Shown: positions 1 to 64,000 of the stretch, one piece after another
Position numbering within the stretch: the stretch's first letter is position 1
Layout of the letters: every line of letters begins with the position of its first letter
Made by a program: the position numbers and the translations under genes
Source: Escherichia coli
GTDB taxonomy: Bacteria; Pseudomonadota; Gammaproteobacteria; Enterobacterales; Enterobacteriaceae
Reading direction: 5' to 3' (one strand)
Length of the DNA stretch: 64,000 bases
NCBI RefSeq assembly: GCF_003334335.1
Contig: NZ_QOWQ01000007.1
The notes under the pieces: model-generated
What the model was told of the DNA's origin: nothing
The model's database searches: none
What the model saw: only the letters and a program-made list of their open reading frames with translations

Positions 1-572
1 TCGGCCTGCTGGCAGAAGCGTTCCTCGAAAAAAATCCCGGCGCGAAGATCATCCACGATCCACGTCTCTCCTGGAATACCGTTGATGTGGTGACTGCCGC
101 TGGCGGCACGCCGGTGATGTCGAAAACCGGACACGCCTTTATTAAAGAACGTATGCGCAAGGAAGACGCCATCTACGGTGGCGAAATGAGCGCCCACCAT
201 TACTTCCGTGATTTCGCTTACTGCGACAGCGGCATGATCCCGTGGCTGCTGGTCGCCGAACTGGTGTGCCTGAAAGATAAAACGCTGGGCGAACTGGTAC
301 GCGACCGGATGGCGGCGTTTCCGGCAAGCGGTGAGATCAACAGCAAACTGGCGCAACCCGTTGAGGCGATTAACCGCGTGGAACAGCATTTTAGCCGTGA
401 GGCGCTGGCGGTGGATCGCACCGATGGCATCAGCATGACCTTTGCCGACTGGCGCTTTAACCTGCGCACCTCCAATACCGAACCGGTGGTGCGCCTGAAT
501 GTGGAATCGCGCGGTGATGTGCCGCTGATGGAAGCGCGAACGCGAACTCTGCTGACGTTGCTGAACGAGTAA
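1..572 (+). CDS. cpsG: Phosphomannomutase (colanic-acid cluster), 3' portion only; 5' end lies upstream of the window
   Basis: ORF 87..572 translation matches my recollection of the CpsG/ManB C-terminus (...[26 protein letters not shown]); reading frame is open back to the window edge; followed by wcaJ as in the wca cluster. Confidence 0.85.
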
Positions 573-576
573 TGTC

Positions 577-690
577 ATTACTTTCCCCCTCACCCTGACG
601 CTCTACTGCCTGCGGAGAGAAGTGAGCACGGAACTTTCTTCTCCCCCTCGCCCCTTTGGGGAGAGGGCCGGGGTGAGGGGCGAGGCGACA
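577..690. repeat. GC-rich palindromic intergenic element (BoxC/RSA-like); probable hairpin between cpsG and wcaJ
   Basis: Inverted repeats ccccctcaccc (585-595) / ggggtgagggg (670-680) and ccccctcgcccc / ggggcgagg read directly; family name is from memory. Confidence 0.45.
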
Positions 691-707
691 ATAGAACAGG
701 AACAACG

Positions 708-2102
708 ATGACAAATCTAAAAAAGCGCGAGCGAGCGAAAACCAATGCATCGTTAATCTCTATGGTGCAACGCTTTTCAGATATCACCATCATGTTTGCC
801 GGACTATGGCTGGTTTGCGAAGTCAGCGGACTGTCATTCCTCTACATGCACCTGTTGGTGGCGCTGATTACGCTGGTGGTGTTCCAGATGCTGGGCGGCA
901 TCACCGATTTTTATCGCTCATGGCGCGGTGTTCGGGCAGCGACAGAATTTGCCCTGTTGCTACAAAACTGGACCTTAAGCGTGATTTTCAGCGCCGGACT
1001 GGTGGCGTTCAACAATGATTTCGACACGCAACTGAAAATCTGGCTGGCGTGGTATGGGCTGACCAGTATCGGACTGGTGGTTTGCCGTTCATGTATTCGT
1101 ATTGGGGCGGGCTGGCTGCGTAATCATGGCTATAACAAGCGCATGGTCGCCGTAGCGGGGGATTTAGCCGCCGGACAAATGCTGATGGAGAGCTTCCGTA
1201 ATCAGCCGTGGTTAGGGTTTGAAGTGGTGGGGGTTTACCACGACCCGAAACCGGGCGGCGTTTCTAACGACTGGGCGGGCAATCTTCAACAGCTGGTCGA
1301 GGACGCGAAAGCGGGCAAGATTCATAACGTCTATATCGCGATGCAAATGTGCGACGGCGCGCGAGTGAAAAAACTGGTCCATCAATTGGCGGACACCACC
1401 TGTTCGGTGTTGCTGATCCCCGATGTCTTTACCTTCAACATTCTCCATTCACGTCTTGAAGAGATGAACGGCGTTCCGGTGGTGCCGCTTTACGACACGC
1501 CGCTTTCCGGGGTTAACCGCCTGCTCAAACGTGCGGAAGACATTGTGCTGGCGACGCTTATTCTGCTGCTGATCTCCCCGGTGCTGTGCTGTATTGCGCT
1601 GGCGGTGAAACTCAGTTCACCAGGGCCGGTTATTTTCCGCCAGACTCGCTATGGCATGGATGGCAAACCGATCAAAGTGTGGAAGTTCCGTTCGATGAAA
1701 GTGATGGAGAACGACAAAGTGGTGACTCAGGCGACGCAGAACGATCCGCGCGTCACCAAAGTGGGGAACTTTCTGCGCCGCACCTCGCTGGATGAACTGC
1801 CGCAGTTTATCAATGTGCTGACCGGGGGGATGTCGATTGTGGGGCCACGTCCGCACGCAGTAGCGCATAACGAACAGTATCGCCAGCTCATTGAAGGCTA
1901 CATGCTGCGCCATAAAGTGAAACCGGGCATTACTGGCTGGGCGCAGATTAACGGCTGGCGCGGCGAAACCGACACGCTGGAGAAAATGGAAAAACGCGTC
2001 GAGTTCGACCTTGAGTACATCCGCGAATGGAGCGTCTGGTTCGATATCAAAATCGTTTTCCTGACGGTGTTCAAAGGTTTCGTTAACAAAGCGGCATATT
2101 GA
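708..2102 (+). CDS. wcaJ: UDP-glucose:undecaprenyl-phosphate glucose-1-phosphate transferase (colanic acid initiating transferase)
   Basis: 464 aa ORF; C-terminal sugar-transferase domain (PRPHAVAHNEQY...KPGITGWAQING); position after cpsG. Confidence 0.93.
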   Translation: MTNLKKRERAKTNASLISMVQRFSDITIMFAGLWLVCEVSGLSFLYMHLLVALITLVVFQMLGGITDFYRSWRGVRAATEFALLLQNWTLSVIFSAGLVAFNNDFDTQLKIWLAWYGLTSIGLVVCRSCIRIGAGWLRNHGYNKRMVAVAGDLAAGQMLMESFRNQPWLGFEVVGVYHDPKPGGVSNDWAGNLQQLVEDAKAGKIHNVYIAMQMCDGARVKKLVHQLADTTCSVLLIPDVFTFNILHSRLEEMNGVPVVPLYDTPLSGVNRLLKRAEDIVLATLILLLISPVLCCIALAVKLSSPGPVIFRQTRYGMDGKPIKVWKFRSMKVMENDKVVTQATQNDPRVTKVGNFLRRTSLDELPQFINVLTGGMSIVGPRPHAVAHNEQYRQLIEGYMLRHKVKPGITGWAQINGWRGETDTLEKMEKRVEFDLEYIREWSVWFDIKIVFLTVFKGFVNKAAY

Positions 2103-2103
2103 T

Positions 2104-3582
2104 ATGAGCTTACGTGAAAAAACCATCAGCGGCGCGAAGTGGTCGGCGATTGCCACGGTGATCATCATCGGCCTCGGGCTGGTGCAGATGACCGTGCTGG
2201 CGCGGATTATCGACAACCACCAGTTCGGCCTGCTGACTGTGTCGCTGGTGATTATCGCGCTGGCAGATACGCTTTCTGACTTTGGTATCGCTAACTCGAT
2301 TATTCAGCGAAAAGAAATCAGTCACCTTGAACTCACCACGTTGTACTGGCTGAACGTCGGGCTGGGGATCGTGGTGTGCGTGGCGGTGTTTTTGTTGAGT
2401 GATCTCATCGGCGACGTGCTGAATAACCCGGACCTGGCACCGTTGATTAAAACATTGTCGCTGGCGTTTGTGGTGATCCCCCACGGGCAACAGTTCCGCG
2501 CGTTGATGCAGAAGGAGCTGGAGTTCAACAAAATCGGCATGATCGAAACCAGCGCGGTACTGGCGGGCTTCACTTTTACGGTGGTTAGCGCCCATTTCTG
2601 GCCGCTGGCGATGACCGCGATCCTCGGTTATCTGGTCAATAGTGCGGTAAGAACGCTGCTGTTTGGCTACTTTGGTCGCAAAATTTATCGCCCCGGTCTG
2701 CATTTCTCGCTGGCGTCGGTGGCACCGAACTTACGCTTTGGTGCCTGGCTGACGGCGGACAGCATCATCAACTATCTCAATACCAACCTTTCAACGCTGG
2801 TGCTGGCGCGTATTCTCGGCGCGGGCGTGGCAGGGGGATACAACCTGGCGTACAACGTGGCCGTTGTGCCACCGATGAAGCTGAACCCAATCATCACCCG
2901 CGTGTTGTTTCCGGCATTCGCCAAAATTCAGGACGATACCGAAAAGCTGCGCGTTAACTTCTACAAGCTGCTGTCGGTAGTGGGGATTATCAACTTTCCG
3001 GCGCTGCTGGGGCTGATGGTGGTGTCGAATAACTTTGTACCGCTGGTCTTTGGTGAGAAGTGGAACAGCATTATTCCGGTGCTGCAATTGCTGTGTGTGG
3101 TGGGTCTGCTGCGTTCCGTAGGTAACCCGATTGGTTCGCTGCTGATGGCGAAAGCGCGGGTCGATATCAGCTTTAAATTCAACGTATTCAAAACCTTTCT
3201 GTTTATTCCGGCGATTGTTATTGGTGGGCAGATGGCGGGCGCAATTGGCGTCACGCTCGGCTTCCTGTTGGTACAGATTATCAACACCATTCTGAGTTAC
3301 TTCGTGATGATTAAACCGGTTCTTGGTTCCAGTTATCGCCAGTACATCCTGAGTTTGTGGCTGCCGTTTTATCTCTCGTTGCCGACGCTGGTGGTCAGTT
3401 ATGCGCTGGGCATTGTGCTGAAAGGGCAACTGGCGCTGGGGATGCTGCTGGCGGTGCAAATAGCCGCGGGCGTGCTGGCGTTTGTGGTGATGATTGTGCT
3501 GTCGCGCCATCCGCTGGTGGTGGAAGTGAAGCGTCAGTTTTGTCGCAGCGAAAAAATGAAAATGCTTTTACGGGCGGGGTGA
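2104..3582 (+). CDS. wzxC: Colanic acid repeat-unit flippase (Wzx family)
   Basis: 492 aa polytopic membrane protein immediately after wcaJ; length and synteny match K-12 wzxC. Confidence 0.92.
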   Translation: MSLREKTISGAKWSAIATVIIIGLGLVQMTVLARIIDNHQFGLLTVSLVIIALADTLSDFGIANSIIQRKEISHLELTTLYWLNVGLGIVVCVAVFLLSDLIGDVLNNPDLAPLIKTLSLAFVVIPHGQQFRALMQKELEFNKIGMIETSAVLAGFTFTVVSAHFWPLAMTAILGYLVNSAVRTLLFGYFGRKIYRPGLHFSLASVAPNLRFGAWLTADSIINYLNTNLSTLVLARILGAGVAGGYNLAYNVAVVPPMKLNPIITRVLFPAFAKIQDDTEKLRVNFYKLLSVVGIINFPALLGLMVVSNNFVPLVFGEKWNSIIPVLQLLCVVGLLRSVGNPIGSLLMAKARVDISFKFNVFKTFLFIPAIVIGGQMAGAIGVTLGFLLVQIINTILSYFVMIKPVLGSSYRQYILSLWLPFYLSLPTLVVSYALGIVLKGQLALGMLLAVQIAAGVLAFVVMIVLSRHPLVVEVKRQFCRSEKMKMLLRAG

Positions 3583-3610
3583 GTTGCTGTTTTCGGTTCC
3601 GACAACGGTT

Positions 3611-3797
3611 GCCGGATGCGGCGTAAAACGCCTTATCCATCCTACGGTTCCGTGCTCGGGACCTGTAGGCCTGATAAGACGCGTCAGCGTCGCATCAGGC
3701 ACTGAATGCCGGATGCGGCGTGAACGCCTTATCCGGCCTACGGTTCTGTGCTCGGGTCTTGTAGGCCTGATAAGACGCGTCAGCGTCGCATCAGGCA
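3611..3797. repeat. Tandem REP/BIME elements (two ~95 bp units)
   Basis: gccggatgcggcg...cttatcc...gtaggcctgataagacgcgtcagcgtcgcatcaggc occurs twice in tandem, classic REP palindromes; causes an artificial 5' extension of the wcaK ORF in the six-frame track. Confidence 0.85.
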
Positions 3798-3856
3798 AAA
3801 AGCGGCAACGAACAAAACAAACACAGCCCACCTGGCATCAAATTTATGAGGAAAAA

Positions 3857-5137
3857 ATGAAATTACTTATTCTGGGCAACCACACTTGCGGCAATCGTGG
3901 CGACAGCGCCATCCTGCGCGGCTTACTTGATGCCATCAACATCCTCAATCCACACGCCGAAGTGGACGTGATGAGCCGCTATCCGGTCAGTTCTTCCTGG
4001 CTGCTCAACCGCCCGGTAATGGGCGATCCGCTGTTCCTGCAAATGAAACAACACAACAGCGCGGCGGGCGTTGTCGGGCGCGTTAAAAAAGTCCTCCGTC
4101 GCCGCTACCAGCATCAGGTATTGCTCTCACGCGTCACCGACACTGGCAAGCTGCGTAATATCGCCATCGCCCAGGGATTCACCGACTTCGTGCGCCTGCT
4201 GTCAGATTACGACGCCATTATTCAGGTCGGCGGATCGTTTTTTGTCGATCTCTACGGCGTGCCGCAGTTTGAACATGCACTTTGCACGTTTATGGCGAAA
4301 AAGCCGCTGTTTATGATTGGTCACAGCGTCGGTCCCTTCCAGGATGAGCAATTTAACCAACTGGCGAACTACGTTTTTGGTCACTGCGACGCGCTGATCC
4401 TGCGCGAATCGGTCAGCCTTGATCTGATGAAACGCAGCAATATCACTACCGCAAAAGTGGAACATGGCGTCGATACCGCGTGGCTGGTCGATCACCACAC
4501 AGAAGAATTCACCGCCAGCTATGCCGTTCAACATTGGCTGGACGTTGCCGCACAACAGAAAACGGTGGCAATTACCCTGCGCGAACTGGCACCGTTCGAC
4601 AAACGTCTCGGCACCACTCAACAAGCGTATGAAAAAGCCTTTGCCGGGGTGGTCAATCGCATTCTCGACGAAGGCTATCAGGTTATTGCGCTCTCCACCT
4701 GTACGGGCATCGACAGCTATAATAAAGACGACCGCATGGTGGCGCTCAATCTTCGCCAGCACATCAGCGATCCTGCCCGTTACCACGTGGTGATGGATGA
4801 ACTCAACGATCTGGAAATGGGCAAAATTCTCGGAGCCTGTCAACTCACCGTCGGTACGCGTCTGCACTCAGCCATTATCTCGATGAATTTCTCCACTCCG
4901 GCAATTGCCATCAACTACGAACATAAATCCGCCGGGATTATGCAGCAGCTGGGGCTGCCAGAGATGGCGATCGATATCCGTCATTTATTAGATGGCAGCC
5001 TGCAAGCGATGGTTGCGGATACCTTAGGCCAGCTTCCGGCGCTGAACGCACGACTTAGCGAAGCCGTCAGTCGCGAACGTCAGACGGGAATGCAGATGGT
5101 GCAATCTGTGCTTGAGCGCATCGGGGAGGTGAAATGA
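3857..5137 (+). CDS. wcaK: Colanic acid biosynthesis pyruvyl transferase
   Basis: ATG at 3857 (MKLLILGNHTCGNRGDSA...) downstream of the REP elements gives 426 aa; polysaccharide pyruvyl transferase-like; synteny. Confidence 0.9.
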   Translation: MKLLILGNHTCGNRGDSAILRGLLDAINILNPHAEVDVMSRYPVSSSWLLNRPVMGDPLFLQMKQHNSAAGVVGRVKKVLRRRYQHQVLLSRVTDTGKLRNIAIAQGFTDFVRLLSDYDAIIQVGGSFFVDLYGVPQFEHALCTFMAKKPLFMIGHSVGPFQDEQFNQLANYVFGHCDALILRESVSLDLMKRSNITTAKVEHGVDTAWLVDHHTEEFTASYAVQHWLDVAAQQKTVAITLRELAPFDKRLGTTQQAYEKAFAGVVNRILDEGYQVIALSTCTGIDSYNKDDRMVALNLRQHISDPARYHVVMDELNDLEMGKILGACQLTVGTRLHSAIISMNFSTPAIAINYEHKSAGIMQQLGLPEMAIDIRHLLDGSLQAMVADTLGQLPALNARLSEAVSRERQTGMQMVQSVLERIGEVK

Positions 5138-6354
5138 AGGTCGGTTTCTTCTTATTGAAATTTCCGCTGTCGTCAGAAACCTTCGTTCTTAACCAAATCA
5201 CTGCGTTTATTGATATGGGCTTTGAAGTGGAGATTGTCGCGTTGCAAAAAGGCGATACAGAGAACACCCACGCGGCTTGGACGAAATACAACCTTGCTGC
5301 CAGAACCCGCTGGTTACAGGACGAACCTACGGGCAAAGTGGCGAAACTGCGCCACCGCGCCAGCCAGACCTTACGCGGCATTCATCGTAAAAATACCTGG
5401 CAGGCGCTCAACCTCAAACGCTATGGTGCCGAGTCGCGGAACCTGATTTTGTCTGCTATTTGCGGCCAGGTCGCAACCCCGTTTCATGCCGATGTGTTCA
5501 TCGCTCATTTTGGACCTGCGGGGGTAACCGCAGCAAAACTACGGGAACTGGGTGTCATTCGCGGCAAAATTGCCACCATTTTCCACGGCATTGATATCTC
5601 CAGTCGGGAAGTGCTCAACCGCTACACCCCCGAATATCAACAACTGTTTCGCCGTGGCGACCTGATGCTACCGATAAGCGATCTGTGGGCCGGAAGGCTG
5701 CAAAAAATGGGCTGCCCGAGGGAAAAAATCGCCGTATCGCGTATGGGTGTGGACATGACGCGCTTTAGCCCGCGTCCGGTGAAAGCGCCTGCAACGCCGC
5801 TGGAAATCATTTCCGTCGCACGCTTAACCGAGAAAAAAGGCCTGCATGTGGCGATCGAAGCCTGCCGTCAGTTGAAAGAGCAGGGTGTGGCATTTCGCTA
5901 TCGCATCCTCGGCATTGGCCCGTGGGAACGACGCTTGCGCACGCTCATCGAACAATATCAACTGGAAGATGTGGTGGAGATGCCGGGCTTTAAACCGAGC
6001 CATGAAGTGAAGGCGATGCTCGACGACGCGGATGTCTTCCTCCTGCCATCGGTAACGGGCGCGGACGGTGATATGGAAGGTATTCCGGTGGCGCTGATGG
6101 AAGCGATGGCGGTCGGCATTCCGGTGGTTTCTACTCTGCATAGCGGAATACCAGAGCTGGTCGAGGCCGATAAATCCGGCTGGCTGGTGCCTGAGAACGA
6201 TGCTCGCGCACTGGCGCAACGACTGGCGGCGTTTAGCCAACTGGACACTGACGAACTGGCTCCGGTTATCAAACGTGCTCGCGAAAAAGTCGAACACGAT
6301 TTTAACCAGCAGGTGATCAATCGAGAACTCGCCAGCTTGCTGCAAGCTTTATAG
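5134..6354 (+). CDS. wcaL: Colanic acid glycosyltransferase (GT4 family)
   Basis: 406 aa; ATGA start/stop overlap with wcaK; GT4-type C-terminal motifs ([20 protein letters not shown]). Confidence 0.92.
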
Positions 6355-6364
6355 AGGAGAACGC

Positions 6365-7759
6365 ATGCCATTTAAAACACTCTCCCGACGCACCTTCCTG
6401 ACGGCAAGCTCGGCGCTTGCCTTCCTCCATACCCCTTTCGCTCGCGCACTTCCCGCCCGACAAAGCGTTAACATTAACGACTACAACCCACACGACTGGA
6501 TCGCCTCATTTAAACAAGCCTTCAGCGAAGGGCGAACGGTCGTCGTGCCTGCCGGATTGGTTTGTGACAATATCAACACCGGCATCTTCATTCCTCCCGG
6601 CAAAACGTTACACATCCTTGGAAGCCTGCGCGGCAATGGCAGAGGGCGATTTGTCTTACAGGACGGCAGCCAGGTGACAGGGGAGGAGGGCGGCAGTATG
6701 CATAACATCACCCTGGATGTGCGTGGCTCTGACTGCACCATCAAAGGGCTGACGATGAGCGGCTTTGGTCCGGTAACGCAGATTTATATCGGCGGCAAAA
6801 ACAAACGAGTAATGCGTAACCTCTCCATCGATAACCTGACCGTTAGCCACGCTAATTACGCCATCTTACGCCAGGGATTTCATAACCAGATTATCGGTGC
6901 CAACATCACCAACTGTAAATTTAGTGATTTACAGGGCGACGCCATTGAATGGAACGTGGCGATTAACGACCGTGATATTTTGATATCTGACCATGTCATC
7001 GAGCGCATCAACTGTACCAACGGCAAAATCAACTGGGGTATCGGCATAGGCCTTGCGGGAAGTACCTACGATAATAACTACCCGGAAGACCAGGCAGTGA
7101 AAAACTTTGTCGTGGCGAATATCACGGGATCGGATTGTCGGCAGTTGATCCATGTTGAAAATGGTAAACATTTTGTTATTCGTAATATCAAAGCCCGCAA
7201 TATCACGCCGGATTTCAGTAAGAAAGCGGGCATTGATAACGCCACGGTCGCTATTTACGGTTGTGACAATTTCGTGATTGATAATATTGAAATGATTAAT
7301 AGCGCCGGGATGTTAATCGGGTATGGAGTAATTACAGGCAAATATCTCTCGATACCGCAAAATTTCCGAGTGAATAATATTCAACTGGATAATACCCACC
7401 TTGCTTACAAATTGCGCGGTATCCAAATCTCTGCCGGGAATGCCGTCTCCTTTGTGGCACTGACTAACATTGAGGTGAAGCGTGCGTCGCTGGAGTTACA
7501 CAACAAACCGCAACATCTTTTTATGCGTAATATCAAAGTGATGCAGGAATCCTCTGTTGGACCCGCATTGAGCATGAACTTTGACATGCGCAAAGACGTT
7601 CGCGGCGTCTTTATGGCGAAAAAAGAAACCCTGCTATCTCTTGCAAATGTTCATGCGGTGAATGAGAAAGGACAAAGCTCCGTCGATATCGATAGGGTTA
7701 ATCACCATATTGTTAATGTGGAAAAGATTAACTTTAGATTGCCGGAACGGAGAGAGTAG
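6365..7759 (+). CDS. wcaM: Colanic acid biosynthesis protein WcaM (secreted beta-helix-like protein)
   Basis: 464 aa with an N-terminal signal-like segment ([21 protein letters not shown]); last gene of the wca cluster by synteny. Confidence 0.9.
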
Positions 7760-7933
7760 ATTTGCGACCATTCCTGGAAAAATGGAGCCATACTTAGGAA
7801 CAATGCTACTGCAATCCACAACGAAGCGGCGTAACATCACAAGTAATTCAGTAATCAATTCAGGGTAATTGATGCTGGCGAAAAAAATCGAACAAGCTAT
7901 AATTCAGCAACCATTTTACAGGTGGATGAAATA

Positions 7934-8827
7934 ATGACGAATTTAAAAGCAGTTATTCCTGTAGCGGGTCTTGGGATGCATATGTTGCCTGCCACTAAGG
8001 CGATTCCCAAAGAGATGCTACCGATCGTCGACAAGCCAATGATTCAGTACATTGTTGACGAGATTGTGGCTGCAGGGATCAAAGAAATCCTCCTGGTAAC
8101 TCACGCGTCCAAGAACGCGGTCGAAAACCACTTCGACACCTCTTATGAATTAGAATCTCTTCTTGAACTGCGCGTGAAGCGTCAGCTGCTGGCGGAAGTG
8201 CAGTCCATCTGTCCGCCGGGCGTGACCATTATGAACGTGCGTCAGGGCGAACCTTTAGGTTTAGGTCACTCCATTTTGTGTGCGCGGCCTGCCATTGGTG
8301 ACAATCCATTTGTCGTGGTGCTGCCAGACGTTGTGATCGACGACGCCAGCGCCGACCCGCTGCGCTACAACCTTGCTGCCATGATTGCACGATTCAACGA
8401 AACGGGTCGTAGCCAGGTGCTGGCAAAACGTATGCCGGGTGACCTCTCTGAATACTCGGTCATCCAGACCAAAGAACCACTGGACCGTGAAGGTAAAGTC
8501 AGCCGCATTGTTGAATTTATCGAAAAACCGGATCAGCCGCAGACGTTGGACTCAGACATCATGGCCGTTGGTCGCTATGTGCTTTCTGCCGATATTTGGC
8601 CGGAACTTGAACGCACTCAGCCTGGTGCATGGGGGCGTATTCAGCTGACTGATGCCATCGCTGAACTGGCGAAAAAACAGTCCGTTGATGCCATGCTGAT
8701 GACAGGTGACAGCTACGACTGCGGTAAAAAAATGGGCTATATGCAGGCGTTCGTGAAGTATGGGCTGCGCAACCTCAAAGAAGGGGCGAAGTTCCGTAAA
8801 GGCATTGAGAAGCTGTTAAGCGAATAA
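7934..8827 (+). CDS. galF: UTP-glucose-1-phosphate uridylyltransferase paralogue GalF
   Basis: [39 protein letters not shown]; ATG at 7934 gives 297 aa; classic left flank of O-antigen clusters. Confidence 0.95.
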
Positions 8828-9084
8828 TGAAAATCTGACCGGATGTAACGGTTGATAAGAAAATTATAACGGCGGTGAAGATTCGTGGCGAAAGTAATTT
8901 GTTGCGAATATTCCTGCCGTTGTTTTATATAAATAATCAGAATAACAACGAGTTAGCAATAGGATTTTAGTCAAAGTTTTCCAGGATTTTCCTTGTTTCC
9001 AGAGCGGATTGGTAAGACAATTAGCGTTTGAATTTTTCGGGTTTAGCGCGAGTGGGTAACGCTCGTCACATCGTAGGCATGCAT

Positions 9085-9124
9085 GCAGTGCTCTGGTAGC
9101 TGTAAAGCCAGGGGCGGTAGCGTG
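9085..9124 (+). promoter_or_regulatory. JUMPstart element with ops site (RfaH-dependent antitermination signal) upstream of the O-antigen operon
   Basis: ggcggtagcgtg (ops consensus GGCGGTAGnnTG) at 9113-9124 within the galF-wzx leader. Confidence 0.65.
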
Positions 9125-9346
9125 TCCAGTTTTAATAAAAAACGGCAGATAATTATCGGTTATATAGTCAAAACAATAAAAGATATTTATTAAATATTAA
9201 CGGGGTTGGCTTTAGTGATAAAGTGAGGAAGAACTCAGAAAATGAGAGCATATATTAGAAGTTAGCAGTTTACTCAAATTTTAAACATTTATGTTAACAT
9301 ATGTTTCTGATGAAAATTGTGAGTTTGAATCAATTGCAAAATTATC

Positions 9347-10714
9347 ATGCTATCAAAGGACCATAATTTGTCACATATAAATGACCCTAATAAGTTCTGG
9401 CTTAAGTTAATCCCCCCTCAAATTTTATCAAAAATATCCAATTATAATGGATTATTGGCTGCTATCAATAATAGTGGATGGCTTATCTTTGATAAATTAA
9501 TTCGACTGGCTCTTGGGTTTATTGTTAGTGCATGGATTGCGCGATATCTTGGGCCGAATGATTTTGGTATACTAGCATATGTTCTTGCATATTTGGCCTT
9601 TTTTCAAACTATATCTGTTTTAGGTATGGATGGAATCATTGTTAGGGATATAGCGAGAGATAAAGATAAAGCCGGTGAAGTATTAGGAACTGCATTTATA
9701 TTAAGATTAACAGTTGGTTTTATTTGTTGGATATTTTCAATCATTGGGATGATTATATTTAATGGAATCCATGATGAGGTTGTGTATATTACGGCAATTA
9801 CAGGAGGTCTATTATTATTCCAATCCGTCGATACAGTAGATCTTTGGTTTCAGAGTCAAAGTGAAAGCCGGAGGACTGTTATTGCGAAATTGACAGCTTA
9901 CTTATTATCTAGCAGTGTAAAAATAATATTGATATTAAATGAAGCACCATTAATAGCATTCGCAACAATAATGTTATTTGAAACTGTGGTTTCAGCTGTA
10001 GCATTAGTTATTGCTTATAGAAAATATCCTTGTTATCAATCTTGGGTATTCTTAAAACAACGAGCATATAAAATTATTAATGAGTCCTGGCCCTTTATCT
10101 TAAGTGGCCTTTCAATCTCAATATATATGAGAATAGATCAAATCATGATCAAGGAGTTTATGGGGGATTCTGAACTGGGAATATATGCTGCAGTACTACC
10201 TTTTGCAACACTATGGTCGTTTATTCCAATGACACTATCAATAAGCTTGGCACCTTTTGTTGCAAAAACAAAACAAAAAGGGGAAAGAGAATATTGGACC
10301 TGTTTATATACAATCTTTAGAGTGTTTGCAATTATTGCTTGGTTTGTGGCAATACCTATATCACTAATGTCGAATCATATCGTTTCAATACTTTTAGGTG
10401 CTAAATATGAAGCTGGATCTGTGGTTTTATCTATAATGGCATTTGTAAATATTTTTATAAACATGGGCATAGCACAAAGTTTATGGATATTAAATGAAGG
10501 TAAATCTAAAGTTAGCTTGTATAAAACGATGATAGGTGCAGTTGTATGTGTTGCTGCTAACCTTATTTTGATTCCGAAATATGGGCTTATAGGGGCTTCT
10601 GTAAGCGCGTTATTGGCACAATTTACATCATGCATACTAAGCAATTTTCTCATATGCAAAAAAATATTTTATCTACAAGTTAGAAGTTTGTTTTTTATCA
10701 AGATGAAATTTTGA
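9347..10714 (+). CDS. wzx: O-antigen flippase (Wzx, MOP superfamily)
   Basis: 455 aa multi-pass hydrophobic protein; AT-rich coding sequence; first gene after JUMPstart; exact start not verified. Confidence 0.8.
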   Translation: MLSKDHNLSHINDPNKFWLKLIPPQILSKISNYNGLLAAINNSGWLIFDKLIRLALGFIVSAWIARYLGPNDFGILAYVLAYLAFFQTISVLGMDGIIVRDIARDKDKAGEVLGTAFILRLTVGFICWIFSIIGMIIFNGIHDEVVYITAITGGLLLFQSVDTVDLWFQSQSESRRTVIAKLTAYLLSSSVKIILILNEAPLIAFATIMLFETVVSAVALVIAYRKYPCYQSWVFLKQRAYKIINESWPFILSGLSISIYMRIDQIMIKEFMGDSELGIYAAVLPFATLWSFIPMTLSISLAPFVAKTKQKGEREYWTCLYTIFRVFAIIAWFVAIPISLMSNHIVSILLGAKYEAGSVVLSIMAFVNIFINMGIAQSLWILNEGKSKVSLYKTMIGAVVCVAANLILIPKYGLIGASVSALLAQFTSCILSNFLICKKIFYLQVRSLFFIKMKF

Positions 10715-10802
10715 TTAGTGAATAAGATATAGCGTTGCATATTTGTAATGAAATATAAATTAGATTAATCAGTAATATTGTTTTCAAAATAGGGATAATG
10801 CT

Positions 10803-12023
10803 TTGAATATAGTACTTTCGCTACTACTGCTTCTGATAGGGGGGATATCGATTATATGTGCAATAAATAAAAAGCGACCTATGCTTTTAATTCTTGCAGC
10901 CTTCTTTACAGTATATTTGGCGCTACGCCCCGTATTGCTTTCATTGGGCTTATATAATATTTATGCTTACCTCAACCCATCTGTTATCGATTATGACGAA
11001 AGCGCGCTTACGCATTGTATTATATTCACCCTAATATCATATGTATTGTTATTATTTACTTATCATAAAACAAAAAAAAGAATAAAGATTGATAAATCAA
11101 GCAATAATGACGATCAGAGAGAAAGTAATAGTAATTATAATTTTGTTGCATTTATAATTGCTCTATTACTAATCTTTTCAGTTATATTGATACCAATGTA
11201 TGTTTGTTTTGTTTATTTACTGCTGTTGATCTTGTATTATATTATCAAGTATAAAGGAGATGGGCGTAAGCTTAATGTTGTATTATCGGCTCTTTATTAT
11301 ATCTTATTAATTTTATTGCTTTTTTTTATTTCAGATGATCGTCGTGATTGGTTAGTGGCTATAGGTGTTCCTTTATATATATACATATTTGTATACTTAA
11401 AAAGCCTTATTAAGATTTTAATACCCTCAATAGTTTGCCTGCTACTTCTGGTATATATAAGTGTAGCATTCAGGAGCGGAGGTGATATATTTGATTATGA
11501 TGCTGTTAAAAATAGAGCTGAATCAGTAAGTGCAACTCTTACAGTACTTGAAGTAGAAACTGATTTTAGTATTGTATTTGATGATTATTTACTTTTATTT
11601 GACAAAAGATACTCAAGTATTGATTTTTTATACGGGGTGACAATTTTAAAACCTGTCATCTCGATTATCCCAAGAAGTATATTTCCCGACAAGCCAGAAA
11701 CATCTAGTCGACTTTTCCCAAAATATTTTAATAAACAGTTTTATAATGTTGGTGGTAGTGAACCTGTAACATTATTTGGGGAACTATATTGGAATTTTTC
11801 GTATTTGTCTCTCATTGTTTTTATGTTGTTGGGTAATATTATTGCTCTGATTGATAATACATATTTACATAATAGATCTAATTACTTATTCTCAGCATTG
11901 GTATTATCATTAAGCTTAACTGGTTTCCATCTTCTAAGAGGGCCGATTGATTCTTTTTGTTATCTGTATTTATGGTTGATATTGGCTTATCAATTATTGA
12001 ATGTCGTTAAAAAAATTAAATAG
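10803..12023 (+). CDS. wzy: Putative O-antigen polymerase (Wzy)
   Basis: 406 aa, extremely hydrophobic and AT-rich, many predicted TM segments; apparent TTG start at 10803 with an AGGGA Shine-Dalgarno ~6 nt upstream; position next to wzx. Confidence 0.7.
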   Translation: MNIVLSLLLLLIGGISIICAINKKRPMLLILAAFFTVYLALRPVLLSLGLYNIYAYLNPSVIDYDESALTHCIIFTLISYVLLLFTYHKTKKRIKIDKSSNNDDQRESNSNYNFVAFIIALLLIFSVILIPMYVCFVYLLLLILYYIIKYKGDGRKLNVVLSALYYILLILLLFFISDDRRDWLVAIGVPLYIYIFVYLKSLIKILIPSIVCLLLLVYISVAFRSGGDIFDYDAVKNRAESVSATLTVLEVETDFSIVFDDYLLLFDKRYSSIDFLYGVTILKPVISIIPRSIFPDKPETSSRLFPKYFNKQFYNVGGSEPVTLFGELYWNFSYLSLIVFMLLGNIIALIDNTYLHNRSNYLFSALVLSLSLTGFHLLRGPIDSFCYLYLWLILAYQLLNVVKKIK

Positions 12024-12032
12024 GATATTAAG

Positions 12033-12956
12033 ATGAGTAGCAATCTTGCACCAATATGTTTATTTGTGTATAACAGATATGAGCATACAGTACGAACTGT
12101 TGAGGCTTTGAAAAAAAACACACTTGCATCAAAGTCTGAACTTTATATATTTAGTGATGCGTCCAAAGATTCAAAATCTGTAGTTCAGGTACAAAAAGTT
12201 AGAGAGTATGTTGATACAATAAAAGGTTTTAAGAAAATAACAATAATTAAAGCACCAAAAAACATGGGGTTGGCGGAATCAATTATTAGCGGGGTGTCAT
12301 CTGTTATAAAAAAATATGGGCGTGTAATTGTATTTGAAGATGATCTAGTCTCAAGTCCACTGACTCTAGAATACCTCAATATAATGTTAGATAACTATAA
12401 GAATCAAGAAGACGTTATGTCGGTTACTAGCTACTCGTATCCTGAAAAAACATTAGAAATAGATAAATTTTACAATTTCGATAATTATTTTACGGGGAGA
12501 CCATGTTCATGGGGATGGGCAACATGGCAAGATAGGTGGGAGTCTATTCAATGGGAGGGTGATATATATAGAGATTATTTAAAAAACGAAAGCATGCAGA
12601 AGCAATTCATGAAATATTCAGGTGTCGATATTGACCGAATGCTTAAAAAACAATTGGCAGGGCATATTGATTCGTGGGCAGTAAGATTTGTCTTTAATTG
12701 TTTTTTACAGAAAAAATTAGCTTCATACCCGACTAAATCGTATATTACAAATATCGGTTCTGATGGGACAGGTACGCATCGGGGAGTTAATGAAGAATAT
12801 ATAGTGAATTACTCCTTAAATATTAATCTGCCAACAAATTTGCTAAATGATCTATATGTAGATAAGGATATTTGGAAGCAGTTTAATTTATTTGTTAGGA
12901 AAAAATATTTTTTTCGGAGGGCTTTACTGTTTATAAGAAGGAAATTTTATGCTTAA
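12033..12956 (+). CDS. Putative glycosyltransferase, family not recognised
   Basis: 307 aa ORF in the O-antigen cluster; no GT11 fucosyltransferase motif recognised; function inferred from context only. Confidence 0.6.
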   Translation: MSSNLAPICLFVYNRYEHTVRTVEALKKNTLASKSELYIFSDASKDSKSVVQVQKVREYVDTIKGFKKITIIKAPKNMGLAESIISGVSSVIKKYGRVIVFEDDLVSSPLTLEYLNIMLDNYKNQEDVMSVTSYSYPEKTLEIDKFYNFDNYFTGRPCSWGWATWQDRWESIQWEGDIYRDYLKNESMQKQFMKYSGVDIDRMLKKQLAGHIDSWAVRFVFNCFLQKKLASYPTKSYITNIGSDGTGTHRGVNEEYIVNYSLNINLPTNLLNDLYVDKDIWKQFNLFVRKKYFFRRALLFIRRKFYA

Positions 12957-14061
12957 AAAACTATTAAAGAAGTTTTTCATTCGTTATGCGTATAAATCAT
13001 TTAACAAAAGCGGTTCGAAAAAGGCATTATTATCATTTATCGTCCACCCCTATTTTTTCAAAACATTTAAGCATCCGAATATAATTGAGTTAGAATGTAT
13101 AGTGTCTATTTTAGAAAAGATGGGTTACTGTATTACGGTTGTAGATTATCGAAGAAAAAAAATTCATAAAAAATACGATTTAGTGTTGGGGTTTGGGGAT
13201 TGCTTTGAATATGCTATAAATCATAACTATGGCACTAAGTTTATACTTTATTCAACAGGTTTTCCTGCTTTTATTCAAAACCAGAATGCTATCGAAGCAT
13301 TTTTCCGTTTTAAACAAATGTACACTGAAAAACAGAACATTGTATCTGATAAGTATATACGTTTAACTGAAAATGTTTGGCCCAGACAATTAATAGAAAG
13401 TGATGCTATTATCACTATAGGTAATGATTATGTTAAATCATTATATGAACGATTTCACGATAAGATATATTGTATTCCATCTACAGCTTTTAAAATAATA
13501 ACTCAGCAATCTACAACAATAAATTCTATAAAAAAAAATTCATTTTTGTGGTTTGGAGGGAAAGGGTGTATTCACAAGGGACTGGATTTATGTATAGCAG
13601 CAATAGCTGGCACAGAGTATAAGTTATACATAGCAGGTCCTATAGACGATGAAATTTGTATTTTTAATGACATATTGAGTACTTATCCAGATAATTTTGA
13701 GTATCTTGGTTTTCTTTCTGTTAATACTGAAGAATTTTGCGAGGTAGTTGAGCATATCCCATTTTGTATATTGCCGTCATGTAGTGAAGCAATGGCTACC
13801 TCCATTGTGACGCTGGCTAGTAATTTCGGAACGATTCCGTTAATTACAAAGGAATGTGGTTTTGACTTTGATAATGAAATCATAGAAATAAATTCATTAA
13901 CTATTCAATCTGTTAAACAAGCATTATTTAAAGCGTCATTGTTGACTGAAGATGAAATTTATATTAGAAAATCTTCTATCAAAAGAAAATACAGTTCTTA
14001 TCATAGCAATGAATCGTTTTACAGTAAATTTGAATATTCTCTAAAAGAAATACTTAGATAG
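12949..14061 (+). CDS. Putative glycosyltransferase (GT4-like C-terminal half)
   Basis: 370 aa; C-terminal region carries a GT-B-like ...LPSCSEAMATSIVTLASNFGTIPLI... motif; overlaps the upstream ORF by 8 nt. Confidence 0.6.
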   Translation: MLKKLLKKFFIRYAYKSFNKSGSKKALLSFIVHPYFFKTFKHPNIIELECIVSILEKMGYCITVVDYRRKKIHKKYDLVLGFGDCFEYAINHNYGTKFILYSTGFPAFIQNQNAIEAFFRFKQMYTEKQNIVSDKYIRLTENVWPRQLIESDAIITIGNDYVKSLYERFHDKIYCIPSTAFKIITQQSTTINSIKKNSFLWFGGKGCIHKGLDLCIAAIAGTEYKLYIAGPIDDEICIFNDILSTYPDNFEYLGFLSVNTEEFCEVVEHIPFCILPSCSEAMATSIVTLASNFGTIPLITKECGFDFDNEIIEINSLTIQSVKQALFKASLLTEDEIYIRKSSIKRKYSSYHSNESFYSKFEYSLKEILR

Positions 14062-14071
14062 GTAATTAACA

Positions 14072-15082
14072 GTGATCATCTATGATGGAATTATAGAAAA
14101 ATTGCAGTCTGGCGGTGGTGTTACCGTAGTTTTTAATGAAATTGTCTCGAGGTTAACAGAATATAAATATATTAGCTATGACACTTGTTCTAAAATATCG
14201 ATAGCTAGAAACAATATGATAAAACCATCAAGATTTTTGGAACGATATAGAGATTGTGTTATTCCTGATTACAATCCTCAAGATAAGGCTATATTTCATT
14301 CGACTTATTATAGATTACCTCATCATTTGAACATACCAGTCATAACAACAGTTCATGATTTTACCTATGAAAAGTTCGTTGATGGTCCTGCGAAGAAGAT
14401 TCATTCATGGCAAAAAAATAGAGCAATACGTCGGAGTGATATAATCATCTGTGTATCACAAAATACCGCAAATGACTTGATGAGATATTGTCCGGTAAAT
14501 TCCAGTCGTATTCGTGTAATATATAATGGAGTTTCAGATGAATATTATCCTTTACCCGAAATTAATAATGTTGATTCTCAAAAAGTATTGTTTGTAGGGG
14601 CAAGAGGTGGTTATAAAAACTTTGAATTAGCAATAGATGCAGTTTCCTCTGTAGCCGGATTAGAGTTACATATAGTGGGGGGGGGGGATTTAACAACACA
14701 AGAAAAAATAAAATTAGAAAGTAAATTGTCGGGTAGATATTTTTGGTTGGGTAAGCTTACAAATCAAGAGCTAAATATTGCATATAATAGTAGCTATGCG
14801 TTGCTTTATCCATCAAGTTATGAAGGTTTTGGAATCCCAATTATCGAGGCAATGCGTGCTGGTTGTCCAGTTATTGCTGCGAATTCGTCTTCAATACCTG
14901 AAGTTGCTGGCGATGCGGCAATATTAGTGGATGATTTGAATATATCTACTTTTCGCGAAGCCCTATTAAGCATACCAGCATGTCGCAATGAATTGATCTC
15001 CGCAGGTTTCGCACAGTCTAGAAAATTTTCTTGGGAGCGCTGTTTCCAGGAAACGTTATTAGCTTATAATGAATTGCTTTAA
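14072..15082 (+). CDS. Glycosyltransferase family 4
   Basis: 336 aa; [33 protein letters not shown] is a classic GT4 signature; apparent GTG start; contains a G11 homopolymer at 14677-14687. Confidence 0.8.
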
Positions 15083-15099
15083 TGTATAGTGAGATAAAA

Positions 15100-16224
15100 A
15101 TGAGCAAAAAAATCGCATTCCTCACAGGTGTTACTGGTCAAGATGGCTCTTATCTGGCCGAATTTCTTTTGGCTAAAGGTTATGAAGTTCACGGGATTAA
15201 ACGTCGCGCATCTTCTTTTAATACAGAGCGAGTTGATCATATTTATCAAGCACCTCATCATAAAGACCCTAATTTCTTTCTTCATTATGGTGACTTAACA
15301 GATTCATCAAACCTGATACGTCTAATCAAAGAAATCCAACCAAACGAAGTTTATAACCTTGGCGCTCAATCTCATGTAGCGGTTTCATTCGAATCACCTG
15401 AATATACTGCTGACGTTGATGCGATGGGGACTTTACGTCTGTTGGAGGCGATTCGTATTTGTGGGCTAGAGAAAAAAACACGTTTCTATCAGGCATCTAC
15501 TTCTGAACTCTTCGGCTTAGTTCAGGAAATCCCGCAGCGAGAAACAACACCATTCTACCCTCGTTCGCCTTATGCTGTTGCGAAGATGTATGCATACTGG
15601 ATTACTGTAAACTATCGTGAATCCTATGGAATGTACGCCTGTAACGGTATTCTCTTCAACCATGAATCCCCGCGTCGTGGTGAAACATTCGTAACACGTA
15701 AAATCACTCGTGCTATTGCAAATATTTCGCAGGGAATCGAAAAATGTCTCTATCTTGGCAATATGGACTCACTGCGTGACTGGGGACATGCAAAAGATTA
15801 CGTGCGTATGCAGTGGATGATGTTGCAGCAAGATCACCCAGAAGATTTTGTTATTGCAACAGGCAAACAAATTTCCGTACGTGAATTTGTTCGTATGTCC
15901 GCTAAAGAAGTAGGTCTGGAGTTAGAATTCTCCGGACAAGGTGTTGATGAAATAGCAACTGTTGTCAATAAAACATCTGACTGTGCTATTGGTGTAAGTA
16001 TTGGGGATGTGATCGTTCGTGTTGATCCGCGTTATTTTCGTCCTGCAGAAGTTGAAACTCTTCTTGGTGATCCAGCAAAAGCGAAAAAAGTATTGGGTTG
16101 GGAACCAGAGATTACAGTTGAAGAGATGTGTGCAGAAATGGTTGCCAGTGATCTGGCGAAAGCAAAACAGCATGCACTTCTGAAAAGCCATGGTTACGAT
16201 GTTGCAGTTTCTCTGGAGCGGTAA
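15100..16224 (+). CDS. gmd: GDP-mannose 4,6-dehydratase
   Basis: [36 protein letters not shown]... strongly Gmd-like; ATG at 15100. Confidence 0.93.
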
Positions 16225-16227
16225 GGT

Positions 16228-17193
16228 ATGACAAAAAAACGTATCTACGTTGCTGGTCACCGAGGTATGGTTGGCTCTGCTATTTGCCGTCAATTATCAC
16301 TGCGTGATGATATCGAATTAGTGGTCAAAACACACAAAGAACTCGATCTAACCGTACAGAAGGATGTTGATGCATTTTTTGAGCAAGAGAAAATTGATCA
16401 GGTTTATCTTGCTGCGGCTAAAGTTGGTGGCATTTATGCCAACAATACATTTCCGGCAGAATTCATCTATCAGAATCTCATGATTGAGAGTAATATTATT
16501 CATTCAGCTCACAAGGCCGGAATTCAAAAATTACTTTTTTTAGGCTCAAGCTGTATTTATCCTAAATTCGCAGAGCAGCCGATGAACGAGTCTGCGCTTT
16601 TAACGGGCATACTTGAGCCAACTAATGAGCCATACGCAATTGCTAAAATTGCGGGCATAAAATTATGTGAATCTTATAACCGTCAATATGGCCGTGATTA
16701 TCGCAGTGTAATGCCTACTAATCTTTATGGCATAAATGATAATTTCCACCCTGAAAACTCTCATGTTATTCCGGCACTCATGCGTAGATTCCATGAGGCA
16801 AAAGAGAGTGGAGCACCAGAAGTTATTGTCTGGGGAACCGGAACACCGATGCGTGAGTTTTTATATGTTGATGATATGGCTGCCGCATCTGTTCATGTAA
16901 TGGAACTTGACGAAGCAATTTATCAACAAAATACACAGCCTATGTTATCTCATATTAATGTTGGTACGGGTGTAGATTGTTCTATACGTGAAATGGCTGA
17001 AACAATGGCCTCTGTGGTGGGTTATCAAGGTAAAATTGTTTTTGATGTTACTAAACCTGATGGCACTCCGCGTAAACTTATGGACGTTACCCGGCTCAAA
17101 AACTTGGGCTGGCAATATCGCTATAATTTACATGAAGGCTTATCATTAACATATAAATGGTTTATTGAGAATATTAATTCTTTTCGGGGATAG
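16228..17193 (+). CDS. fcl: GDP-L-fucose synthase (GDP-4-keto-6-deoxymannose 3,5-epimerase/4-reductase)
   Basis: 321 aa; [19 protein letters not shown]... N-terminus typical of Fcl/WcaG; follows gmd. Confidence 0.92.
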
Positions 17194-17195
17194 TT

Positions 17196-17657
17196 ATGAA
17201 CAAGAGATTGGAACGTGAGCTATTTAAAACAATAGTTGAGCATACTCCTCTAATCTCGATTGATCTCATAATTAGAAACGATAAAGGAGAGGCGCTGCTG
17301 GGGCAGCGCCTGAATCGCCCAGCACAAAATTATTGGTTTGTGCCAGGAGGGCGAATTTATAAGGATGAGTCATTCGAGGTTGCATTTAAACGGATAACAT
17401 TTGAAGAGTTGGGCGTTAAAATTAGTCTTAATGACGCCTTATTTCTTGGGGTGTATGAACATTTTTACAATGATAATTTTTCTGAAGCAGAATTTTCTAC
17501 ACACTATGTAGTGCATGGATATGAAATCCAACTTAATCCTCAGCAACTTCACCTACCAACGGTCCAGCATAATTCCTACAAGTGGTTTGATGTAGTAACG
17601 TTGCTTAATAGCACTATAGTTCATCAATATACCAAAAATTATTTTATACCAAGGTAA
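17196..17657 (+). CDS. gmm: GDP-mannose mannosyl hydrolase (Nudix)
   Basis: 153 aa Nudix-like protein between fcl and manC, the canonical gmm position. Confidence 0.85.
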   Translation: MNKRLERELFKTIVEHTPLISIDLIIRNDKGEALLGQRLNRPAQNYWFVPGGRIYKDESFEVAFKRITFEELGVKISLNDALFLGVYEHFYNDNFSEAEFSTHYVVHGYEIQLNPQQLHLPTVQHNSYKWFDVVTLLNSTIVHQYTKNYFIPR

Positions 17658-17662
17658 TACAT

Positions 17663-19069
17663 ATGCTACTTCCCGTTGTCATGGCCGGTGGTTCAGGTAC
17701 CAGATTATGGCCTCTTTCACGTACACTTTATCCGAAACAATTTCTGTCTTTAAATAGTCGTTTAACCATGTTGCAAGAGACATTGCGGCGGCTTGACAAG
17801 ATCGAACATAAACCCGCTTTGGTCATTTGTAACGAATCACATCGCTTTATCGTTGCTGAACAATTGCGTAAAGAGGGTTTAAAGCATAGTGGTATTTTGC
17901 TTGAGCCTGTGGGTCGTAATACTGCGCCTGCTGTAGCACTCGCAGCACTTCAGGCTATGGTAACTGGAGATGATCCTATTCTGTTGGTTCTTGCTGCTGA
18001 TCATGAAATCCAGAATGAGGATAATTTCATTGATGCAGTTCTTGCAGCCAAGAATTTTGCAGAGCAGGGTAAGCTTGTTACGTTTGGTATTGTTCCAACA
18101 TCCCCAGAGACTGGCTATGGTTACATTAAGTTAGGTGAATATCTGGATGGAAAAGGTTACAAAGTTGCGGCTTTTGTTGAAAAACCAGAGCTTCACGTAG
18201 CTCAGCGGTATATATCAGATGGCGGTTATCTTTGGAATAGTGGGATGTTTATGTTCAGAGCATCTGTATTTATCGATGAACTGAAAAAATTCCGACCAGA
18301 TATTTTAGCCAGTTGCCAAAGCTCTCTGTCCTCTTCGACACAAGATTTAGATTTTATCCGTCTGGATAACTCTTCATTTTCTTGCTGTCCTGAAGAGTCG
18401 ATTGATTATGCCGTTATGGAAAAAACAGCCGAAGCTGTCGTCGTTCCATTAAATGCGCAATGGAGTGATGTTGGGTCATGGTCTGCATTGTGGGAAATAA
18501 GTTCAAAAGACCAAAGCGGCAATGCCATTCGTGGTGATGTATTGGTTGAAGATGCTACAGATAGTTATCTTTATTCGCAGCATAGACTTATTGGTGCCGT
18601 GGGCGTAAAGGATTTGGTTGTTGTTGAAACGAAAGATGCCGTATTAGTTGCTCATAAAGACAAAGTTCAGCAAGTTAAAAATATTGTCGCTCAACTTAAA
18701 AAAAATAATCGAACAGAATATTTACAGCATCGGGAAATTTTTCGGCCTTGGGGCAGTCATGATACTATAGCTGAAGGGCCGCGCTTTCAAGTGAAACATG
18801 TGATTGTATTACCTGGTCACATTACCGCTAAGCAGATTCATTACCATCGTACTGAGCATTGGATTGTTGTCTCGGGGACAGCTAAAGTTCATCTTGAAGA
18901 TAAGACTTATCTTGTTTCTGAAAATGAATCAACATACATACCTGTTGGTGTTCCACATGCCATTGAAAATCCTGGCAAGATCCCACTCGAAATAATTGAG
19001 GTTAGATCAGGAGTCTACCTTGAAGAGGATGATGTTATAAGAGTTCCTTCTTCTGGAGTAGGATACTAA
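17663..19069 (+). CDS. manC: Mannose-1-phosphate guanylyltransferase
   Basis: 468 aa; N-terminal nucleotidyltransferase motif (VVMAGGSGTRLWPLSR) and C-terminal cupin region. Confidence 0.93.
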   Translation: MLLPVVMAGGSGTRLWPLSRTLYPKQFLSLNSRLTMLQETLRRLDKIEHKPALVICNESHRFIVAEQLRKEGLKHSGILLEPVGRNTAPAVALAALQAMVTGDDPILLVLAADHEIQNEDNFIDAVLAAKNFAEQGKLVTFGIVPTSPETGYGYIKLGEYLDGKGYKVAAFVEKPELHVAQRYISDGGYLWNSGMFMFRASVFIDELKKFRPDILASCQSSLSSSTQDLDFIRLDNSSFSCCPEESIDYAVMEKTAEAVVVPLNAQWSDVGSWSALWEISSKDQSGNAIRGDVLVEDATDSYLYSQHRLIGAVGVKDLVVVETKDAVLVAHKDKVQQVKNIVAQLKKNNRTEYLQHREIFRPWGSHDTIAEGPRFQVKHVIVLPGHITAKQIHYHRTEHWIVVSGTAKVHLEDKTYLVSENESTYIPVGVPHAIENPGKIPLEIIEVRSGVYLEEDDVIRVPSSGVGY

Positions 19070-19815
19070 TGCGAATTTCTATTATCACAGCTACTTATAA
19101 TAGTGAAAAAACTCTCCTTGATACATTACTTTCTCTAGAAAAGCAAACGCATCCAGATATTGAATATATAGTTGTAGATGGAGCATCGAAAGATAATACA
19201 ATTAAGCTGATTAAGAGTAATTGTACAAAAGTTTCAAAAATCATTTGCGAACCCGATAAGGGCATTTATGATGCTCTGAATAAAGGTATTCAAGCAGCTT
19301 CGGGTGATGTTATTGGTTTTTTACATTCTGATGACTTATTTGCTTATGATGATGCTATTGCAGATATAGCAAAAACATTTGAAAGTACAGGATGTGATGC
19401 TATTTATGGCGATTTGGAGTACGTTGCCCAAAATGATACGACTAAACGTATTAGATTATGGAAAAGTGGTTCATTTAGTCGTTTCAAGATGAAAGTGGGT
19501 TGGATGCCGCCACACCCATCATTTTATATGAAACGCGAATGTTATAGTCAGTTTGGTAGTTTTTCTTTAGATTATCGAATATCTGCTGATTATGACTCAT
19601 TATTACGATATATTTTAAAACAACGTATTTCGATAGCATATTTACCAAAAGTCTTAGTGAAGATGCGTGTTGGTGGAATTAGCAATCGTTCAGTATCTTC
19701 AATGGCCAAGAAGTCAATGGAAGACATTCGTATTATGAAACAGAATGGTATTATCTGGCCACTTGCTTTAGCGTATAAAAATATATCCAAACTTCCTCAA
19801 TTTATTAAAAAGTAA
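19069..19815 (+). CDS. Glycosyltransferase family 2
   Basis: 248 aa; MRISIITATYNSEKTLLDTLLSLEKQTHPDIEYIVVDGASKDNT is a typical GT2 N-terminus with DxD-type region. Confidence 0.8.
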   Translation: MRISIITATYNSEKTLLDTLLSLEKQTHPDIEYIVVDGASKDNTIKLIKSNCTKVSKIICEPDKGIYDALNKGIQAASGDVIGFLHSDDLFAYDDAIADIAKTFESTGCDAIYGDLEYVAQNDTTKRIRLWKSGSFSRFKMKVGWMPPHPSFYMKRECYSQFGSFSLDYRISADYDSLLRYILKQRISIAYLPKVLVKMRVGGISNRSVSSMAKKSMEDIRIMKQNGIIWPLALAYKNISKLPQFIKK

Positions 19816-19820
19816 TCATC

Positions 19821-21245
19821 ATGTTAAATGTTAAAAAAATCATTAACGATAGTAATATTGCGTTCGGTACTAGTGGTGCTCGCGGTTTAGTGATCGATTT
19901 TTCCCATGATGTTTGTGCTGCGTTCACTCATGCGTTTCTTTCTGTTATTGATGACAAATACAATTTTAGTAAAGTTGCCTTAGCCATTGATAACCGCCCA
20001 AGTAGTTACGAAATTGCTCAGGCATGCGCGTATGCTATAAAACAACATGGATTCGAGGTTGAATATCATGGTGTAATTCCGACTCCTGCATTAGCTCATT
20101 ATTCGATGCAGAAAAACATTCCCTGCATAATGGTCACAGGGAGTCATATCCCTTTTGATCGTAATGGCTTAAAATTCTACAGACCTGATGGTGAAATCAC
20201 TAAAGAGGATGAGCTCGCAATTATAAATAGTGAGTATACATTTTCGCCTGTAGGTGAATTACCTCATCTTGAAACAAGCACTCAAGGTGCAGACTACTAC
20301 CTCGAACGTTATGTTTCTCTTTTTAATCCCGAGATTTTAAAGGGGAAAAGAATAGGGGTATATGAACATTCTAGTGCGGGACGCGATTTATATGCTCCTC
20401 TTTTTAATCAAATGGGTGCAGAGGTCATTTCCCTCGGTAGGAGTGATGAGTTCGTTCCGATTGATACGGAAGCAGTAAGCGATGAAGATCGTATACTTGC
20501 AAGAGAGTGGTCTAAAAAATATAATCTTGATGCTATTTTCTCAACAGATGGCGATGGTGATCGTCCTTTAGTTGCCGATGAAAATGGTGAATGGTTAAGA
20601 GGCGATATTCTGGGACTACTTACTGCTATTGAACTTAATATCAAGGCGTTGGCTATTCCAGTGAGTTGTAATACAGCAATTGAAGAGTCTAATAAATTTG
20701 CAAGTATACAACGAACGAAAATAGGTTCTCCTTATGTAATTGCAGCATTTGCAGATCTTGCTAAGCAATTTGATTCAGTCGCTGGTTTTGAAGCTAATGG
20801 TGGTTTTCTCCTTGCCTCCGATTTACAAATTAATGGCAAGGAATTAAAATCGTTACCTACACGAGATGCTGTGTTACCAGCATTAATGCTCTTAATAGCT
20901 TCTCGCAATAGTACTATTTCTCAACTGATTAATAATCTTCCTCAGCGATTCACTTGGTCAGATAGAGTTAAAAACCTCCCTTCAGATTCAAGTCAACAAA
21001 TTATAAAAAATGCCATATCGTCACCCAATAATTTCTTTAATAGTTTAGGTTATGAATCATTATCCTGTTCCGCTATTGATGAAACGGATGGTGCAAGATT
21101 TACTTTAAATAATGGTGATATTATACATCTCCGTCCTTCCGGTAATGCTCCAGAACTCCGTTGTTATGCTGAGGCCAGTGATGAAAATCAGGCTAAGCAA
21201 TATGTTACGAATGTGCTGGGAAATATTACCTCTTTGATTTCTTGA
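19821..21245 (+). CDS. manB: Phosphomannomutase / alpha-D-phosphohexomutase of the O-antigen cluster
   Basis: 474 aa; phosphohexomutase active-site-like TGSHIP motif; sequence clearly differs from the cpsG paralogue at the window start. Confidence 0.75.
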   Translation: MLNVKKIINDSNIAFGTSGARGLVIDFSHDVCAAFTHAFLSVIDDKYNFSKVALAIDNRPSSYEIAQACAYAIKQHGFEVEYHGVIPTPALAHYSMQKNIPCIMVTGSHIPFDRNGLKFYRPDGEITKEDELAIINSEYTFSPVGELPHLETSTQGADYYLERYVSLFNPEILKGKRIGVYEHSSAGRDLYAPLFNQMGAEVISLGRSDEFVPIDTEAVSDEDRILAREWSKKYNLDAIFSTDGDGDRPLVADENGEWLRGDILGLLTAIELNIKALAIPVSCNTAIEESNKFASIQRTKIGSPYVIAAFADLAKQFDSVAGFEANGGFLLASDLQINGKELKSLPTRDAVLPALMLLIASRNSTISQLINNLPQRFTWSDRVKNLPSDSSQQIIKNAISSPNNFFNSLGYESLSCSAIDETDGARFTLNNGDIIHLRPSGNAPELRCYAEASDENQAKQYVTNVLGNITSLIS

Positions 21246-21441
21246 TGTTATAGGTTTATCTACGCTTATATGTGTGCGTAGGTTTGATTACACGTAGATG
21301 CCGGTATACAGAATTGAAGAACGGTATTTGTTGCATTAATGAAATTCAGCACTACACACATTCGTGCAACTTGAGATAACATCTCAATCATATTCAAGTC
21401 GCGCATACATCGCGGTGACCACCCCCTGACAGGAGTAAACA

Positions 21442-22848
21442 ATGTCAAAGCAACAGATCGGCGTCGTCGGTATGGCAGTGATGGGGCGCAACCTTGCGCT
21501 CAACATCGAAAGCCGTGGTTATACCGTCTCTATTTTCAACCGTTCCCGTGAAAAGACGGAAGAAGTGATTGCCGAAAATCCAGGCAAGAAACTGGTTCCT
21601 TACTATACGGTGAAAGAGTTTGTTGAATCTCTGGAAACGCCTCGTCGCATCCTGTTAATGGTGAAAGCAGGTGCAGGCACGGATGCTGCTATTGATTCCC
21701 TCAAACCATATCTCGATAAAGGCGACATCATCATTGATGGTGGTAACACCTTCTTCCAGGACACCATCCGTCGTAATCGTGAGCTTTCTGCAGAAGGCTT
21801 TAACTTCATCGGTACCGGTGTCTCCGGCGGTGAAGAAGGTGCGCTGAAAGGTCCTTCCATTATGCCTGGTGGGCAGAAAGAAGCCTATGAGCTGGTTGCT
21901 CCGATCCTGACCAAAATCGCCGCAGTGGCTGAAGACGGTGAGCCATGCGTTACCTATATTGGTGCTGATGGTGCAGGTCACTATGTGAAGATGGTTCACA
22001 ACGGTATTGAATACGGTGATATGCAGCTGATTGCTGAAGCCTATTCTCTGCTTAAAGGTGGCCTGAACCTCACCAACGAAGAACTGGCGCAGACGTTTAC
22101 CGAGTGGAATAACGGTGAACTAAGCAGCTACCTGATCGACATCACCAAAGATATCTTCACCAAAAAAGATGAAGACGGTAACTACCTGGTTGATGTGATT
22201 CTGGATGAAGCAGCAAACAAAGGTACTGGCAAATGGACCAGCCAGAGTGCGCTGGATCTCGGTGAACCGCTGTCGCTTATTACCGAGTCTGTGTTTGCAC
22301 GTTATATCTCTTCTCTGAAAGAGCAGCGTGTTGCCGCATCTAAAGTTCTCTCTGGCCCGCAAGCACAGCCAGCAGGCGACAAGGCTGAGTTCATCGAAAA
22401 AGTTCGCCGTGCGCTGTATCTGGGCAAAATCGTTTCTTACGCTCAGGGCTTCTCTCAGCTACGCGCCGCGTCTGAAGAGTACAACTGGGATCTGAACTAC
22501 GGTGAAATCGCGAAGATTTTCCGTGCTGGCTGCATCATCCGTGCACAGTTCCTGCAGAAAATCACCGATGCATATGCCGAAAATCCGCAGATCGCTAACC
22601 TGCTGCTGGCTCCGTACTTCAAGGAAATTGCCGATGACTACCAGCAGGCGCTGCGCGATGTCGTCGCTTATGCAGTACAGAACGGTATCCCGGTTCCGAC
22701 CTTCGCCGCTGCGGTTGCCTATTACGATAGCTACCGTGCCGCTGTTCTGCCTGCGAACCTGATCCAGGCACAGCGTGACTATTTCGGTGCGCATACTTAT
22801 AAGCGCATTGATAAAGAAGGTGTGTTCCATACTGAATGGCTGGATTAA
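21442..22848 (+). CDS. gnd: 6-phosphogluconate dehydrogenase, decarboxylating
   Basis: 468 aa; [27 protein letters not shown]...; canonical right flank of the O-antigen cluster. Confidence 0.97.
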
Positions 22849-22877
22849 TCTGATTTAAATCAATTAATCAATGCAAG

Positions 22878-22906
22878 GCCCGGAGAAACCCTCCGGGCTT
22901 TTTTAT
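22878..22906 (+). terminator. Rho-independent terminator after gnd
   Basis: gcccggag-aaac-ctccgggc hairpin followed by a T8 run. Confidence 0.75.
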
Positions 22907-23104
22907 TATACAAAGCGGCAGGTTATGGCCTTTTTTTATAATTTATGGTTAAAAAAGCGATATAATACAGAGCCGCACAGCAGGATCGCTGTCTTGACAG
23001 TTCAACCGCATCAGCGTTAAAAATCCCGCAGTACGCAGTAGATGAAGTTGTGGTGGTGGACTAATGACCACTCTAAATGTTTTAACCGGAAGAAGTCAGA
23101 GCTA

Positions 23105-24271
23105 ATGAAAATAACAATTTCAGGAACAGGTTATGTTGGTCTTTCAAATGGTATTCTGATTGCGCAAAACCACGAAGTGGTTGCACTGGATATCGTTCAG
23201 GCCAAAGTTGACATGCTTAACAAGAAGCAGTCACCGATTGTTGATAAGGAGATTGAAGAGTATCTGGCGACTAAAGATCTCAATTTCCGCGCTACGACAG
23301 ATAAGTATGACGCGTATAAAAATGCCGATTACGTTATTATTGCCACACCTACCGATTATGATCCGAAAACAAATTATTTTAATACCTCAAGCGTGGAAGC
23401 GGTCATTCGCGATGTGACAGAAATTAATCCCAACGCGGTAATGGTGATTAAATCTACAATTCCGGTAGGTTTCACCAAATCAATTAAAGAACGTCTGGGT
23501 ATCGATAACCTTATTTTCTCTCCGGAATTTCTCCGTGAAGGTAAAGCCCTTTACGATAATCTCCATCCTTCACGTATTGTCATTGGTGAGCGTTCAGAAC
23601 GCGCAGAACGTTTCGCTGCGTTATTACAGGAAGGAGCGATTAAGCAAAATATCCCGACCCTGTTTACCGACTCCACTGAAGCAGAAGCGATTAAACTTTT
23701 TGCAAACACCTACCTGGCGATGCGCGTGGCGTACTTTAACGAACTGGATAGCTACGCAGAAAGTTTAGGTCTGAATTCCCGTCAAATAATCGAAGGCGTT
23801 TGTCTCGACCCACGAATTGGCAACCATTACAACAATCCGTCGTTTGGTTATGGTGGTTATTGTCTGCCGAAAGATACCAAGCAGTTACTGGCGAACTACC
23901 AGTCTGTGCCGAATAACCTGATTTCGGCAATTGTCGATGCTAACCGCACACGTAAAGACTTTATTGCCGATGCCATTTTGTCACGCAAACCGCAAGTGGT
24001 GGGTATTTATCGTCTGATTATGAAGAGCGGGTCAGATAACTTCCGTGCGTCTTCCATTCAGGGGATTATGAAACGTATCAAGGCGAAAGGCGTTGAAGTG
24101 ATCATCTACGAACCGGTGATGAAAGAAGATTCATTCTTCAACTCTCGCCTGGAACGTGATCTCGCCACCTTCAAACAACAAGCCGACGTCATTATCTCCA
24201 ACCGTATGGCAGAAGAGCTTAGGGATGTGGCAGATAAGGTATACACCCGCGATCTTTTTGGCAGCGACTAA
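23105..24271 (+). CDS. ugd: UDP-glucose 6-dehydrogenase
   Basis: [29 protein letters not shown]...; ATG at 23105 gives 388 aa. Confidence 0.95.
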
Positions 24272-24414
24272 CATCCTGTTATCAGGGCGATTTTCGCCCT
24301 GATTCTCTTATGTTCCCTTTGTAATAATTCATTATTTTTATCATTTATCCTATAGCATTCATGGCGATTATCGCTAAACTATGGCGACTTAAAATTATTT
24401 CGTCCGTTAGGGTA

Positions 24415-25395
24415 ATGATGAGAGTAGAAAATAATAATGTTTCTGGGCAAAACCATGACCCGGAACAGATTGATTTGATTGATTTACTGGTGCAGTTGTG
24501 GCGTGGCAAGATGACAATTATCATCTCTGTCATTGTTGCTATTGCCCTGGCTATAGGGTATCTGGCCGTTGCCAAAGAAAAGTGGACTTCCACAGCTATC
24601 GTTACTCAACCTGATGTGGGGCAAATCGCTGGTTATACCAACGCGATGAATGTGATTTACGGATCGGCTGTACCGAAAGTCTCCGACATTCAGGCTTCAC
24701 TTATCGGACGTTACAGCACTGCATTTTCAGCATTAGCGGAAACGCTGGATAACCAGGAAGAAGCAGAGAAGCTCACCATTGAGCCTACCGTCAAAAATCA
24801 GTCATTACCTTTAGCGGTGTCTTATGTTGGTGAAACACCTGAAGGTGCGCAGAAACAGCTGGCGAAGTATATCCAGCAAGTTGACGACCAGGTAAATGAA
24901 GAACTGGAAAAAGACCTGAAAGACAACATCGCGCTGCGTATGAAAAACTTGCAGGATTCTCTGAAAACTCAGGAAGTAGTTGCGCAGGAGCAGAAAGATC
25001 TGCGTATCCGTCAGATTCAGGAAGCGTTGCAGTATGCGAATCAGGCGCAGGTGACAAAGCCGCAGATTCAGCAGACACAGGACGTAACCCAAGATACTAT
25101 GTTCCTTTTGGGGAGCGAAGCGCTGGAGTCGATGATTAAGCACGAGGCGACTCGTCCGTTGGTGTTCTCATCAAACTACTATCAGACTCGTCAAAACCTG
25201 CTGGATATCGACAATCTTGACGTTGATAAACTTGATATTCATGCTTACCGCTATGTAATGAAACCGACGTTACCTATTCGTCGCGATAGCCCGAAAAAGG
25301 CAATTACCTTGATTCTGGCGGTGCTGCTGGGCGGCATGGTTGGCGCGGGGATTGTGTTGGGGCGTAACGCTCTGCGTAATTACAACGCGAAGTAA
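24415..25395 (+). CDS. wzzB: O-antigen chain-length determinant (Wzz/Cld)
   Basis: MMRVENNNVSGQNHDPEQIDLIDLLVQLWRGK..., two TM segments flanking a coiled-coil-rich periplasmic region; ~326 aa. Confidence 0.92.
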   Translation: MMRVENNNVSGQNHDPEQIDLIDLLVQLWRGKMTIIISVIVAIALAIGYLAVAKEKWTSTAIVTQPDVGQIAGYTNAMNVIYGSAVPKVSDIQASLIGRYSTAFSALAETLDNQEEAEKLTIEPTVKNQSLPLAVSYVGETPEGAQKQLAKYIQQVDDQVNEELEKDLKDNIALRMKNLQDSLKTQEVVAQEQKDLRIRQIQEALQYANQAQVTKPQIQQTQDVTQDTMFLLGSEALESMIKHEATRPLVFSSNYYQTRQNLLDIDNLDVDKLDIHAYRYVMKPTLPIRRDSPKKAITLILAVLLGGMVGAGIVLGRNALRNYNAK

Positions 25396-25417
25396 TCTTT
25401 TCGGTTTTAAAGAAAAT

Positions 25418-25449
25418 GGGCAGGGTGGTGACACCTTGCCCGTTTTTTT
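25418..25449. terminator. Bidirectional terminator between convergent wzzB and hisI
   Basis: gggcagggtggtgacaccttgccc hairpin with a T-run on the plus strand and T-rich sequence on the minus strand. Confidence 0.65.
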
Positions 25450-25490
25450 GCCGGATGCGACAACAAAATCGCATCCGCTTACCCCGCAAC

Positions 25491-26095
25491 TCACTGATGC
25501 CGTTTGCGCAGGTTCTCAATCACCGTCGTTAAATCCAGATCCTGATCCTGCAACAGCACCAGCAGGTGATACATCAAGTCAGATGCCTCGTTGGTCAGCT
25601 CAAAGCGGTCATGTACCGTTGCTGCCAGTGCGGTTTCCACCCCTTCTTCACCCACTTTCTGCGCAATGCGTTTGGTGCCGCTGGCATACAGTTTGGCGGT
25701 GTAGGAGGTTTCCGGGTCGGCTGATTTGCGTTCGGCGAGCAGTTGTTCCAGTTGATACAGAAACAGCCACTGGTGAGCAGTTTCGCCGAAGCAGCTGCTG
25801 GTGCCTTTATGGCAGGTTGGTCCGATAGGATTCGCCAGTACCAGTAGCGTGTCGTTGTCGCAGTCCGGCGCAATATTTACTACGTTGAGGAAATTGCCCG
25901 ACGTTTCGCCTTTGGTCCACAGTCGCTGTTTAGTGCGCGAGAAGAAAGTGACTTTGCCGCTTTCGATGGTTTTGTCTAAGGCTTCCGGGTTCATATAGCC
26001 CAGCATTAACACTTCGCCGGATACCGCGTGTTGCACAATCACCGGCATAAGTCCGTCGGTTTTTTCCCAGTCCAGTTCGCGGCGTTGTTGTTCTG

Positions 26096-26102
<7 letters not shown>
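25491..26102 (-). CDS. hisI: Bifunctional phosphoribosyl-AMP cyclohydrolase / phosphoribosyl-ATP pyrophosphatase
   Basis: 203 aa; last gene of the his operon. Confidence 0.96.
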
Positions 26103-28180
<2,078 letters not shown>

Positions 28181-28181
<1 letters not shown>

Positions 28182-29247
28182 TACAGCACTCCTTTCGACG
28201 AGGGCAGGGTGTCGCCTTCCACGCGGATGGCCTGGCGCAGGGTGCGACCAAAGGCTTTAAAGAGACTCTCAACACGGTGGTGATCGTTTTTACCTTTGGT
28301 TTTCAGGTGTAGCGTCACGCCCATGGTGTATGAGAGCGAACGGAAGAAGTGCTCGATCATTTCGGTGCTGAGATCGCCCACGCGCTGGTAGGTAAACTCG
28401 GCTTTATATTCCAGGTGCGGGCGACCAGAGATATCCAGCGCGCAGCGGGCAAGGCATTCGTCCATCGGCAGTACAAAACCAAAGCGGCAAATACCGCGTT
28501 TGTCGCCAAGAGCAATTTTTAATGCTTCGCCCAGCGCCAGGCCGGTATCTTCGACAGTGTGGTGATCGTCGATATAGAGGTCGCCTTTGACGTTGATTTC
28601 CATGCGGAAACCGCCGTGGGTGGCGATCTGATCCAGCATATGATCAAAGAAGCCAACGCCGGTGTTAATCTTGCTGCCACCTTCGCGATCCAGCCATACC
28701 TGGACGTCAATTTGCGTCTCTTTGGTGTTGCGCACTACATGGGCGTAACGGTCTCGTTTAGTGAGTTGCTCGCCAATCATCGGCCAGTTCAGGATTTCGC
28801 GGTCGTAGCGTAAACCATTAATGCCCATGTTTTCCGCCAGTTGAATGTCGGTCGCGCGATCGCCAATCACATAACTGTTAGCGCGATCCATCGCTTGCTC
28901 AGCCAGATAACGTTCCACCAGTTTTACTTTCGGCTTACGGCAGTCGCACTCATCGGCGGGCAGGTGCGGACAAATCAGCACTTCATCAAACTGTACGCCT
29001 TGCGAGGTGAAGATCTGCATCATCAGGTTGTGCGGGCCATCGAAATCCGCCTGTGGGAAACTTTGTGTTCCCAGACCATCCTGATTAGTGATCATCACCA
29101 GCTTGTAGCCCGCTTTTTGCAGCTTCAGCAGTTCCGGGATCACGCCCGGTTCAAAGGCGAGTTTATCAAAACGGTCCACCTGAAAATCACTCGGCGGTTC
29201 GCTAATCAGGGTTCCATCGCGATCGATAAAAAGATACTTCTGACTCA

Positions 29248-29248
<1 letters not shown>
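28181..29248 (-). CDS. hisB: Bifunctional histidinol-phosphatase / imidazoleglycerol-phosphate dehydratase
   Basis: [19 protein letters not shown]... 355 aa. Confidence 0.96.
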
Positions 29249-31619
<2,371 letters not shown>

Positions 31620-31624
31620 GGCGA

Positions 31625-32524
31625 TCACTCCATCATCTTCTCAATCGGCAGGACCAGAATCGAACTGGCACCCAGCGCTTTCAGTTTTTCCATCGTTTCC
31701 CAGAACAGGGTTTCGCTACTGACCATGTGCATCGCTACGCGTTGTTGGTCACCCGCCAGCGGCAGAATGGTTGGGCGTTCGGCACCTGGCAGCAGGGCGA
31801 TGACTTCATCCAGACGTTCGGTCGGTGCGTGCATCATGATGTATTTTGATTCGCGCGCCTGGATCACACCCTGAATACGGGTCAGCAGTTTGTCGATCAG
31901 TTGCTGTTTGGATTCTTCCATTTCGCCATCGCGCTGGATCAGGCAGGCTTTCGAGCGGTAGATAACTTCGACTTCGCGCAGGCCGTTTGCTTCCAGCGTG
32001 GCACCGGTGGAAACCAGATCGCAAATCGCATCCGCCAGTCCGGCGCGCGGGGCGACTTCAACAGAACCGTTCAGTAAGCAGGATTTAAAAGAGATGCCTT
32101 TCTGGTCGAGATATCGCTTGAGCAGGTGAGGATAAGAGGTGGCGATACGTTTACCGTTTAAGGAGAGCGGGCCGTCCCAGGCTTCATCAACCGGCGTTGC
32201 CAGCGAAAGGCGACAACCGCCGAAATCCAGACGACGCAGGGTAAAGTAGCGTGGATCCTCACCCTGGGCGCGGCGGTTAAGCAGCTCTTCTTCCAGCACG
32301 TTTTCGCCGATAATCCCAAGGTCTACTACGCCATCCATTACCAGACCGGGAATGTCGTCGTCACGTACGCGTAGAATATCAATCGGCATGTTTTCTGCCA
32401 TCGCGATCAGGCGCTGGGTGTGAAGATTGATTTTAATACCACAGCGCGCCAGTAATTCGCGTGAGTCATCACTTAAACGGCCGGATTTCTGCATAGCTAT
32501 GCGTAAACGAGAGTTGTCTGTCAT
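31625..32524 (-). CDS. hisG: ATP phosphoribosyltransferase
   Basis: [20 protein letters not shown]... 299 aa from the internal Met of the ORF. Confidence 0.96.
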
Positions 32525-32571
32525 TTTGTTATTCCTCTTTAAACCTGTCTGAACCGTTATCAACCGCGCAA

Positions 32572-32610
32572 TAAAAAAGCCCCCGGAAGGTGATCTTCCG
32601 GGGGCTTTCT
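32572..32610 (-). terminator. his attenuator (leader terminator hairpin)
   Basis: On the minus strand gcccccggaag...cttccgggggc hairpin followed by a U-run, between hisL and hisG. Confidence 0.85.
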
Positions 32611-32669
32611 CATGCGTTCATGCACCACTGGAAGATCTGAATGTCTTCCAGCACACATCGCCTGAAAGA

Positions 32670-32720
32670 CTAGTCAGGATGATGGTGATGATGGTGGTGT
32701 TTAAATTGAACGCGTGTCAT
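32670..32720 (-). CDS. hisL: his operon leader peptide (MTRVQFKHHHHHHHPD)
   Basis: Reverse complement of 32670-32720 reads ATG ACA CGC GTT CAA TTT AAA CAC CAC CAT CAT CAC CAT CAT CCT GAC TAG; seven consecutive His codons. Confidence 0.95.
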   Translation of the reverse strand: MTRVQFKHHHHHHHPD

Positions 32721-32969
32721 AAAAGTCTCTGTGAATGTTTATTCAACTGATGTCTTTTAACCTAAACCACTTTCACGTTAGAAAGCAAGGGCTTTTTTAT
32801 ATATTTTATGGCGATGGATTTGTTTAATGAATGAGCGGGGAAAGGAGGGGGCTAAGAGGACTGTCCTCTAAGCTGACGGCACCAAAAATAGCGAAGCCTG
32901 GATTTTCGTCTCACTGACAATACCTTGATCTACAAACTAATTAATAAATAGTTAATTAACGCCCATCAT

Positions 32970-32987
32970 TGTACAATGAACTGTACA
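32970..32987 (+). promoter_or_regulatory. yefM-yoeB operator (TGTACA repeats) overlapping the promoter
   Basis: ttgtacaatgaactgtacaa immediately upstream of the yefM RBS (gaggag) and ATG at 33003. Confidence 0.6.
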
Positions 32988-33002
32988 AAAGAGGAGATTG
33001 AC

Positions 33003-33254
33003 ATGCGTACAATTAGCTACAGCGAAGCGCGTCAGAATTTGTCGGCAACAATGATGAAAGCCGTTGAAGATCATGCCCCGATCCTTATTACTCGTCAGAA
33101 TGGAGAGGCTTGTGTTCTGATGTCACTCGAAGAATACAACTCGCTGGAAGAGACGGCTTATCTACTGCGTTCCCCCGCTAACGCCCGGAGATTGATGGAC
33201 TCAATCGATAGCCTGAAATCAGGCAAAGGAACAGAAAAGGACATTATTGAGTGA
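33003..33254 (+). CDS. yefM: Antitoxin YefM (Phd/YefM family)
   Basis: [70 protein letters not shown]...; 83 aa. Confidence 0.95.
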
Positions 33255-33505
33255 AACTAATCTGGTCTGAGGAATCATGGGATGATTATCTGTACTGGCA
33301 GGAAACAGATAAGCGAATTGTTAAAAAGATCAATGAACTTATCAAAGATACCCGCAGAACGCCATTTGAAGGTAAGGGGAAGCCAGAACCCCTGAAACAT
33401 AATTTGTCAGGTTTCTGGTCCCGACGCATTACAGAGGAGCACCGTCTGGTATACGCGGTTACCGACGATTCACTGCTCATTGCAGCATGTCGTTATCATT
33501 ATTGA
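33251..33505 (+). CDS. yoeB: Toxin YoeB (ribosome-dependent mRNA interferase)
   Basis: [70 protein letters not shown]...; 4-nt overlap with yefM. Confidence 0.95.
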
Positions 33506-33587
33506 ACAGATTCATTCATAGAATGAATTGTCAGTTTTGATACGCTAGCGTAGCCTTATAGATCTAAGGTGTATCAGGAGATAACGG

Positions 33588-34412
33588 ATGAAAAAGGTCG
33601 CAATTGTCGGGTTAGGGTGGTTAGGCATGCCGCTGGCGATGTCACTTTCAGCGCGAGGCTGGCAAGTCACCGGGAGTAAAACCACACAAGATGGTGTCGA
33701 AGCGGCCCGAATGAGTGGCATTGATAGCTATCTGCTTCGCATGGAGCCTGAGTTAGTTTGCGATTCTGACGATCTGGATGCCCTGATGGATGTCGATGCG
33801 CTGGTCATTACGCTTCCGGCACGTCGTAGCGGCCCCGGCGATGAGTTCTATTTACAAGCGGTACAAGAGTTAGTGGATAGCGCGCTGGCCCATCGTATTC
33901 CCCGCATTATTTTTACCAGCTCAACATCTGTCTATGGCGACGCGCAAGGCACGGTGAAAGAAACTACCCCGCGTAATCCGGTAACCAACAGTGGACGAGT
34001 ATTAGAAGAACTCGAAGACTGGCTGCACAATTTACCCGGTACTTCGGTCGATATTCTGCGTCTTGCGGGGCTGGTCGGACCGGGACGTCATCCCGGACGC
34101 TTCTTTGCCGGAAAAACCGCGCCTGATGGTGAACATGGTGTTAATTTAGTCCATTTAGAAGATGTTATTGGCGCTATCACTCTGTTGTTACAGGCACCTA
34201 AAGGCGGACACATCTATAATATATGTGCGCCAGCTCACCCTGCGCGTAATGTTTTCTATCCGCAGATGGCCCGTTTACTGGGGCTGGAGCCTCCGCAGTT
34301 CAGAAATAGTCTGGACAGCGGCAAAGGTAAGATTATTGATGGCAGTCGGATTTGTAATGAACTGGGATTTGAATACCAGTATCCCGATCCGCTGGTAATG
34401 CCGCTGGAGTAA
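33588..34412 (+). CDS. yeeZ: NAD(P)-binding Rossmann-fold protein (epimerase/dehydratase-like)
   Basis: 274 aa; MKKVAIVGLGWLGMPLAMSL... nucleotide-binding N-terminus; synteny. Confidence 0.88.
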   Translation: MKKVAIVGLGWLGMPLAMSLSARGWQVTGSKTTQDGVEAARMSGIDSYLLRMEPELVCDSDDLDALMDVDALVITLPARRSGPGDEFYLQAVQELVDSALAHRIPRIIFTSSTSVYGDAQGTVKETTPRNPVTNSGRVLEELEDWLHNLPGTSVDILRLAGLVGPGRHPGRFFAGKTAPDGEHGVNLVHLEDVIGAITLLLQAPKGGHIYNICAPAHPARNVFYPQMARLLGLEPPQFRNSLDSGKGKIIDGSRICNELGFEYQYPDPLVMPLE

Positions 34413-34457
34413 ACGATCACGCCAGCAGGACGCCGCATGCACTGCAAGGGGGCGTGT

Positions 34458-35387
34458 ATGAAACCACTGCTGGATGTGTTGATGATCCTCGATGCCTTAG
34501 AAAAAGAAGGCAGTTTTGCGGCGGCGTCGGCCAAACTCTATAAGACGCCGTCCGCTCTGAGTTACACCGTTCACAAGCTGGAAAGCGACCTTAATATTCA
34601 ATTGCTTGATCGTAGCGGTCACCGCGCTAAATTCACCCGTACCGGAAAAATGTTATTAGAGAAAGGGCGGGAAGTTCTGCATACCGTGCGAGAACTGGAA
34701 AAGCAGGCGATCAAACTGCATGAAGGCTGGGAAAACGAGCTGGTGATTGGCGTGGACGACACGTTTCCTTTTTCTCTGCTTGCGCCACTGATTGAAGCTT
34801 TTTATCAACATCATAGCGTGACGCGCCTGAAGTTTATCAATGGCGTACTCGGTGGTTCCTGGGATGCCCTGACTCAGGGGCGAGCGGATATTATTGTTGG
34901 CGCGATGCATGAGCCACCATCTTCCAGTGAGTTTGGTTTTTCACGGTTGGGCGATCTGGAACAAGTCTTTGCGGTCGCGCCTCATCATCCGTTAGCCCTG
35001 GAAGAAGAGCCGTTAAATCGTCGTATTATTAAGCGATATCGGGCGATTGTGGTGGGGGATACTGCGCAGGCAGGCGCTTCTACGGCCTCACAACTTCTCG
35101 ACGAACAAGAAGCCATTACCGTTTTCGATTTTAAAACCAAGCTGGAGCTGCAAATTAGCGGCCTCGGCTGCGGCTATTTACCCCGTTATCTGGCGCAACG
35201 TTTTCTCGATAGTGGCGCGTTAATCGAGAAGAAAGTGGTCGCCCAAACTCTCTTTGAACCCGTCTGGATTGGCTGGAATGAACAGACCGCAGGGCTTGCC
35301 AGCGGCTGGTGGCGGGATGAAATTTTAGCAAATAGTGCGATCGCCGGTGTTTATGCAAAATCTGATGACGGAAAATCAGCCATTTAA
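34458..35387 (+). CDS. yeeY: LysR-family transcriptional regulator
   Basis: N-terminal HTH (LDALEKEGSFAAASAKLYKTPSALSYTVHKLE); ~309 aa from the internal ATG. Confidence 0.88.
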   Translation: MKPLLDVLMILDALEKEGSFAAASAKLYKTPSALSYTVHKLESDLNIQLLDRSGHRAKFTRTGKMLLEKGREVLHTVRELEKQAIKLHEGWENELVIGVDDTFPFSLLAPLIEAFYQHHSVTRLKFINGVLGGSWDALTQGRADIIVGAMHEPPSSSEFGFSRLGDLEQVFAVAPHHPLALEEEPLNRRIIKRYRAIVVGDTAQAGASTASQLLDEQEAITVFDFKTKLELQISGLGCGYLPRYLAQRFLDSGALIEKKVVAQTLFEPVWIGWNEQTAGLASGWWRDEILANSAIAGVYAKSDDGKSAI

Positions 35388-35653
35388 AGAAAAATTATTA
35401 TGACAAGCCTCTCATTCTCTTGTCATTTCCCCCCCATTTAGGCACAATGCGCCGCTGTCAAAAAATGACTAAAAACCGACGTTTCATCAGCGTCGGTTAT
35501 TTTTTGCTTCAAACCAATCATTCATACCAAGAGGCCGGGCTTCGTACCGGATAGATATTTACTAAAAATCGACAGTTGTTGTCGCTGAGGAATCCAAAAA
35601 AATGGGGCAATTTTTTGCTTACGCGACGGTTATCACCGTAAAGGAGAATGACC

Positions 35654-37012
35654 ATGTCGCATAACGTTACTCCAAACACCTCTCGCGTGGAATTGCGTAA
35701 AACGCTTACGTTAGTTCCGGTTGTAATGATGGGTCTTGCCTATATGCAGCCGATGACGCTGTTTGATACTTTTGGTATCGTTTCAGGCCTCACGGATGGT
35801 CATGTGCCGACAGCCTATGCGTTCGCATTGATTGCGATCCTGTTTACGGCTCTGAGCTACGGGAAGCTGGTTCGCCGCTATCCTTCTGCTGGCTCTGCAT
35901 ATACTTACGCCCAGAAATCCATTAGCCCGACTGTCGGCTTTATGGTGGGTTGGTCTTCTCTGCTCGACTATCTGTTCGCGCCGATGATCAACATTCTGCT
36001 GGCGAAAATCTATTTTGAAGCTCTGGTGCCTTCCATCCCATCGTGGATGTTTGTGGTGGCGCTGGTGGCCTTTATGACCGCCTTTAACCTGCGTAGTCTG
36101 AAATCCGTAGCGAACTTCAACACTGTAATCGTCGTGTTGCAGGTAGTGCTGATTGCGGTGATTCTGGGCATGGTTGTTTATGGCGTATTTGAAGGTGAAG
36201 GCGCTGGTACGCTGGCGAGCACTCGTCCGTTCTGGTCTGGCGATGCGCATGTTATCCCGATGATTACCGGGGCGACAATCCTGTGCTTCTCCTTTACCGG
36301 CTTTGACGGCATCAGCAACCTGTCGGAAGAAACCAAAGATGCAGAGCGCGTGATCCCGCGTGCGATTTTCCTGACCGCGCTGATTGGCGGCATGATCTTC
36401 ATCTTTGCAACTTACTTCCTGCAGCTGTACTTCCCGGATATCTCTCGCTTTAAAGATCCGGATGCGTCACAGCCTGAAATCATGCTGTATGTTGCGGGTA
36501 AAGCGTTCCAGGTTGGCGCGCTGATCTTCTCCACCATTACCGTACTGGCGTCCGGTATGGCGGCGCACGCAGGCGTAGCGCGTCTGATGTACGTAATGGG
36601 TCGTGACGGCGTATTCCCGAAAAGCTTCTTCGGTTATGTACACCCGAAATGGCGTACTCCGGCAATGAACATCATCCTGGTTGGCGCGATTGCCTTGCTG
36701 GCAATCAACTTCGACCTGGTAATGGCTACGGCGCTGATCAACTTTGGTGCGTTGGTGGCGTTCACCTTCGTTAACCTGTCGGTCATCTCGCAGTTCTGGA
36801 TCCGTGAGAAGCGTAACAAGACGCTGAAAGATCACTTCCAGTATCTGTTCCTGCCGATGTGTGGTGCGCTGACCGTTGGTGCGCTGTGGGTTAACCTGGA
36901 AGAAAGCTCAATGGTTCTGGGTCTGATCTGGGCGGCTATCGGTCTGATTTACCTGGCTTGTGTCACCAAGAGCTTCCGTAACCCGGTTCCGCAGTACGAA
37001 GACGTAGCATAA
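35654..37012 (+). CDS. plaP: Putrescine importer (APC family amino acid/polyamine permease)
   Basis: 452 aa, 12-TM APC-type permease; synteny with yeeF/plaP. Confidence 0.9.
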
Positions 37013-37032
37013 TCATCTTTTCTAATAATAAA

Positions 37033-37067
37033 CCGGAGTCGAATGAATATTTGGCTCCGGTTTTTTT
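37033..37067 (+). terminator. Rho-independent terminator after plaP
   Basis: ccggag...ctccgg hairpin followed by a T7 run. Confidence 0.7.
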
Positions 37068-37190
37068 ATTCTTTGTTATCGAAATCCTCATTAATAACCA
37101 TTTGTTCTAATTTAGAGAATTTGGTTATTGGTCTGCATTCCACCAGTCATGAATAATTTCCCTATTAACATTCATCTGGTTAATTAATTT

Positions 37191-38249
37191 ATGTTTTCAA
37201 TGATATTAAGTGGGCTAATTTGTGGTGCTCTGCTGGGATTTGTCATGCAGCGTGGGCGTTTTTGCCTGACAGGTGGTTTTCGCGATATGTATATCGCGAA
37301 AAATAATCGCATGTTTTACGCCTTGCTGATTGCAATTTCGGTACAAAGCGTGGGGGTTTTTGCGTTAATTCAGGCGGGCCTACTGACTTACGAAGCCGGG
37401 GCGTTCCCGTGGCTTGGTACTGTTATAGGTGGGTATATCTTCGGGCTGGGAATTGTTCTGGCGGGTGGATGTGCCACCGGGACCTGGTATCGCGCGGGTG
37501 AGGGATTGATCGGCAGTTGGATCGCGCTTTTCACTTATATGGTGATGAGTGCGGTGATGCGTTCTCCACATGCCAGTGGTTTAAATCAAACCTTGCAGCA
37601 CTACAGTACTGAACATAACTCTATTGCTGAGACTTTTAATTTGTCTGTGTGGCCGTTGGTTACCGTTTTGCTGGTGATAACGCTCTGGGTGGTGATGAAA
37701 GAGTTGAAGAAGCCAAAACTCAAAGTCGCGACCTTACCGCCGCGCCGAACCGGGATCGCTCATATTCTGTTTGAAAAACGCTGGCATCCCTTTGTCACTG
37801 CTGTACTCATCGGTTTGATTGCGCTTTTAGCCTGGCCCCTGAGTGAAGCAACCGGACGCATGTTTGGGTTAGGAATCACTTCCCCAACGGCCAATATTCT
37901 GCAATTTCTGGTCGCGGGTGACGTGAAATACATTAACTGGGGCGTTTTCCTGGTGTTAGGGATCTTCGTGGGGTCATTTATTGCAGCCAAAGCGAGCCGT
38001 GAGTTCCGCGTTCGCGCAGCTGATGCACAAACAACATTACGTAGCGGGTTAGGTGGTGTACTGATGGGCTTCGGTGCCAGTATTGCAGGTGGTTGCTCTA
38101 TCGGTAATGGACTGGTTATGACTGCAATGATGACCTGGCAGGGCTGGATTGGCCTTGTATTTATGATTCTCGGAGTCTGGACTGCGTCCTGGCTTGTGTA
38201 TGTTCGACCGCAGCGTAAGGCGCGACTGGCAACTGCTGCGGCAAATTAA
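37191..38249 (+). CDS. yeeE: Thiosulfate/sulfur-compound transporter (YeeE/YedE family)
   Basis: 352 aa membrane protein with an internal duplicated domain; followed by the TusA-like yeeD. Confidence 0.9.
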   Translation: MFSMILSGLICGALLGFVMQRGRFCLTGGFRDMYIAKNNRMFYALLIAISVQSVGVFALIQAGLLTYEAGAFPWLGTVIGGYIFGLGIVLAGGCATGTWYRAGEGLIGSWIALFTYMVMSAVMRSPHASGLNQTLQHYSTEHNSIAETFNLSVWPLVTVLLVITLWVVMKELKKPKLKVATLPPRRTGIAHILFEKRWHPFVTAVLIGLIALLAWPLSEATGRMFGLGITSPTANILQFLVAGDVKYINWGVFLVLGIFVGSFIAAKASREFRVRAADAQTTLRSGLGGVLMGFGASIAGGCSIGNGLVMTAMMTWQGWIGLVFMILGVWTASWLVYVRPQRKARLATAAAN

Positions 38250-38262
38250 GTAAGGTGTAAAG

Positions 38263-38490
38263 ATGGCGATTAAAAAGCTGGATGTGGTGACGCAGGTCTG
38301 TCCGTTTCCACTCATAGAAGCAAAAGCAGCACTGGCAGAAATGGCCAGCGGCGATGAGTTGGTAATTGAGTTTGATTGCACCCAGGCAACTGAAGCAATC
38401 CCACAGTGGGCGGCAGAAGAAGGACATGCCATCACCGATTATCAGCAGATTGGCGATGCAGCGTGGAGCATCACCGTTCAAAAAGCCTGA
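38263..38490 (+). CDS. yeeD: TusA-like sulfurtransferase
   Basis: 75 aa with a CPFP motif (VCPFPLIEAKAAL). Confidence 0.9.
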   Translation: MAIKKLDVVTQVCPFPLIEAKAALAEMASGDELVIEFDCTQATEAIPQWAAEEGHAITDYQQIGDAAWSITVQKA

Positions 38491-38501
38491 CTCAACATTG
38501 T

Positions 38502-38525
38502 CCTCCGCCGTACCAGCGGCGGAGG
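38502..38525. terminator. GC-rich hairpin between convergent yeeD and sbcB (possible bidirectional terminator)
   Basis: cctccgccg-tacca-gcggcggagg; no strong T-run on either side, so the terminator role is uncertain. Confidence 0.4.
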
Positions 38526-38532
38526 CTTCAAA

Positions 38533-39960
38533 TTAGACGATCTCTTCCGCGTACTGCCAAAGCGCTTTTAACAGCGCCACTTTCTCTTTGTCATCGGCAT
38601 ATTGTTGTGCCAGCATCTGCAATTCATCTGCATAACCCTGTAAAAACTCTGGCGTGAAGACCTGGCGGCGGTGCTCCAGCCAGCGTTGCTGCTCGGCATA
38701 ATCCAGCGTCCCCGGGAAGTTGCGCGCCCGATAATTGAACAACAGCTTTTCAATCCGTTTATCGACAAAAGTGATATCCAGTGCCGGTAAATTACGCGGC
38801 TCGGTTTCCAGCACAATTTTCATTGCTGCACGATCGGCGTCACTGAAAAAGCCGTTATAAAGCTGTGCATCCACGTTATCTGAAGGCGTAAACGGTTCGG
38901 CTTCCGCGAATATCGCCACCACTTTTTCGCGCACTTGCGGATTTTCACGCAGAATTTTCAGGTTATCGAGGCAATGCTGACGATTAATTCCCAGTCGGTC
39001 GGCATCTTCCGGGCGTAGCGTATTCGCCTGGGCCAGCACCGGACATTTATTGATATGCACCAGCTTAACCGGAACGGCGGCGTTATCGCCAAGATCGGTT
39101 TTTGCGGTATATAAACGCTCGCGCAATGTGTCGCTATCCAGTTCCAGTAATGGCGAAATGTCTCCTGCCAAATCCACCATAATTACGGCATTGCGATTTT
39201 CAGGATGCCACGCCAGCGGTGCCACCCAGCTGGTATTGCCGCGCCATGCTCCAAACATTCCGGAAACGTGCACCAGGGGTTTCATCTGCGGAACATCAAT
39301 CAACGCCATCAGTTTGTGTTTATTACGATGGGTAAAGAGATAATCAAACAGGCGTGGCTGACGCGTTTTTACCAGCTTTGCCATCGCAATAGTGGCGTAC
39401 ACATCAGCCATCGCATCGTGGGCGTTGCTATGTTCAATACCATTCGCTTTGGTTAAATGCTCAAGGCGAAAGCTCGGTAGACCGTCATCATTTTCAGGCC
39501 AGTTTATTCCTTCCGGGCGCAGGGCATAACAGGCACGCATAACATCCAACAAATCCCAGCGCGAGTTATCATGCTGCCAGCTCCAGGCGTAAGGATCGTA
39601 GAAATTACGATAAAAAACGTTGCGTGTGACTTCGTCGTCGAAACGCACATTGTTGTAGCCCAGAATACAGGTCTTCGGTACGGTAAAAAGCGAGTGAATA
39701 CGGGCGGCAAACGCGGCTTCGTTTTCTCCTTTCGCCCGTGCTTCCTGCGGGGTAATACCGGTAATTAATACTGCTCCAGGCTGGGGTAAATAGTCATCCG
39801 CGGGCTTGCAGTAAAAGACTTCGGGTTCGCCGATGACATTGAATTCGCTATCGGTGCGAATGGCTGCGAACTGTGCAGGGCGATCTAACGCGGGGTGCGT
39901 GCCAAAGGTTTCGTAATCGTGAAACAAAAAGGTAGATTGTTGCTTACCGTCATTCATCAT
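38533..39960 (-). CDS. sbcB: Exodeoxyribonuclease I
   Basis: MMNDGKQQSTFLFHDYETFGTHPALDRPAQFAAIRTD...; 475 aa from the internal Met. Confidence 0.95.
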   Translation of the reverse strand: MMNDGKQQSTFLFHDYETFGTHPALDRPAQFAAIRTDSEFNVIGEPEVFYCKPADDYLPQPGAVLITGITPQEARAKGENEAAFAARIHSLFTVPKTCILGYNNVRFDDEVTRNVFYRNFYDPYAWSWQHDNSRWDLLDVMRACYALRPEGINWPENDDGLPSFRLEHLTKANGIEHSNAHDAMADVYATIAMAKLVKTRQPRLFDYLFTHRNKHKLMALIDVPQMKPLVHVSGMFGAWRGNTSWVAPLAWHPENRNAVIMVDLAGDISPLLELDSDTLRERLYTAKTDLGDNAAVPVKLVHINKCPVLAQANTLRPEDADRLGINRQHCLDNLKILRENPQVREKVVAIFAEAEPFTPSDNVDAQLYNGFFSDADRAAMKIVLETEPRNLPALDITFVDKRIEKLLFNYRARNFPGTLDYAEQQRWLEHRRQVFTPEFLQGYADELQMLAQQYADDKEKVALLKALWQYAEEIV

Positions 39961-40168
39961 TAGGTTAAATCCGTTATTTCTGCTGTCTGCCAGAGTATCA
40001 AATATCACCGTGCTAATCAGCTTTAGCGCCACAATTTGGCAGCGAGTGGCAACAGATCATGTCAGATAAAAATGAGAGGGTAGTCACATTTTCTTGCACT
40101 TTATTCCAGCCAGTTCATAAGTATTTCCGTAAAAAGAACAGCTATTTGAAACTCCTGAGGGTTTGCTG

Positions 40169-41335
40169 TTGAAACGCCGTCTTATTATTGCTGCTTCTTT
40201 GTTCGTTTTTAACTTATCGTCTGGTTTTGCGGCGGATAACATTCCTTTTTCACCTCAGCCTCCAGAGATTCATGCCGGGTCCTGGGTATTGATGGATTAC
40301 ACCACCGGTCAGATCCTCACCGCGGGTAATGAGCATCAACAGCGCAATCCCGCCAGCCTGACAAAGCTGATGACGGGTTATGTCGTGGATCGCGCTATCG
40401 ATAGTCATCGCATTACGCCAGACGATATTGTCACCGTGGGGCGCGATGCGTGGGCGAAAGATAATCCGGTGTTTGTCGGTTCTTCACTGATGTTTTTGAA
40501 AGAGGGCGATCGCGTATCGGTACGTGATTTAAGCCGTGGTTTAATTGTGGATTCCGGAAATGACGCTTGTGTTGCTCTGGCTGACTATATTGCCGGTGGG
40601 CAACGGCAGTTTGTTGAAATGATGAACAACTATGCCGAGAAGCTGCATCTCAAGGATACGCATTTTGAAACAGTGCATGGTCTGGATGCACCTGGCCAGC
40701 ATAGCTCGGCTTATGATTTAGCTGTGCTTTCTCGCGCTATCATCCACGGCGAGCCCGAGTTTTATCATATGTACAGTGAGAAAAGTCTCACCTGGAACGG
40801 TATCACCCAGCAAAACCGTAACGGGTTGTTGTGGGATAAAACCATGAATGTTGACGGCCTGAAAACGGGTCATACTTCTGGTGCCGGGTTTAATCTCATT
40901 GCTTCGGCTGTAGATGGGCAGCGTCGTCTCATTGCAGTGGTAATGGGGGCTGACAGTGCAAAAGGTCGTGAGGAAGAGGCAAGAAAATTACTGCGTTGGG
41001 GGCAACAAAACTTTACTACGGTGCAAATTTTGCACCGTGGGAAAAAGGTCGGAACGGAACGCATCTGGTATGGCGATAAAGAAAATATCGACCTGGGAAC
41101 GGAACAAGAGTTCTGGATGGTGCTACCGAAAGCCGAAATTCCACATATCAAAGCCAAATATACCCTTGATGGTAAAGAGCTCACCGCGCCAATTAGCGCC
41201 CATCAGCGGGTAGGGGAAATTGAACTTTACGACCGTGATAAACAGGTGGCGCACTGGCCGCTGGTTACCCTGGAATCTGTCGGGGAAGGCGGCATGTTTT
41301 CCCGCCTGAGTGATTATTTCCACCATAAGGCCTGA
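40169..41335 (+). CDS. dacD: D-alanyl-D-alanine carboxypeptidase (PBP6b)
   Basis: Signal peptide, SxxK motif (ASLTK); apparent TTG start at 40169 gives 388 aa. Confidence 0.9.
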   Translation: MKRRLIIAASLFVFNLSSGFAADNIPFSPQPPEIHAGSWVLMDYTTGQILTAGNEHQQRNPASLTKLMTGYVVDRAIDSHRITPDDIVTVGRDAWAKDNPVFVGSSLMFLKEGDRVSVRDLSRGLIVDSGNDACVALADYIAGGQRQFVEMMNNYAEKLHLKDTHFETVHGLDAPGQHSSAYDLAVLSRAIIHGEPEFYHMYSEKSLTWNGITQQNRNGLLWDKTMNVDGLKTGHTSGAGFNLIASAVDGQRRLIAVVMGADSAKGREEEARKLLRWGQQNFTTVQILHRGKKVGTERIWYGDKENIDLGTEQEFWMVLPKAEIPHIKAKYTLDGKELTAPISAHQRVGEIELYDRDKQVAHWPLVTLESVGEGGMFSRLSDYFHHKA

Positions 41336-41419
41336 CCTTTCTTTTGCAGCAGACTGGCAGGAGTGCGAGTCTGCTCGCATAATCAACACTCATTCCTTGT
41401 GGTTTTAATATTGCAACTA

Positions 41420-41439
41420 TACTGTATATAAAAACAGTG
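41420..41439 (+). promoter_or_regulatory. LexA box (SOS operator) in the sbmC promoter
   Basis: tACTGTATATAaAaACAGTg matches the CTGT-N8-ACAG LexA consensus, 15 nt upstream of the sbmC ATG. Confidence 0.8.
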
Positions 41440-41453
41440 TTAATGGAGGCGTC

Positions 41454-41927
41454 ATGAACTACGAGATTAAGCAGGAAGATAAACGTACCGTTGCAGGTTT
41501 CCATCTCGTTGGCCCGTGGGAGCAGACGGTAAAGAAAGGTTTTGAGCAGTTGATGATGTGGGTAGATAACAAAAATATTGTGCCGAAGGAGTGGGTTGCT
41601 GTCTATTACGACAATCCAGATGAAACACCCGCCGAAAAATTACGCTGCGACACCGTCGTGACGGTACCGAATAACTTTACGCTCCCCGAAAACAGTGAGG
41701 GCGTCATTCTGACAGAAATTTCAGGTGGTCAGTATGCGGTTGCGGTGGCTCGTGTAGTCGGTGATGATTTTGCTAAACCTTGGTATCAGTTCTTTAATAG
41801 CCTCTTGCAGGACAGTGCTTATGAAATGTTACCAAAGCCCTGCTTCGAGGTTTATTTGAACAATGGCGCGGAAGATGGGTACTGGGATATCGAAATGTAT
41901 GTTGCGGTGCAGCCAAAACATCACTAA
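41454..41927 (+). CDS. sbmC: DNA gyrase inhibitor (GyrI/SbmC)
   Basis: 157 aa; [37 protein letters not shown]... Confidence 0.93.
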
Positions 41928-42125
41928 TTCATCTCAGGGCGGTGTGTTAACGCGATGACCACTCTTTTTTTTGAAAGCGAAAAGAGTAAGATGCGCCTTT
42001 CAATTTTTTCGCTCCTGCCGGGAAATTACACTGTTCCCGGTTTGTCCGTCGGATAATTCAGAGGCGCGCCTTCTGGCCGACAGATGAGTTATGAGCGCTT
42101 TTAATCTTCATTACGGAGTTTCTGC

Positions 42126-43184
42126 GTGCGTGCCGATAAGTCATTAAGCCCGTTTGAAATCCGGGTATACCGCCATTACCGCATTGTGCATGGTACTCGG
42201 GTCGCGCTGGCATTCCTGCTCACTTTTCTCATTATCCGCCTGTTTACTATCCCGGAAAGTACCTGGCCGCTGGTCACCATGGTGGTGATTATGGGGCCAA
42301 TCTCGTTCTGGGGTAACGTTGTCCCTCGCGCCTTCGAACGTATTGGCGGTACGGTGTTGGGTTCGATATTAGGTCTTATCGCTCTGCAACTGGAGTTAAT
42401 CTCGTTACCGCTGATGTTAGTCTGGTGCGCGGCGGCTATGTTTCTTTGCGGTTGGCTGGCGCTGGGCAAGAAACCGTATCAAGGATTATTGATTGGGGTG
42501 ACGCTGGCAATTGTTGTTGGTTCCCCGACAGGTGAAATTGATACGGCGTTATGGCGAAGCGGCGATGTGATCCTCGGCTCTTTACTGGCAATGTTGTTTA
42601 CCGGTATCTGGCCACAACGGGCGTTCATCCACTGGCGCATTCAACTGGCGAAAAGTCTGACCGAGTATAATCGGGTCTATCAATCTGCATTCTCACCGAA
42701 CTTACTCGAACGCCCACGTCTGGAAAGCCATCTACAAAAACTCCTGACCGATGCCGTGAAAATGCGTGGGCTGATTGCGCCCGCCAGCAAAGAAACCCGT
42801 ATTCCAAAATCGATATATGAAGGTATCCAGACCATTAACCGCAATCTGGTTTGTATGCTGGAGTTGCAAATCAATGCGTACTGGGCCACGCGCCCCAGCC
42901 ATTTCGTGTTATTGAACGCGCAAAAACTTCGTGATACCCAGCACATGATGCAGCAAATACTGCTGAGCCTTGTTCATGCGTTGTACGAAGGTAATCCGCA
43001 GCCGGTTTTTGCCAATACGGAAAAATTGAACGATGCTGTGGAAGAGCTGCGTCAGTTGCTCAATAACCACCATGACCTGAAGGTTGTGGAAACACCAATC
43101 TATGGTTATGTGTGGCTGAACATGGAAACGGCACATCAGCTTGAGTTGCTATCGAATCTGATTTGCCGGGCCTTGCGCAAATAA
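42126..43184 (+). CDS. yeeA: Inner membrane protein YeeA (FUSC-like)
   Basis: 352 aa, GTG start; hydrophobic N-terminal half and soluble C-terminal half; synteny. Confidence 0.85.
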   Translation: MRADKSLSPFEIRVYRHYRIVHGTRVALAFLLTFLIIRLFTIPESTWPLVTMVVIMGPISFWGNVVPRAFERIGGTVLGSILGLIALQLELISLPLMLVWCAAAMFLCGWLALGKKPYQGLLIGVTLAIVVGSPTGEIDTALWRSGDVILGSLLAMLFTGIWPQRAFIHWRIQLAKSLTEYNRVYQSAFSPNLLERPRLESHLQKLLTDAVKMRGLIAPASKETRIPKSIYEGIQTINRNLVCMLELQINAYWATRPSHFVLLNAQKLRDTQHMMQQILLSLVHALYEGNPQPVFANTEKLNDAVEELRQLLNNHHDLKVVETPIYGYVWLNMETAHQLELLSNLICRALRK

Positions 43185-43355
43185 TTCCTGAACTTCAGAA
43201 TCATCTTGCTGCTGCTTCGATTCAGCAAGGATAAAGGGTATGATAGTGAAAAGGGATAAAAGCATTGTCATCTGCGGCAGCTATGAGTAATGTTGGCCCT
43301 AACGAATAGCGGTTGCTTAAACGAATCCGACTCTCACATTATCAGGGGTATAAAA

Positions 43356-43685
43356 ATGGAAACTACCAAGCCTTCATTCCAGGACGTACTGGAATTTGTT
43401 CGTCTGTTCCGTCGTAAGAACAAACTGCAACGTGAAATTCAGGACGTTGAGAAAAAGATCCGTGACAACCAGAAGCGCGTCCTGCTGTTGGACAACCTGA
43501 GCGATTACATCAAGCCGGGGATGAGCGTTGAAGCAATCCAGGGCATCATCGCCAGCATGAAAGGTGACTATGAAGATCGTGTTGACGATTACATCATCAA
43601 AAATGCCGAGCTCTCCAAAGAACGCCGTGATATCTCCAAAAAGCTGAAAGCTATGGGCGAAATGAAAAACGGCGAAGCGAAGTAA
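43356..43685 (+). CDS. yeeX: UPF0265/DUF496 family protein
   Basis: [41 protein letters not shown]... 109 aa from the internal ATG. Confidence 0.88.
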
Positions 43686-43699
43686 TTCCTGTTTTATTC

Positions 43700-43740
43700 A
43701 ATGAGGGTTGCCCGGCAACCCTCATTGCTCATTGATTCTT
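43700..43740 (+). terminator. Hairpin terminator after yeeX
   Basis: aatgagggttgcc-cgg-caaccctcatt hairpin followed by T-rich sequence. Confidence 0.5.
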
Positions 43741-43785
43741 TTCTGTGTATCAAAGTCATCATTCCCATCTGATAACCTGTCGAAA

Positions 43786-44061
43786 TTAGCGACAGACTTC
43801 TTCTATATGCAGCAAGGCAAAAAGTTCTGCAACTCTATTGTTATTAACCGCACTGGTTACTAACACGTTGTGCGCTCCAGCTTCCCGTAACCAACATTTC
43901 ACCAAAGATATTTGTTCCATGTTGGCTAAATCTGCTTTGGTTACTACTCCAATGACCGGGCGATTCATTGACGAGGTAAAGCCTGGCGAAAAAGGTGACC
44001 ACGGTGCGTCCGCATTAAGCACCAGCGCGATAATGTCTGCTTCGCAGGCACTGACCAACAA
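43786..44061 (-). pseudogene. yoeF: EutP/PduV-family GTPase, C-terminal fragment (yoeF-like remnant); N-terminal P-loop part missing
   Basis: 91 aa ORF with ...[12 protein letters not shown]... typical of EutP/PduV C-terminal halves; no P-loop-encoding sequence found upstream in any frame. Confidence 0.55.
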
Positions 44062-44420
44062 TGCACTGTAGAGGCTGCGGTTTTATCGGTGAGGAGTGGC
44101 AGCAAGATTTCCAGCCTCTTGATGGTGGGCCTGTGCAATCGTTATCAGATGCGTATAGCGATTATTCAGTGCTGCTATTGATAGCAGCTGAAAGCGAGAT
44201 ATCCGTACCAGAATGGCTCGCTCATTCTGAGGGAACGACGGTAATTTTGATTGCAGAACACAATGCCCGTTTGCTGACTGGTCCGGCTGGTGGGGCTGTA
44301 GCATTAATCCATTATCTGAATGAAATCTGTCATTCCAGAGAAACCGCTAGCAATGACGCATTTTGTCGGACGTTAACACGAGGAAGTCTGGCTATTCCGC
44401 AATGCCATCTTCTTTCGTAA
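44061..44420 (+). CDS. Hypothetical 119 aa ORF at the CP4-44 empty site; may be non-coding
   Basis: Only the open reading frame itself; no recognisable domain or convincing RBS. Confidence 0.2.
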
Positions 44421-44553
44421 TGGATTGAGAATGCTGGATTTTTAATTATATTACGCGCAGTATTAATCGCGTAAATGTTTTGCGGTCAGCAACGGTGGGG
44501 GATCCATTGTTCTGTTCAATGAATACCATCATACAATTGAATCAGGAGTCGGT

Positions 44554-45099
44554 ATGATGATTTTGGTGACGGGGGGCGCACGGAGCGGGAAGAGTCGCCA
44601 TGCAGAGGCGCTTATTGGGGACTCTTCACAGGTTCTGTATATCGCCACCTCACAAATCCTTGATGATGAGATGGCTGCACGGATAGAACATCATCGGCAA
44701 GGCCGCCCGGCGCACTGGCGCACGGTGGAGCGTTGGCAACATCTTGATGAATTAATTCATGCAGACATTAACCCGCATGAGGCTGTGTTGCTGGAATGCG
44801 TTACCACCATGGTGACTAATCTGTTGTTTGATTATGGCGGCGATAAAGACCCTAATGAATGGGATTATCAGGCGATGGAACAGGCGATTAATGCTGAGAT
44901 TCAGTCGTTGATTGCTGCCTGCCAACGTTGTCCCGCAAAGGTTGTATTAGTGACTAACGAAGTGGGAATGGGGATTGTGCCGGAGAGTCGTCTGGCACGA
45001 CATTTTCGTGATATTGCCGGGCGGGTAAATCAGCAGCTGGCCGCTGCGGCAAATGAAGTATGGCTGGTGGTTTCGGGTATTGGAGTAAAAATCAAATGA
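44554..45099 (+). CDS. cobU: Adenosylcobinamide kinase / adenosylcobinamide-phosphate guanylyltransferase
   Basis: 181 aa; P-loop [18 protein letters not shown]. Confidence 0.95.
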
Positions 45100-45839
45100 G
45101 TAAATTATTTTGGGCGATGCTCTCTTTTATTACGCGTCTGCCTGTACCGCGTCGCTGGTCCCAGGGACTGGATTTCGAGCATTATTCTCGCGGTATTATT
45201 ACTTTTCCTTTAATTGGATTATTGCTTGGCGCGATTAGCGGGCTGGTCTTCATGGTGCTGCAGGCATGGTGTGGCGTACCACTGGCGGCACTGTTTAGCG
45301 TACTTGTGCTGGCGCTGATGACCGGGGGATTCCACCTGGACGGCCTCGCCGATACCTGTGATGGCGTATTTTCTGCACGTAGCCGCGATCGCATGTTGGA
45401 AATCATGCGTGATAGCCGTTTAGGCACCCACGGCGGTCTGGCATTGATTTTTGTTGTACTGGCAAAGATTCTGGTATTAAGCGAGTTGGCTCTGCGTGGC
45501 GAACCGATCCTTGCATCGCTGGCGGCAGCATGTGCGGTCAGCCGCGGGACTGCCGCATTATTGATGTATCGTCATCGTTATGCCCGGGAAGAAGGGCTTG
45601 GCAATGTGTTCATTGGCAAAATTGATGGGCGACAAACCTGCGTCACACTCGGCTTAGCCGCTATTTTTGCTGCCGTATTATTGCCTGGTATGCATGGTGT
45701 GGCTGCTATGGTGGTGACGATGGTGGCGATTTTCATCCTCGGTCAGCTTCTCAAACGTACGCTGGGCGGGCAAACCGGCGATACGCTGGGAGCTGCTATA
45801 GAGCTTGGTGAACTGGTCTTCCTGCTGGCACTGCTATAA
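45096..45839 (+). CDS. cobS: Adenosylcobinamide-GDP ribazoletransferase (cobalamin synthase)
   Basis: [18 protein letters not shown]...; 247 aa membrane protein; ATGA overlap with cobU. Confidence 0.93.
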
Positions 45840-45850
45840 AGAGACGTGAC

Positions 45851-46930
45851 ATGCAAACACTTGCCGATTTACTGAATACGATCCCTGCCATCGATCCTGC
45901 CGCTATGTCGCGTGCACAACGGCATATCGACGGGTTACTCAAACCTGTTGGTAGCCTGGGAAGGCTGGAGGCGCTTGCCATACAACTGGCAGGAATGCCG
46001 GGGTTGAATGGCGTTCCGCATGTGGGCAAAAAAGCGGTACTGGTCATGTGTGCCGATCACGGCGTCTGGGAGGAAGGGGTCGCTATTTCCCCAAAAGAAG
46101 TGACAGCCATTCAGGCTGAAAATATGACCCGCGGAACAACCGGCGTGTATGTGCTGGCAGCACAAGCGGGCGCTAACGTCCACGTAATTGATGTTGGTAT
46201 TGATACTGCTGAGCCTATCCCCGGGCTTATCAACATGCGTGTTGCTCGAGGTAGTGGCAATATTGCTTCAGCTCCGGCAATGAGTCGCCATCAGGCTGAA
46301 AAGTTGCTTTTGGACGTCATATGTTATACGCGGGAGCTGGCAAAAAACGGTGTTACGCTGTTTGGTGTAGGTGAACTGGGGATGGCAAACACGACACCGG
46401 CCGCAGCAATAGTCAGCACAATCACTGGCCGGGATCCTGAAGAAGTGGTTGGGATTGGCGCAAACCTGCCGACAGATAAACTGGCTAATAAAATTGATGT
46501 TGTGCGCCGGGCGATTACGTTGAATCAACCAAATCCTCAGGATGGCGTTGATGTCCTGGCAAAAGTGGGTGGATTTGATTTGGTCGGAATGGCTGGCGTG
46601 ATGTTAGGCGCTGCTTCCTGCGGTTTACCCGTGTTGCTGGATGGATTTCTTTCTTATGCTGCCGCGCTCGCAGCCTGCCAGATGTCTCCTGCAATCAAAC
46701 CGTATCTCATTCCTTCTCACCTGTCGGCAGAAAAAGGGGCGCGTATTGCGCTGTCGCATTTGGGGCTGGAGCCTTATCTCAATATGGAGATGCGTTTAGG
46801 TGAGGGGAGTGGCGCAGCTCTGGCGATGCCCATCATCGAAGCTGCCTGTGCGATATATAACAACATGGGCGAACTTGCTGCCAGTAATATTGTTCTACCG
46901 GGGAATACGACTTCTGATTTGAACAGTTAA
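45851..46930 (+). CDS. cobT: Nicotinate-nucleotide--dimethylbenzimidazole phosphoribosyltransferase
   Basis: 359 aa; [32 protein letters not shown]... Confidence 0.95.
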
Positions 46931-46991
46931 AAACGAAAAGTCTGATAAAAGCTATACTTAACGGATAGCTTTCGCGACTTAGGAAAGGGAC

Positions 46992-47918
46992 ATGATGCGT
47001 CGTGTAAATATTCTTTGCTCATTTGCTCTGCTTTTTGCCAGCCATACTAGCCTGGCGGTAACTTATCCATTACCTCCAGAGGGTAGCCGTTTAGTGGGGC
47101 AGTCGTATACTGTAACTGTTCCTGATCACAATACCCAGCCGCTGGAGACTTTTGCCGCACAAAACGGGCAAGGGTTAAGTAACATGCTGGAAGCGAACCC
47201 GGGTGCTGATGTTTTCTTGCCGAAGTCTGGCTCGCAACTTACCATTCCGCAGCAACTGATTTTGCCCGCCACTGTTCGTAAAGGGATTGTGGTTAACGTC
47301 GCTGAGATGCGTCTTTATTACTACCCGCCAGACAGTAATACTGTGGAAGTCTTTCCTATTGGTATCGGCCAGGCTGGGCGAGAAACCCCGCGTAACTGGG
47401 TGACTACCGTTGAACGTAAACAAGAAGCTCCAACCTGGACGCCAACGCCGAACACTCGGCGCGAATATGCGAAACGAGGGGAGAGTTTGCCCGCATTTGT
47501 TCCTGCGGGTCCCGATAATCCCATGGGGCTGTACGCGATTTATATTGGCAGGTTGTATGCCATCCATGGTACCAATGCCAATTTTGGTATTGGGCTCCGG
47601 GTAAGTCAGGGCTGTATTCGTCTGCGCAATGACGATATCAAATATCTGTTTGATAATGTTCCTGTTGGAACGCGTGTGCAAATTATCGACCAGCCAGTAA
47701 AATACACCACTGAACCAGATGGCTCGAACTGGCTGGAAGTTCATGAGCCGCTGTCGCGCAATCGTGCAGAATATGAGTCTGACCGAAAAGTACCATTGCC
47801 GGTAACCCCATCTTTGCGGGCGTTTATCAACGGGCAAGAAGTTGATGTAAATCGCGCAAATGCTGCGTTGCAACGTCGATCGGGAATGCCTGTGAATATC
47901 AACCGTAACGGATTTTGA
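46992..47918 (+). CDS. ldtA: L,D-transpeptidase (ErfK/LdtA)
   Basis: Signal peptide plus YkuD-type L,D-transpeptidase domain (...[20 protein letters not shown]...). Confidence 0.92.
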
Positions 47919-48003
47919 CATTCAAAACGTCTGGTTTTTCGGTCTGTGTAAGCATTACGTCATGCAAAACTGGTTGTTTCGAATCATACAAATCATAATT
48001 TTC

Positions 48004-48030
48004 TTCTCATATGCGCATCTCTTATGAGCA
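48004..48030 (+). promoter_or_regulatory. Imperfect inverted repeat TtCTCATATG-N7-CTTATGAGCA upstream of the SorC-family regulator gene (candidate operator)
   Basis: Read directly; half-site resembles the TGCTCAT palindromes at 53066-53204. Confidence 0.35.
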
Positions 48031-48079
48031 TAATCGTTATACTCTTCTGATTTATACATGTTTGCTGATGACATGATCA

Positions 48080-49057
48080 ATGGAAAAGAGAATGACGAAA
48101 CAGAAAAAAAACAGCCGCTGGCAGGGTTACGATCCTCGCTACATATACTCGCTCGTGGTCAGACGTTATTTTGCGGATATGAAAACCAAGATTGAGATTG
48201 CAGAGGAGCTTGGCGTTTCCCGCTTTAAAGTTGCCAGATTGATCGATGAGGCGATCGAACAGGATTACGTGAGGTTTATCTTCCCTAAGCAGCAAGCGAT
48301 GGATGAAGAAATCGCCAGTAATTTACGGAAAAAATTTCATCTGGAAGATGCAATTGTTCTTTCAGTTGCTGAATCCTGGACGACGCAAGAAGAACTCAAT
48401 CACAAATTGGGTGAAGTCACCGCTGAATATCTTATGCAATCTCTTCATGAAGGTATGAAAGTGGGGATCGCCTGGGGGCGTGTATTATCAAGCACGGTCA
48501 GTAAGTTGAGCAAGTTGCCTCCTTTAGACGTTGTGCAGTTATCTGGCGTACATCCGGGGATTGAGTTCAGTCAAGGGCCAATAGATCTTATTCATAAGAT
48601 CGCTGCCATTTCGCAGGGAAAAGCGCACCCAATGTACGTGCCGATGTGGGTCGATGACGAAGAGCTTGCTGCCAGACTGGCAGGTGATCCTGCGGTATTA
48701 GATACACAGCAATATTACTCACAGTTGGATGTGGTTATCACCGGGATAGGTGACTGGAAATCAGGTTCTTCAAGCTTGTGTAAAATATTTCCGGATACCT
48801 GGTGCGAAGCGTTGTTTCAACAAGATATCGCTGCGGATGTGTGTATCTCGTTGGTCAACAGGGAAGGGAAGATTCTTCATAGTCCTATTGAACGTCTGGG
48901 ATTTGGCATTTCGACGGATCAACTACAAAAAGCCAAAAAAGTGATTGGTGTCGCTGGAGGAGAAGAAAAATATGAAGGCATCCTTGCTTCGCTGAAATCC
49001 GGACTTTTGAATGTCTTAATTACTGATTTTGATACGGCCATTAAACTTCTGGATTAA
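48080..49057 (+). CDS. SorC/DeoR-type transcriptional regulator (N-terminal HTH, C-terminal sugar-phosphate-binding domain)
   Basis: 325 aa; HTH region IEIAEELGVSRFKVARLIDEA followed by a SorC-like effector domain; start could also be the ATG at 48092. Confidence 0.8.
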   Translation: MEKRMTKQKKNSRWQGYDPRYIYSLVVRRYFADMKTKIEIAEELGVSRFKVARLIDEAIEQDYVRFIFPKQQAMDEEIASNLRKKFHLEDAIVLSVAESWTTQEELNHKLGEVTAEYLMQSLHEGMKVGIAWGRVLSSTVSKLSKLPPLDVVQLSGVHPGIEFSQGPIDLIHKIAAISQGKAHPMYVPMWVDDEELAARLAGDPAVLDTQQYYSQLDVVITGIGDWKSGSSSLCKIFPDTWCEALFQQDIAADVCISLVNREGKILHSPIERLGFGISTDQLQKAKKVIGVAGGEEKYEGILASLKSGLLNVLITDFDTAIKLLD

Positions 49058-49075
49058 TAGCCATATCAGTGAAGA

Positions 49076-49106
49076 AAGGGCAGTACCGCTGATTCTGCCC
49101 TTTTAA
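49076..49106. terminator. Bidirectional terminator between the convergent regulator gene and the PTS operon
   Basis: gggcag-taccgctgatt-ctgccc hairpin followed by tttt. Confidence 0.6.
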
Positions 49107-49108
49107 TT

Positions 49109-49567
49109 TCAGGATGCTTCGAGCGTATCCTCTACATATTTAGCCACGCGCGTTGCAGGTAAATTGCGGCAAGTCTCAACAAAGGCGTTATCCTGAAACA
49201 GTGTGAATAAACGACGCAATATCGACATATGTTGATCACTGGTGGCAAATGCCAGGTTAAACATAATGCTACAATCAACTGTTAAATCAGCATCTTCCAT
49301 TTGCCCGAAAGTGACATCATTGGCGAAACGAACAATACTGATACTGTTGACATTTACCAGCGTGTAATCGGCATGGGGAATGGCGATACCCTGACCGTTT
49401 GCCATCATTAGTCCTGTCGGATAGCTTTTTTCACGTTTCAGACAGGCGTCAATGTATTCTGCAGTGATATAGCCTTTTTCCAATAATTGCGTACCAGCAA
49501 AGGTGATCGCCGTTTGATAGTCACTGATGCTGTTATCAACATCATTCACCAGAATTTCAAATTTCAT
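49109..49567 (-). CDS. PTS enzyme IIA component (galactitol-family PTS)
   Basis: 152 aa; phosphorylatable His context GQGIAIPHADYTL typical of PTS EIIA type 2. Confidence 0.85.
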   Translation of the reverse strand: MKFEILVNDVDNSISDYQTAITFAGTQLLEKGYITAEYIDACLKREKSYPTGLMMANGQGIAIPHADYTLVNVNSISIVRFANDVTFGQMEDADLTVDCSIMFNLAFATSDQHMSILRRLFTLFQDNAFVETCRNLPATRVAKYVEDTLEAS

Positions 49568-49577
49568 TGCACACCTG

Positions 49578-49862
49578 TTATTTCAACATCTCTTCTTTAA
49601 CTGCAGCGAAAATCTCATCTTCGCCCAGACCAGTCAGTAATCCAGCGCCAACGATGACACGAGTAGTAATGGCCGGGTTATCGAGTTTGGTCGATGAAAC
49701 CACCAGGTCATAGCTGTTGAAGGTATCGCTGGTGCATGCCATTAACGAAGATTTATCGACTTGCGCTTCAATTTTCTCTTCTTTCAGGAAGTCCTGCAGT
49801 ACAGAGACCATGATGGAAGATGAGGCAATTCCGTTTCCGCAAACTACTAAGATTTTTTTCAT
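49578..49862 (-). CDS. PTS enzyme IIB component (GatB-like)
   Basis: 94 aa; MKKILVVCGNGIASSSIM with the active-site Cys near the N-terminus. Confidence 0.85.
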   Translation of the reverse strand: MKKILVVCGNGIASSSIMVSVLQDFLKEEKIEAQVDKSSLMACTSDTFNSYDLVVSSTKLDNPAITTRVIVGAGLLTGLGEDEIFAAVKEEMLK

Positions 49863-49885
49863 TTGATTATTCCTCTGTAAAAGAT

Positions 49886-51256
49886 TTAAAGCGCTTTTTC
49901 CAAATCCGTTTCAATCTGGCGACGTGATTTTTGTTTAATTAAGTATCCAATAGATAACAAAAGGATACCTGCCATCAAATAGCCAATGATTCCAACATGG
50001 CTCAGGGCGGCAAACAGACCAGTAAATGGATTCGCTGACGGGTTAAGTGAAGAGTACATTACGCTGGCATCCGGGTTTGTACCAAATTTCTGGAAGACTT
50101 CGTTGGTAGCCGGTGCCATCCACGACGCAATATACAGACCACCACCGAACAATATGATCGAGGTCACCCAGGTGCGAATAATGTTGCCATTAAAAACAGG
50201 TACCATGCAGGCAATGAAAAACACAAACTGAGAGAGGTCACCCAGTGGCATAACGCGGTTGCCGGGCAAGATCACGGCGAGGATCACAATCACCGGGATC
50301 AGCAATAATGCAGGGGCGATAACTGATGGATGGCCCACAATCAGAGCAGTGTCCATACCAACAGTGATTTGACGATCCGGGAACCGTTTGACCAGTTTTT
50401 TGCGTGCTACGTTGGAAAGCGGAACAAGTCCTTCCATCATGATAGAGGTCATACGTGGTAACAGAAGCATGACCGCAGCCAGATACATCCCTAACTGTAG
50501 GCTGGCGATTATGGTGTGGTATGGGGATTTCCAGCCATAACCACAAAAGCCCAATAAAATACCAATAATAAAACCAACCATAGTTGGATCGCCGAGAATG
50601 CCAAACCGTTTCTGAATAGTTTCGGCGGTCACATTCAGATTACGGAAGCCTGGGATGCGATCATAAATCCAGTTGAATGGATAAGCGAAAAGTAAGTAGG
50701 TATTGGCAACCGGGTGAGAGATCGCAACACCTTTTGGCAGGTTAAAGAATTTTTCGTTATTTTTAGCACCAAGATCGGCAGCGATCAGCGCCCAGACATG
50801 GAATAGCGCGGCGGTCAATGCGCCATACAGGAAGCTACCAGAATAGACGCCAACAATTGCCCCCATTGACGCATTTTGATGAAGATTGAAGACATCAACG
50901 TTAACACAGTCAGTCAGGCGGGCGACCAGCATTGCAATATTTACCGCAACACAGAGGGGAATAATGATAGCGCCCATGCTGGAGCCAAATCCCATAACCG
51001 CAGTCGCTGCGCCACCAACATCGATGGCACTGAGCGAGGAACCTGTTGCTTCTGCTAATCCGGTGACTGCCGGTTGCATTTTTTCCAGCATCAGTTTGAT
51101 GGTCATGGTTAACGCAATGAAACCAATGCCGACTTTGATGGCAGACGAGATACATTCTGAAAGAGGACGGCCAAGTATCTTCATCAGTACCAGAAAGATG
51201 ACCGGGATAAATATAAAATTTCCCAGATCGTTTATAAATTGCGTGATCAGTTCCAT
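49886..51256 (-). CDS. PTS enzyme IIC permease (GatC/SgcC family)
   Basis: 456 aa; shares blocks with GatC as I recall it (IGIGF, VNVDVFN, IQKRFG, MEGLVP, LIVGHPSV, PGNRVMPLGDL). Confidence 0.85.
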   Translation of the reverse strand: MELITQFINDLGNFIFIPVIFLVLMKILGRPLSECISSAIKVGIGFIALTMTIKLMLEKMQPAVTGLAEATGSSLSAIDVGGAATAVMGFGSSMGAIIIPLCVAVNIAMLVARLTDCVNVDVFNLHQNASMGAIVGVYSGSFLYGALTAALFHVWALIAADLGAKNNEKFFNLPKGVAISHPVANTYLLFAYPFNWIYDRIPGFRNLNVTAETIQKRFGILGDPTMVGFIIGILLGFCGYGWKSPYHTIIASLQLGMYLAAVMLLLPRMTSIMMEGLVPLSNVARKKLVKRFPDRQITVGMDTALIVGHPSVIAPALLLIPVIVILAVILPGNRVMPLGDLSQFVFFIACMVPVFNGNIIRTWVTSIILFGGGLYIASWMAPATNEVFQKFGTNPDASVMYSSLNPSANPFTGLFAALSHVGIIGYLMAGILLLSIGYLIKQKSRRQIETDLEKAL

Positions 51257-51259
51257 ACA

Positions 51260-51796
51260 TTAACCCTCAGATTTTTCATCATCTGGTCGGAAACCCATAT
51301 TCCAGCGTACATCAGCGGGCTTAACCAGCAATGCATTATCGTTACGTTCAGCTTCTAGCAAGTTCTTTTTAGAATTTTCTCTGGCGGTGGTGAAGTCGAA
51401 TGGGTTATCCAACCATGCATCGACAATCATTTTGCTGTATTCGAGATCGTTGACCCGGCAACCCAGTCCAATAACTTGTGCGTTATTGCTGAGTCGCGCC
51501 CGCTTTGCGGAGTAGGGGTTAGTAACCGCAACGGCTCTTATGCCCCAGTGTTTGTTGATCTGACAAGTAAAGCCAATGCCAGTCCCACAAATGTAAATTC
51601 CCAGACGGCACTCATCGCGTTGAATAATGCCTGCCATTTCGTCGGCCAGACGCGCGAAGTTATTGACACCTTGTTCCTTACATGTGACGGGATCGTACAC
51701 GATCTCCATGTTTTTCTCTTCTATGAGGTATTTTTTTATCTCCTCTTTACGTGCAAAACCTACATCATCGCTTGCGATAGCAATCTTTGTTTTCAT
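51260..51796 (-). CDS. RpiB/LacA/LacB-family sugar-phosphate isomerase (ribose-5-P isomerase B / allose-6-P isomerase-like) with a C-terminal extension
   Basis: 178 aa; IYICGTGIGFTCQINK...IRAVAVTNPYSAKRARLSNNAQVIGLGCRV...KMIVDAWL aligns with E. coli RpiB blocks from memory; ~30 extra C-terminal residues. Confidence 0.8.
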   Translation of the reverse strand: MKTKIAIASDDVGFARKEEIKKYLIEEKNMEIVYDPVTCKEQGVNNFARLADEMAGIIQRDECRLGIYICGTGIGFTCQINKHWGIRAVAVTNPYSAKRARLSNNAQVIGLGCRVNDLEYSKMIVDAWLDNPFDFTTARENSKKNLLEAERNDNALLVKPADVRWNMGFRPDDEKSEG

Positions 51797-52144
51797 TTCA
51801 TTTTGCCTGTCGTTAAGTAACTAAAGCCAAGTATGCTGTTGGTAAATATTGGTTGTCAATTGAGATCTGAATCACAAAATTTATAACTAATTGATTTTAA
51901 TGGTATTAAAAACCAATAAAAACAAATAAAAAATAAATTAAGCCAATTGAGACAAATTGGGATTGTACAGTGGCGTTGTAATGAATAATAAAAACTCATT
52001 TATTATCAATCGGATATATGGTTTTTGAACTGTTGTCTTTATTGGGTTTATTTGTACTTTCCACTGTTAGTGTTTGTTTTTGTTTGCATCATCTGTGCTA
52101 TGCTTGGCGTTTTCTAAGATGGGTAATAGATTTCAGGAGGAAGG

Positions 52145-52900
52145 ATGTATCTGGTTGATGAAAGGCGAAAGTTAATACTTGAAGACTTAATGTCGGCAGG
52201 TACGGTCTATGTCAGTGATCTTGCACGAAAGTATGAAGTAACGTATGAGACCATCAGGAAAGATTTGACCCATCTTGAACAAAAAGGGCTGCTGATCAAA
52301 AGCCATGGTGGGGCGACTTTAAAGCAAAGGGCTATAGAGCATCCCTTTCAGGTCAGGGAAAAAGAAAATAACTCTTATAAGAAGGCGATAGCTCGTAAAG
52401 CGCTTGATTTCATTCCGCCTAATAGTTCGATGATTATCGGTACGGGCAGTACCACTTTTGAGCTGGCTAACCTGTTATGTATGAAGTCTGGGTTTAAAAT
52501 CTTCACAGATTCGCTCCCCGTTGCCAGTGTGTTGATTGAATCTGACAACCAGGTTTTTCTCTTTGGCGGCGAACTGCGTAGAAAGAGTTCCTCAGTGTTT
52601 GGGGGGTGGGCGGTATCTATGATCAACGATATACATGTTGATCTCTGTTTTATTGGAACCGACGGCTTTAGTAACATGACTGGTCCATCGACGCCTTCTT
52701 CTTCTGATGCGTTTTTGGATCGTACGATAATTTCGCACTCAGACAAAAAATATATCCTCGGTGATTACACCAAGTTTGAGCGCAGCAGTTTATTTAAGAT
52801 CTGCGACTGGTCGGAGATCACCGCCCTTATAACCAACGATCATGCCGACAAAGAGGGGATTGCCGAAGTCGCAAAATACACGTCAGTAATAACCTGTTAG
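52145..52900 (+). CDS. DeoR-family transcriptional regulator
   Basis: 251 aa; N-terminal HTH (RRKLILEDLMSAGTVYVSDLARKYEVTYETIRKDLTHLEQKGLL) and DeoR C-terminal sugar-phosphate sensor domain. Confidence 0.85.
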   Translation: MYLVDERRKLILEDLMSAGTVYVSDLARKYEVTYETIRKDLTHLEQKGLLIKSHGGATLKQRAIEHPFQVREKENNSYKKAIARKALDFIPPNSSMIIGTGSTTFELANLLCMKSGFKIFTDSLPVASVLIESDNQVFLFGGELRRKSSSVFGGWAVSMINDIHVDLCFIGTDGFSNMTGPSTPSSSDAFLDRTIISHSDKKYILGDYTKFERSSLFKICDWSEITALITNDHADKEGIAEVAKYTSVITC

Positions 52901-53065
52901 AACTCACTACGACACGCCTTCTCCCTTCGAATCAGCTTTGCCAAATGTAATCATTTCCCAATTATCAAGTGAGCATCCATGGCGATGCTTGCTTAGCGCC
53001 CTCTATTGAATACATCCTCTGCCTATTGCCAGTTTCAGTTACTTTTTTGCGAAGAAATCACGATT

Positions 53066-53204
53066 TGCTCATATGAGCATAAATACTGACGCCATTATGT
53101 GCTTTTTTGTGATCTGGATTTAATTTCTCAGATCTCGTTATTTATCCACAGGATCGTTGTGCTATAACTGCTCATATGAATATTGTTCAATGCTCATGTG
53201 AGCA
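53066..53204 (+). promoter_or_regulatory. Promoter/operator region of the second PTS operon with three copies of a TGCTCAT-type palindrome
   Basis: TGCTCATATGAGCA (53066-53079, perfect palindrome), TGCTCATATGAA (53169-53180), TGCTCATGTGAGCA (53191-53204), the last one ~10 nt upstream of the RBS. Confidence 0.5.
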
Positions 53205-53227
53205 TTTTTGGGTGAGGGGGAAAGGAT

Positions 53228-53671
53228 ATGATATCGATCAGTGTTGCCGATGGTGCGGGACTGCAGAATTACGATGCCGTGCTTGAGCATATTTTTAACA
53301 CGCACCGTACAACGAATACGGTGAAAGAGAGCTGGCTCAATGCTATGCGTAAACGCGAAGCGGAATATCCGACAGGAATAGAACTGGAAGGTTATTCTAT
53401 CGCTATACCACACTGTGATAGTGAACATGCGAATCAACCTGCTATTTATATCATCCGTCTGCCAGACGCAATACCTGTGAACAGGGCTGATGAAGATGGA
53501 ATATTGTGGGTCAGACTCGTCGTTAATCTTATTGTTACGGATCCTGCTGACCAGCTTCGATTGTTAAAGTCATTATTTAACCATCTCCAAAATGAAGAAT
53601 TTTACCAAAACTTACTGACACTTCCCGTCGATGATGCAAAAGCACTTTTTGTATCCAAAATAATCCAATAG
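53228..53671 (+). CDS. PTS enzyme IIA component (GatA-like)
   Basis: 147 aa; EYPTGIELEGYSIAIPHCDSEHA parallels the GatA active-site region. Confidence 0.85.
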   Translation: MISISVADGAGLQNYDAVLEHIFNTHRTTNTVKESWLNAMRKREAEYPTGIELEGYSIAIPHCDSEHANQPAIYIIRLPDAIPVNRADEDGILWVRLVVNLIVTDPADQLRLLKSLFNHLQNEEFYQNLLTLPVDDAKALFVSKIIQ

Positions 53672-53689
53672 TAAAAACTGGAGTTTATT

Positions 53690-53983
53690 ATGATTAATAT
53701 TCTTGTTGCTTGTGGTAGCGGTGTCGCTACCTCTACGCTTGCTGCTGATGAAGTGAAGTCAGTATGTGCTGAATATGGTATTACGGCATTTAAAATCAAC
53801 AAATGCAGTATGGCTGAACTTTCTTCTGAGATGGCTCATGCAGATATTGTACTCACAACTAATAACTATAAAGGTGATATTGGGAAACCACATATGAGCG
53901 TTGCAGGTTTTGTAACGGGCATTAATGAAGGAGCATTACGCAAGAAATTAGGAGAGTTATTAACTGAATTAGCAAATAGCTAA
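53690..53983 (+). CDS. PTS enzyme IIB component (GatB-like)
   Basis: 97 aa; MINILVACGSGVATSTLAADEVK with the active-site Cys. Confidence 0.87.
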   Translation: MINILVACGSGVATSTLAADEVKSVCAEYGITAFKINKCSMAELSSEMAHADIVLTTNNYKGDIGKPHMSVAGFVTGINEGALRKKLGELLTELANS

Positions 53984-54003
53984 ACCTGACAGGAATAATA
54001 AAA

Positions 54004-55257
54004 ATGGAAATGTTGAAAAATTTAATGGAAACAATCACCGGAATGGGGGCAACTGCAATACTGCCGCTGGTGATATTTATTTTAGGTCTGGTGTTCAGAA
54101 TGAAACCAGGTGCCGCAATCAAGTCGGGCATCACAGTCGGTATTGGTTTTATTGGTTTAGGTCTGGTTGTTGGTTTATTAAATAGTTCATTACAGCCAGC
54201 TATTGAGTATTACTCAAAAGTAGGTAGTGGTTTTACGGTTGCAGATATTGGTTGGCCAGCAGTCGGTGCTGCTGCATGGGTGGCACCTTTTGCCGCATTA
54301 GTGATACCAGTTGGCATCGTACTTAACCTGATTCTGGTGCGTCTGAAATTAACCAAAACGTTAAATGTTGATATCTGGAACTATATGCATTTTTTAGTTC
54401 CGGGCGCTCTGGCATATTTTGTGTTCGATAGTTTTATCATCGGCTTCTCTGTCGCGGTGGCTTTGAGTATTGCGGCTCTGTTTATTGGCGATTTGATTGC
54501 TCCCAGATGGCAAAAATATTATGGACTCGAGGGAACAACCTGTACCACGATGATTCATATCGGCTGGACTCTACCGTTCGCTTGGGTAGTAAATAAAATC
54601 ATTGATTACATCCCAGGGTTAAATAAGTTAGATGTTGACTTAAACAGTGTGCAAAAACGCCTGGGTGTCTTTGGTGAACCTGCAATTATCGGTGTTATCG
54701 TTGGCGCATTACTCGGAGTTTTAACGAAACAGGCAATTACCACAATTGTTCCCATGGCGATGGGGGCTGCTGGCGTCATGGTGTTGTTACCAAAAGTTGT
54801 TGGTGTGCTGATGGAAGGTCTTAACCCAATAGGGAAAAGTGCCAAAGAAATCATGCAAAAACAGATGGGTAAAGATGCTGAATTAAACATCGGTATGGAT
54901 TGTGCTCTAGCGTTGGGGGATCCGGCGACGGTCACCGTGACAGTAATTACCATTCCTTTAACCATGCTATGTGCTCTGGTATTGCCTGATATTAAGATCT
55001 TCCCAATTGGCGTATTGATGTCAATTATTTATATGACCACCATGACCGTAATGGCGAGCAACGGTAACGTGATTCGTTCGATTATCTCGACCTTGTTATT
55101 CTGCGTTGTAGTGATGTATTTAGGCGGTTATGTCGCACCAGGGGCAACGCAATTTTTAGCTGGAGCCGGTGTAGGCTTGCAAGGACAAGGTACTGATTTT
55201 GTATTAACCGGCCCGTGGGAAATTTTAACCTATTGGTTGAGTACCGTATTACATTGA
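54004..55257 (+). CDS. PTS enzyme IIC permease (GatC/SgcC family)
   Basis: 417 aa; VGIGFIGLGLVVGLL, LNVDIWN, VQKRLGVFGEPAIIGV, MEGLNPIG blocks. Confidence 0.87.
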   Translation: MEMLKNLMETITGMGATAILPLVIFILGLVFRMKPGAAIKSGITVGIGFIGLGLVVGLLNSSLQPAIEYYSKVGSGFTVADIGWPAVGAAAWVAPFAALVIPVGIVLNLILVRLKLTKTLNVDIWNYMHFLVPGALAYFVFDSFIIGFSVAVALSIAALFIGDLIAPRWQKYYGLEGTTCTTMIHIGWTLPFAWVVNKIIDYIPGLNKLDVDLNSVQKRLGVFGEPAIIGVIVGALLGVLTKQAITTIVPMAMGAAGVMVLLPKVVGVLMEGLNPIGKSAKEIMQKQMGKDAELNIGMDCALALGDPATVTVTVITIPLTMLCALVLPDIKIFPIGVLMSIIYMTTMTVMASNGNVIRSIISTLLFCVVVMYLGGYVAPGATQFLAGAGVGLQGQGTDFVLTGPWEILTYWLSTVLH

Positions 55258-55279
55258 TTTAATAATCTGGAGTTTTAAC

Positions 55280-55924
55280 ATGGCAAAAATATTACCTTCT
55301 ATATTTGGCGCGGATATTTTACGCCTGAAAGATGAAATTCATTTTCTGGAAGAGGAACAAACCGAAATATTGCACGTTGATTTAATGGATGGCACATACG
55401 TCAGTAATATAGCCTTTGGCCCAAATCAAATTGCAGCAATGAAAAAAGCCAGTTCGATGATCTTTGACGTGCACATGATGCTGGCAAAACCTGAGCGACA
55501 TATTGATGATGTAATCAATACCGGGGCGGAGATGATTTCTGTACATTATGAATCGACGCCACATGTACATTATATTATTCAAAAAATCAAAAAAGCGGGT
55601 CGCAAAGCAGGTGTAGTGCTTAACCCTGGGACACCTGAATCTGTCATCGAGTATTTATTAGATGATATTGATTATATATTGTTAATGACAATTAACCCCG
55701 GGCAACCAGGCCAGACATTTATTCACAAAAGTCTGGAGAAAATCCGTAATGCCAAAAAAATGATATCTGGTAGAGATATTCAAATTGAAGTGGATGGTGG
55801 CGTTAATCTTGATAATGTAAAACAAGTTAAAGAAGCAGGGGCTGACCTTATTGTTGTTGGTGGTGCCTTATTTAACAAACAGCCTCGTGAAAGTTATCAG
55901 GCATTAAAAATCGCTGTTCAGTGA
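55280..55924 (+). CDS. Ribulose-phosphate 3-epimerase family enzyme (AlsE/SgcE-like ketose-phosphate 3-epimerase)
   Basis: 214 aa; HVDLMDG metal-binding motif and overall Rpe-like layout. Confidence 0.82.
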   Translation: MAKILPSIFGADILRLKDEIHFLEEEQTEILHVDLMDGTYVSNIAFGPNQIAAMKKASSMIFDVHMMLAKPERHIDDVINTGAEMISVHYESTPHVHYIIQKIKKAGRKAGVVLNPGTPESVIEYLLDDIDYILLMTINPGQPGQTFIHKSLEKIRNAKKMISGRDIQIEVDGGVNLDNVKQVKEAGADLIVVGGALFNKQPRESYQALKIAVQ

Positions 55925-56021
55925 TCACAATCTAAAAATTTCACATCCAGTTAAGTGAGGTTTTCGATTTCATATCGGGAGGAAAACCTCAGCTAAAAAA
56001 TGTCTTTAATGGAGAAAAGTA

Positions 56022-56774
56022 ATGAGTAATTTTGCAGGTAAAGTGGTTTTAGTTACCGGAGGTGCTCACGGTATTGGCAAAGGGATAGCTAAACAATTTG
56101 CTGATCGTGGCGCACATACTGTTATTGTTGACTATAACGAAGAGAACGGCAAGGCCACTGCAGCAGAGTTAACTTTTGGTGAAGTTAAATCGTTGTTTAT
56201 TAAAACAGATGTCTCCGATCCACAGGCATTAGTGGATGTACGGGAAAAGGTATTTGCTACCTTTGGTCGCATTGATGTGTTGATATTAAATGCCGGTGTG
56301 GCATTTGCCAATAAAGTTAACAATATTTCTTTTGAGGAATGGAATAAGACTATCGCAATTAACTTATCGGGATTATTTAATACCGTTAAGGCGTTTTATG
56401 ATGATTTCCTGACAAATAAGGGATCTATTGTTTATATCTCATCGGGATCAGCACTTTCGGGGACTGGGGGCGGTGTGAGTTATCCTGCCAGTAAAGCGGG
56501 AGGCGAAGGATTGATTCGTGGTCTGGCAAAAGAGTTAGGACCAAAAGGCGTCAATGTTAATGCGATTGCTCCCCGCTTAATAGACACCGGAGAGATGATG
56601 CGGGTCAACTATCCAACACAAGCCGATTTAGACGCTGTCCTGGAAAAAATACCCGTCCGTCGTCTGGGGACTATCGATGATGTGGCTAACCTGGCAATAT
56701 TTTTGGCAGATAAAGATAACTCTTATATTCAGGGACAAACCATTTTAATGGATGGTGGCCGGACTATTGCTTAA
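56022..56774 (+). CDS. Short-chain dehydrogenase/reductase (SDR); candidate polyol-phosphate or sugar-phosphate dehydrogenase
   Basis: 250 aa; TGGAHGIGKG cofactor motif, catalytic YxxxK (YPASK), NAG motif. Confidence 0.85.
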   Translation: MSNFAGKVVLVTGGAHGIGKGIAKQFADRGAHTVIVDYNEENGKATAAELTFGEVKSLFIKTDVSDPQALVDVREKVFATFGRIDVLILNAGVAFANKVNNISFEEWNKTIAINLSGLFNTVKAFYDDFLTNKGSIVYISSGSALSGTGGGVSYPASKAGGEGLIRGLAKELGPKGVNVNAIAPRLIDTGEMMRVNYPTQADLDAVLEKIPVRRLGTIDDVANLAIFLADKDNSYIQGQTILMDGGRTIA

Positions 56775-56789
56775 AAAGGGAGAGAAAAA

Positions 56790-64000: not shown

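Follow-up and report, generated by a model that had tools for sequence, protein, structure and literature searches.

Predicted promoters, candidate operators and a CRP-like site in the divergent control region of an accessory sugar-PTS island of Escherichia coli

The gap and its island

Within a stretch of 64,000 nucleotides of Escherichia coli DNA (hereafter the window), an AT-rich gap lies between an rpiB-like gene and a deoR gene of a sugar-PTS island. Is it controlled by a specific regulator or chiefly silenced because of its composition, and which of its repeats matter? A sequence-only reading had described it as 348 bp separating the divergent rpiB-like and DeoR genes, which is correct by the coordinates of the flanking ORFs, 51260-51796 on the minus strand and 52145-52900 on the plus strand. 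In E. coli ATCC 8739 these are annotated as RpiB/LacA/LacB isomerase and DeoR/GlpR regulator, respectively. The genes and gaps concerned are as follows.

48080-49057, plus strand: SorC-type regulator gene
49109-51796, minus strand: rpiB-like isomerase, PTS IIC (Gat family), IIB and IIA genes, the regulated operon
51797-52144, no strand: intergenic control region between the rpiB-like gene and deoR, 348 bp, GC 0.30
52145-52900, plus strand: DeoR/GlpR-family regulator gene, presumed repressor of the CCAAT arrays
52901-53227: second gap, the 327-bp control region of PTS module 2
to 57350: module 2 side with PTS IIA/IIB/IIC, rpe, SDR and hxlB, then large hypothetical and RHS genes

The stretch 51260-52900 has 100% identity to several complete genomes. 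The island is accessory: of 5426 complete E. coli genomes, 240 (~4%) carry it, on the chromosome every time. In ATCC 8739 it comes after cobUST-ldtA. The GC content is 0.43 in the island, 0.51 in the cob genes and 0.46 in the whole window, and the sugar-PTS module is horizontally acquired. Neither the regulator nor the isomerase matched an NCBIfam equivalog, and literature searches for the function of the island and for its regulator found no characterisation; a study of STEC merely tabulates the island genes (PMC5359238). From the set of RpiB-like, HxlB-like and Rpe/AlsE-like enzymes it may be speculated that the substrate is a rare hexose or hexitol. On the 3' side of the PTS island (57780-64000), two very large hypothetical proteins are annotated in ATCC 8739, together with an immunity protein of the NTF2 fold and an RHS core protein interrupted by an internal stop; the stretch resembles a polymorphic-toxin locus next to the sugar island.

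The gap had also been placed between the two PTS modules. This holds for position only; module 2 has its own control region at 52901-53227 with different palindromes. Copies of GCTCAYRTGAGC are found there at 53066, 53169 and 53191, and the SorC-type gene is preceded by two degenerate ones (48004-48030). In the module 2 gap of the enteric orthologues, two to three copies are present in most and one in Providencia. These palindromes are probably the operators of the SorC-type regulator, and module 2 would therefore be controlled apart from 51797-52144. The palindrome TGCTCATATGAGCA was considered as an operator of 51797-52144 and rejected, being confined to the module 2 control region and the sequence upstream of the SorC-type gene. 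In E. coli, a search for terminator-like sites between deoR and IIA2 gave none.

Conservation, base composition and repeats

Orthologous loci were collected by a DeoR protein scan with one genome per species, plus a protein search for further orthologues, which gave at least 148 regulator homologues. The whole 12-gene island was found in Entomohabitans, Citrobacter, Enterobacter wuhouensis, Klebsiella oxytoca and Providencia, and the core unit in Thermophilibacter, a member of the Coriobacteriia. Regulator orthologues with 59-78% identity were found in Cedecea, Gilliamella, Vibrio cholerae, Enterococcus faecalis, Paenibacillus, Streptococcus suis, Companilactobacillus and Lactobacillus. The layout deoR <> rpiB-IIC-IIB-IIA(-SIS) is kept in 16 loci of Gammaproteobacteria, Firmicutes and Coriobacteriia, and DeoR is the sole regulator adjacent to the gap in all 16. 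Since the regulator is divergent from rpiB-IIC-IIB-IIA(-SIS) at every locus, the conserved unit consists of the regulator, PTS module 1 and the gap, with PTS module 2 and the SorC-type gene as additions in the Enterobacterales copies of the island. The V. cholerae copy has a module-2-like gene set alongside, and in E. coli the SIS/HxlB-like gene is missing from module 1, with hxlB in module 2 instead. This distribution indicates that the module was spread by cross-phylum horizontal transfer. In Enterobacter sp. EA-1, IIC1, IIC2, SDR and other genes gave only partial tblastn matches, which suggests a decaying copy of the island; its control-region blocks are still kept.

In the alignment of seven enterobacterial gaps, two blocks are conserved between genera, about 51822-51936 and 52068-52105, with an unalignable centre between them. 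The left halves of 10 gammaproteobacterial gaps share invariant CCAA, TTGG, TTGG, GAT, TCACA, TA, TTG-T and AAA..C..AA columns, and the half-site positions 42/52/117(/147) are constant across Gammaproteobacteria. Small ORFs in the gap are mostly within or spanning the non-conserved centre, and an Rfam scan of 51000-53500 (E<=1) gave no relevant match to a leader RNA, riboswitch or sRNA. The conserved elements appear to be tandem CCAAT-type arrays with phased A-tracts, two promoters and a CRP-like site, and the features of the gap were assigned as follows.

51830-51859, minus strand: predicted promoter of rpiB-IIC-IIB-IIA (promoter scan, 10/12)
51838-51853, minus strand: candidate operator O1, ACCAATATTTACCAAC, two CCAAT-type half-sites with a 10-bp period that fill the promoter spacer
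51861-51876, no strand: CRP-like site TGAGATCTGAATCACA, TGAGA-N6-TCACA, abutting the -35, 9/10 core positions
51884-51896, minus strand: IHF-core match AATCAATTAGTTA to the consensus WATCAANNNNTTR, or a degenerate ATTGR repressor half-site
51905-51938, plus strand: candidate operator array O2, ATTAAAAACCAATAAAAACAAATAAAAAATAAAT, 10-bp units with phased A5-6 tracts
51942-51960, plus strand: O3, GCCAATTGAGACAAATTGG, a CCAAT-N5-CAAAT tandem and a CCAATT-N6-AATTGG dyad at once
51961-52067, no strand: central spacer, unconserved between genera, with weaker 9-bp-spaced ATTGGG/ATTTGT copies at 52040-52057
52072-52087, plus strand: O4, GTTTGTTTTTGTTTGC, a degenerate tandem half-site pair over the -35 region of the deoR promoter
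52096-52104, plus strand: predicted deoR promoter, extended -10 TGCTATGCT (TGcTATGCT), about 40 nt upstream of the deoR start
52134-52140, plus strand: RBS CAGGAGG of deoR

The strong AT-richness described earlier was confirmed, the GC of 0.302 being in the lowest 3.7% of the 348-bp windows within the 64-kb window; other very AT-rich stretches are found at about 9000-14600 and 62700-63300 (GC down to 0.25 and 0.30). H-NS is known to prefer AT-rich curved DNA, and the gap, which the sequence-only reading had put forward as a possible H-NS-type silencing target, could be regarded chiefly as a target of xenogeneic silencing, in which AT-rich bent DNA nucleates H-NS filaments and the repeats matter as curved DNA. 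Binding of H-NS in E. coli is plausible because the region is AT-rich and bent. The GC of 0.30 stands in a 0.43-GC island beside cob genes at 0.51, the island is accessory (240/5426), and three A5-6 runs at 51908, 51918 and 51928, spaced exactly 10 bp apart, predict a bend, an arrangement reproduced in none of 2000 shuffles. However, the motif TCGATAAATT, which we take to be the high-affinity nucleation motif of H-NS, has no match with up to two mismatches inside 51797-52144. Moreover, the orthologous gap is 10-19 GC points under its flanking genes in 15 of 15 other hosts including Firmicutes and Coriobacteriia, where the drop is equal, and H-NS is a proteobacterial protein. Gap GC is low in every host, and the promoter and operator content therefore accounts for the AT-richness. 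The conserved positions also include specific C/G residues (CCAA, TTGG, TCACA), beyond mere A/T content. Silencing as the chief function is therefore rather unlikely, if still a serious contender; H-NS binding would supplement specific regulation and be no substitute for it, and as such a non-exclusive addition it is plausible.

The 9-mer CAATTGAGA, to which the sequence-only reading had drawn attention, does exist in two exact copies (51857-51865 and 51944-51952), spaced by 87 bp and without others in the window, but it does not stand as a meaningful motif. That the two copies are themselves operator half-sites of a regulator is very hard to credit, even though they are the sole exact copies in 64 kb. 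Exact direct repeats of 9 bp or more are present in 57% of the dinucleotide shuffles of the gap, and with one mismatch the 9-mer is not enriched in the window (14 versus 20 expected). Copy 1 reads CAACTGAGA in five of the seven enterobacterial orthologues; copy 2, in the unalignable centre, is found only in E. coli among the seven aligned gaps, and is itself replaced by CAATTATGA in an O157:H16 E. coli allele. Both copies are accounted for otherwise: copy 1 is made up of four bases from the end of the -35, a single spacer base and four from the beginning of the CRP-like half-site, and copy 2 overlaps the CCAAT-type half-site pair inside GCCAATTGAGACAAATTGG. The 9-mer repeat is coincidental.

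The inverted repeat CCAATT...AATTGG reported with it is present as CCAATT-N6-AATTGG in GCCAATTGAGACAAATTGG (51942-51960) and overlaps a candidate recognition element. A perfect inverted repeat with 6-bp arms is found in 76% of shuffles, and the gap contains six of them versus 1.9 expected (P=0.04). The tandem arrangement of the half-sites exceeds chance. CCAAY-N5-CMAAY occurs three times in the gap, versus 0.02 expected, and nowhere else in the window, although the CCAAT pattern was first spotted by eye in the same sequences as tested. In the 15 other loci, strict CCAAY-N5-CCAAY was found 21 times in 4.6 kb of orthologous gaps versus three times in 154.6 kb elsewhere, and a de novo search (one site per sequence, eight non-enterobacterial gaps only) recovered the motif AATTGGTTTTGATTGG with 19.4 bits versus 12.6 +/- 0.33 for 20 shuffled sets, conservation statistics that are inflated by the relatedness, through descent or transfer, of the orthologous gaps. 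When the resulting PWM was scanned over 128,000 positions, the top match of the whole 64-kb window fell at 51913-51928 in O2 (15.1 bits), and further matches were O4, O1, O3 and a site beside the -10. These results show that CCAAT-type elements exist, are conserved and are gap-specific.

Candidate promoters, operators and their regulator

The supposition that both promoters lie in the gap gained support in silico, from the promoter scan and conservation on the rpiB side and from an extended -10 before deoR. TTGACA-N18-CATACT facing rpiB, with the -35 at 51859..51854 and the -10 at 51835..51830 separated by an 18-nt spacer, is the only strong promoter call in the gap, and transcription would start near 51823. 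Its hexamers are invariant in the seven enterobacterial gaps, and an equivalent promoter was called in E. faecalis (TTGACA-17-TATTAT, 11/12), V. cholerae and Paenibacillus. On the other side, the extended -10 of deoR falls in the second conserved block and has TGTG-TAT--T invariant in seven genera, an analogous TG-extended -10 was called in Paenibacillus, and transcription would start near 52111.

O1, with a regex match at 51852 on the minus strand, has TTGG columns that are invariant in 10 gammaproteobacterial gaps and that take the same position in Firmicutes; the spacer half-site pair is arranged alike in every orthologue. An extra inverted half-site, GCCAAG, is present at 51826-51831, across the -10 from O1. 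The PWM score of O1 is just 7.3 bits with a matrix trained on non-enterobacterial gaps. In V. cholerae (3671-3696 of its locus), CAAAGCCAATTGTAGAATTGGTTTTG was flagged by the terminator scan; this was a false call, the sequence being a CCAATT-N4-AATTGG operator dyad that straddles the -10 of the rpiB promoter.

The half-sites of the CRP-like site are kept in nine of 10 Gammaproteobacteria, with a variable N6 that also differs between E. coli alleles. Perfect TGTGA-N6-TCACA is found in Cedecea and Gilliamella, the site is degenerate in V. cholerae, and it was found in none of the six Gram-positive gaps; its presence is confined to hosts with CRP. The promoter region is probably CRP-activated. 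In E. coli the site is centred on 51868.5, some 43-46 bp ahead of the start that the predicted -10 implies, versus the canonical -41.5 (-61.5 and -71.5 being further productive positions). In the rpiB leader of Companilactobacillus (3789-3802 of its locus), TGTAATCGTTTCCA fits the cre (CcpA) consensus within one mismatch, and weaker cre-like strings are found at the equivalent place in other Firmicute gaps. In Gram-positives, such a site may correspond to the CRP site. However, a strict cre match (<=1 mismatch) in the Gram-positive leaders is limited to Companilactobacillus, and therefore no general claim is made for CcpA.

O2, located about 65-75 bp upstream of the rpiB promoter, is a tandem ACCAAT/A-tract array in inverted orientation. 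Its core ACCAATAAAAACAAAT (51912-51927) has counterparts in Paenibacillus (ACCAATCAAAACCAAT) and Gilliamella (ACCAATATAAACCAAT). An allele of E. coli OkiPb01680 carries a 10-bp insertion, TAAAAACAAA, relative to 51905-51925, i.e., one extra A-tract/CCAAT unit, and thus the copy number of the operator array is still changing within the species. The O3 CCAAT, 30 bp from that of O2, is kept in position in E. coli, Citrobacter, E. wuhouensis and K. oxytoca, and the remainder of O3 beyond this first CCAAT is E. coli-specific. In the O157:H16 allele, the O3 spacer is changed from GAG to ATG with both arms intact. The O3 dyad resembles the CCAATT-N4-AATTGG dyads seen around the -10 in Vibrio and Gilliamella, and the chance that O3 acts as an auxiliary operator is roughly even. 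O4 scores 9.6 bits with the PWM and is part of the conserved block on the deoR side (block B); its counterpart in Providencia, ATTTGCTTTTATTGG, is a clear copy of the tandem half-site motif. From its position, O4 would give autoregulation of deoR.

The regulator and all of its orthologues have Pfam HTH_DeoR (PF08220) at the N-terminus and the DeoRC sensor domain (PF00455) at the C-terminus. Its NCBIfam matches are to DeoR-family models only, with AgaR (NF040755) as the best; the score of 170.7 bits is far below the curated equivalog cut-off of 260, and because of this the regulator was rejected as an AgaR equivalog. The segment V(T/S)YETIRKDL is invariant in the annotated DeoR-type HTH region, but we take this segment to be generic to the DeoR family, and it is therefore no proof of shared specificity.

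The arrays could possibly be bound by another protein (SorC-type regulator, IHF or Fis) or act as an UP-element or bend, with DeoR acting elsewhere. The assignment of the arrays to DeoR rests on sequence, the phasing of the A-tracts is significant, and the IHF-core match at 51884-51896 shows IHF-like conservation, with TAA and TTGAT conserved and N4 variable, a pattern that fits IHF and a degenerate half-site alike. The IHF core WATCAANNNNTTR has four matches in 64 kb versus 4.4 expected. However, the SorC-type gene is missing from the Firmicute, Coriobacteriia, Cedecea, Gilliamella and Vibrio loci that retain CCAAT arrays, and the sequence upstream of it and the module 2 region are marked by the different conserved palindrome GCTCAYRTGAGC. 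The arrays also persist in Firmicutes, from which we know of no IHF or Fis, and their place in the core promoter spacer is that of a repressor. Binding by such another protein is accordingly improbable.

In our judgement, the gap is likely a DeoR-repressed and autoregulated divergent promoter-operator region that is probably CRP-activated. According to this model, the sigma-70 promoter TTGACA-N18-CATACT on the minus strand would drive rpiB-IIC-IIB-IIA and the extended -10 promoter on the plus strand the DeoR-family regulator gene. The regulator, probably oligomeric, would recognise CCAAT/ATTGG-type half-sites in tandem with a 10-bp period, and its occupancy of O1 in the spacer would block RNA polymerase at the rpiB promoter. 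O1 and O2 are mutually inverted and about seven helical turns apart, bracketing the -35 and the CRP-like site. Pairing of the two could form a repression loop that encloses both, with bending possibly aided by the phased A-tracts and the IHF-core match (51884-51896). O3 would be an additional dyad of the E. coli lineage, and O4 over the deoR promoter would provide autoregulation. A phosphorylated pathway intermediate (sugar phosphate) might release the repressor as inducer, and cAMP-CRP at TGAGA-N6-TCACA beside the -35 would activate transcription once glucose is absent.

A more tentative proposal, with slightly less in favour of it than against it, is that the regulator and the tandem ACCAAT array form a portable cassette that kept its promoter geometry while moving among Firmicutes, Coriobacteriia and Gammaproteobacteria, each recipient grafting on its own global catabolite signal. 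The geometry would be two spacer half-sites and an inverted array about seven helical turns upstream. Gammaproteobacteria would have gained a CRP site between the -35 and the half-site that follows, and a cre-like leader site would serve in at least one lactobacillus. The E. coli lineage would be adding or removing 10-bp operator units, as in O3 and the OkiPb01680 indel. In the literature searched, no description of a CCAAT-type operator was found for any DeoR-family protein.

Significance and comparison with known systems

Based on the results of this study, a testable map of promoters, four candidate operators and a CRP-like site is available for an uncharacterised accessory PTS island, which is found in about 4% of complete E. 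coli genomes and also in many Firmicutes of the gut, and a recognition motif is predicted for an unstudied group of DeoR-family orthologues. The motif and promoter could help to identify the sugar substrate by inducer screens with reporters, or could give an orthogonal inducible promoter. The general understanding of such regions is unchanged.

Tandem operators in arrays of about 10-bp repeats, bound over the promoter by an oligomeric DeoR-family repressor, are known from GlpR and FruR; the half-site sequence is different here. AgaR of E. coli K-12 is a DeoR-family repressor with multiple operator copies, which controls a PTS sugar operon with CRP dependence and divergent promoters, and its operator consensus is TTTC-rich. 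AgaR is the best NCBIfam match of the regulator, yet with 171 versus 260 bits, and its operator consensus is not a CCAAT tandem. The MtnR/CRP-controlled DHAP-shunt operon of ExPEC follows a similar regulatory logic, being located on an accessory island with DeoR-family repression and CRP activation near the -35, and a CAAAT...ATTTG semi-palindrome over its core promoter was proposed as operator (PMC12632272). However, its regulator gene lies downstream in convergent orientation, the region upstream of the operon spans 799 bp with two promoters, and the two regulators are not orthologous.

The closest published case comes from the D-tagatose cluster of E. coli Nissle 1917. Its tagR-tagY region is 341 bp long and has divergent promoters, two DeoR-family operators and a CRP site immediately before the -35, and the tag transcription starts were mapped by dRNA-seq (PMC12226905). 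As in the region studied here, a gap of about 340 bp in a strain-variable E. coli sugar island separates a DeoR-family repressor gene from a catabolic or transport operon, with a CRP or CRP-like site just upstream of the -35 and at least two repeated operator copies near the core promoter. The two differ in the operator, which is a tandem ACCAAT here and of the CTTTCAAAATGAAAG type in tag, in the transporter, which is a PTS here and an ABC transporter in tag, and in that the starts are predicted here and mapped in tag. Seen beside these systems, the rpiB-deoR gap is an ordinary bacterial divergent control region.

Follow-up and report, generated by a model that had tools for sequence, protein, structure and literature searches.

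DeoR and CggR of Bacillus subtilis, SorC-family repressors whose structures on DNA have been solved, bind DNA as tetramers (dimers of dimers) on operators of 39-45 bp that are composed of two half-operators, single half-operators being bound poorly (PMC11229326). The DeoR operator at dra-nupC-pdp spans ~39 bp, consists of two half-operators and overlaps the promoter (PMC11229326), and the CggR operator at gapA is a 45-bp tandem bipartite site extending from +32 to +77, on which the protein assembles cooperatively as a tetramer and from which it is released by a sugar phosphate (PMC11229326, PMC2943609). In Enterobacterales, the SorC protein of Klebsiella pneumoniae (structure 2w48) is the local regulator of the L-sorbose phosphotransferase system (PTS) operon. 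The E. coli deo (O1/O2/OE), lac (O1/O2/O3) and gal (OE/OI) systems each combine one strong promoter operator with auxiliary operators at distances of ~100 bp or more and an intervening CRP site; E. coli DeoR is a regulator of the DeoR/GlpR type and not of the SorC type. Literature on SorC regulators, hexuloisomerases, PTS and operators yielded nothing on the island described here, and neither its half-site sequence nor a regulon of its SorC subfamily was found in the searchable literature, which does not extend to regulon databases such as RegPrecise.

The island is an accessory element of ~10 kb, located between ldtA and the tRNA-Asn gene upstream of nac in a 64-kb stretch of E. coli DNA (the window, i.e. 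the whole stretch that was analysed). The segment from 51900 to 54100 was present in 234 of 5426 complete E. coli genomes (~4%), always once and always on the chromosome. In order, the island comprises a SorC-family regulator gene (+), a minus-strand operon for an RpiB/LacAB-type isomerase and Gat-family IIC, IIB and IIA components, a DeoR/GlpR-family regulator gene (+) and a plus-strand operon (hereafter the target operon; Table 1), to which NCBIfam assigned generic functions only (ribulose-phosphate 3-epimerase, SDR, 6-phospho-3-hexuloisomerase). The SorC-type regulator combines an N-terminal DNA-binding domain with a SorC-type effector domain, and PF04198 was detected in 67 of its 67 homologues. 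Its NCBIfam matches to Bacillus-type DeoR and to LsrR were full-length but sub-threshold, and the closest solved structures, matched over residues 20-324, were those of K. pneumoniae SorC (2w48; E-value 2.3e-22 over the full length), B. subtilis DeoR (8r7y; 8.5e-18) and LsrR (4l5i). The helix-turn-helix GVSRFKVARLI is kept in all homologues whose loci carry the palindrome described below, SRFKVAR being the putative recognition helix.

The gap between the DeoR gene and the first gene of the target operon, encoding a second PTS IIA component (IIA2), was described in an earlier, sequence-only reading as 327 bp long and as containing a perfect 14-bp palindrome with two further copies, and this description holds: the gap runs from 52901 to 53227, the perfect palindrome TGCTCATATGAGCA (O1) can be read off the sequence, and the two further copies are TGCTCATATGAATA (O3), of which the previously noted interval 53169-53180 covers the first 12 bases, and TGCTCATGTGAGCA (O4). 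The last copy does lie just before a Shine-Dalgarno sequence, O4 ending ~9 bp ahead of GAGGGGG (~53214-53220), which is followed by the IIA2 start codon at 53228. A fourth copy, O0, which was absent from that reading, is degenerate in this E. coli strain and forms a good palindrome in other genera (T/CGCTCATAAGAGCA; GCTCATAAGAGCA). From the end of deoR, the distance is 62 bp to O0 and 166 bp to O1; the centre of O1 lies 103 bp upstream of that of O3, whereas O3 and O4 are separated by 22 bp centre to centre and together span 36 bp, so that O3 would form the upstream half and O4 the downstream half of a bipartite operator. The SorC-type gene lies ~4 kb from these palindromes.

Table 1. Regulatory features and genes of the island, in window coordinates.
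Feature	Position	Strand	Description
Candidate autoregulatory site	48004-48030	.	Two weak 14-mers that overlap, TTCTCATATGCGCA and ATCTCTTATGAGCA; -10-like TATACT (48038-48043) follows closely
SorC-family regulator gene	48093-49057	+	RefSeq WP_000166118.1, 'sugar-binding transcriptional regulator'; longest ORF from 48080
ACCAAT repeat	51838-51853	-	Inside the spacer of a TTGACA-18-CATACT promoter for rpiB
ACCAAT repeats	51912-51927 and 51942-51957		rpiB/deoR gap
DeoR/GlpR-family regulator gene	52145-52900	+	WP_000281586.1; adjoins the palindromes
O0	52962-52975	.	TTATCAAGTGAGCA; degenerate far-upstream copy in this E. coli strain
O1	53066-53079	.	TGCTCATATGAGCA; perfect palindrome, candidate auxiliary upstream operator
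CRP-like site, candidate	53108-53123	+	TGTGA-TCTGGA-TTTAA; good left half, poor right half; between O1 and O3
Extended -10, predicted	53160-53168	+	TGcTATAAC; promoter of the IIA2 operon; GTG.TATAA invariant in 7 species
O3	53169-53182	.	TGCTCATATGAATA; left arm perfect, right arm degenerate
O4	53191-53204	.	TGCTCATGTGAGCA; perfect 6-bp arms, central TG; strong promoter-proximal palindrome
Target operon	53228-57350	+	Gat-family PTS IIA, IIB, IIC; ribulose-phosphate 3-epimerase-like; SDR; 6-phospho-3-hexuloisomerase-like (SIS)

Comparison with the systems outlined above points to both shared and distinct features. The island regulator and B. subtilis DeoR each possess an N-terminal helix-turn-helix and a PF04198 sugar-phosphate-binding domain, and the 36-bp O3+O4 site is, like the B. 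subtilis DeoR operator, made of two halves, the degenerate arm of O3 recalling the asymmetric right half of the latter. The half-sites differ, however (ATTGAA-N6-TTCAAT for B. subtilis DeoR, TGCTCA-N2-TGAGCA for the island), as do the operator positions (-60 to -21 as compared with a predicted location of about -6 to +30); the distal copies O1 and O0 are additional to the B. subtilis arrangement, and the protein similarity is remote. A downstream operator position, as predicted for O4, is shared with CggR at gapA, but CggR has a winged-helix domain and a direct-repeat organisation, whereas the island regulator is of the helix-turn-helix type and each of its half-operators would be an inverted repeat. 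K. pneumoniae SorC, likewise from the Enterobacterales, also controls a PTS sugar operon locally but is associated with a mannose-type rather than a Gat-type PTS, carries GIYRTTISRLL in place of GVSRFKVARLI and is encoded at a different locus. The layout of a promoter operator with distant auxiliaries and an intervening CRP site recalls deo, lac and gal, although in the island looping is suggested by the spacing alone and the proteins involved belong to other families.

The palindrome pattern, with at most 2 mismatches allowed, gave 9 strand-matches in the window as against 1.77 ± 1.58 in shuffled sequences, and none of the 100 shuffles reached 9. The half-site TGCTCAT on its own was not enriched in the window (15 observed versus 10.5 expected), so the signal is present only in the paired arrangement. 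When the window was scored with a position weight matrix (PWM) built exclusively from non-E. coli sites, the top five positions were 53191 (27.6 bits), 53066 (26.9), 53169 (16.1), 48004 (13.1) and 48017 (12.7). For sites of at least 26 bits, the expected number is 7e-5 per 64 kb and 0.005 per 4.5 Mb; for those of at least 16 bits it is 5.5, and for those of ~13 bits roughly 26, per 4.5 Mb, the genome-wide figures being expectations of the model rather than counts from a scan of an E. coli genome. O1 and O4 are far beyond chance. For the 16.1-bit site, 0.08 occurrences are expected per window, and O3 draws its support from its fixed position; the scores at 48004 and 48017 correspond to ~0.4-0.5 expected occurrences per window and are not significant on score alone. 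O0 reaches 9.5 bits in E. coli versus 18-24 bits in Citrobacter, Enterobacter wuhouensis, Klebsiella oxytoca, Enterobacter sp. EA-1 and Entomohabitans. All matches of at least 16 bits in the 318 kb made up by the window and the compared loci fall in the gap upstream of the target operon, and no further strong copies were found outside operator gaps in either the 64 kb or the 318 kb.

Orthologous loci were sought by scanning one genome per species with the DeoR protein. The whole island was recovered in Entomohabitans, Citrobacter, E. wuhouensis, K. oxytoca, Enterobacter sp. EA-1 and Providencia, and an alignment of the deoR-IIA gap from these six and E. coli showed a mean column identity of 49%. 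Within it, O1, O3 and O4 keep the arms GCTCA/TGAGC unchanged in all seven Enterobacterales species, the flanks and the central 2 bp being variable; in species other than E. coli, O0 also shows good conservation. Within E. coli, polymorphism of the gap is unusually high, 118 of 233 genomes being only 80-90% identical; among five E. coli alleles (82-94% identical in the gap), the arms are unchanged, the central 2 bp and the flanks differ, and an 11-12-bp indel occurs just upstream of O1. The variants found at the centre of the palindrome are TG, CA and AA. The feature most widely conserved across lineages is the O3-O4 spacing, which falls within 20-22 bp at 11 further loci (Citrobacter, E. wuhouensis, K. 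oxytoca, EA-1, Rouxiella, a Vibrio-type contig, Glaesserella and contigs L019, L021, L022 and L023), the form of O3 with a degenerate right arm recurring among them; sites equivalent to O4 were identified in Rouxiella, the Vibrio-type contig, Glaesserella, L021 and L019. Taken as conserved operator footprints, the palindromes are well supported by these alignments.

Loci in which the SorC homologue and the DeoR gene are not arranged as in Enterobacterales bear on the identity of the binding protein. Palindromes, mostly in pairs 20-22 bp apart, accompany a SorC homologue with no adjacent deoR in Rouxiella and Glaesserella, in several metagenome contigs and in one contig each of alphaproteobacterial type and of 69%-GC actinobacterial type. 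In Rouxiella (SorC 60% identical), where the order is LysR followed by IIA-IIB-IIC-rpe-ADH-sorC-SIS and deoR is missing, the IIA start is preceded at 45 bp by a perfect TGCTCATATGAGCA and, 22 bp upstream of the latter, by a half-site. The DeoR gene is also missing from Glaesserella (62%) and from L021 (64%), a metagenome contig; each has sorC and the operon, with a pair of sites 22 bp apart at the IIA start. Related sites occur in the divergent gap of L017 (61%), which encodes a kinase, an epimerase, a SIS protein and an MFS transporter, and L019 (45%), in which an ABC transporter replaces the PTS, carries CGCTCATATGAGCG and a pair 21 bp apart. At lower SorC identity, a pair 20-21 bp apart is found beside a SIS gene in L023 (40%, 65% GC) and beside sorC, within a 60-bp intergenic gap, in the actinobacterial-type contig L022 (32%, 69% GC). 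In the Vibrio cholerae-type contig L020, whose SorC is 74% identical, sorC is followed by the IIA2 operon and then by a deoR divergent from the rpiB operon; its three palindromes keep the O1 and O3-O4 layout and lie between sorC and IIA2, with deoR 5 kb off. In Rouxiella, Glaesserella, L017, L019, L020, L021 and L023, epimerase and SIS genes are found in linkage with the gene for the SorC homologue.

Overall, the motif was located next to sorC or its linked operon in 12 of 12 non-redundant SorC-homologue loci and in neither of two loci with deoR only, an association that rests on ~12 positive and 2 negative loci; Rosenbergiella (L010), with only a deoR fragment, and the Bacteroidetes and Anaerolineae hits (L011 and L012), too distant at ~30% identity, were left out. 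Among the loci compared, none combined the operon and the palindromes with the absence of a SorC homologue and none had a SorC homologue without the palindrome, the SorC homologue being the only gene common to all palindrome-bearing loci. As the palindromes co-occur with SorC homologues independently of DeoR, the operator travels with sorC and the target operon. It is therefore probable, on this comparative evidence, that the palindromes are operators through which the SorC-type regulator encoded at 48093-49057 acts as repressor of the PTS operon starting at 53228.

The DeoR/GlpR-family regulator (52145-52900) might instead bind the palindromes and repress the PTS operon downstream of it, given that its gene precedes O0 and O1 by the short distances noted above, that regulators are often encoded directly upstream of their targets and that deoR adjoins the palindromes in all seven Enterobacterales loci. 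This assignment is nevertheless very improbable. The palindromes occur with no deoR nearby in Rouxiella, Glaesserella, L019, L021, L022 and L023; those of the Vibrio-type contig follow sorC, the distant deoR there facing the other operon; and the DeoR orthologues of Thermophilibacter and Proteus, which lack the second operon, have no palindrome, none being found in 14.7 kb of the Thermophilibacter deoR-only locus or downstream of deoR in the Proteus contig. In addition, a different conserved repeat, ACCAAT-N4-ACCAAy, is present in every deoR/rpiB divergent gap, Thermophilibacter included. In the latter, a member of the Coriobacteriia whose DeoR is 62% identical, only a divergent rpiB-IIC-IIB-(SIS)-IIA operon is present, without SorC and the second operon, and the divergent gap contains three perfect ACCAAT-N4-ACCAAT repeats.

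In the island, the rpiB/deoR divergent gap is highly conserved and carries these direct repeats at the positions listed in Table 1. Matches to the repeat with 0-1 mismatch are almost confined to deoR/rpiB gaps, the single exception being at position 13141 of contig L002, and the gap of L020 holds only TTGGT/ACCAA-type repeats. ACCAAT-N4-ACCAAT is thus a candidate operator of DeoR, and deoR with the divergent rpiB-IIC-IIB-IIA operon probably represents a separate module with operators of its own. The position of deoR beside the palindromes would be explained by the module order in Enterobacterales, which places the deoR module between sorC and the target promoter. The palindromes had been proposed as operators shared by the island's regulators; the operator role is retained, but the sharing is not, since comparison of the loci attributes the sites to the SorC-type regulator and not to DeoR. 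Cross-regulation by the two proteins is likewise not indicated, as neither motif is found in the other's gap: the rpiB/deoR gap contains no palindrome, and the deoR-IIA gap is free of ACCAAT repeats.

Explanations that involve neither regulator have the lowest probability of those considered. Binding of the palindromes by another factor, for example a global regulator, would have to accommodate the finding that palindrome-bearing loci as far apart as those of Enterobacterales and of the actinobacterial type have only the SorC homologue in common; the motif is not known to resemble the consensus recognised by CRP, Cra, members of the LacI and GntR families or other global regulators of E. coli, and a global regulator is an unlikely binder. 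A role in RNA, as hairpin, attenuator or terminator, could be envisaged as the arms of O3 and O4 could pair in the 5' UTR, but a hairpin formed by the 14-mer itself would require a 2-nt loop, which is sterically impossible, and no terminator-like site was predicted within 52900-53230; Rfam gave no relevant match. A dispersed, REP-like repeat is opposed by the lack of further strong copies outside operator gaps in the 318 kb of window and compared loci. CATATG, at the centre of the perfect palindrome, is an NdeI site and might reflect a bias of composition; however, it is this central part that varies and the arms that are invariant, and chance is opposed by the very low number of strong sites that the model predicts per genome.

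How the SorC-type regulator might act on the target operon is suggested by the layout of its promoter. The -10 element is assigned from its conservation only, and a generic sigma-70 promoter scan did not list it; -10-like hexamers are found elsewhere in comparable positions, TATACT abutting the O3 equivalent in the Vibrio-type contig and TATGAT lying 4 bp before it in Rouxiella. O3 directly abuts the predicted -10, and transcription would start at ~53175, inside O3, so that O3 would extend from about -6 to +8 and O4 from about +16 to +30. As the O3-O4 pair abuts a conserved predicted -10, repression is likely. The predicted promoter has a poor -35, and O1 lies ~100 bp upstream of the expected start, at a distance compatible with activation, so that the SorC-type protein could be mainly an activator or a dual regulator for which O1 and O0 are activating sites. 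K. pneumoniae SorC, the closest solved relative, has been reported to act both as an activator and as a repressor. Such a role is nonetheless unlikely, because the O3-O4 pair, the best-conserved and most widespread element, is in every lineage situated on and downstream of the predicted -10, close ahead of the start codon, because Rouxiella, Glaesserella, L021 and L022 have this pair only, without O1, and because the characterised relatives B. subtilis DeoR, CggR and LsrR are repressors (PMC11229326).

The CRP-like site between O1 and O3 contains a TGTGA (53108-53112) that is invariant in 7 species and precedes O4 by a fixed 81-83 bp in E. coli, Citrobacter, Rouxiella and the Vibrio-type contig. 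With its centre ~60 bp upstream of the predicted start (about -59.5 to -61.5), it is plausibly, as judged from the consensus, a class I CRP site with a weak second half. Between the centres of O1 and O3, six Enterobacterales show a distance of 103 bp (about 9.8 helical turns), the Vibrio-type contig one of 94 bp (about 9.0) and L019 one of 211 bp (about 20.1); these near-integral values are compatible with an auxiliary-operator loop around the CRP-like site. The O0-O1 spacing of 104-122 bp does not consistently correspond to whole helical turns.

Under repression by the SorC-type regulator, a tetramer (dimer of dimers) would occupy the bipartite operator O3+O4 (53169-53204), which begins right after the predicted -10 hexamer (TATAAC, 53163-53168) and would cover the start to about +30, thereby blocking RNA polymerase. 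O1, ~10 helical turns upstream, and in other genera also O0 would serve as auxiliary operators and could either concentrate the repressor locally or allow a loop to form around the CRP-like site. Effectors of SorC-family regulators include dR5P, FBP and phospho-AI-2, and by analogy the effector of the island regulator is presumably also a phosphorylated intermediate. A phosphorylated intermediate of the pathway would release the repressor, after which cAMP-CRP would activate transcription. 

An inverted repeat related to the palindrome had also been reported before the SorC-type gene, and the sequence of 48004-48030 is indeed TTCTCATATG-CGCATCT-CTTATGAGCA. The core CT..TGAGC and the following block TATACTCTT.TGA are invariant in the sorC promoter of seven species, the core lying in the spacer of the promoter, and upstream of sorC the Vibrio-type contig carries TTCTCATTTGATCA and GACTCATATGAGCT 24 bp apart, with a CTCATATGAG core. 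In E. coli, the centres of the two 14-mers are 13 bp apart, as compared with 20-24 bp elsewhere, and no comparable site was seen upstream of sorC in Glaesserella. Autoregulation, as raised by the sequence-only reading, is therefore favoured by the invariant core and the Vibrio-type sites and disfavoured by the low E. coli scores and the Glaesserella locus; it is plausible, with the balance about even, and the weaker site in the spacer of the sorC promoter may then provide negative feedback on the regulator's own gene.

The system most likely belongs to an ordinary type of gene switch, a local repressor-operator system of the SorC/DeoR subfamily with auxiliary operators like those of lac and deo, and no new type of mechanism is revealed. 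A wider generalisation, which as a whole falls somewhat short of an even chance and is put forward tentatively, is that the TGCTCA-N2-TGAGCA pair at 20-22 bp would be a clade-wide 'operator code' of the uncharacterised SRFKVAR subfamily of SorC regulators, extending from Enterobacterales, Vibrio and Pasteurellaceae to alphaproteobacterial-type and 69%-GC actinobacterial-type lineages and always guarding sugar pathways with an epimerase and a SIS isomerase, and that Enterobacterales would have grown four phased operators that loop out the CRP site and, as no terminator follows deoR, act as roadblocks shielding the operon from read-through that originates in the interleaved DeoR module. The assignment provides a testable regulon for an uncharacterised accessory sugar island carried by ~4% of complete E. 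coli genomes and by several other Enterobacterales, attributes a regulator to one of two interleaved PTS operons and names its binding positions. It also calls for caution in automated regulon inference, as a regulator gene located beside an operator need not encode its binder; here, a rearrangement of modules would have set the DeoR gene between the SorC gene and the promoter that SorC targets. The motif could seed regulon prediction for this widespread SorC subfamily and help to find its substrate.

The psicose locus of K. pneumoniae, a cluster of permease, ribokinase, allulose-6-P epimerase, aldolase and DeoR genes described by Martin et al. in 2018 (PMC6020474), was considered as a possible counterpart of the island and rejected, the gene content being different. 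The string GCTCATATGAGC appears in one unrelated paper, on metagenomic extradiol dioxygenases.

The divergent gap between rpiB and deoR holds direct repeats of the form ACCAAT-N4-ACCAAy (listed below), which are retained in every island-bearing species and form a putative operator of the DeoR-type regulator. Perfect copies occur in Thermophilibacter (locus L008, at 6789, 6843, and 6906), Providencia (L006, at 6690), and a Vibrio-type contig (L020, at 8321), and one repeat lies in the spacer of the predicted rpiB-operon promoter (TTGACA, 51859-51854; CATACT, 51835-51830). The CRP-like site TGAGA-TCTGAA-TCACA beside this promoter is kept across seven species, and its conservation next to the -35 element suggests that both island operons may be under catabolite control.

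Putative regulatory elements of the window and extra SIS genes of related islands.
Feature	Position	Strand	Location
CRP-like site	51861-51876		adjoins -35 of predicted rpiB-operon promoter
ACCAAT-N4-ACCAAy	51838-51853	minus	rpiB/deoR divergent gap
ACCAAT-N4-ACCAAy	51912-51927		rpiB/deoR divergent gap
ACCAAT-N4-ACCAAy	51942-51957		rpiB/deoR divergent gap
ACCAAT-N4-ACCAAy, possible further repeat	52072-52087		rpiB/deoR divergent gap
Extra SIS gene	L003 3363-3890		Citrobacter
Extra SIS gene	L007 3362-3889		K. oxytoca
Extra SIS gene	L009 3383-3879		Enterobacter sp. EA-1
Extra SIS gene	L008 3848-4363		Thermophilibacter

Downstream of deoR, no intrinsic terminator was predicted in the gap preceding the IIA2 operon (52901-53227), so that transcripts begun at the deoR promoter could run into the SorC-controlled operon unless stopped by bound repressor. 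The same gap shows only 80-90% identity in 118 of 233 E. coli genomes and is far more polymorphic than the 2.2-kb stretch that includes the flanking genes, for which identity is mostly 95-99%; in the comparison of the window with loci L024-L027, an indel of 11-12 bp lies directly 5' of the operator palindrome O1. This polymorphism together with the indel suggests either distinct promoter alleles or recombination. Within the IIB2 gene, a half-palindrome resembling the operator (ACCACATATGAGCG, 53887-53900; weight-matrix score 11.6 bits) recurs at the equivalent position in Entomohabitans (L002, 8780) and EA-1 (L009, 8796), with a Providencia counterpart scoring 15.3 bits (GCCTCATATGAGCG; L006, 8451); its conservation could reflect constraint on the coding sequence, or it could be an auxiliary operator inside the gene.

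The islands also differ in gene content. The first PTS operon ends with an extra hexuloisomerase-like (SIS) gene in Citrobacter, K. oxytoca, EA-1, and Thermophilibacter; E. coli, Entomohabitans, E. wuhouensis, and Providencia carry the operon without it. Providencia is also devoid of IIA2, with a gap of approximately 500 bp 5' of IIB2 (L006 7754-8256), yet retains the operators. Throughout the EA-1 locus, tblastn matches are broken up in most genes, suggesting many frameshifts, arising through pseudogenisation or assembly errors. Strain ECZP248 (L001) is 100% identical to the window from the regulator to IIB, and its IIC2 (15244-15941) carries an IS1A insertion and a frameshift; the window IIC2 (54004-55257) is an intact ORF of 417 aa.

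What the first reader, a model, noticed from the sequence alone, without database searches (positions are those of the whole stretch)
55925..56021. Intercistronic stem-loop between the epimerase and SDR genes
The 97-bp gap inside the putative operon contains a 9-bp perfect inverted repeat (tgaggtttt ... aaaacctca, 55956-55992) with no adjacent T-run. This is not a canonical terminator but is the kind of structure that serves as an RNase processing or stability element and adjusts expression of distal genes relative to proximal ones.
Basis: seen in the sequence. Interest (0 to 1): 0.2.

Follow-up and report, generated by a model that had tools for sequence, protein, structure and literature searches.

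The report
Conserved intercistronic mRNA hairpin, PTS operon
The stem-loop between the epimerase and dehydrogenase genes is real and is kept, with changing sequence, at the same operon junction across enterobacteria, so it is most likely an ordinary mRNA hairpin that sets the ratio of upstream to downstream gene expression.

Summary
A perfect 10-bp stem (55956-55965 / 55982-55991) sits in the 97-nt rpe-SDR spacer, with no T-run after it. It folds at -14 to -16 kcal/mol (z = -3.7), in the top 1.4% of 45-nt folds in this low-GC island.

The window is an E. coli accessory island next to tRNA-Asn, found in 229 of 5426 complete genomes. It carries DeoR-IIA-IIB-IIC-rpe-SDR-hxlB. The hairpin is single-copy, matches no Rfam family, and has no promoter or operator copy beside it.

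In 14 enterobacterial genera the rpe-SDR junction is the only long gap in the operon (85-122 nt; the others are 3-27 nt). Each has a hairpin 23-34 nt upstream of the SDR start. Stem sequences differ, with compensatory changes and G·U pairs that work only in the sense RNA.

About half of the relatives have GGGGAG/CUCCCC plus UUUGU, which looks like a leaky terminator. E. coli and six others lack the U-tract. Firmicute orthologs mostly have tight junctions.

Best reading: a sense-strand mRNA boundary hairpin. In E. coli it would act as a barrier to 3'-exonucleases rather than a terminator, favouring PTS/rpe over SDR/hxlB. This function is inferred, not shown.

It is a new member of a known kind and of low interest.

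The parts
55280..55924 (+). rpe-like ribulose-phosphate 3-epimerase gene, the last gene of the proximal segment
   Evidence: TIGR01163 at 4.8e-70, above its cut-off; RefSeq annotation in the identical E. coli record
55925..56021 (+). 97-nt intercistronic spacer, the only long gap in the operon (the others are 15-22 nt)
   Evidence: orthologous operons in Enterobacterales have 85-122 nt here and 3-27 nt elsewhere
55956..55965 (+). 5' arm of the outer helix, UGAGGUUUUC
   Evidence: invariant in all 10 E. coli alleles sampled; covaries with the 3' arm in L010 and L012
55966..55981 (+). Apical part: a 3-bp inner helix GAU/AUC (55966-68 with 55974-76), loop UUCAU, and a 5-nt purine bulge GGGAG (55977-81) on the 3' side
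   Evidence: The inner helix is supported by a U-A to C-G double change in L012 and L010. RNAfold's own minimum-energy fold prefers an alternative UUUC/GGGA inner helix. The one E. coli polymorphism inside the hairpin (G55966T) falls here.
55982..55991 (+). 3' arm of the outer helix, GAAAACCUCA
55992..56010 (+). A/U-rich single-stranded spacer between the hairpin and the SDR ribosome-binding site. It holds a non-conserved mini-ORF start at 56000.
   Evidence: The AT of ATG 56000 is deleted in the alleles sampled from the commonest E. coli class, and G56002A occurs in others.
56011..56024 (+). Shine-Dalgarno GGAG (56011-14) and the SDR start codon (56022-24)
   Evidence: The next in-frame upstream codon triplet includes a TAA at 56007-09, so the gene cannot start earlier. 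The block is invariant in the E. coli alleles.
56022..57350 (+). Distal segment: SDR oxidoreductase (56022-56774) and 6-phospho-3-hexuloisomerase hxlB (56790-57350)
57375..57402 (-). Canonical terminator-like hairpin with A/T runs on both sides, at the operon end and facing tRNA-Asn. It serves as an internal contrast to the hairpin under study.

Best explanation
The element is a structure of the sense mRNA of a single DeoR-IIA-IIB-IIC-rpe-SDR-hxlB transcription unit. It marks the boundary between a proximal segment (PTS components and epimerase) and a distal segment (dehydrogenase and isomerase). In E. coli it has no U-tract, so it should not terminate transcription. The likely mechanism is as follows. 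After endonucleolytic cleavage in the A/U-rich stretch downstream, the 10-bp hairpin stalls the 3'-to-5' exonucleases PNPase and RNase II. This leaves the proximal segment longer-lived and more abundant than the distal one. In about half of the related genera the homologous hairpin (GGGGAG-loop-CUCCCC followed by UUUGU) looks like a leaky intrinsic terminator, which would give the same polarity by a different route. What is shown: the structure, its statistical excess, its conservation with covariation, its strand, its uniqueness in the genome, and the absence of a promoter, operator or U-tract. What is inferred: that it is a decay barrier, and that proximal expression exceeds distal.
For: Stable fold, z = -3.7; top 1.4% of folds in the island. 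It lies in the only expanded junction of the operon, in E. coli and in every enterobacterial ortholog examined. All 14 genera have a hairpin 23-34 nt upstream of the SDR AUG, although the spacers are largely unalignable and the coding DNA is only about 74-75% identical. The mean z of the region is -1.9, and 13 of 14 values are negative. In the E. coli-type subfamily (E. coli, L012, L010), 98% of cells are paired and 3 pairs changed on both sides, while slid controls give 35-58% paired. G·U-rich stems make the + strand far more stable than the - strand in L010 (-20.3 vs -12.4), Rahnella (-12.8 vs -4.8) and Pantoea (-11.4 vs -3.7). There is no T-run. No sigma-70-like promoter lies in the gap. 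The operon's palindromic operator-like motif is absent from the gap. Among E. coli alleles, 1 of 11 mutational events falls in the 36-nt hairpin and none in the 10-bp stem. Published precedent: in E. coli, 26 of 34 gene pairs with a stabilised upstream gene end at a stable hairpin that lacks a U-tract, and these hairpins are conserved in Salmonella and Enterobacter (PMC5927463). An Enterococcus ortholog (L022) has an independent 11-bp hairpin without a U-tract at the same junction.
Against: No RNA 3'/5'-end, coverage or half-life data were available, so the function is untested. The stem is modest (-14 to -16 kcal/mol, A/U-rich in its upper half). Its position is constant relative to the downstream start codon rather than the upstream stop, which fits a 5'-UTR element of the SDR gene equally well. 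No exact RN|WUU RNase E motif lies between the hairpin and the SD in E. coli (read directly from the sequence). The E. coli polymorphism test is weak: P is about 0.05 if 11 events are counted separately and 0.14 with conservative merging. One relative (Citrobacter L008) carries an A·C mismatch that weakens its stem to -7.8 kcal/mol, so the constraint is not absolute.
Confidence: 0.45

Rival explanations
1. The hairpin is a 5'-protective structure of the papBA type. RNase E cuts the spacer just upstream of it, and the resulting SDR-hxlB mRNA starts with a hairpin that shields it from 5'-end-dependent RNase E attack. The distal genes would then be stabilised relative to the proximal ones.
For: The distance from hairpin to the SDR AUG is nearly constant (23-34 nt), while the distance from the rpe stop varies from 14 to 74 nt. 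Hairpin, A/U-rich spacer and SD form the alignable, conserved module. RN|WUU-like sites (AA|AUU, AA|UUU) lie at about 55936-55941, upstream of the stem (sequence). The mechanism is documented for papBA and for 10 of 15 E. coli operons (PMC5927463).
Against: The candidate cleavage motif is about 15-18 nt upstream of the stem, which would leave a long single-stranded 5' end. The motif is not conserved in L010. In half of the orthologs the same hairpin carries a U-tract, which would lower distal expression rather than raise it. That is the opposite polarity.
Confidence: 0.15
2. The hairpin is a functionless relic. An ancestral leaky terminator at this junction lost its U-tract in the E. coli lineage, and the remaining hairpin persists by inertia, or because the island is young within E. 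coli, with no measurable effect on expression.
For: MAFFT aligns E. coli GGGAGG-AAAA-CCUC with the GGGGAG-loop-CUCCCC hairpin of relatives. The U-tract is present in about half of the genera and absent in the rest. Within E. coli the island alleles are 95-100% identical, so invariance of a 36-nt piece is weak evidence. Citrobacter tolerates a stem mismatch.
Against: Seven genera without a U-tract still keep a stable hairpin at the same place, with quite different stem sequences, compensatory changes and G·U pairs. That is hard to explain without selection on pairing. The E. coli-type stem is a perfect 10 bp even though the surrounding spacer has diverged from L012 and L010.
Confidence: 0.2
3. 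The hairpin is a weak intrinsic terminator or attenuator in E. coli itself and reduces read-through into SDR-hxlB during transcription.
For: Orthologous hairpins in L009, L011 and L038 are flagged as terminator-like. The location after the fifth gene, followed by an untranslated spacer, suits attenuation.
Against: The E. coli tail is GCUAAAAAAU, with 1 U in 8. It is not flagged by the terminator scan. The upper stem is four A-U pairs. L012 and L010 also lack a U-tract.
Confidence: 0.08
4. The hairpin is a translational or protein-binding element for the SDR gene. Either the exposed GGGAG bulge or the CCUC arm modulates ribosome access (anti-SD or standby site), or it binds a regulator such as CsrA.
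For: The purine motif GGGAG/GGGGAG is kept in nearly all orthologs. It is unpaired in the E. coli-type fold. The distance to the SD is fixed.
Against: The E. coli 3' arm CCUCA can form only about 3 bp with the SD UGGAG, and in relatives at most 4-5 bp across a loop of about 20 nt (sequence reading). Whole-gap minimum-energy folds leave the SD free. In the GGGGAG-type relatives the motif is buried in the stem. No start codon follows the motif at SD distance, and the mini-ORF at 56000 is destroyed in the alleles sampled from the commonest class. The motif does not fit the A(R)GGA core of CsrA sites (my knowledge of the consensus, not tested with a tool).
Confidence: 0.07
5. The repeat is a DNA-level palindrome, for example an operator for the island's DeoR- or SorC-type regulator, rather than an RNA structure.
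For: In E. coli the arms are perfectly complementary and the operon has two candidate regulators nearby.
Against: The arm sequences are not conserved between genera, only their complementarity is. Several orthologs need G·U pairs that become A·C mismatches on the other strand or in DNA. The operon's own operator-like palindrome TGCTCAT(A/G)TGAGCA occurs three times upstream of IIA and not in this gap. No promoter is present to be controlled.
Confidence: 0.03

Closest known systems
Protective 3' hairpins of differentially decaying operons (malE-malF, puf, and the set mapped by Dar & Sorek 2018, PMC5927463)
   Same: It is a stable stem-loop inside a polycistronic unit. It is not followed by a U-tract, it is conserved in related species, and it lies at a boundary between functional groups of genes.
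   Different: The malE-malF element is made of REP repeats, which are GC-rich and dispersed through the genome. This hairpin is unique to its locus and A/U-rich in its upper stem. Most of the Dar & Sorek hairpins lie inside the downstream coding sequence, whereas this one is intergenic. No 3' ends or half-lives are known here.
papB-papA intercistronic hairpin (RNase E cut upstream, structured 5' end stabilises the distal gene)
   Same: The hairpin is intergenic, sits a short and fixed distance upstream of the distal gene's ribosome-binding site, and has A/U-rich single-stranded flanks.
   Different: No mapped cleavage exists. The orthologous hairpins with U-tracts imply the opposite polarity.
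Leaky Rho-independent terminators inside operons
   Same: Orthologs in Klebsiella, Citrobacter, Enterobacter, Brenneria and Entomohabitans have GGGGAG(G)-loop-(C)CUCCCC followed by UUUGUYAU. The simple scan flags three of the four tested.
   Different: The E. coli element and those of L012, L010, Pantoea, Rahnella and Providencia have no U-tract.

Membership tests
Rho-independent (intrinsic) terminator | G+C-rich stem with a short loop | tested here: inconclusive
   The 10-bp stem has 5 G-C pairs. The apical part is 16 nt, with an inner 3-bp helix and a bulge.
Rho-independent (intrinsic) terminator | U-tract immediately 3' of the stem | tested here: not met
   The tail is GCUAAAAAAU, 1 U in 8. 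It is not reported by the terminator scan on either strand.
REP/BIME elements (malE-malF type stabiliser) | Dispersed repeat with many copies per genome and the REP consensus | tested here: not met
   There is exactly one copy per genome in 228 E. coli genomes, always at this locus. No other copy lies in the window, whose true REPs are at 3593-3797.
Protective 3' decay-barrier hairpin (Dar & Sorek class) | Hairpin significantly more stable than background and lacking a U-tract | tested here: met
Protective 3' decay-barrier hairpin (Dar & Sorek class) | Structure conserved at the homologous position in related species | tested here: met
   14 of 14 enterobacterial genera, with covariation and G·U pairs
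Protective 3' decay-barrier hairpin (Dar & Sorek class) | Stable RNA 3' ends map just downstream of the hairpin, and the upstream gene has a longer half-life | not testable with these tools
   This needs Term-seq and a rifampicin decay series in an island-carrying strain.
papBA-type 5' protective hairpin | RNase E cleavage (RN|WUU) immediately upstream, so that the hairpin becomes the 5' end | tested here: inconclusive
   Motif-like AA|AUU lies about 15-18 nt upstream in E. coli (sequence). It is not conserved in L010, and cleavage itself cannot be tested.
RNase III processing site | About 20 bp or more of near-continuous duplex | tested here: not met
   There are 13-14 pairs, interrupted by a 5-nt bulge.
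Any curated RNA family (Rfam 15) | Match to a covariance model | tested here: not met
   No hit in the gap at E <= 1. No hit at the orthologous gaps of 13 loci at gathering thresholds.
Operator palindrome of the operon's repressor | Sequence shared with the operator-like sites at the operon promoter, with arms conserved across species | tested here: not met
   TGCTCATNTGAGCA occurs only at 53066, 53169 and 53191. The arms differ between genera and need G·U pairs.

The most novel reading that the evidence does not exclude
The junction may record an evolutionary conversion between two ways of setting operon polarity. An ancestral leaky terminator (GGGGAG-loop-CUCCCC-UUUGU) would have been remodelled in the E. 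coli / UBA5654 / Pseudocitrobacter lineage. The old 3' arm (CCUC) would have acquired a new, perfectly complementary upstream partner (UGAGGUUUUC), possibly by a templated, palindrome-making mutation, while the U-tract was lost. That would turn a terminator into a pure decay barrier and expose the old 5' arm as a GGGAG bulge.
Probability: 0.2. Interest if true: 0.35.

Novelty: new member of a known kind. Interest (0 to 1): 0.2.

Why it matters
If the inference is right, this junction sets the stoichiometry between a sugar-alcohol PTS transporter plus epimerase and the two downstream catabolic enzymes. The operon is horizontally spread, of unknown substrate, and carried by about 4% of complete E. 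coli genomes. The series of orthologs, with and without a U-tract on a homologous hairpin, would be a convenient natural test set for comparing leaky termination with exonuclease blocking. Otherwise it is an ordinary example of a well-known class of element.

Tried and rejected
- **Rfam.** Scans of the operon and of 13 orthologous loci found nothing at the junction.
- **Dispersed repeat or MITE.** Rejected: one copy per genome and no other copy in the window.
- **Internal promoter.** No sigma-70-like site on the + strand in or near the gap in E. coli or in L036, L009, L011 and L038.
- **Second operator.** The promoter-region palindrome is absent from the gap.
- **Leader or mini-ORF (ATG 56000, MSLMEKSNE).** Rejected: there is no SD at the proper spacing, and the ATG is deleted or mutated in most alleles.
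- **SD sequestration by the CCUC arm.** Rejected on complementarity, and because minimum-energy folds leave the SD open.
- **Metagenome scan for more E. coli-type hairpins** (pattern GGTTTTCGA...TCGGNAGGRAAAC). It returned only E. coli alleles and unrelated chance hits. One hit lies inside a coding sequence that I recognised by eye as HicA-like. Another sits right after an unrelated gene in a high-GC contig. It added no lineages.
- **Covariation in the GGGGAG-type group from a plain MAFFT alignment.** It recovers the 6-bp consensus stem but only one double-sided change, because the divergent members are misaligned.
- **Literature search for this operon.** Nothing specific was found.
- **NJ tree of rpe+SDR.** It does not resolve whether the three E. 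coli-type loci form a clade.

Full report
**Context.** The window is E. coli chromosome. The 1.5 kb around the finding is 100% identical to several RefSeq E. coli genomes and occurs in 229 of 5426 complete genomes, always once and on the chromosome. RefSeq annotation of an identical record and NCBIfam scans place it in an accessory island of about 9.5 kb. The island has 42.5% G+C, against 46% for the window, and lies between ldtA and a tRNA-Asn gene.

The + strand carries seven genes:
- a DeoR-type regulator (52145-52900)
- galactitol-family PTS IIA, IIB and IIC (53228-55257)
- an rpe-like epimerase (55280-55924)
- an SDR oxidoreductase (56022-56774)
- hxlB, a 6-phospho-3-hexuloisomerase (56790-57350)

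A canonical hairpin flanked by A/T runs on both sides follows at 57375-57402. Gaps between the genes from IIA to hxlB are 18, 20, 22, 97 and 15 nt. The gap in question is the only long one.

**The observation.** The gap is 55925-56021, as stated. It extends to a perfect 10-bp stem through C55965-G55982.
- The 48-nt core folds at -16.0 kcal/mol, z = -3.72 against dinucleotide shuffles. The whole gap folds at -18.9 kcal/mol, z = -2.28.
- The 45 nt ending at the stem are in the most stable 1.4% of 45-nt windows in the island.
- Perfect inverted repeats of at least 10 bp with short loops occur at 10 places in the window, against 1.7 expected.
- The tail is GCUAAAAAAU. It has no U-tract, and the terminator scan does not flag it on either strand.

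**What it is not.**
- No Rfam family matches the gap, even at E <= 1.
- It is not a dispersed repeat. The 97 nt hit exactly one place per genome in 228 E. coli genomes. Nothing else in the window resembles it, and the window's genuine REP elements are at 3593-3797.
- No sigma-70-like promoter lies in or just upstream of the gap.
- The operon's operator-like palindrome TGCTCAT(A/G)TGAGCA occurs three times upstream of IIA (53066, 53169, 53191) and not here.
- The SDR gene cannot start further upstream, because an in-frame TAA lies at 56007-09.
- A nine-codon mini-ORF starts at ATG 56000. In the three genomes sampled from the commonest allele class (122 of 228 genomes at 90-95% gap identity) the AT of that ATG is deleted. 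Another allele has ATG changed to ATA.

**Variation within E. coli.** Ten distinct gap alleles were recovered from genomes and metagenomes. By my count from that alignment they differ by 11 mutational events. Only one (G55966T) lies in the 36-nt hairpin, in its apical part, and none lies in the 10-bp stem. This enrichment outside the hairpin is weak: a hand-calculated binomial gives about 0.05, and 0.14 if adjacent changes are merged, as the script did. In strain ET474 an IS1 sits in the hairpin loop and the upstream half of the operon is gone.

**Comparative evidence.** This is the main result. A scan of one genome per species with the SDR protein returned the same gene cluster in 14 enterobacterial genera and in several Firmicutes. 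Coding DNA is only about 74-75% identical to E. coli, and the spacer is not alignable between E. coli and, for example, K. oxytoca.
- In every enterobacterial locus examined the rpe-SDR junction is the only expanded one: 85-122 nt, against 3-27 nt for the others.
- Each locus has a hairpin whose 3' end lies 23-34 nt upstream of the SDR AUG. The distance from the rpe stop varies from 14 to 74 nt.
- The region -70 to -16 folds better than its shuffles in 13 of 14 genera, with a mean z of -1.9.
- The stems differ in sequence.

Three loci share the E. coli form: E. coli, the Enterobacteriaceae MAG UBA5654 (L012) and Pseudocitrobacter (L010). On their alignment 98% of cells pair. Three pairs changed on both sides: U-A to C-G, A-U to U·G, and U-A to C-G in the inner helix. 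Slid controls give only 35-58% paired.

Stems rich in G·U pairs make the sense strand much more stable than the antisense strand in L010, Rahnella, Pantoea and Providencia. The conserved object is therefore an RNA structure of the sense transcript, not a DNA palindrome.

Firmicute orthologs mostly have tight junctions (5-39 nt) without a hairpin. Enterococcus hulanensis is an exception, with an unrelated 11-bp hairpin, also without a U-tract, at the same junction.

**Two forms of the hairpin.** In Klebsiella, Citrobacter, two Enterobacter loci, Brenneria and Entomohabitans the hairpin is GGGGAG(G)-loop-(C)CUCCCC followed by UUUGUYAU or UUUUUCC. Erwinia and Izhakiella show the same pattern less clearly. 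The simple scan calls three of the four tested loci terminator-like.

E. coli, L012, L010, Pantoea, Rahnella and Providencia have no U-tract. The hairpin is thus conserved independently of the U-tract.

MAFFT aligns the E. coli segment GGGAGG-AAAA-CCUC with the GGGGAG-loop-CUCCCC hairpin of the others. This suggests that the E. coli form is a remodelled version in which the old 3' arm pairs with a new upstream arm and the old 5' arm is left as the GGGAG bulge. That is an inference from one alignment, and a neighbour-joining tree of rpe+SDR does not resolve the order of events.

**Mechanism.** Dar & Sorek (PMC5927463) mapped differential decay in E. coli operons. In 26 of 34 gene pairs with a stabilised upstream gene, the stable 3' end lies just after a hairpin that lacks a U-tract, and these hairpins are conserved in Salmonella and Enterobacter. 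A minority of operons follow the papBA model, where RNase E cuts upstream of a hairpin that then protects the downstream gene.

The element here meets the sequence-level criteria of the first class: it is stable, has no U-tract, is conserved and sits at a boundary. In half of the relatives the homologous hairpin looks like a leaky terminator, which can only lower distal expression. The parsimonious reading is therefore that the junction enforces higher proximal than distal expression in all of them. In E. coli this would work by blocking 3' exonucleases rather than by termination. I give this 0.45.

The rivals are:
- the papBA-type alternative, favoured by the fixed distance to the SDR start (0.15)
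- a functionless relic of a terminator (0.20)
- weak termination in E. coli itself (0.08)
- a translational or protein-binding role of the GGGAG/CCUC motifs (0.07)
- a DNA operator (0.03)

SD sequestration was examined and rejected. The E. coli 3' arm can form only about 3 bp with the SD, and whole-gap folds leave the SD open.

**Verdict.** The element is a locus-specific new member of a well-known kind (intercistronic mRNA hairpins that shape operon stoichiometry). A specialist would not be surprised. Interest 0.2.

Noticed in passing
window 53066-53079, 53169-53182, 53191-53204: Three copies of a 14-bp palindrome TGCTCAT(A/G)TGAGCA (two exact or near-exact, one with 2 mismatches) lie in the 327-nt region upstream of the PTS IIA gene. 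There were 9 strand-matches in the window against 1.8 expected. They are likely operators of the operon's repressor. BLAST homology to the K. oxytoca and UBA5654 loci begins exactly at 53064.
   Followed up: partly
window ~47900-57400: A low-GC accessory island (42.5% G+C) between ldtA and tRNA-Asn carries two divergent galactitol-family PTS clusters. One has a SorC-type regulator and RpiB on the minus strand. The other is the DeoR-type operon studied here. The island is present in only 229 of 5426 complete E. coli genomes, and its substrate is unknown.
   Followed up: partly
L012 1-816 and L010 12-927, versus window 48142-49057: In the two non-E. coli loci with the E. coli-type hairpin, the gene directly upstream of IIA is homologous to the island's SorC-type regulator, not to the DeoR-type one. 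K. oxytoca has the DeoR-type gene. The same operon is thus paired with different regulators in different genera.
   Followed up: no
L005 (E. coli ET474) 788-1552: An IS1 element ends inside the hairpin loop (the junction corresponds to window ~55970/55971). Together with an ISKpn26-like IS5 element it replaces the upstream half of the operon, leaving SDR-hxlB without their native promoter.
   Followed up: partly
window 57405-57508, 59812-59896, 61617-61721: Three tRNA-Asn (GTT) genes lie within 4.3 kb, two on the minus strand and one on the plus strand. They form 84-104-nt direct and inverted repeats around nac, cbl and yeeO, and the island abuts the first of them.
   Followed up: no
window 3593-3797: A tandem pair of REP/BIME-like repeats (about 96-nt period, 93% identical). 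These are typical E. coli REP sequences and served here as a contrast to the single-copy hairpin.
   Followed up: no
L016 (Rahnella) and L020 (Izhakiella), rpe-SDR spacer: These spacers carry a second, G+C-rich hairpin (ACGCGCUC-loop-GAGCGCGU) shortly after the rpe stop, in addition to the conserved hairpin near the SDR start. Two consecutive structures sit at one junction.
   Followed up: no
L010 5483-5554: An Rfam naRNA4 (REP-derived nucleoid-associated RNA) match above the gathering score lies just downstream of hxlB in the Pseudocitrobacter contig.
   Followed up: no
window 57346-57408: A sub-threshold Rfam match to the enterobacterial sRNA STnc370 (33 bits against a gathering score of 54) overlaps the operon-end terminator hairpin. 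It is probably just the terminator.
   Followed up: no
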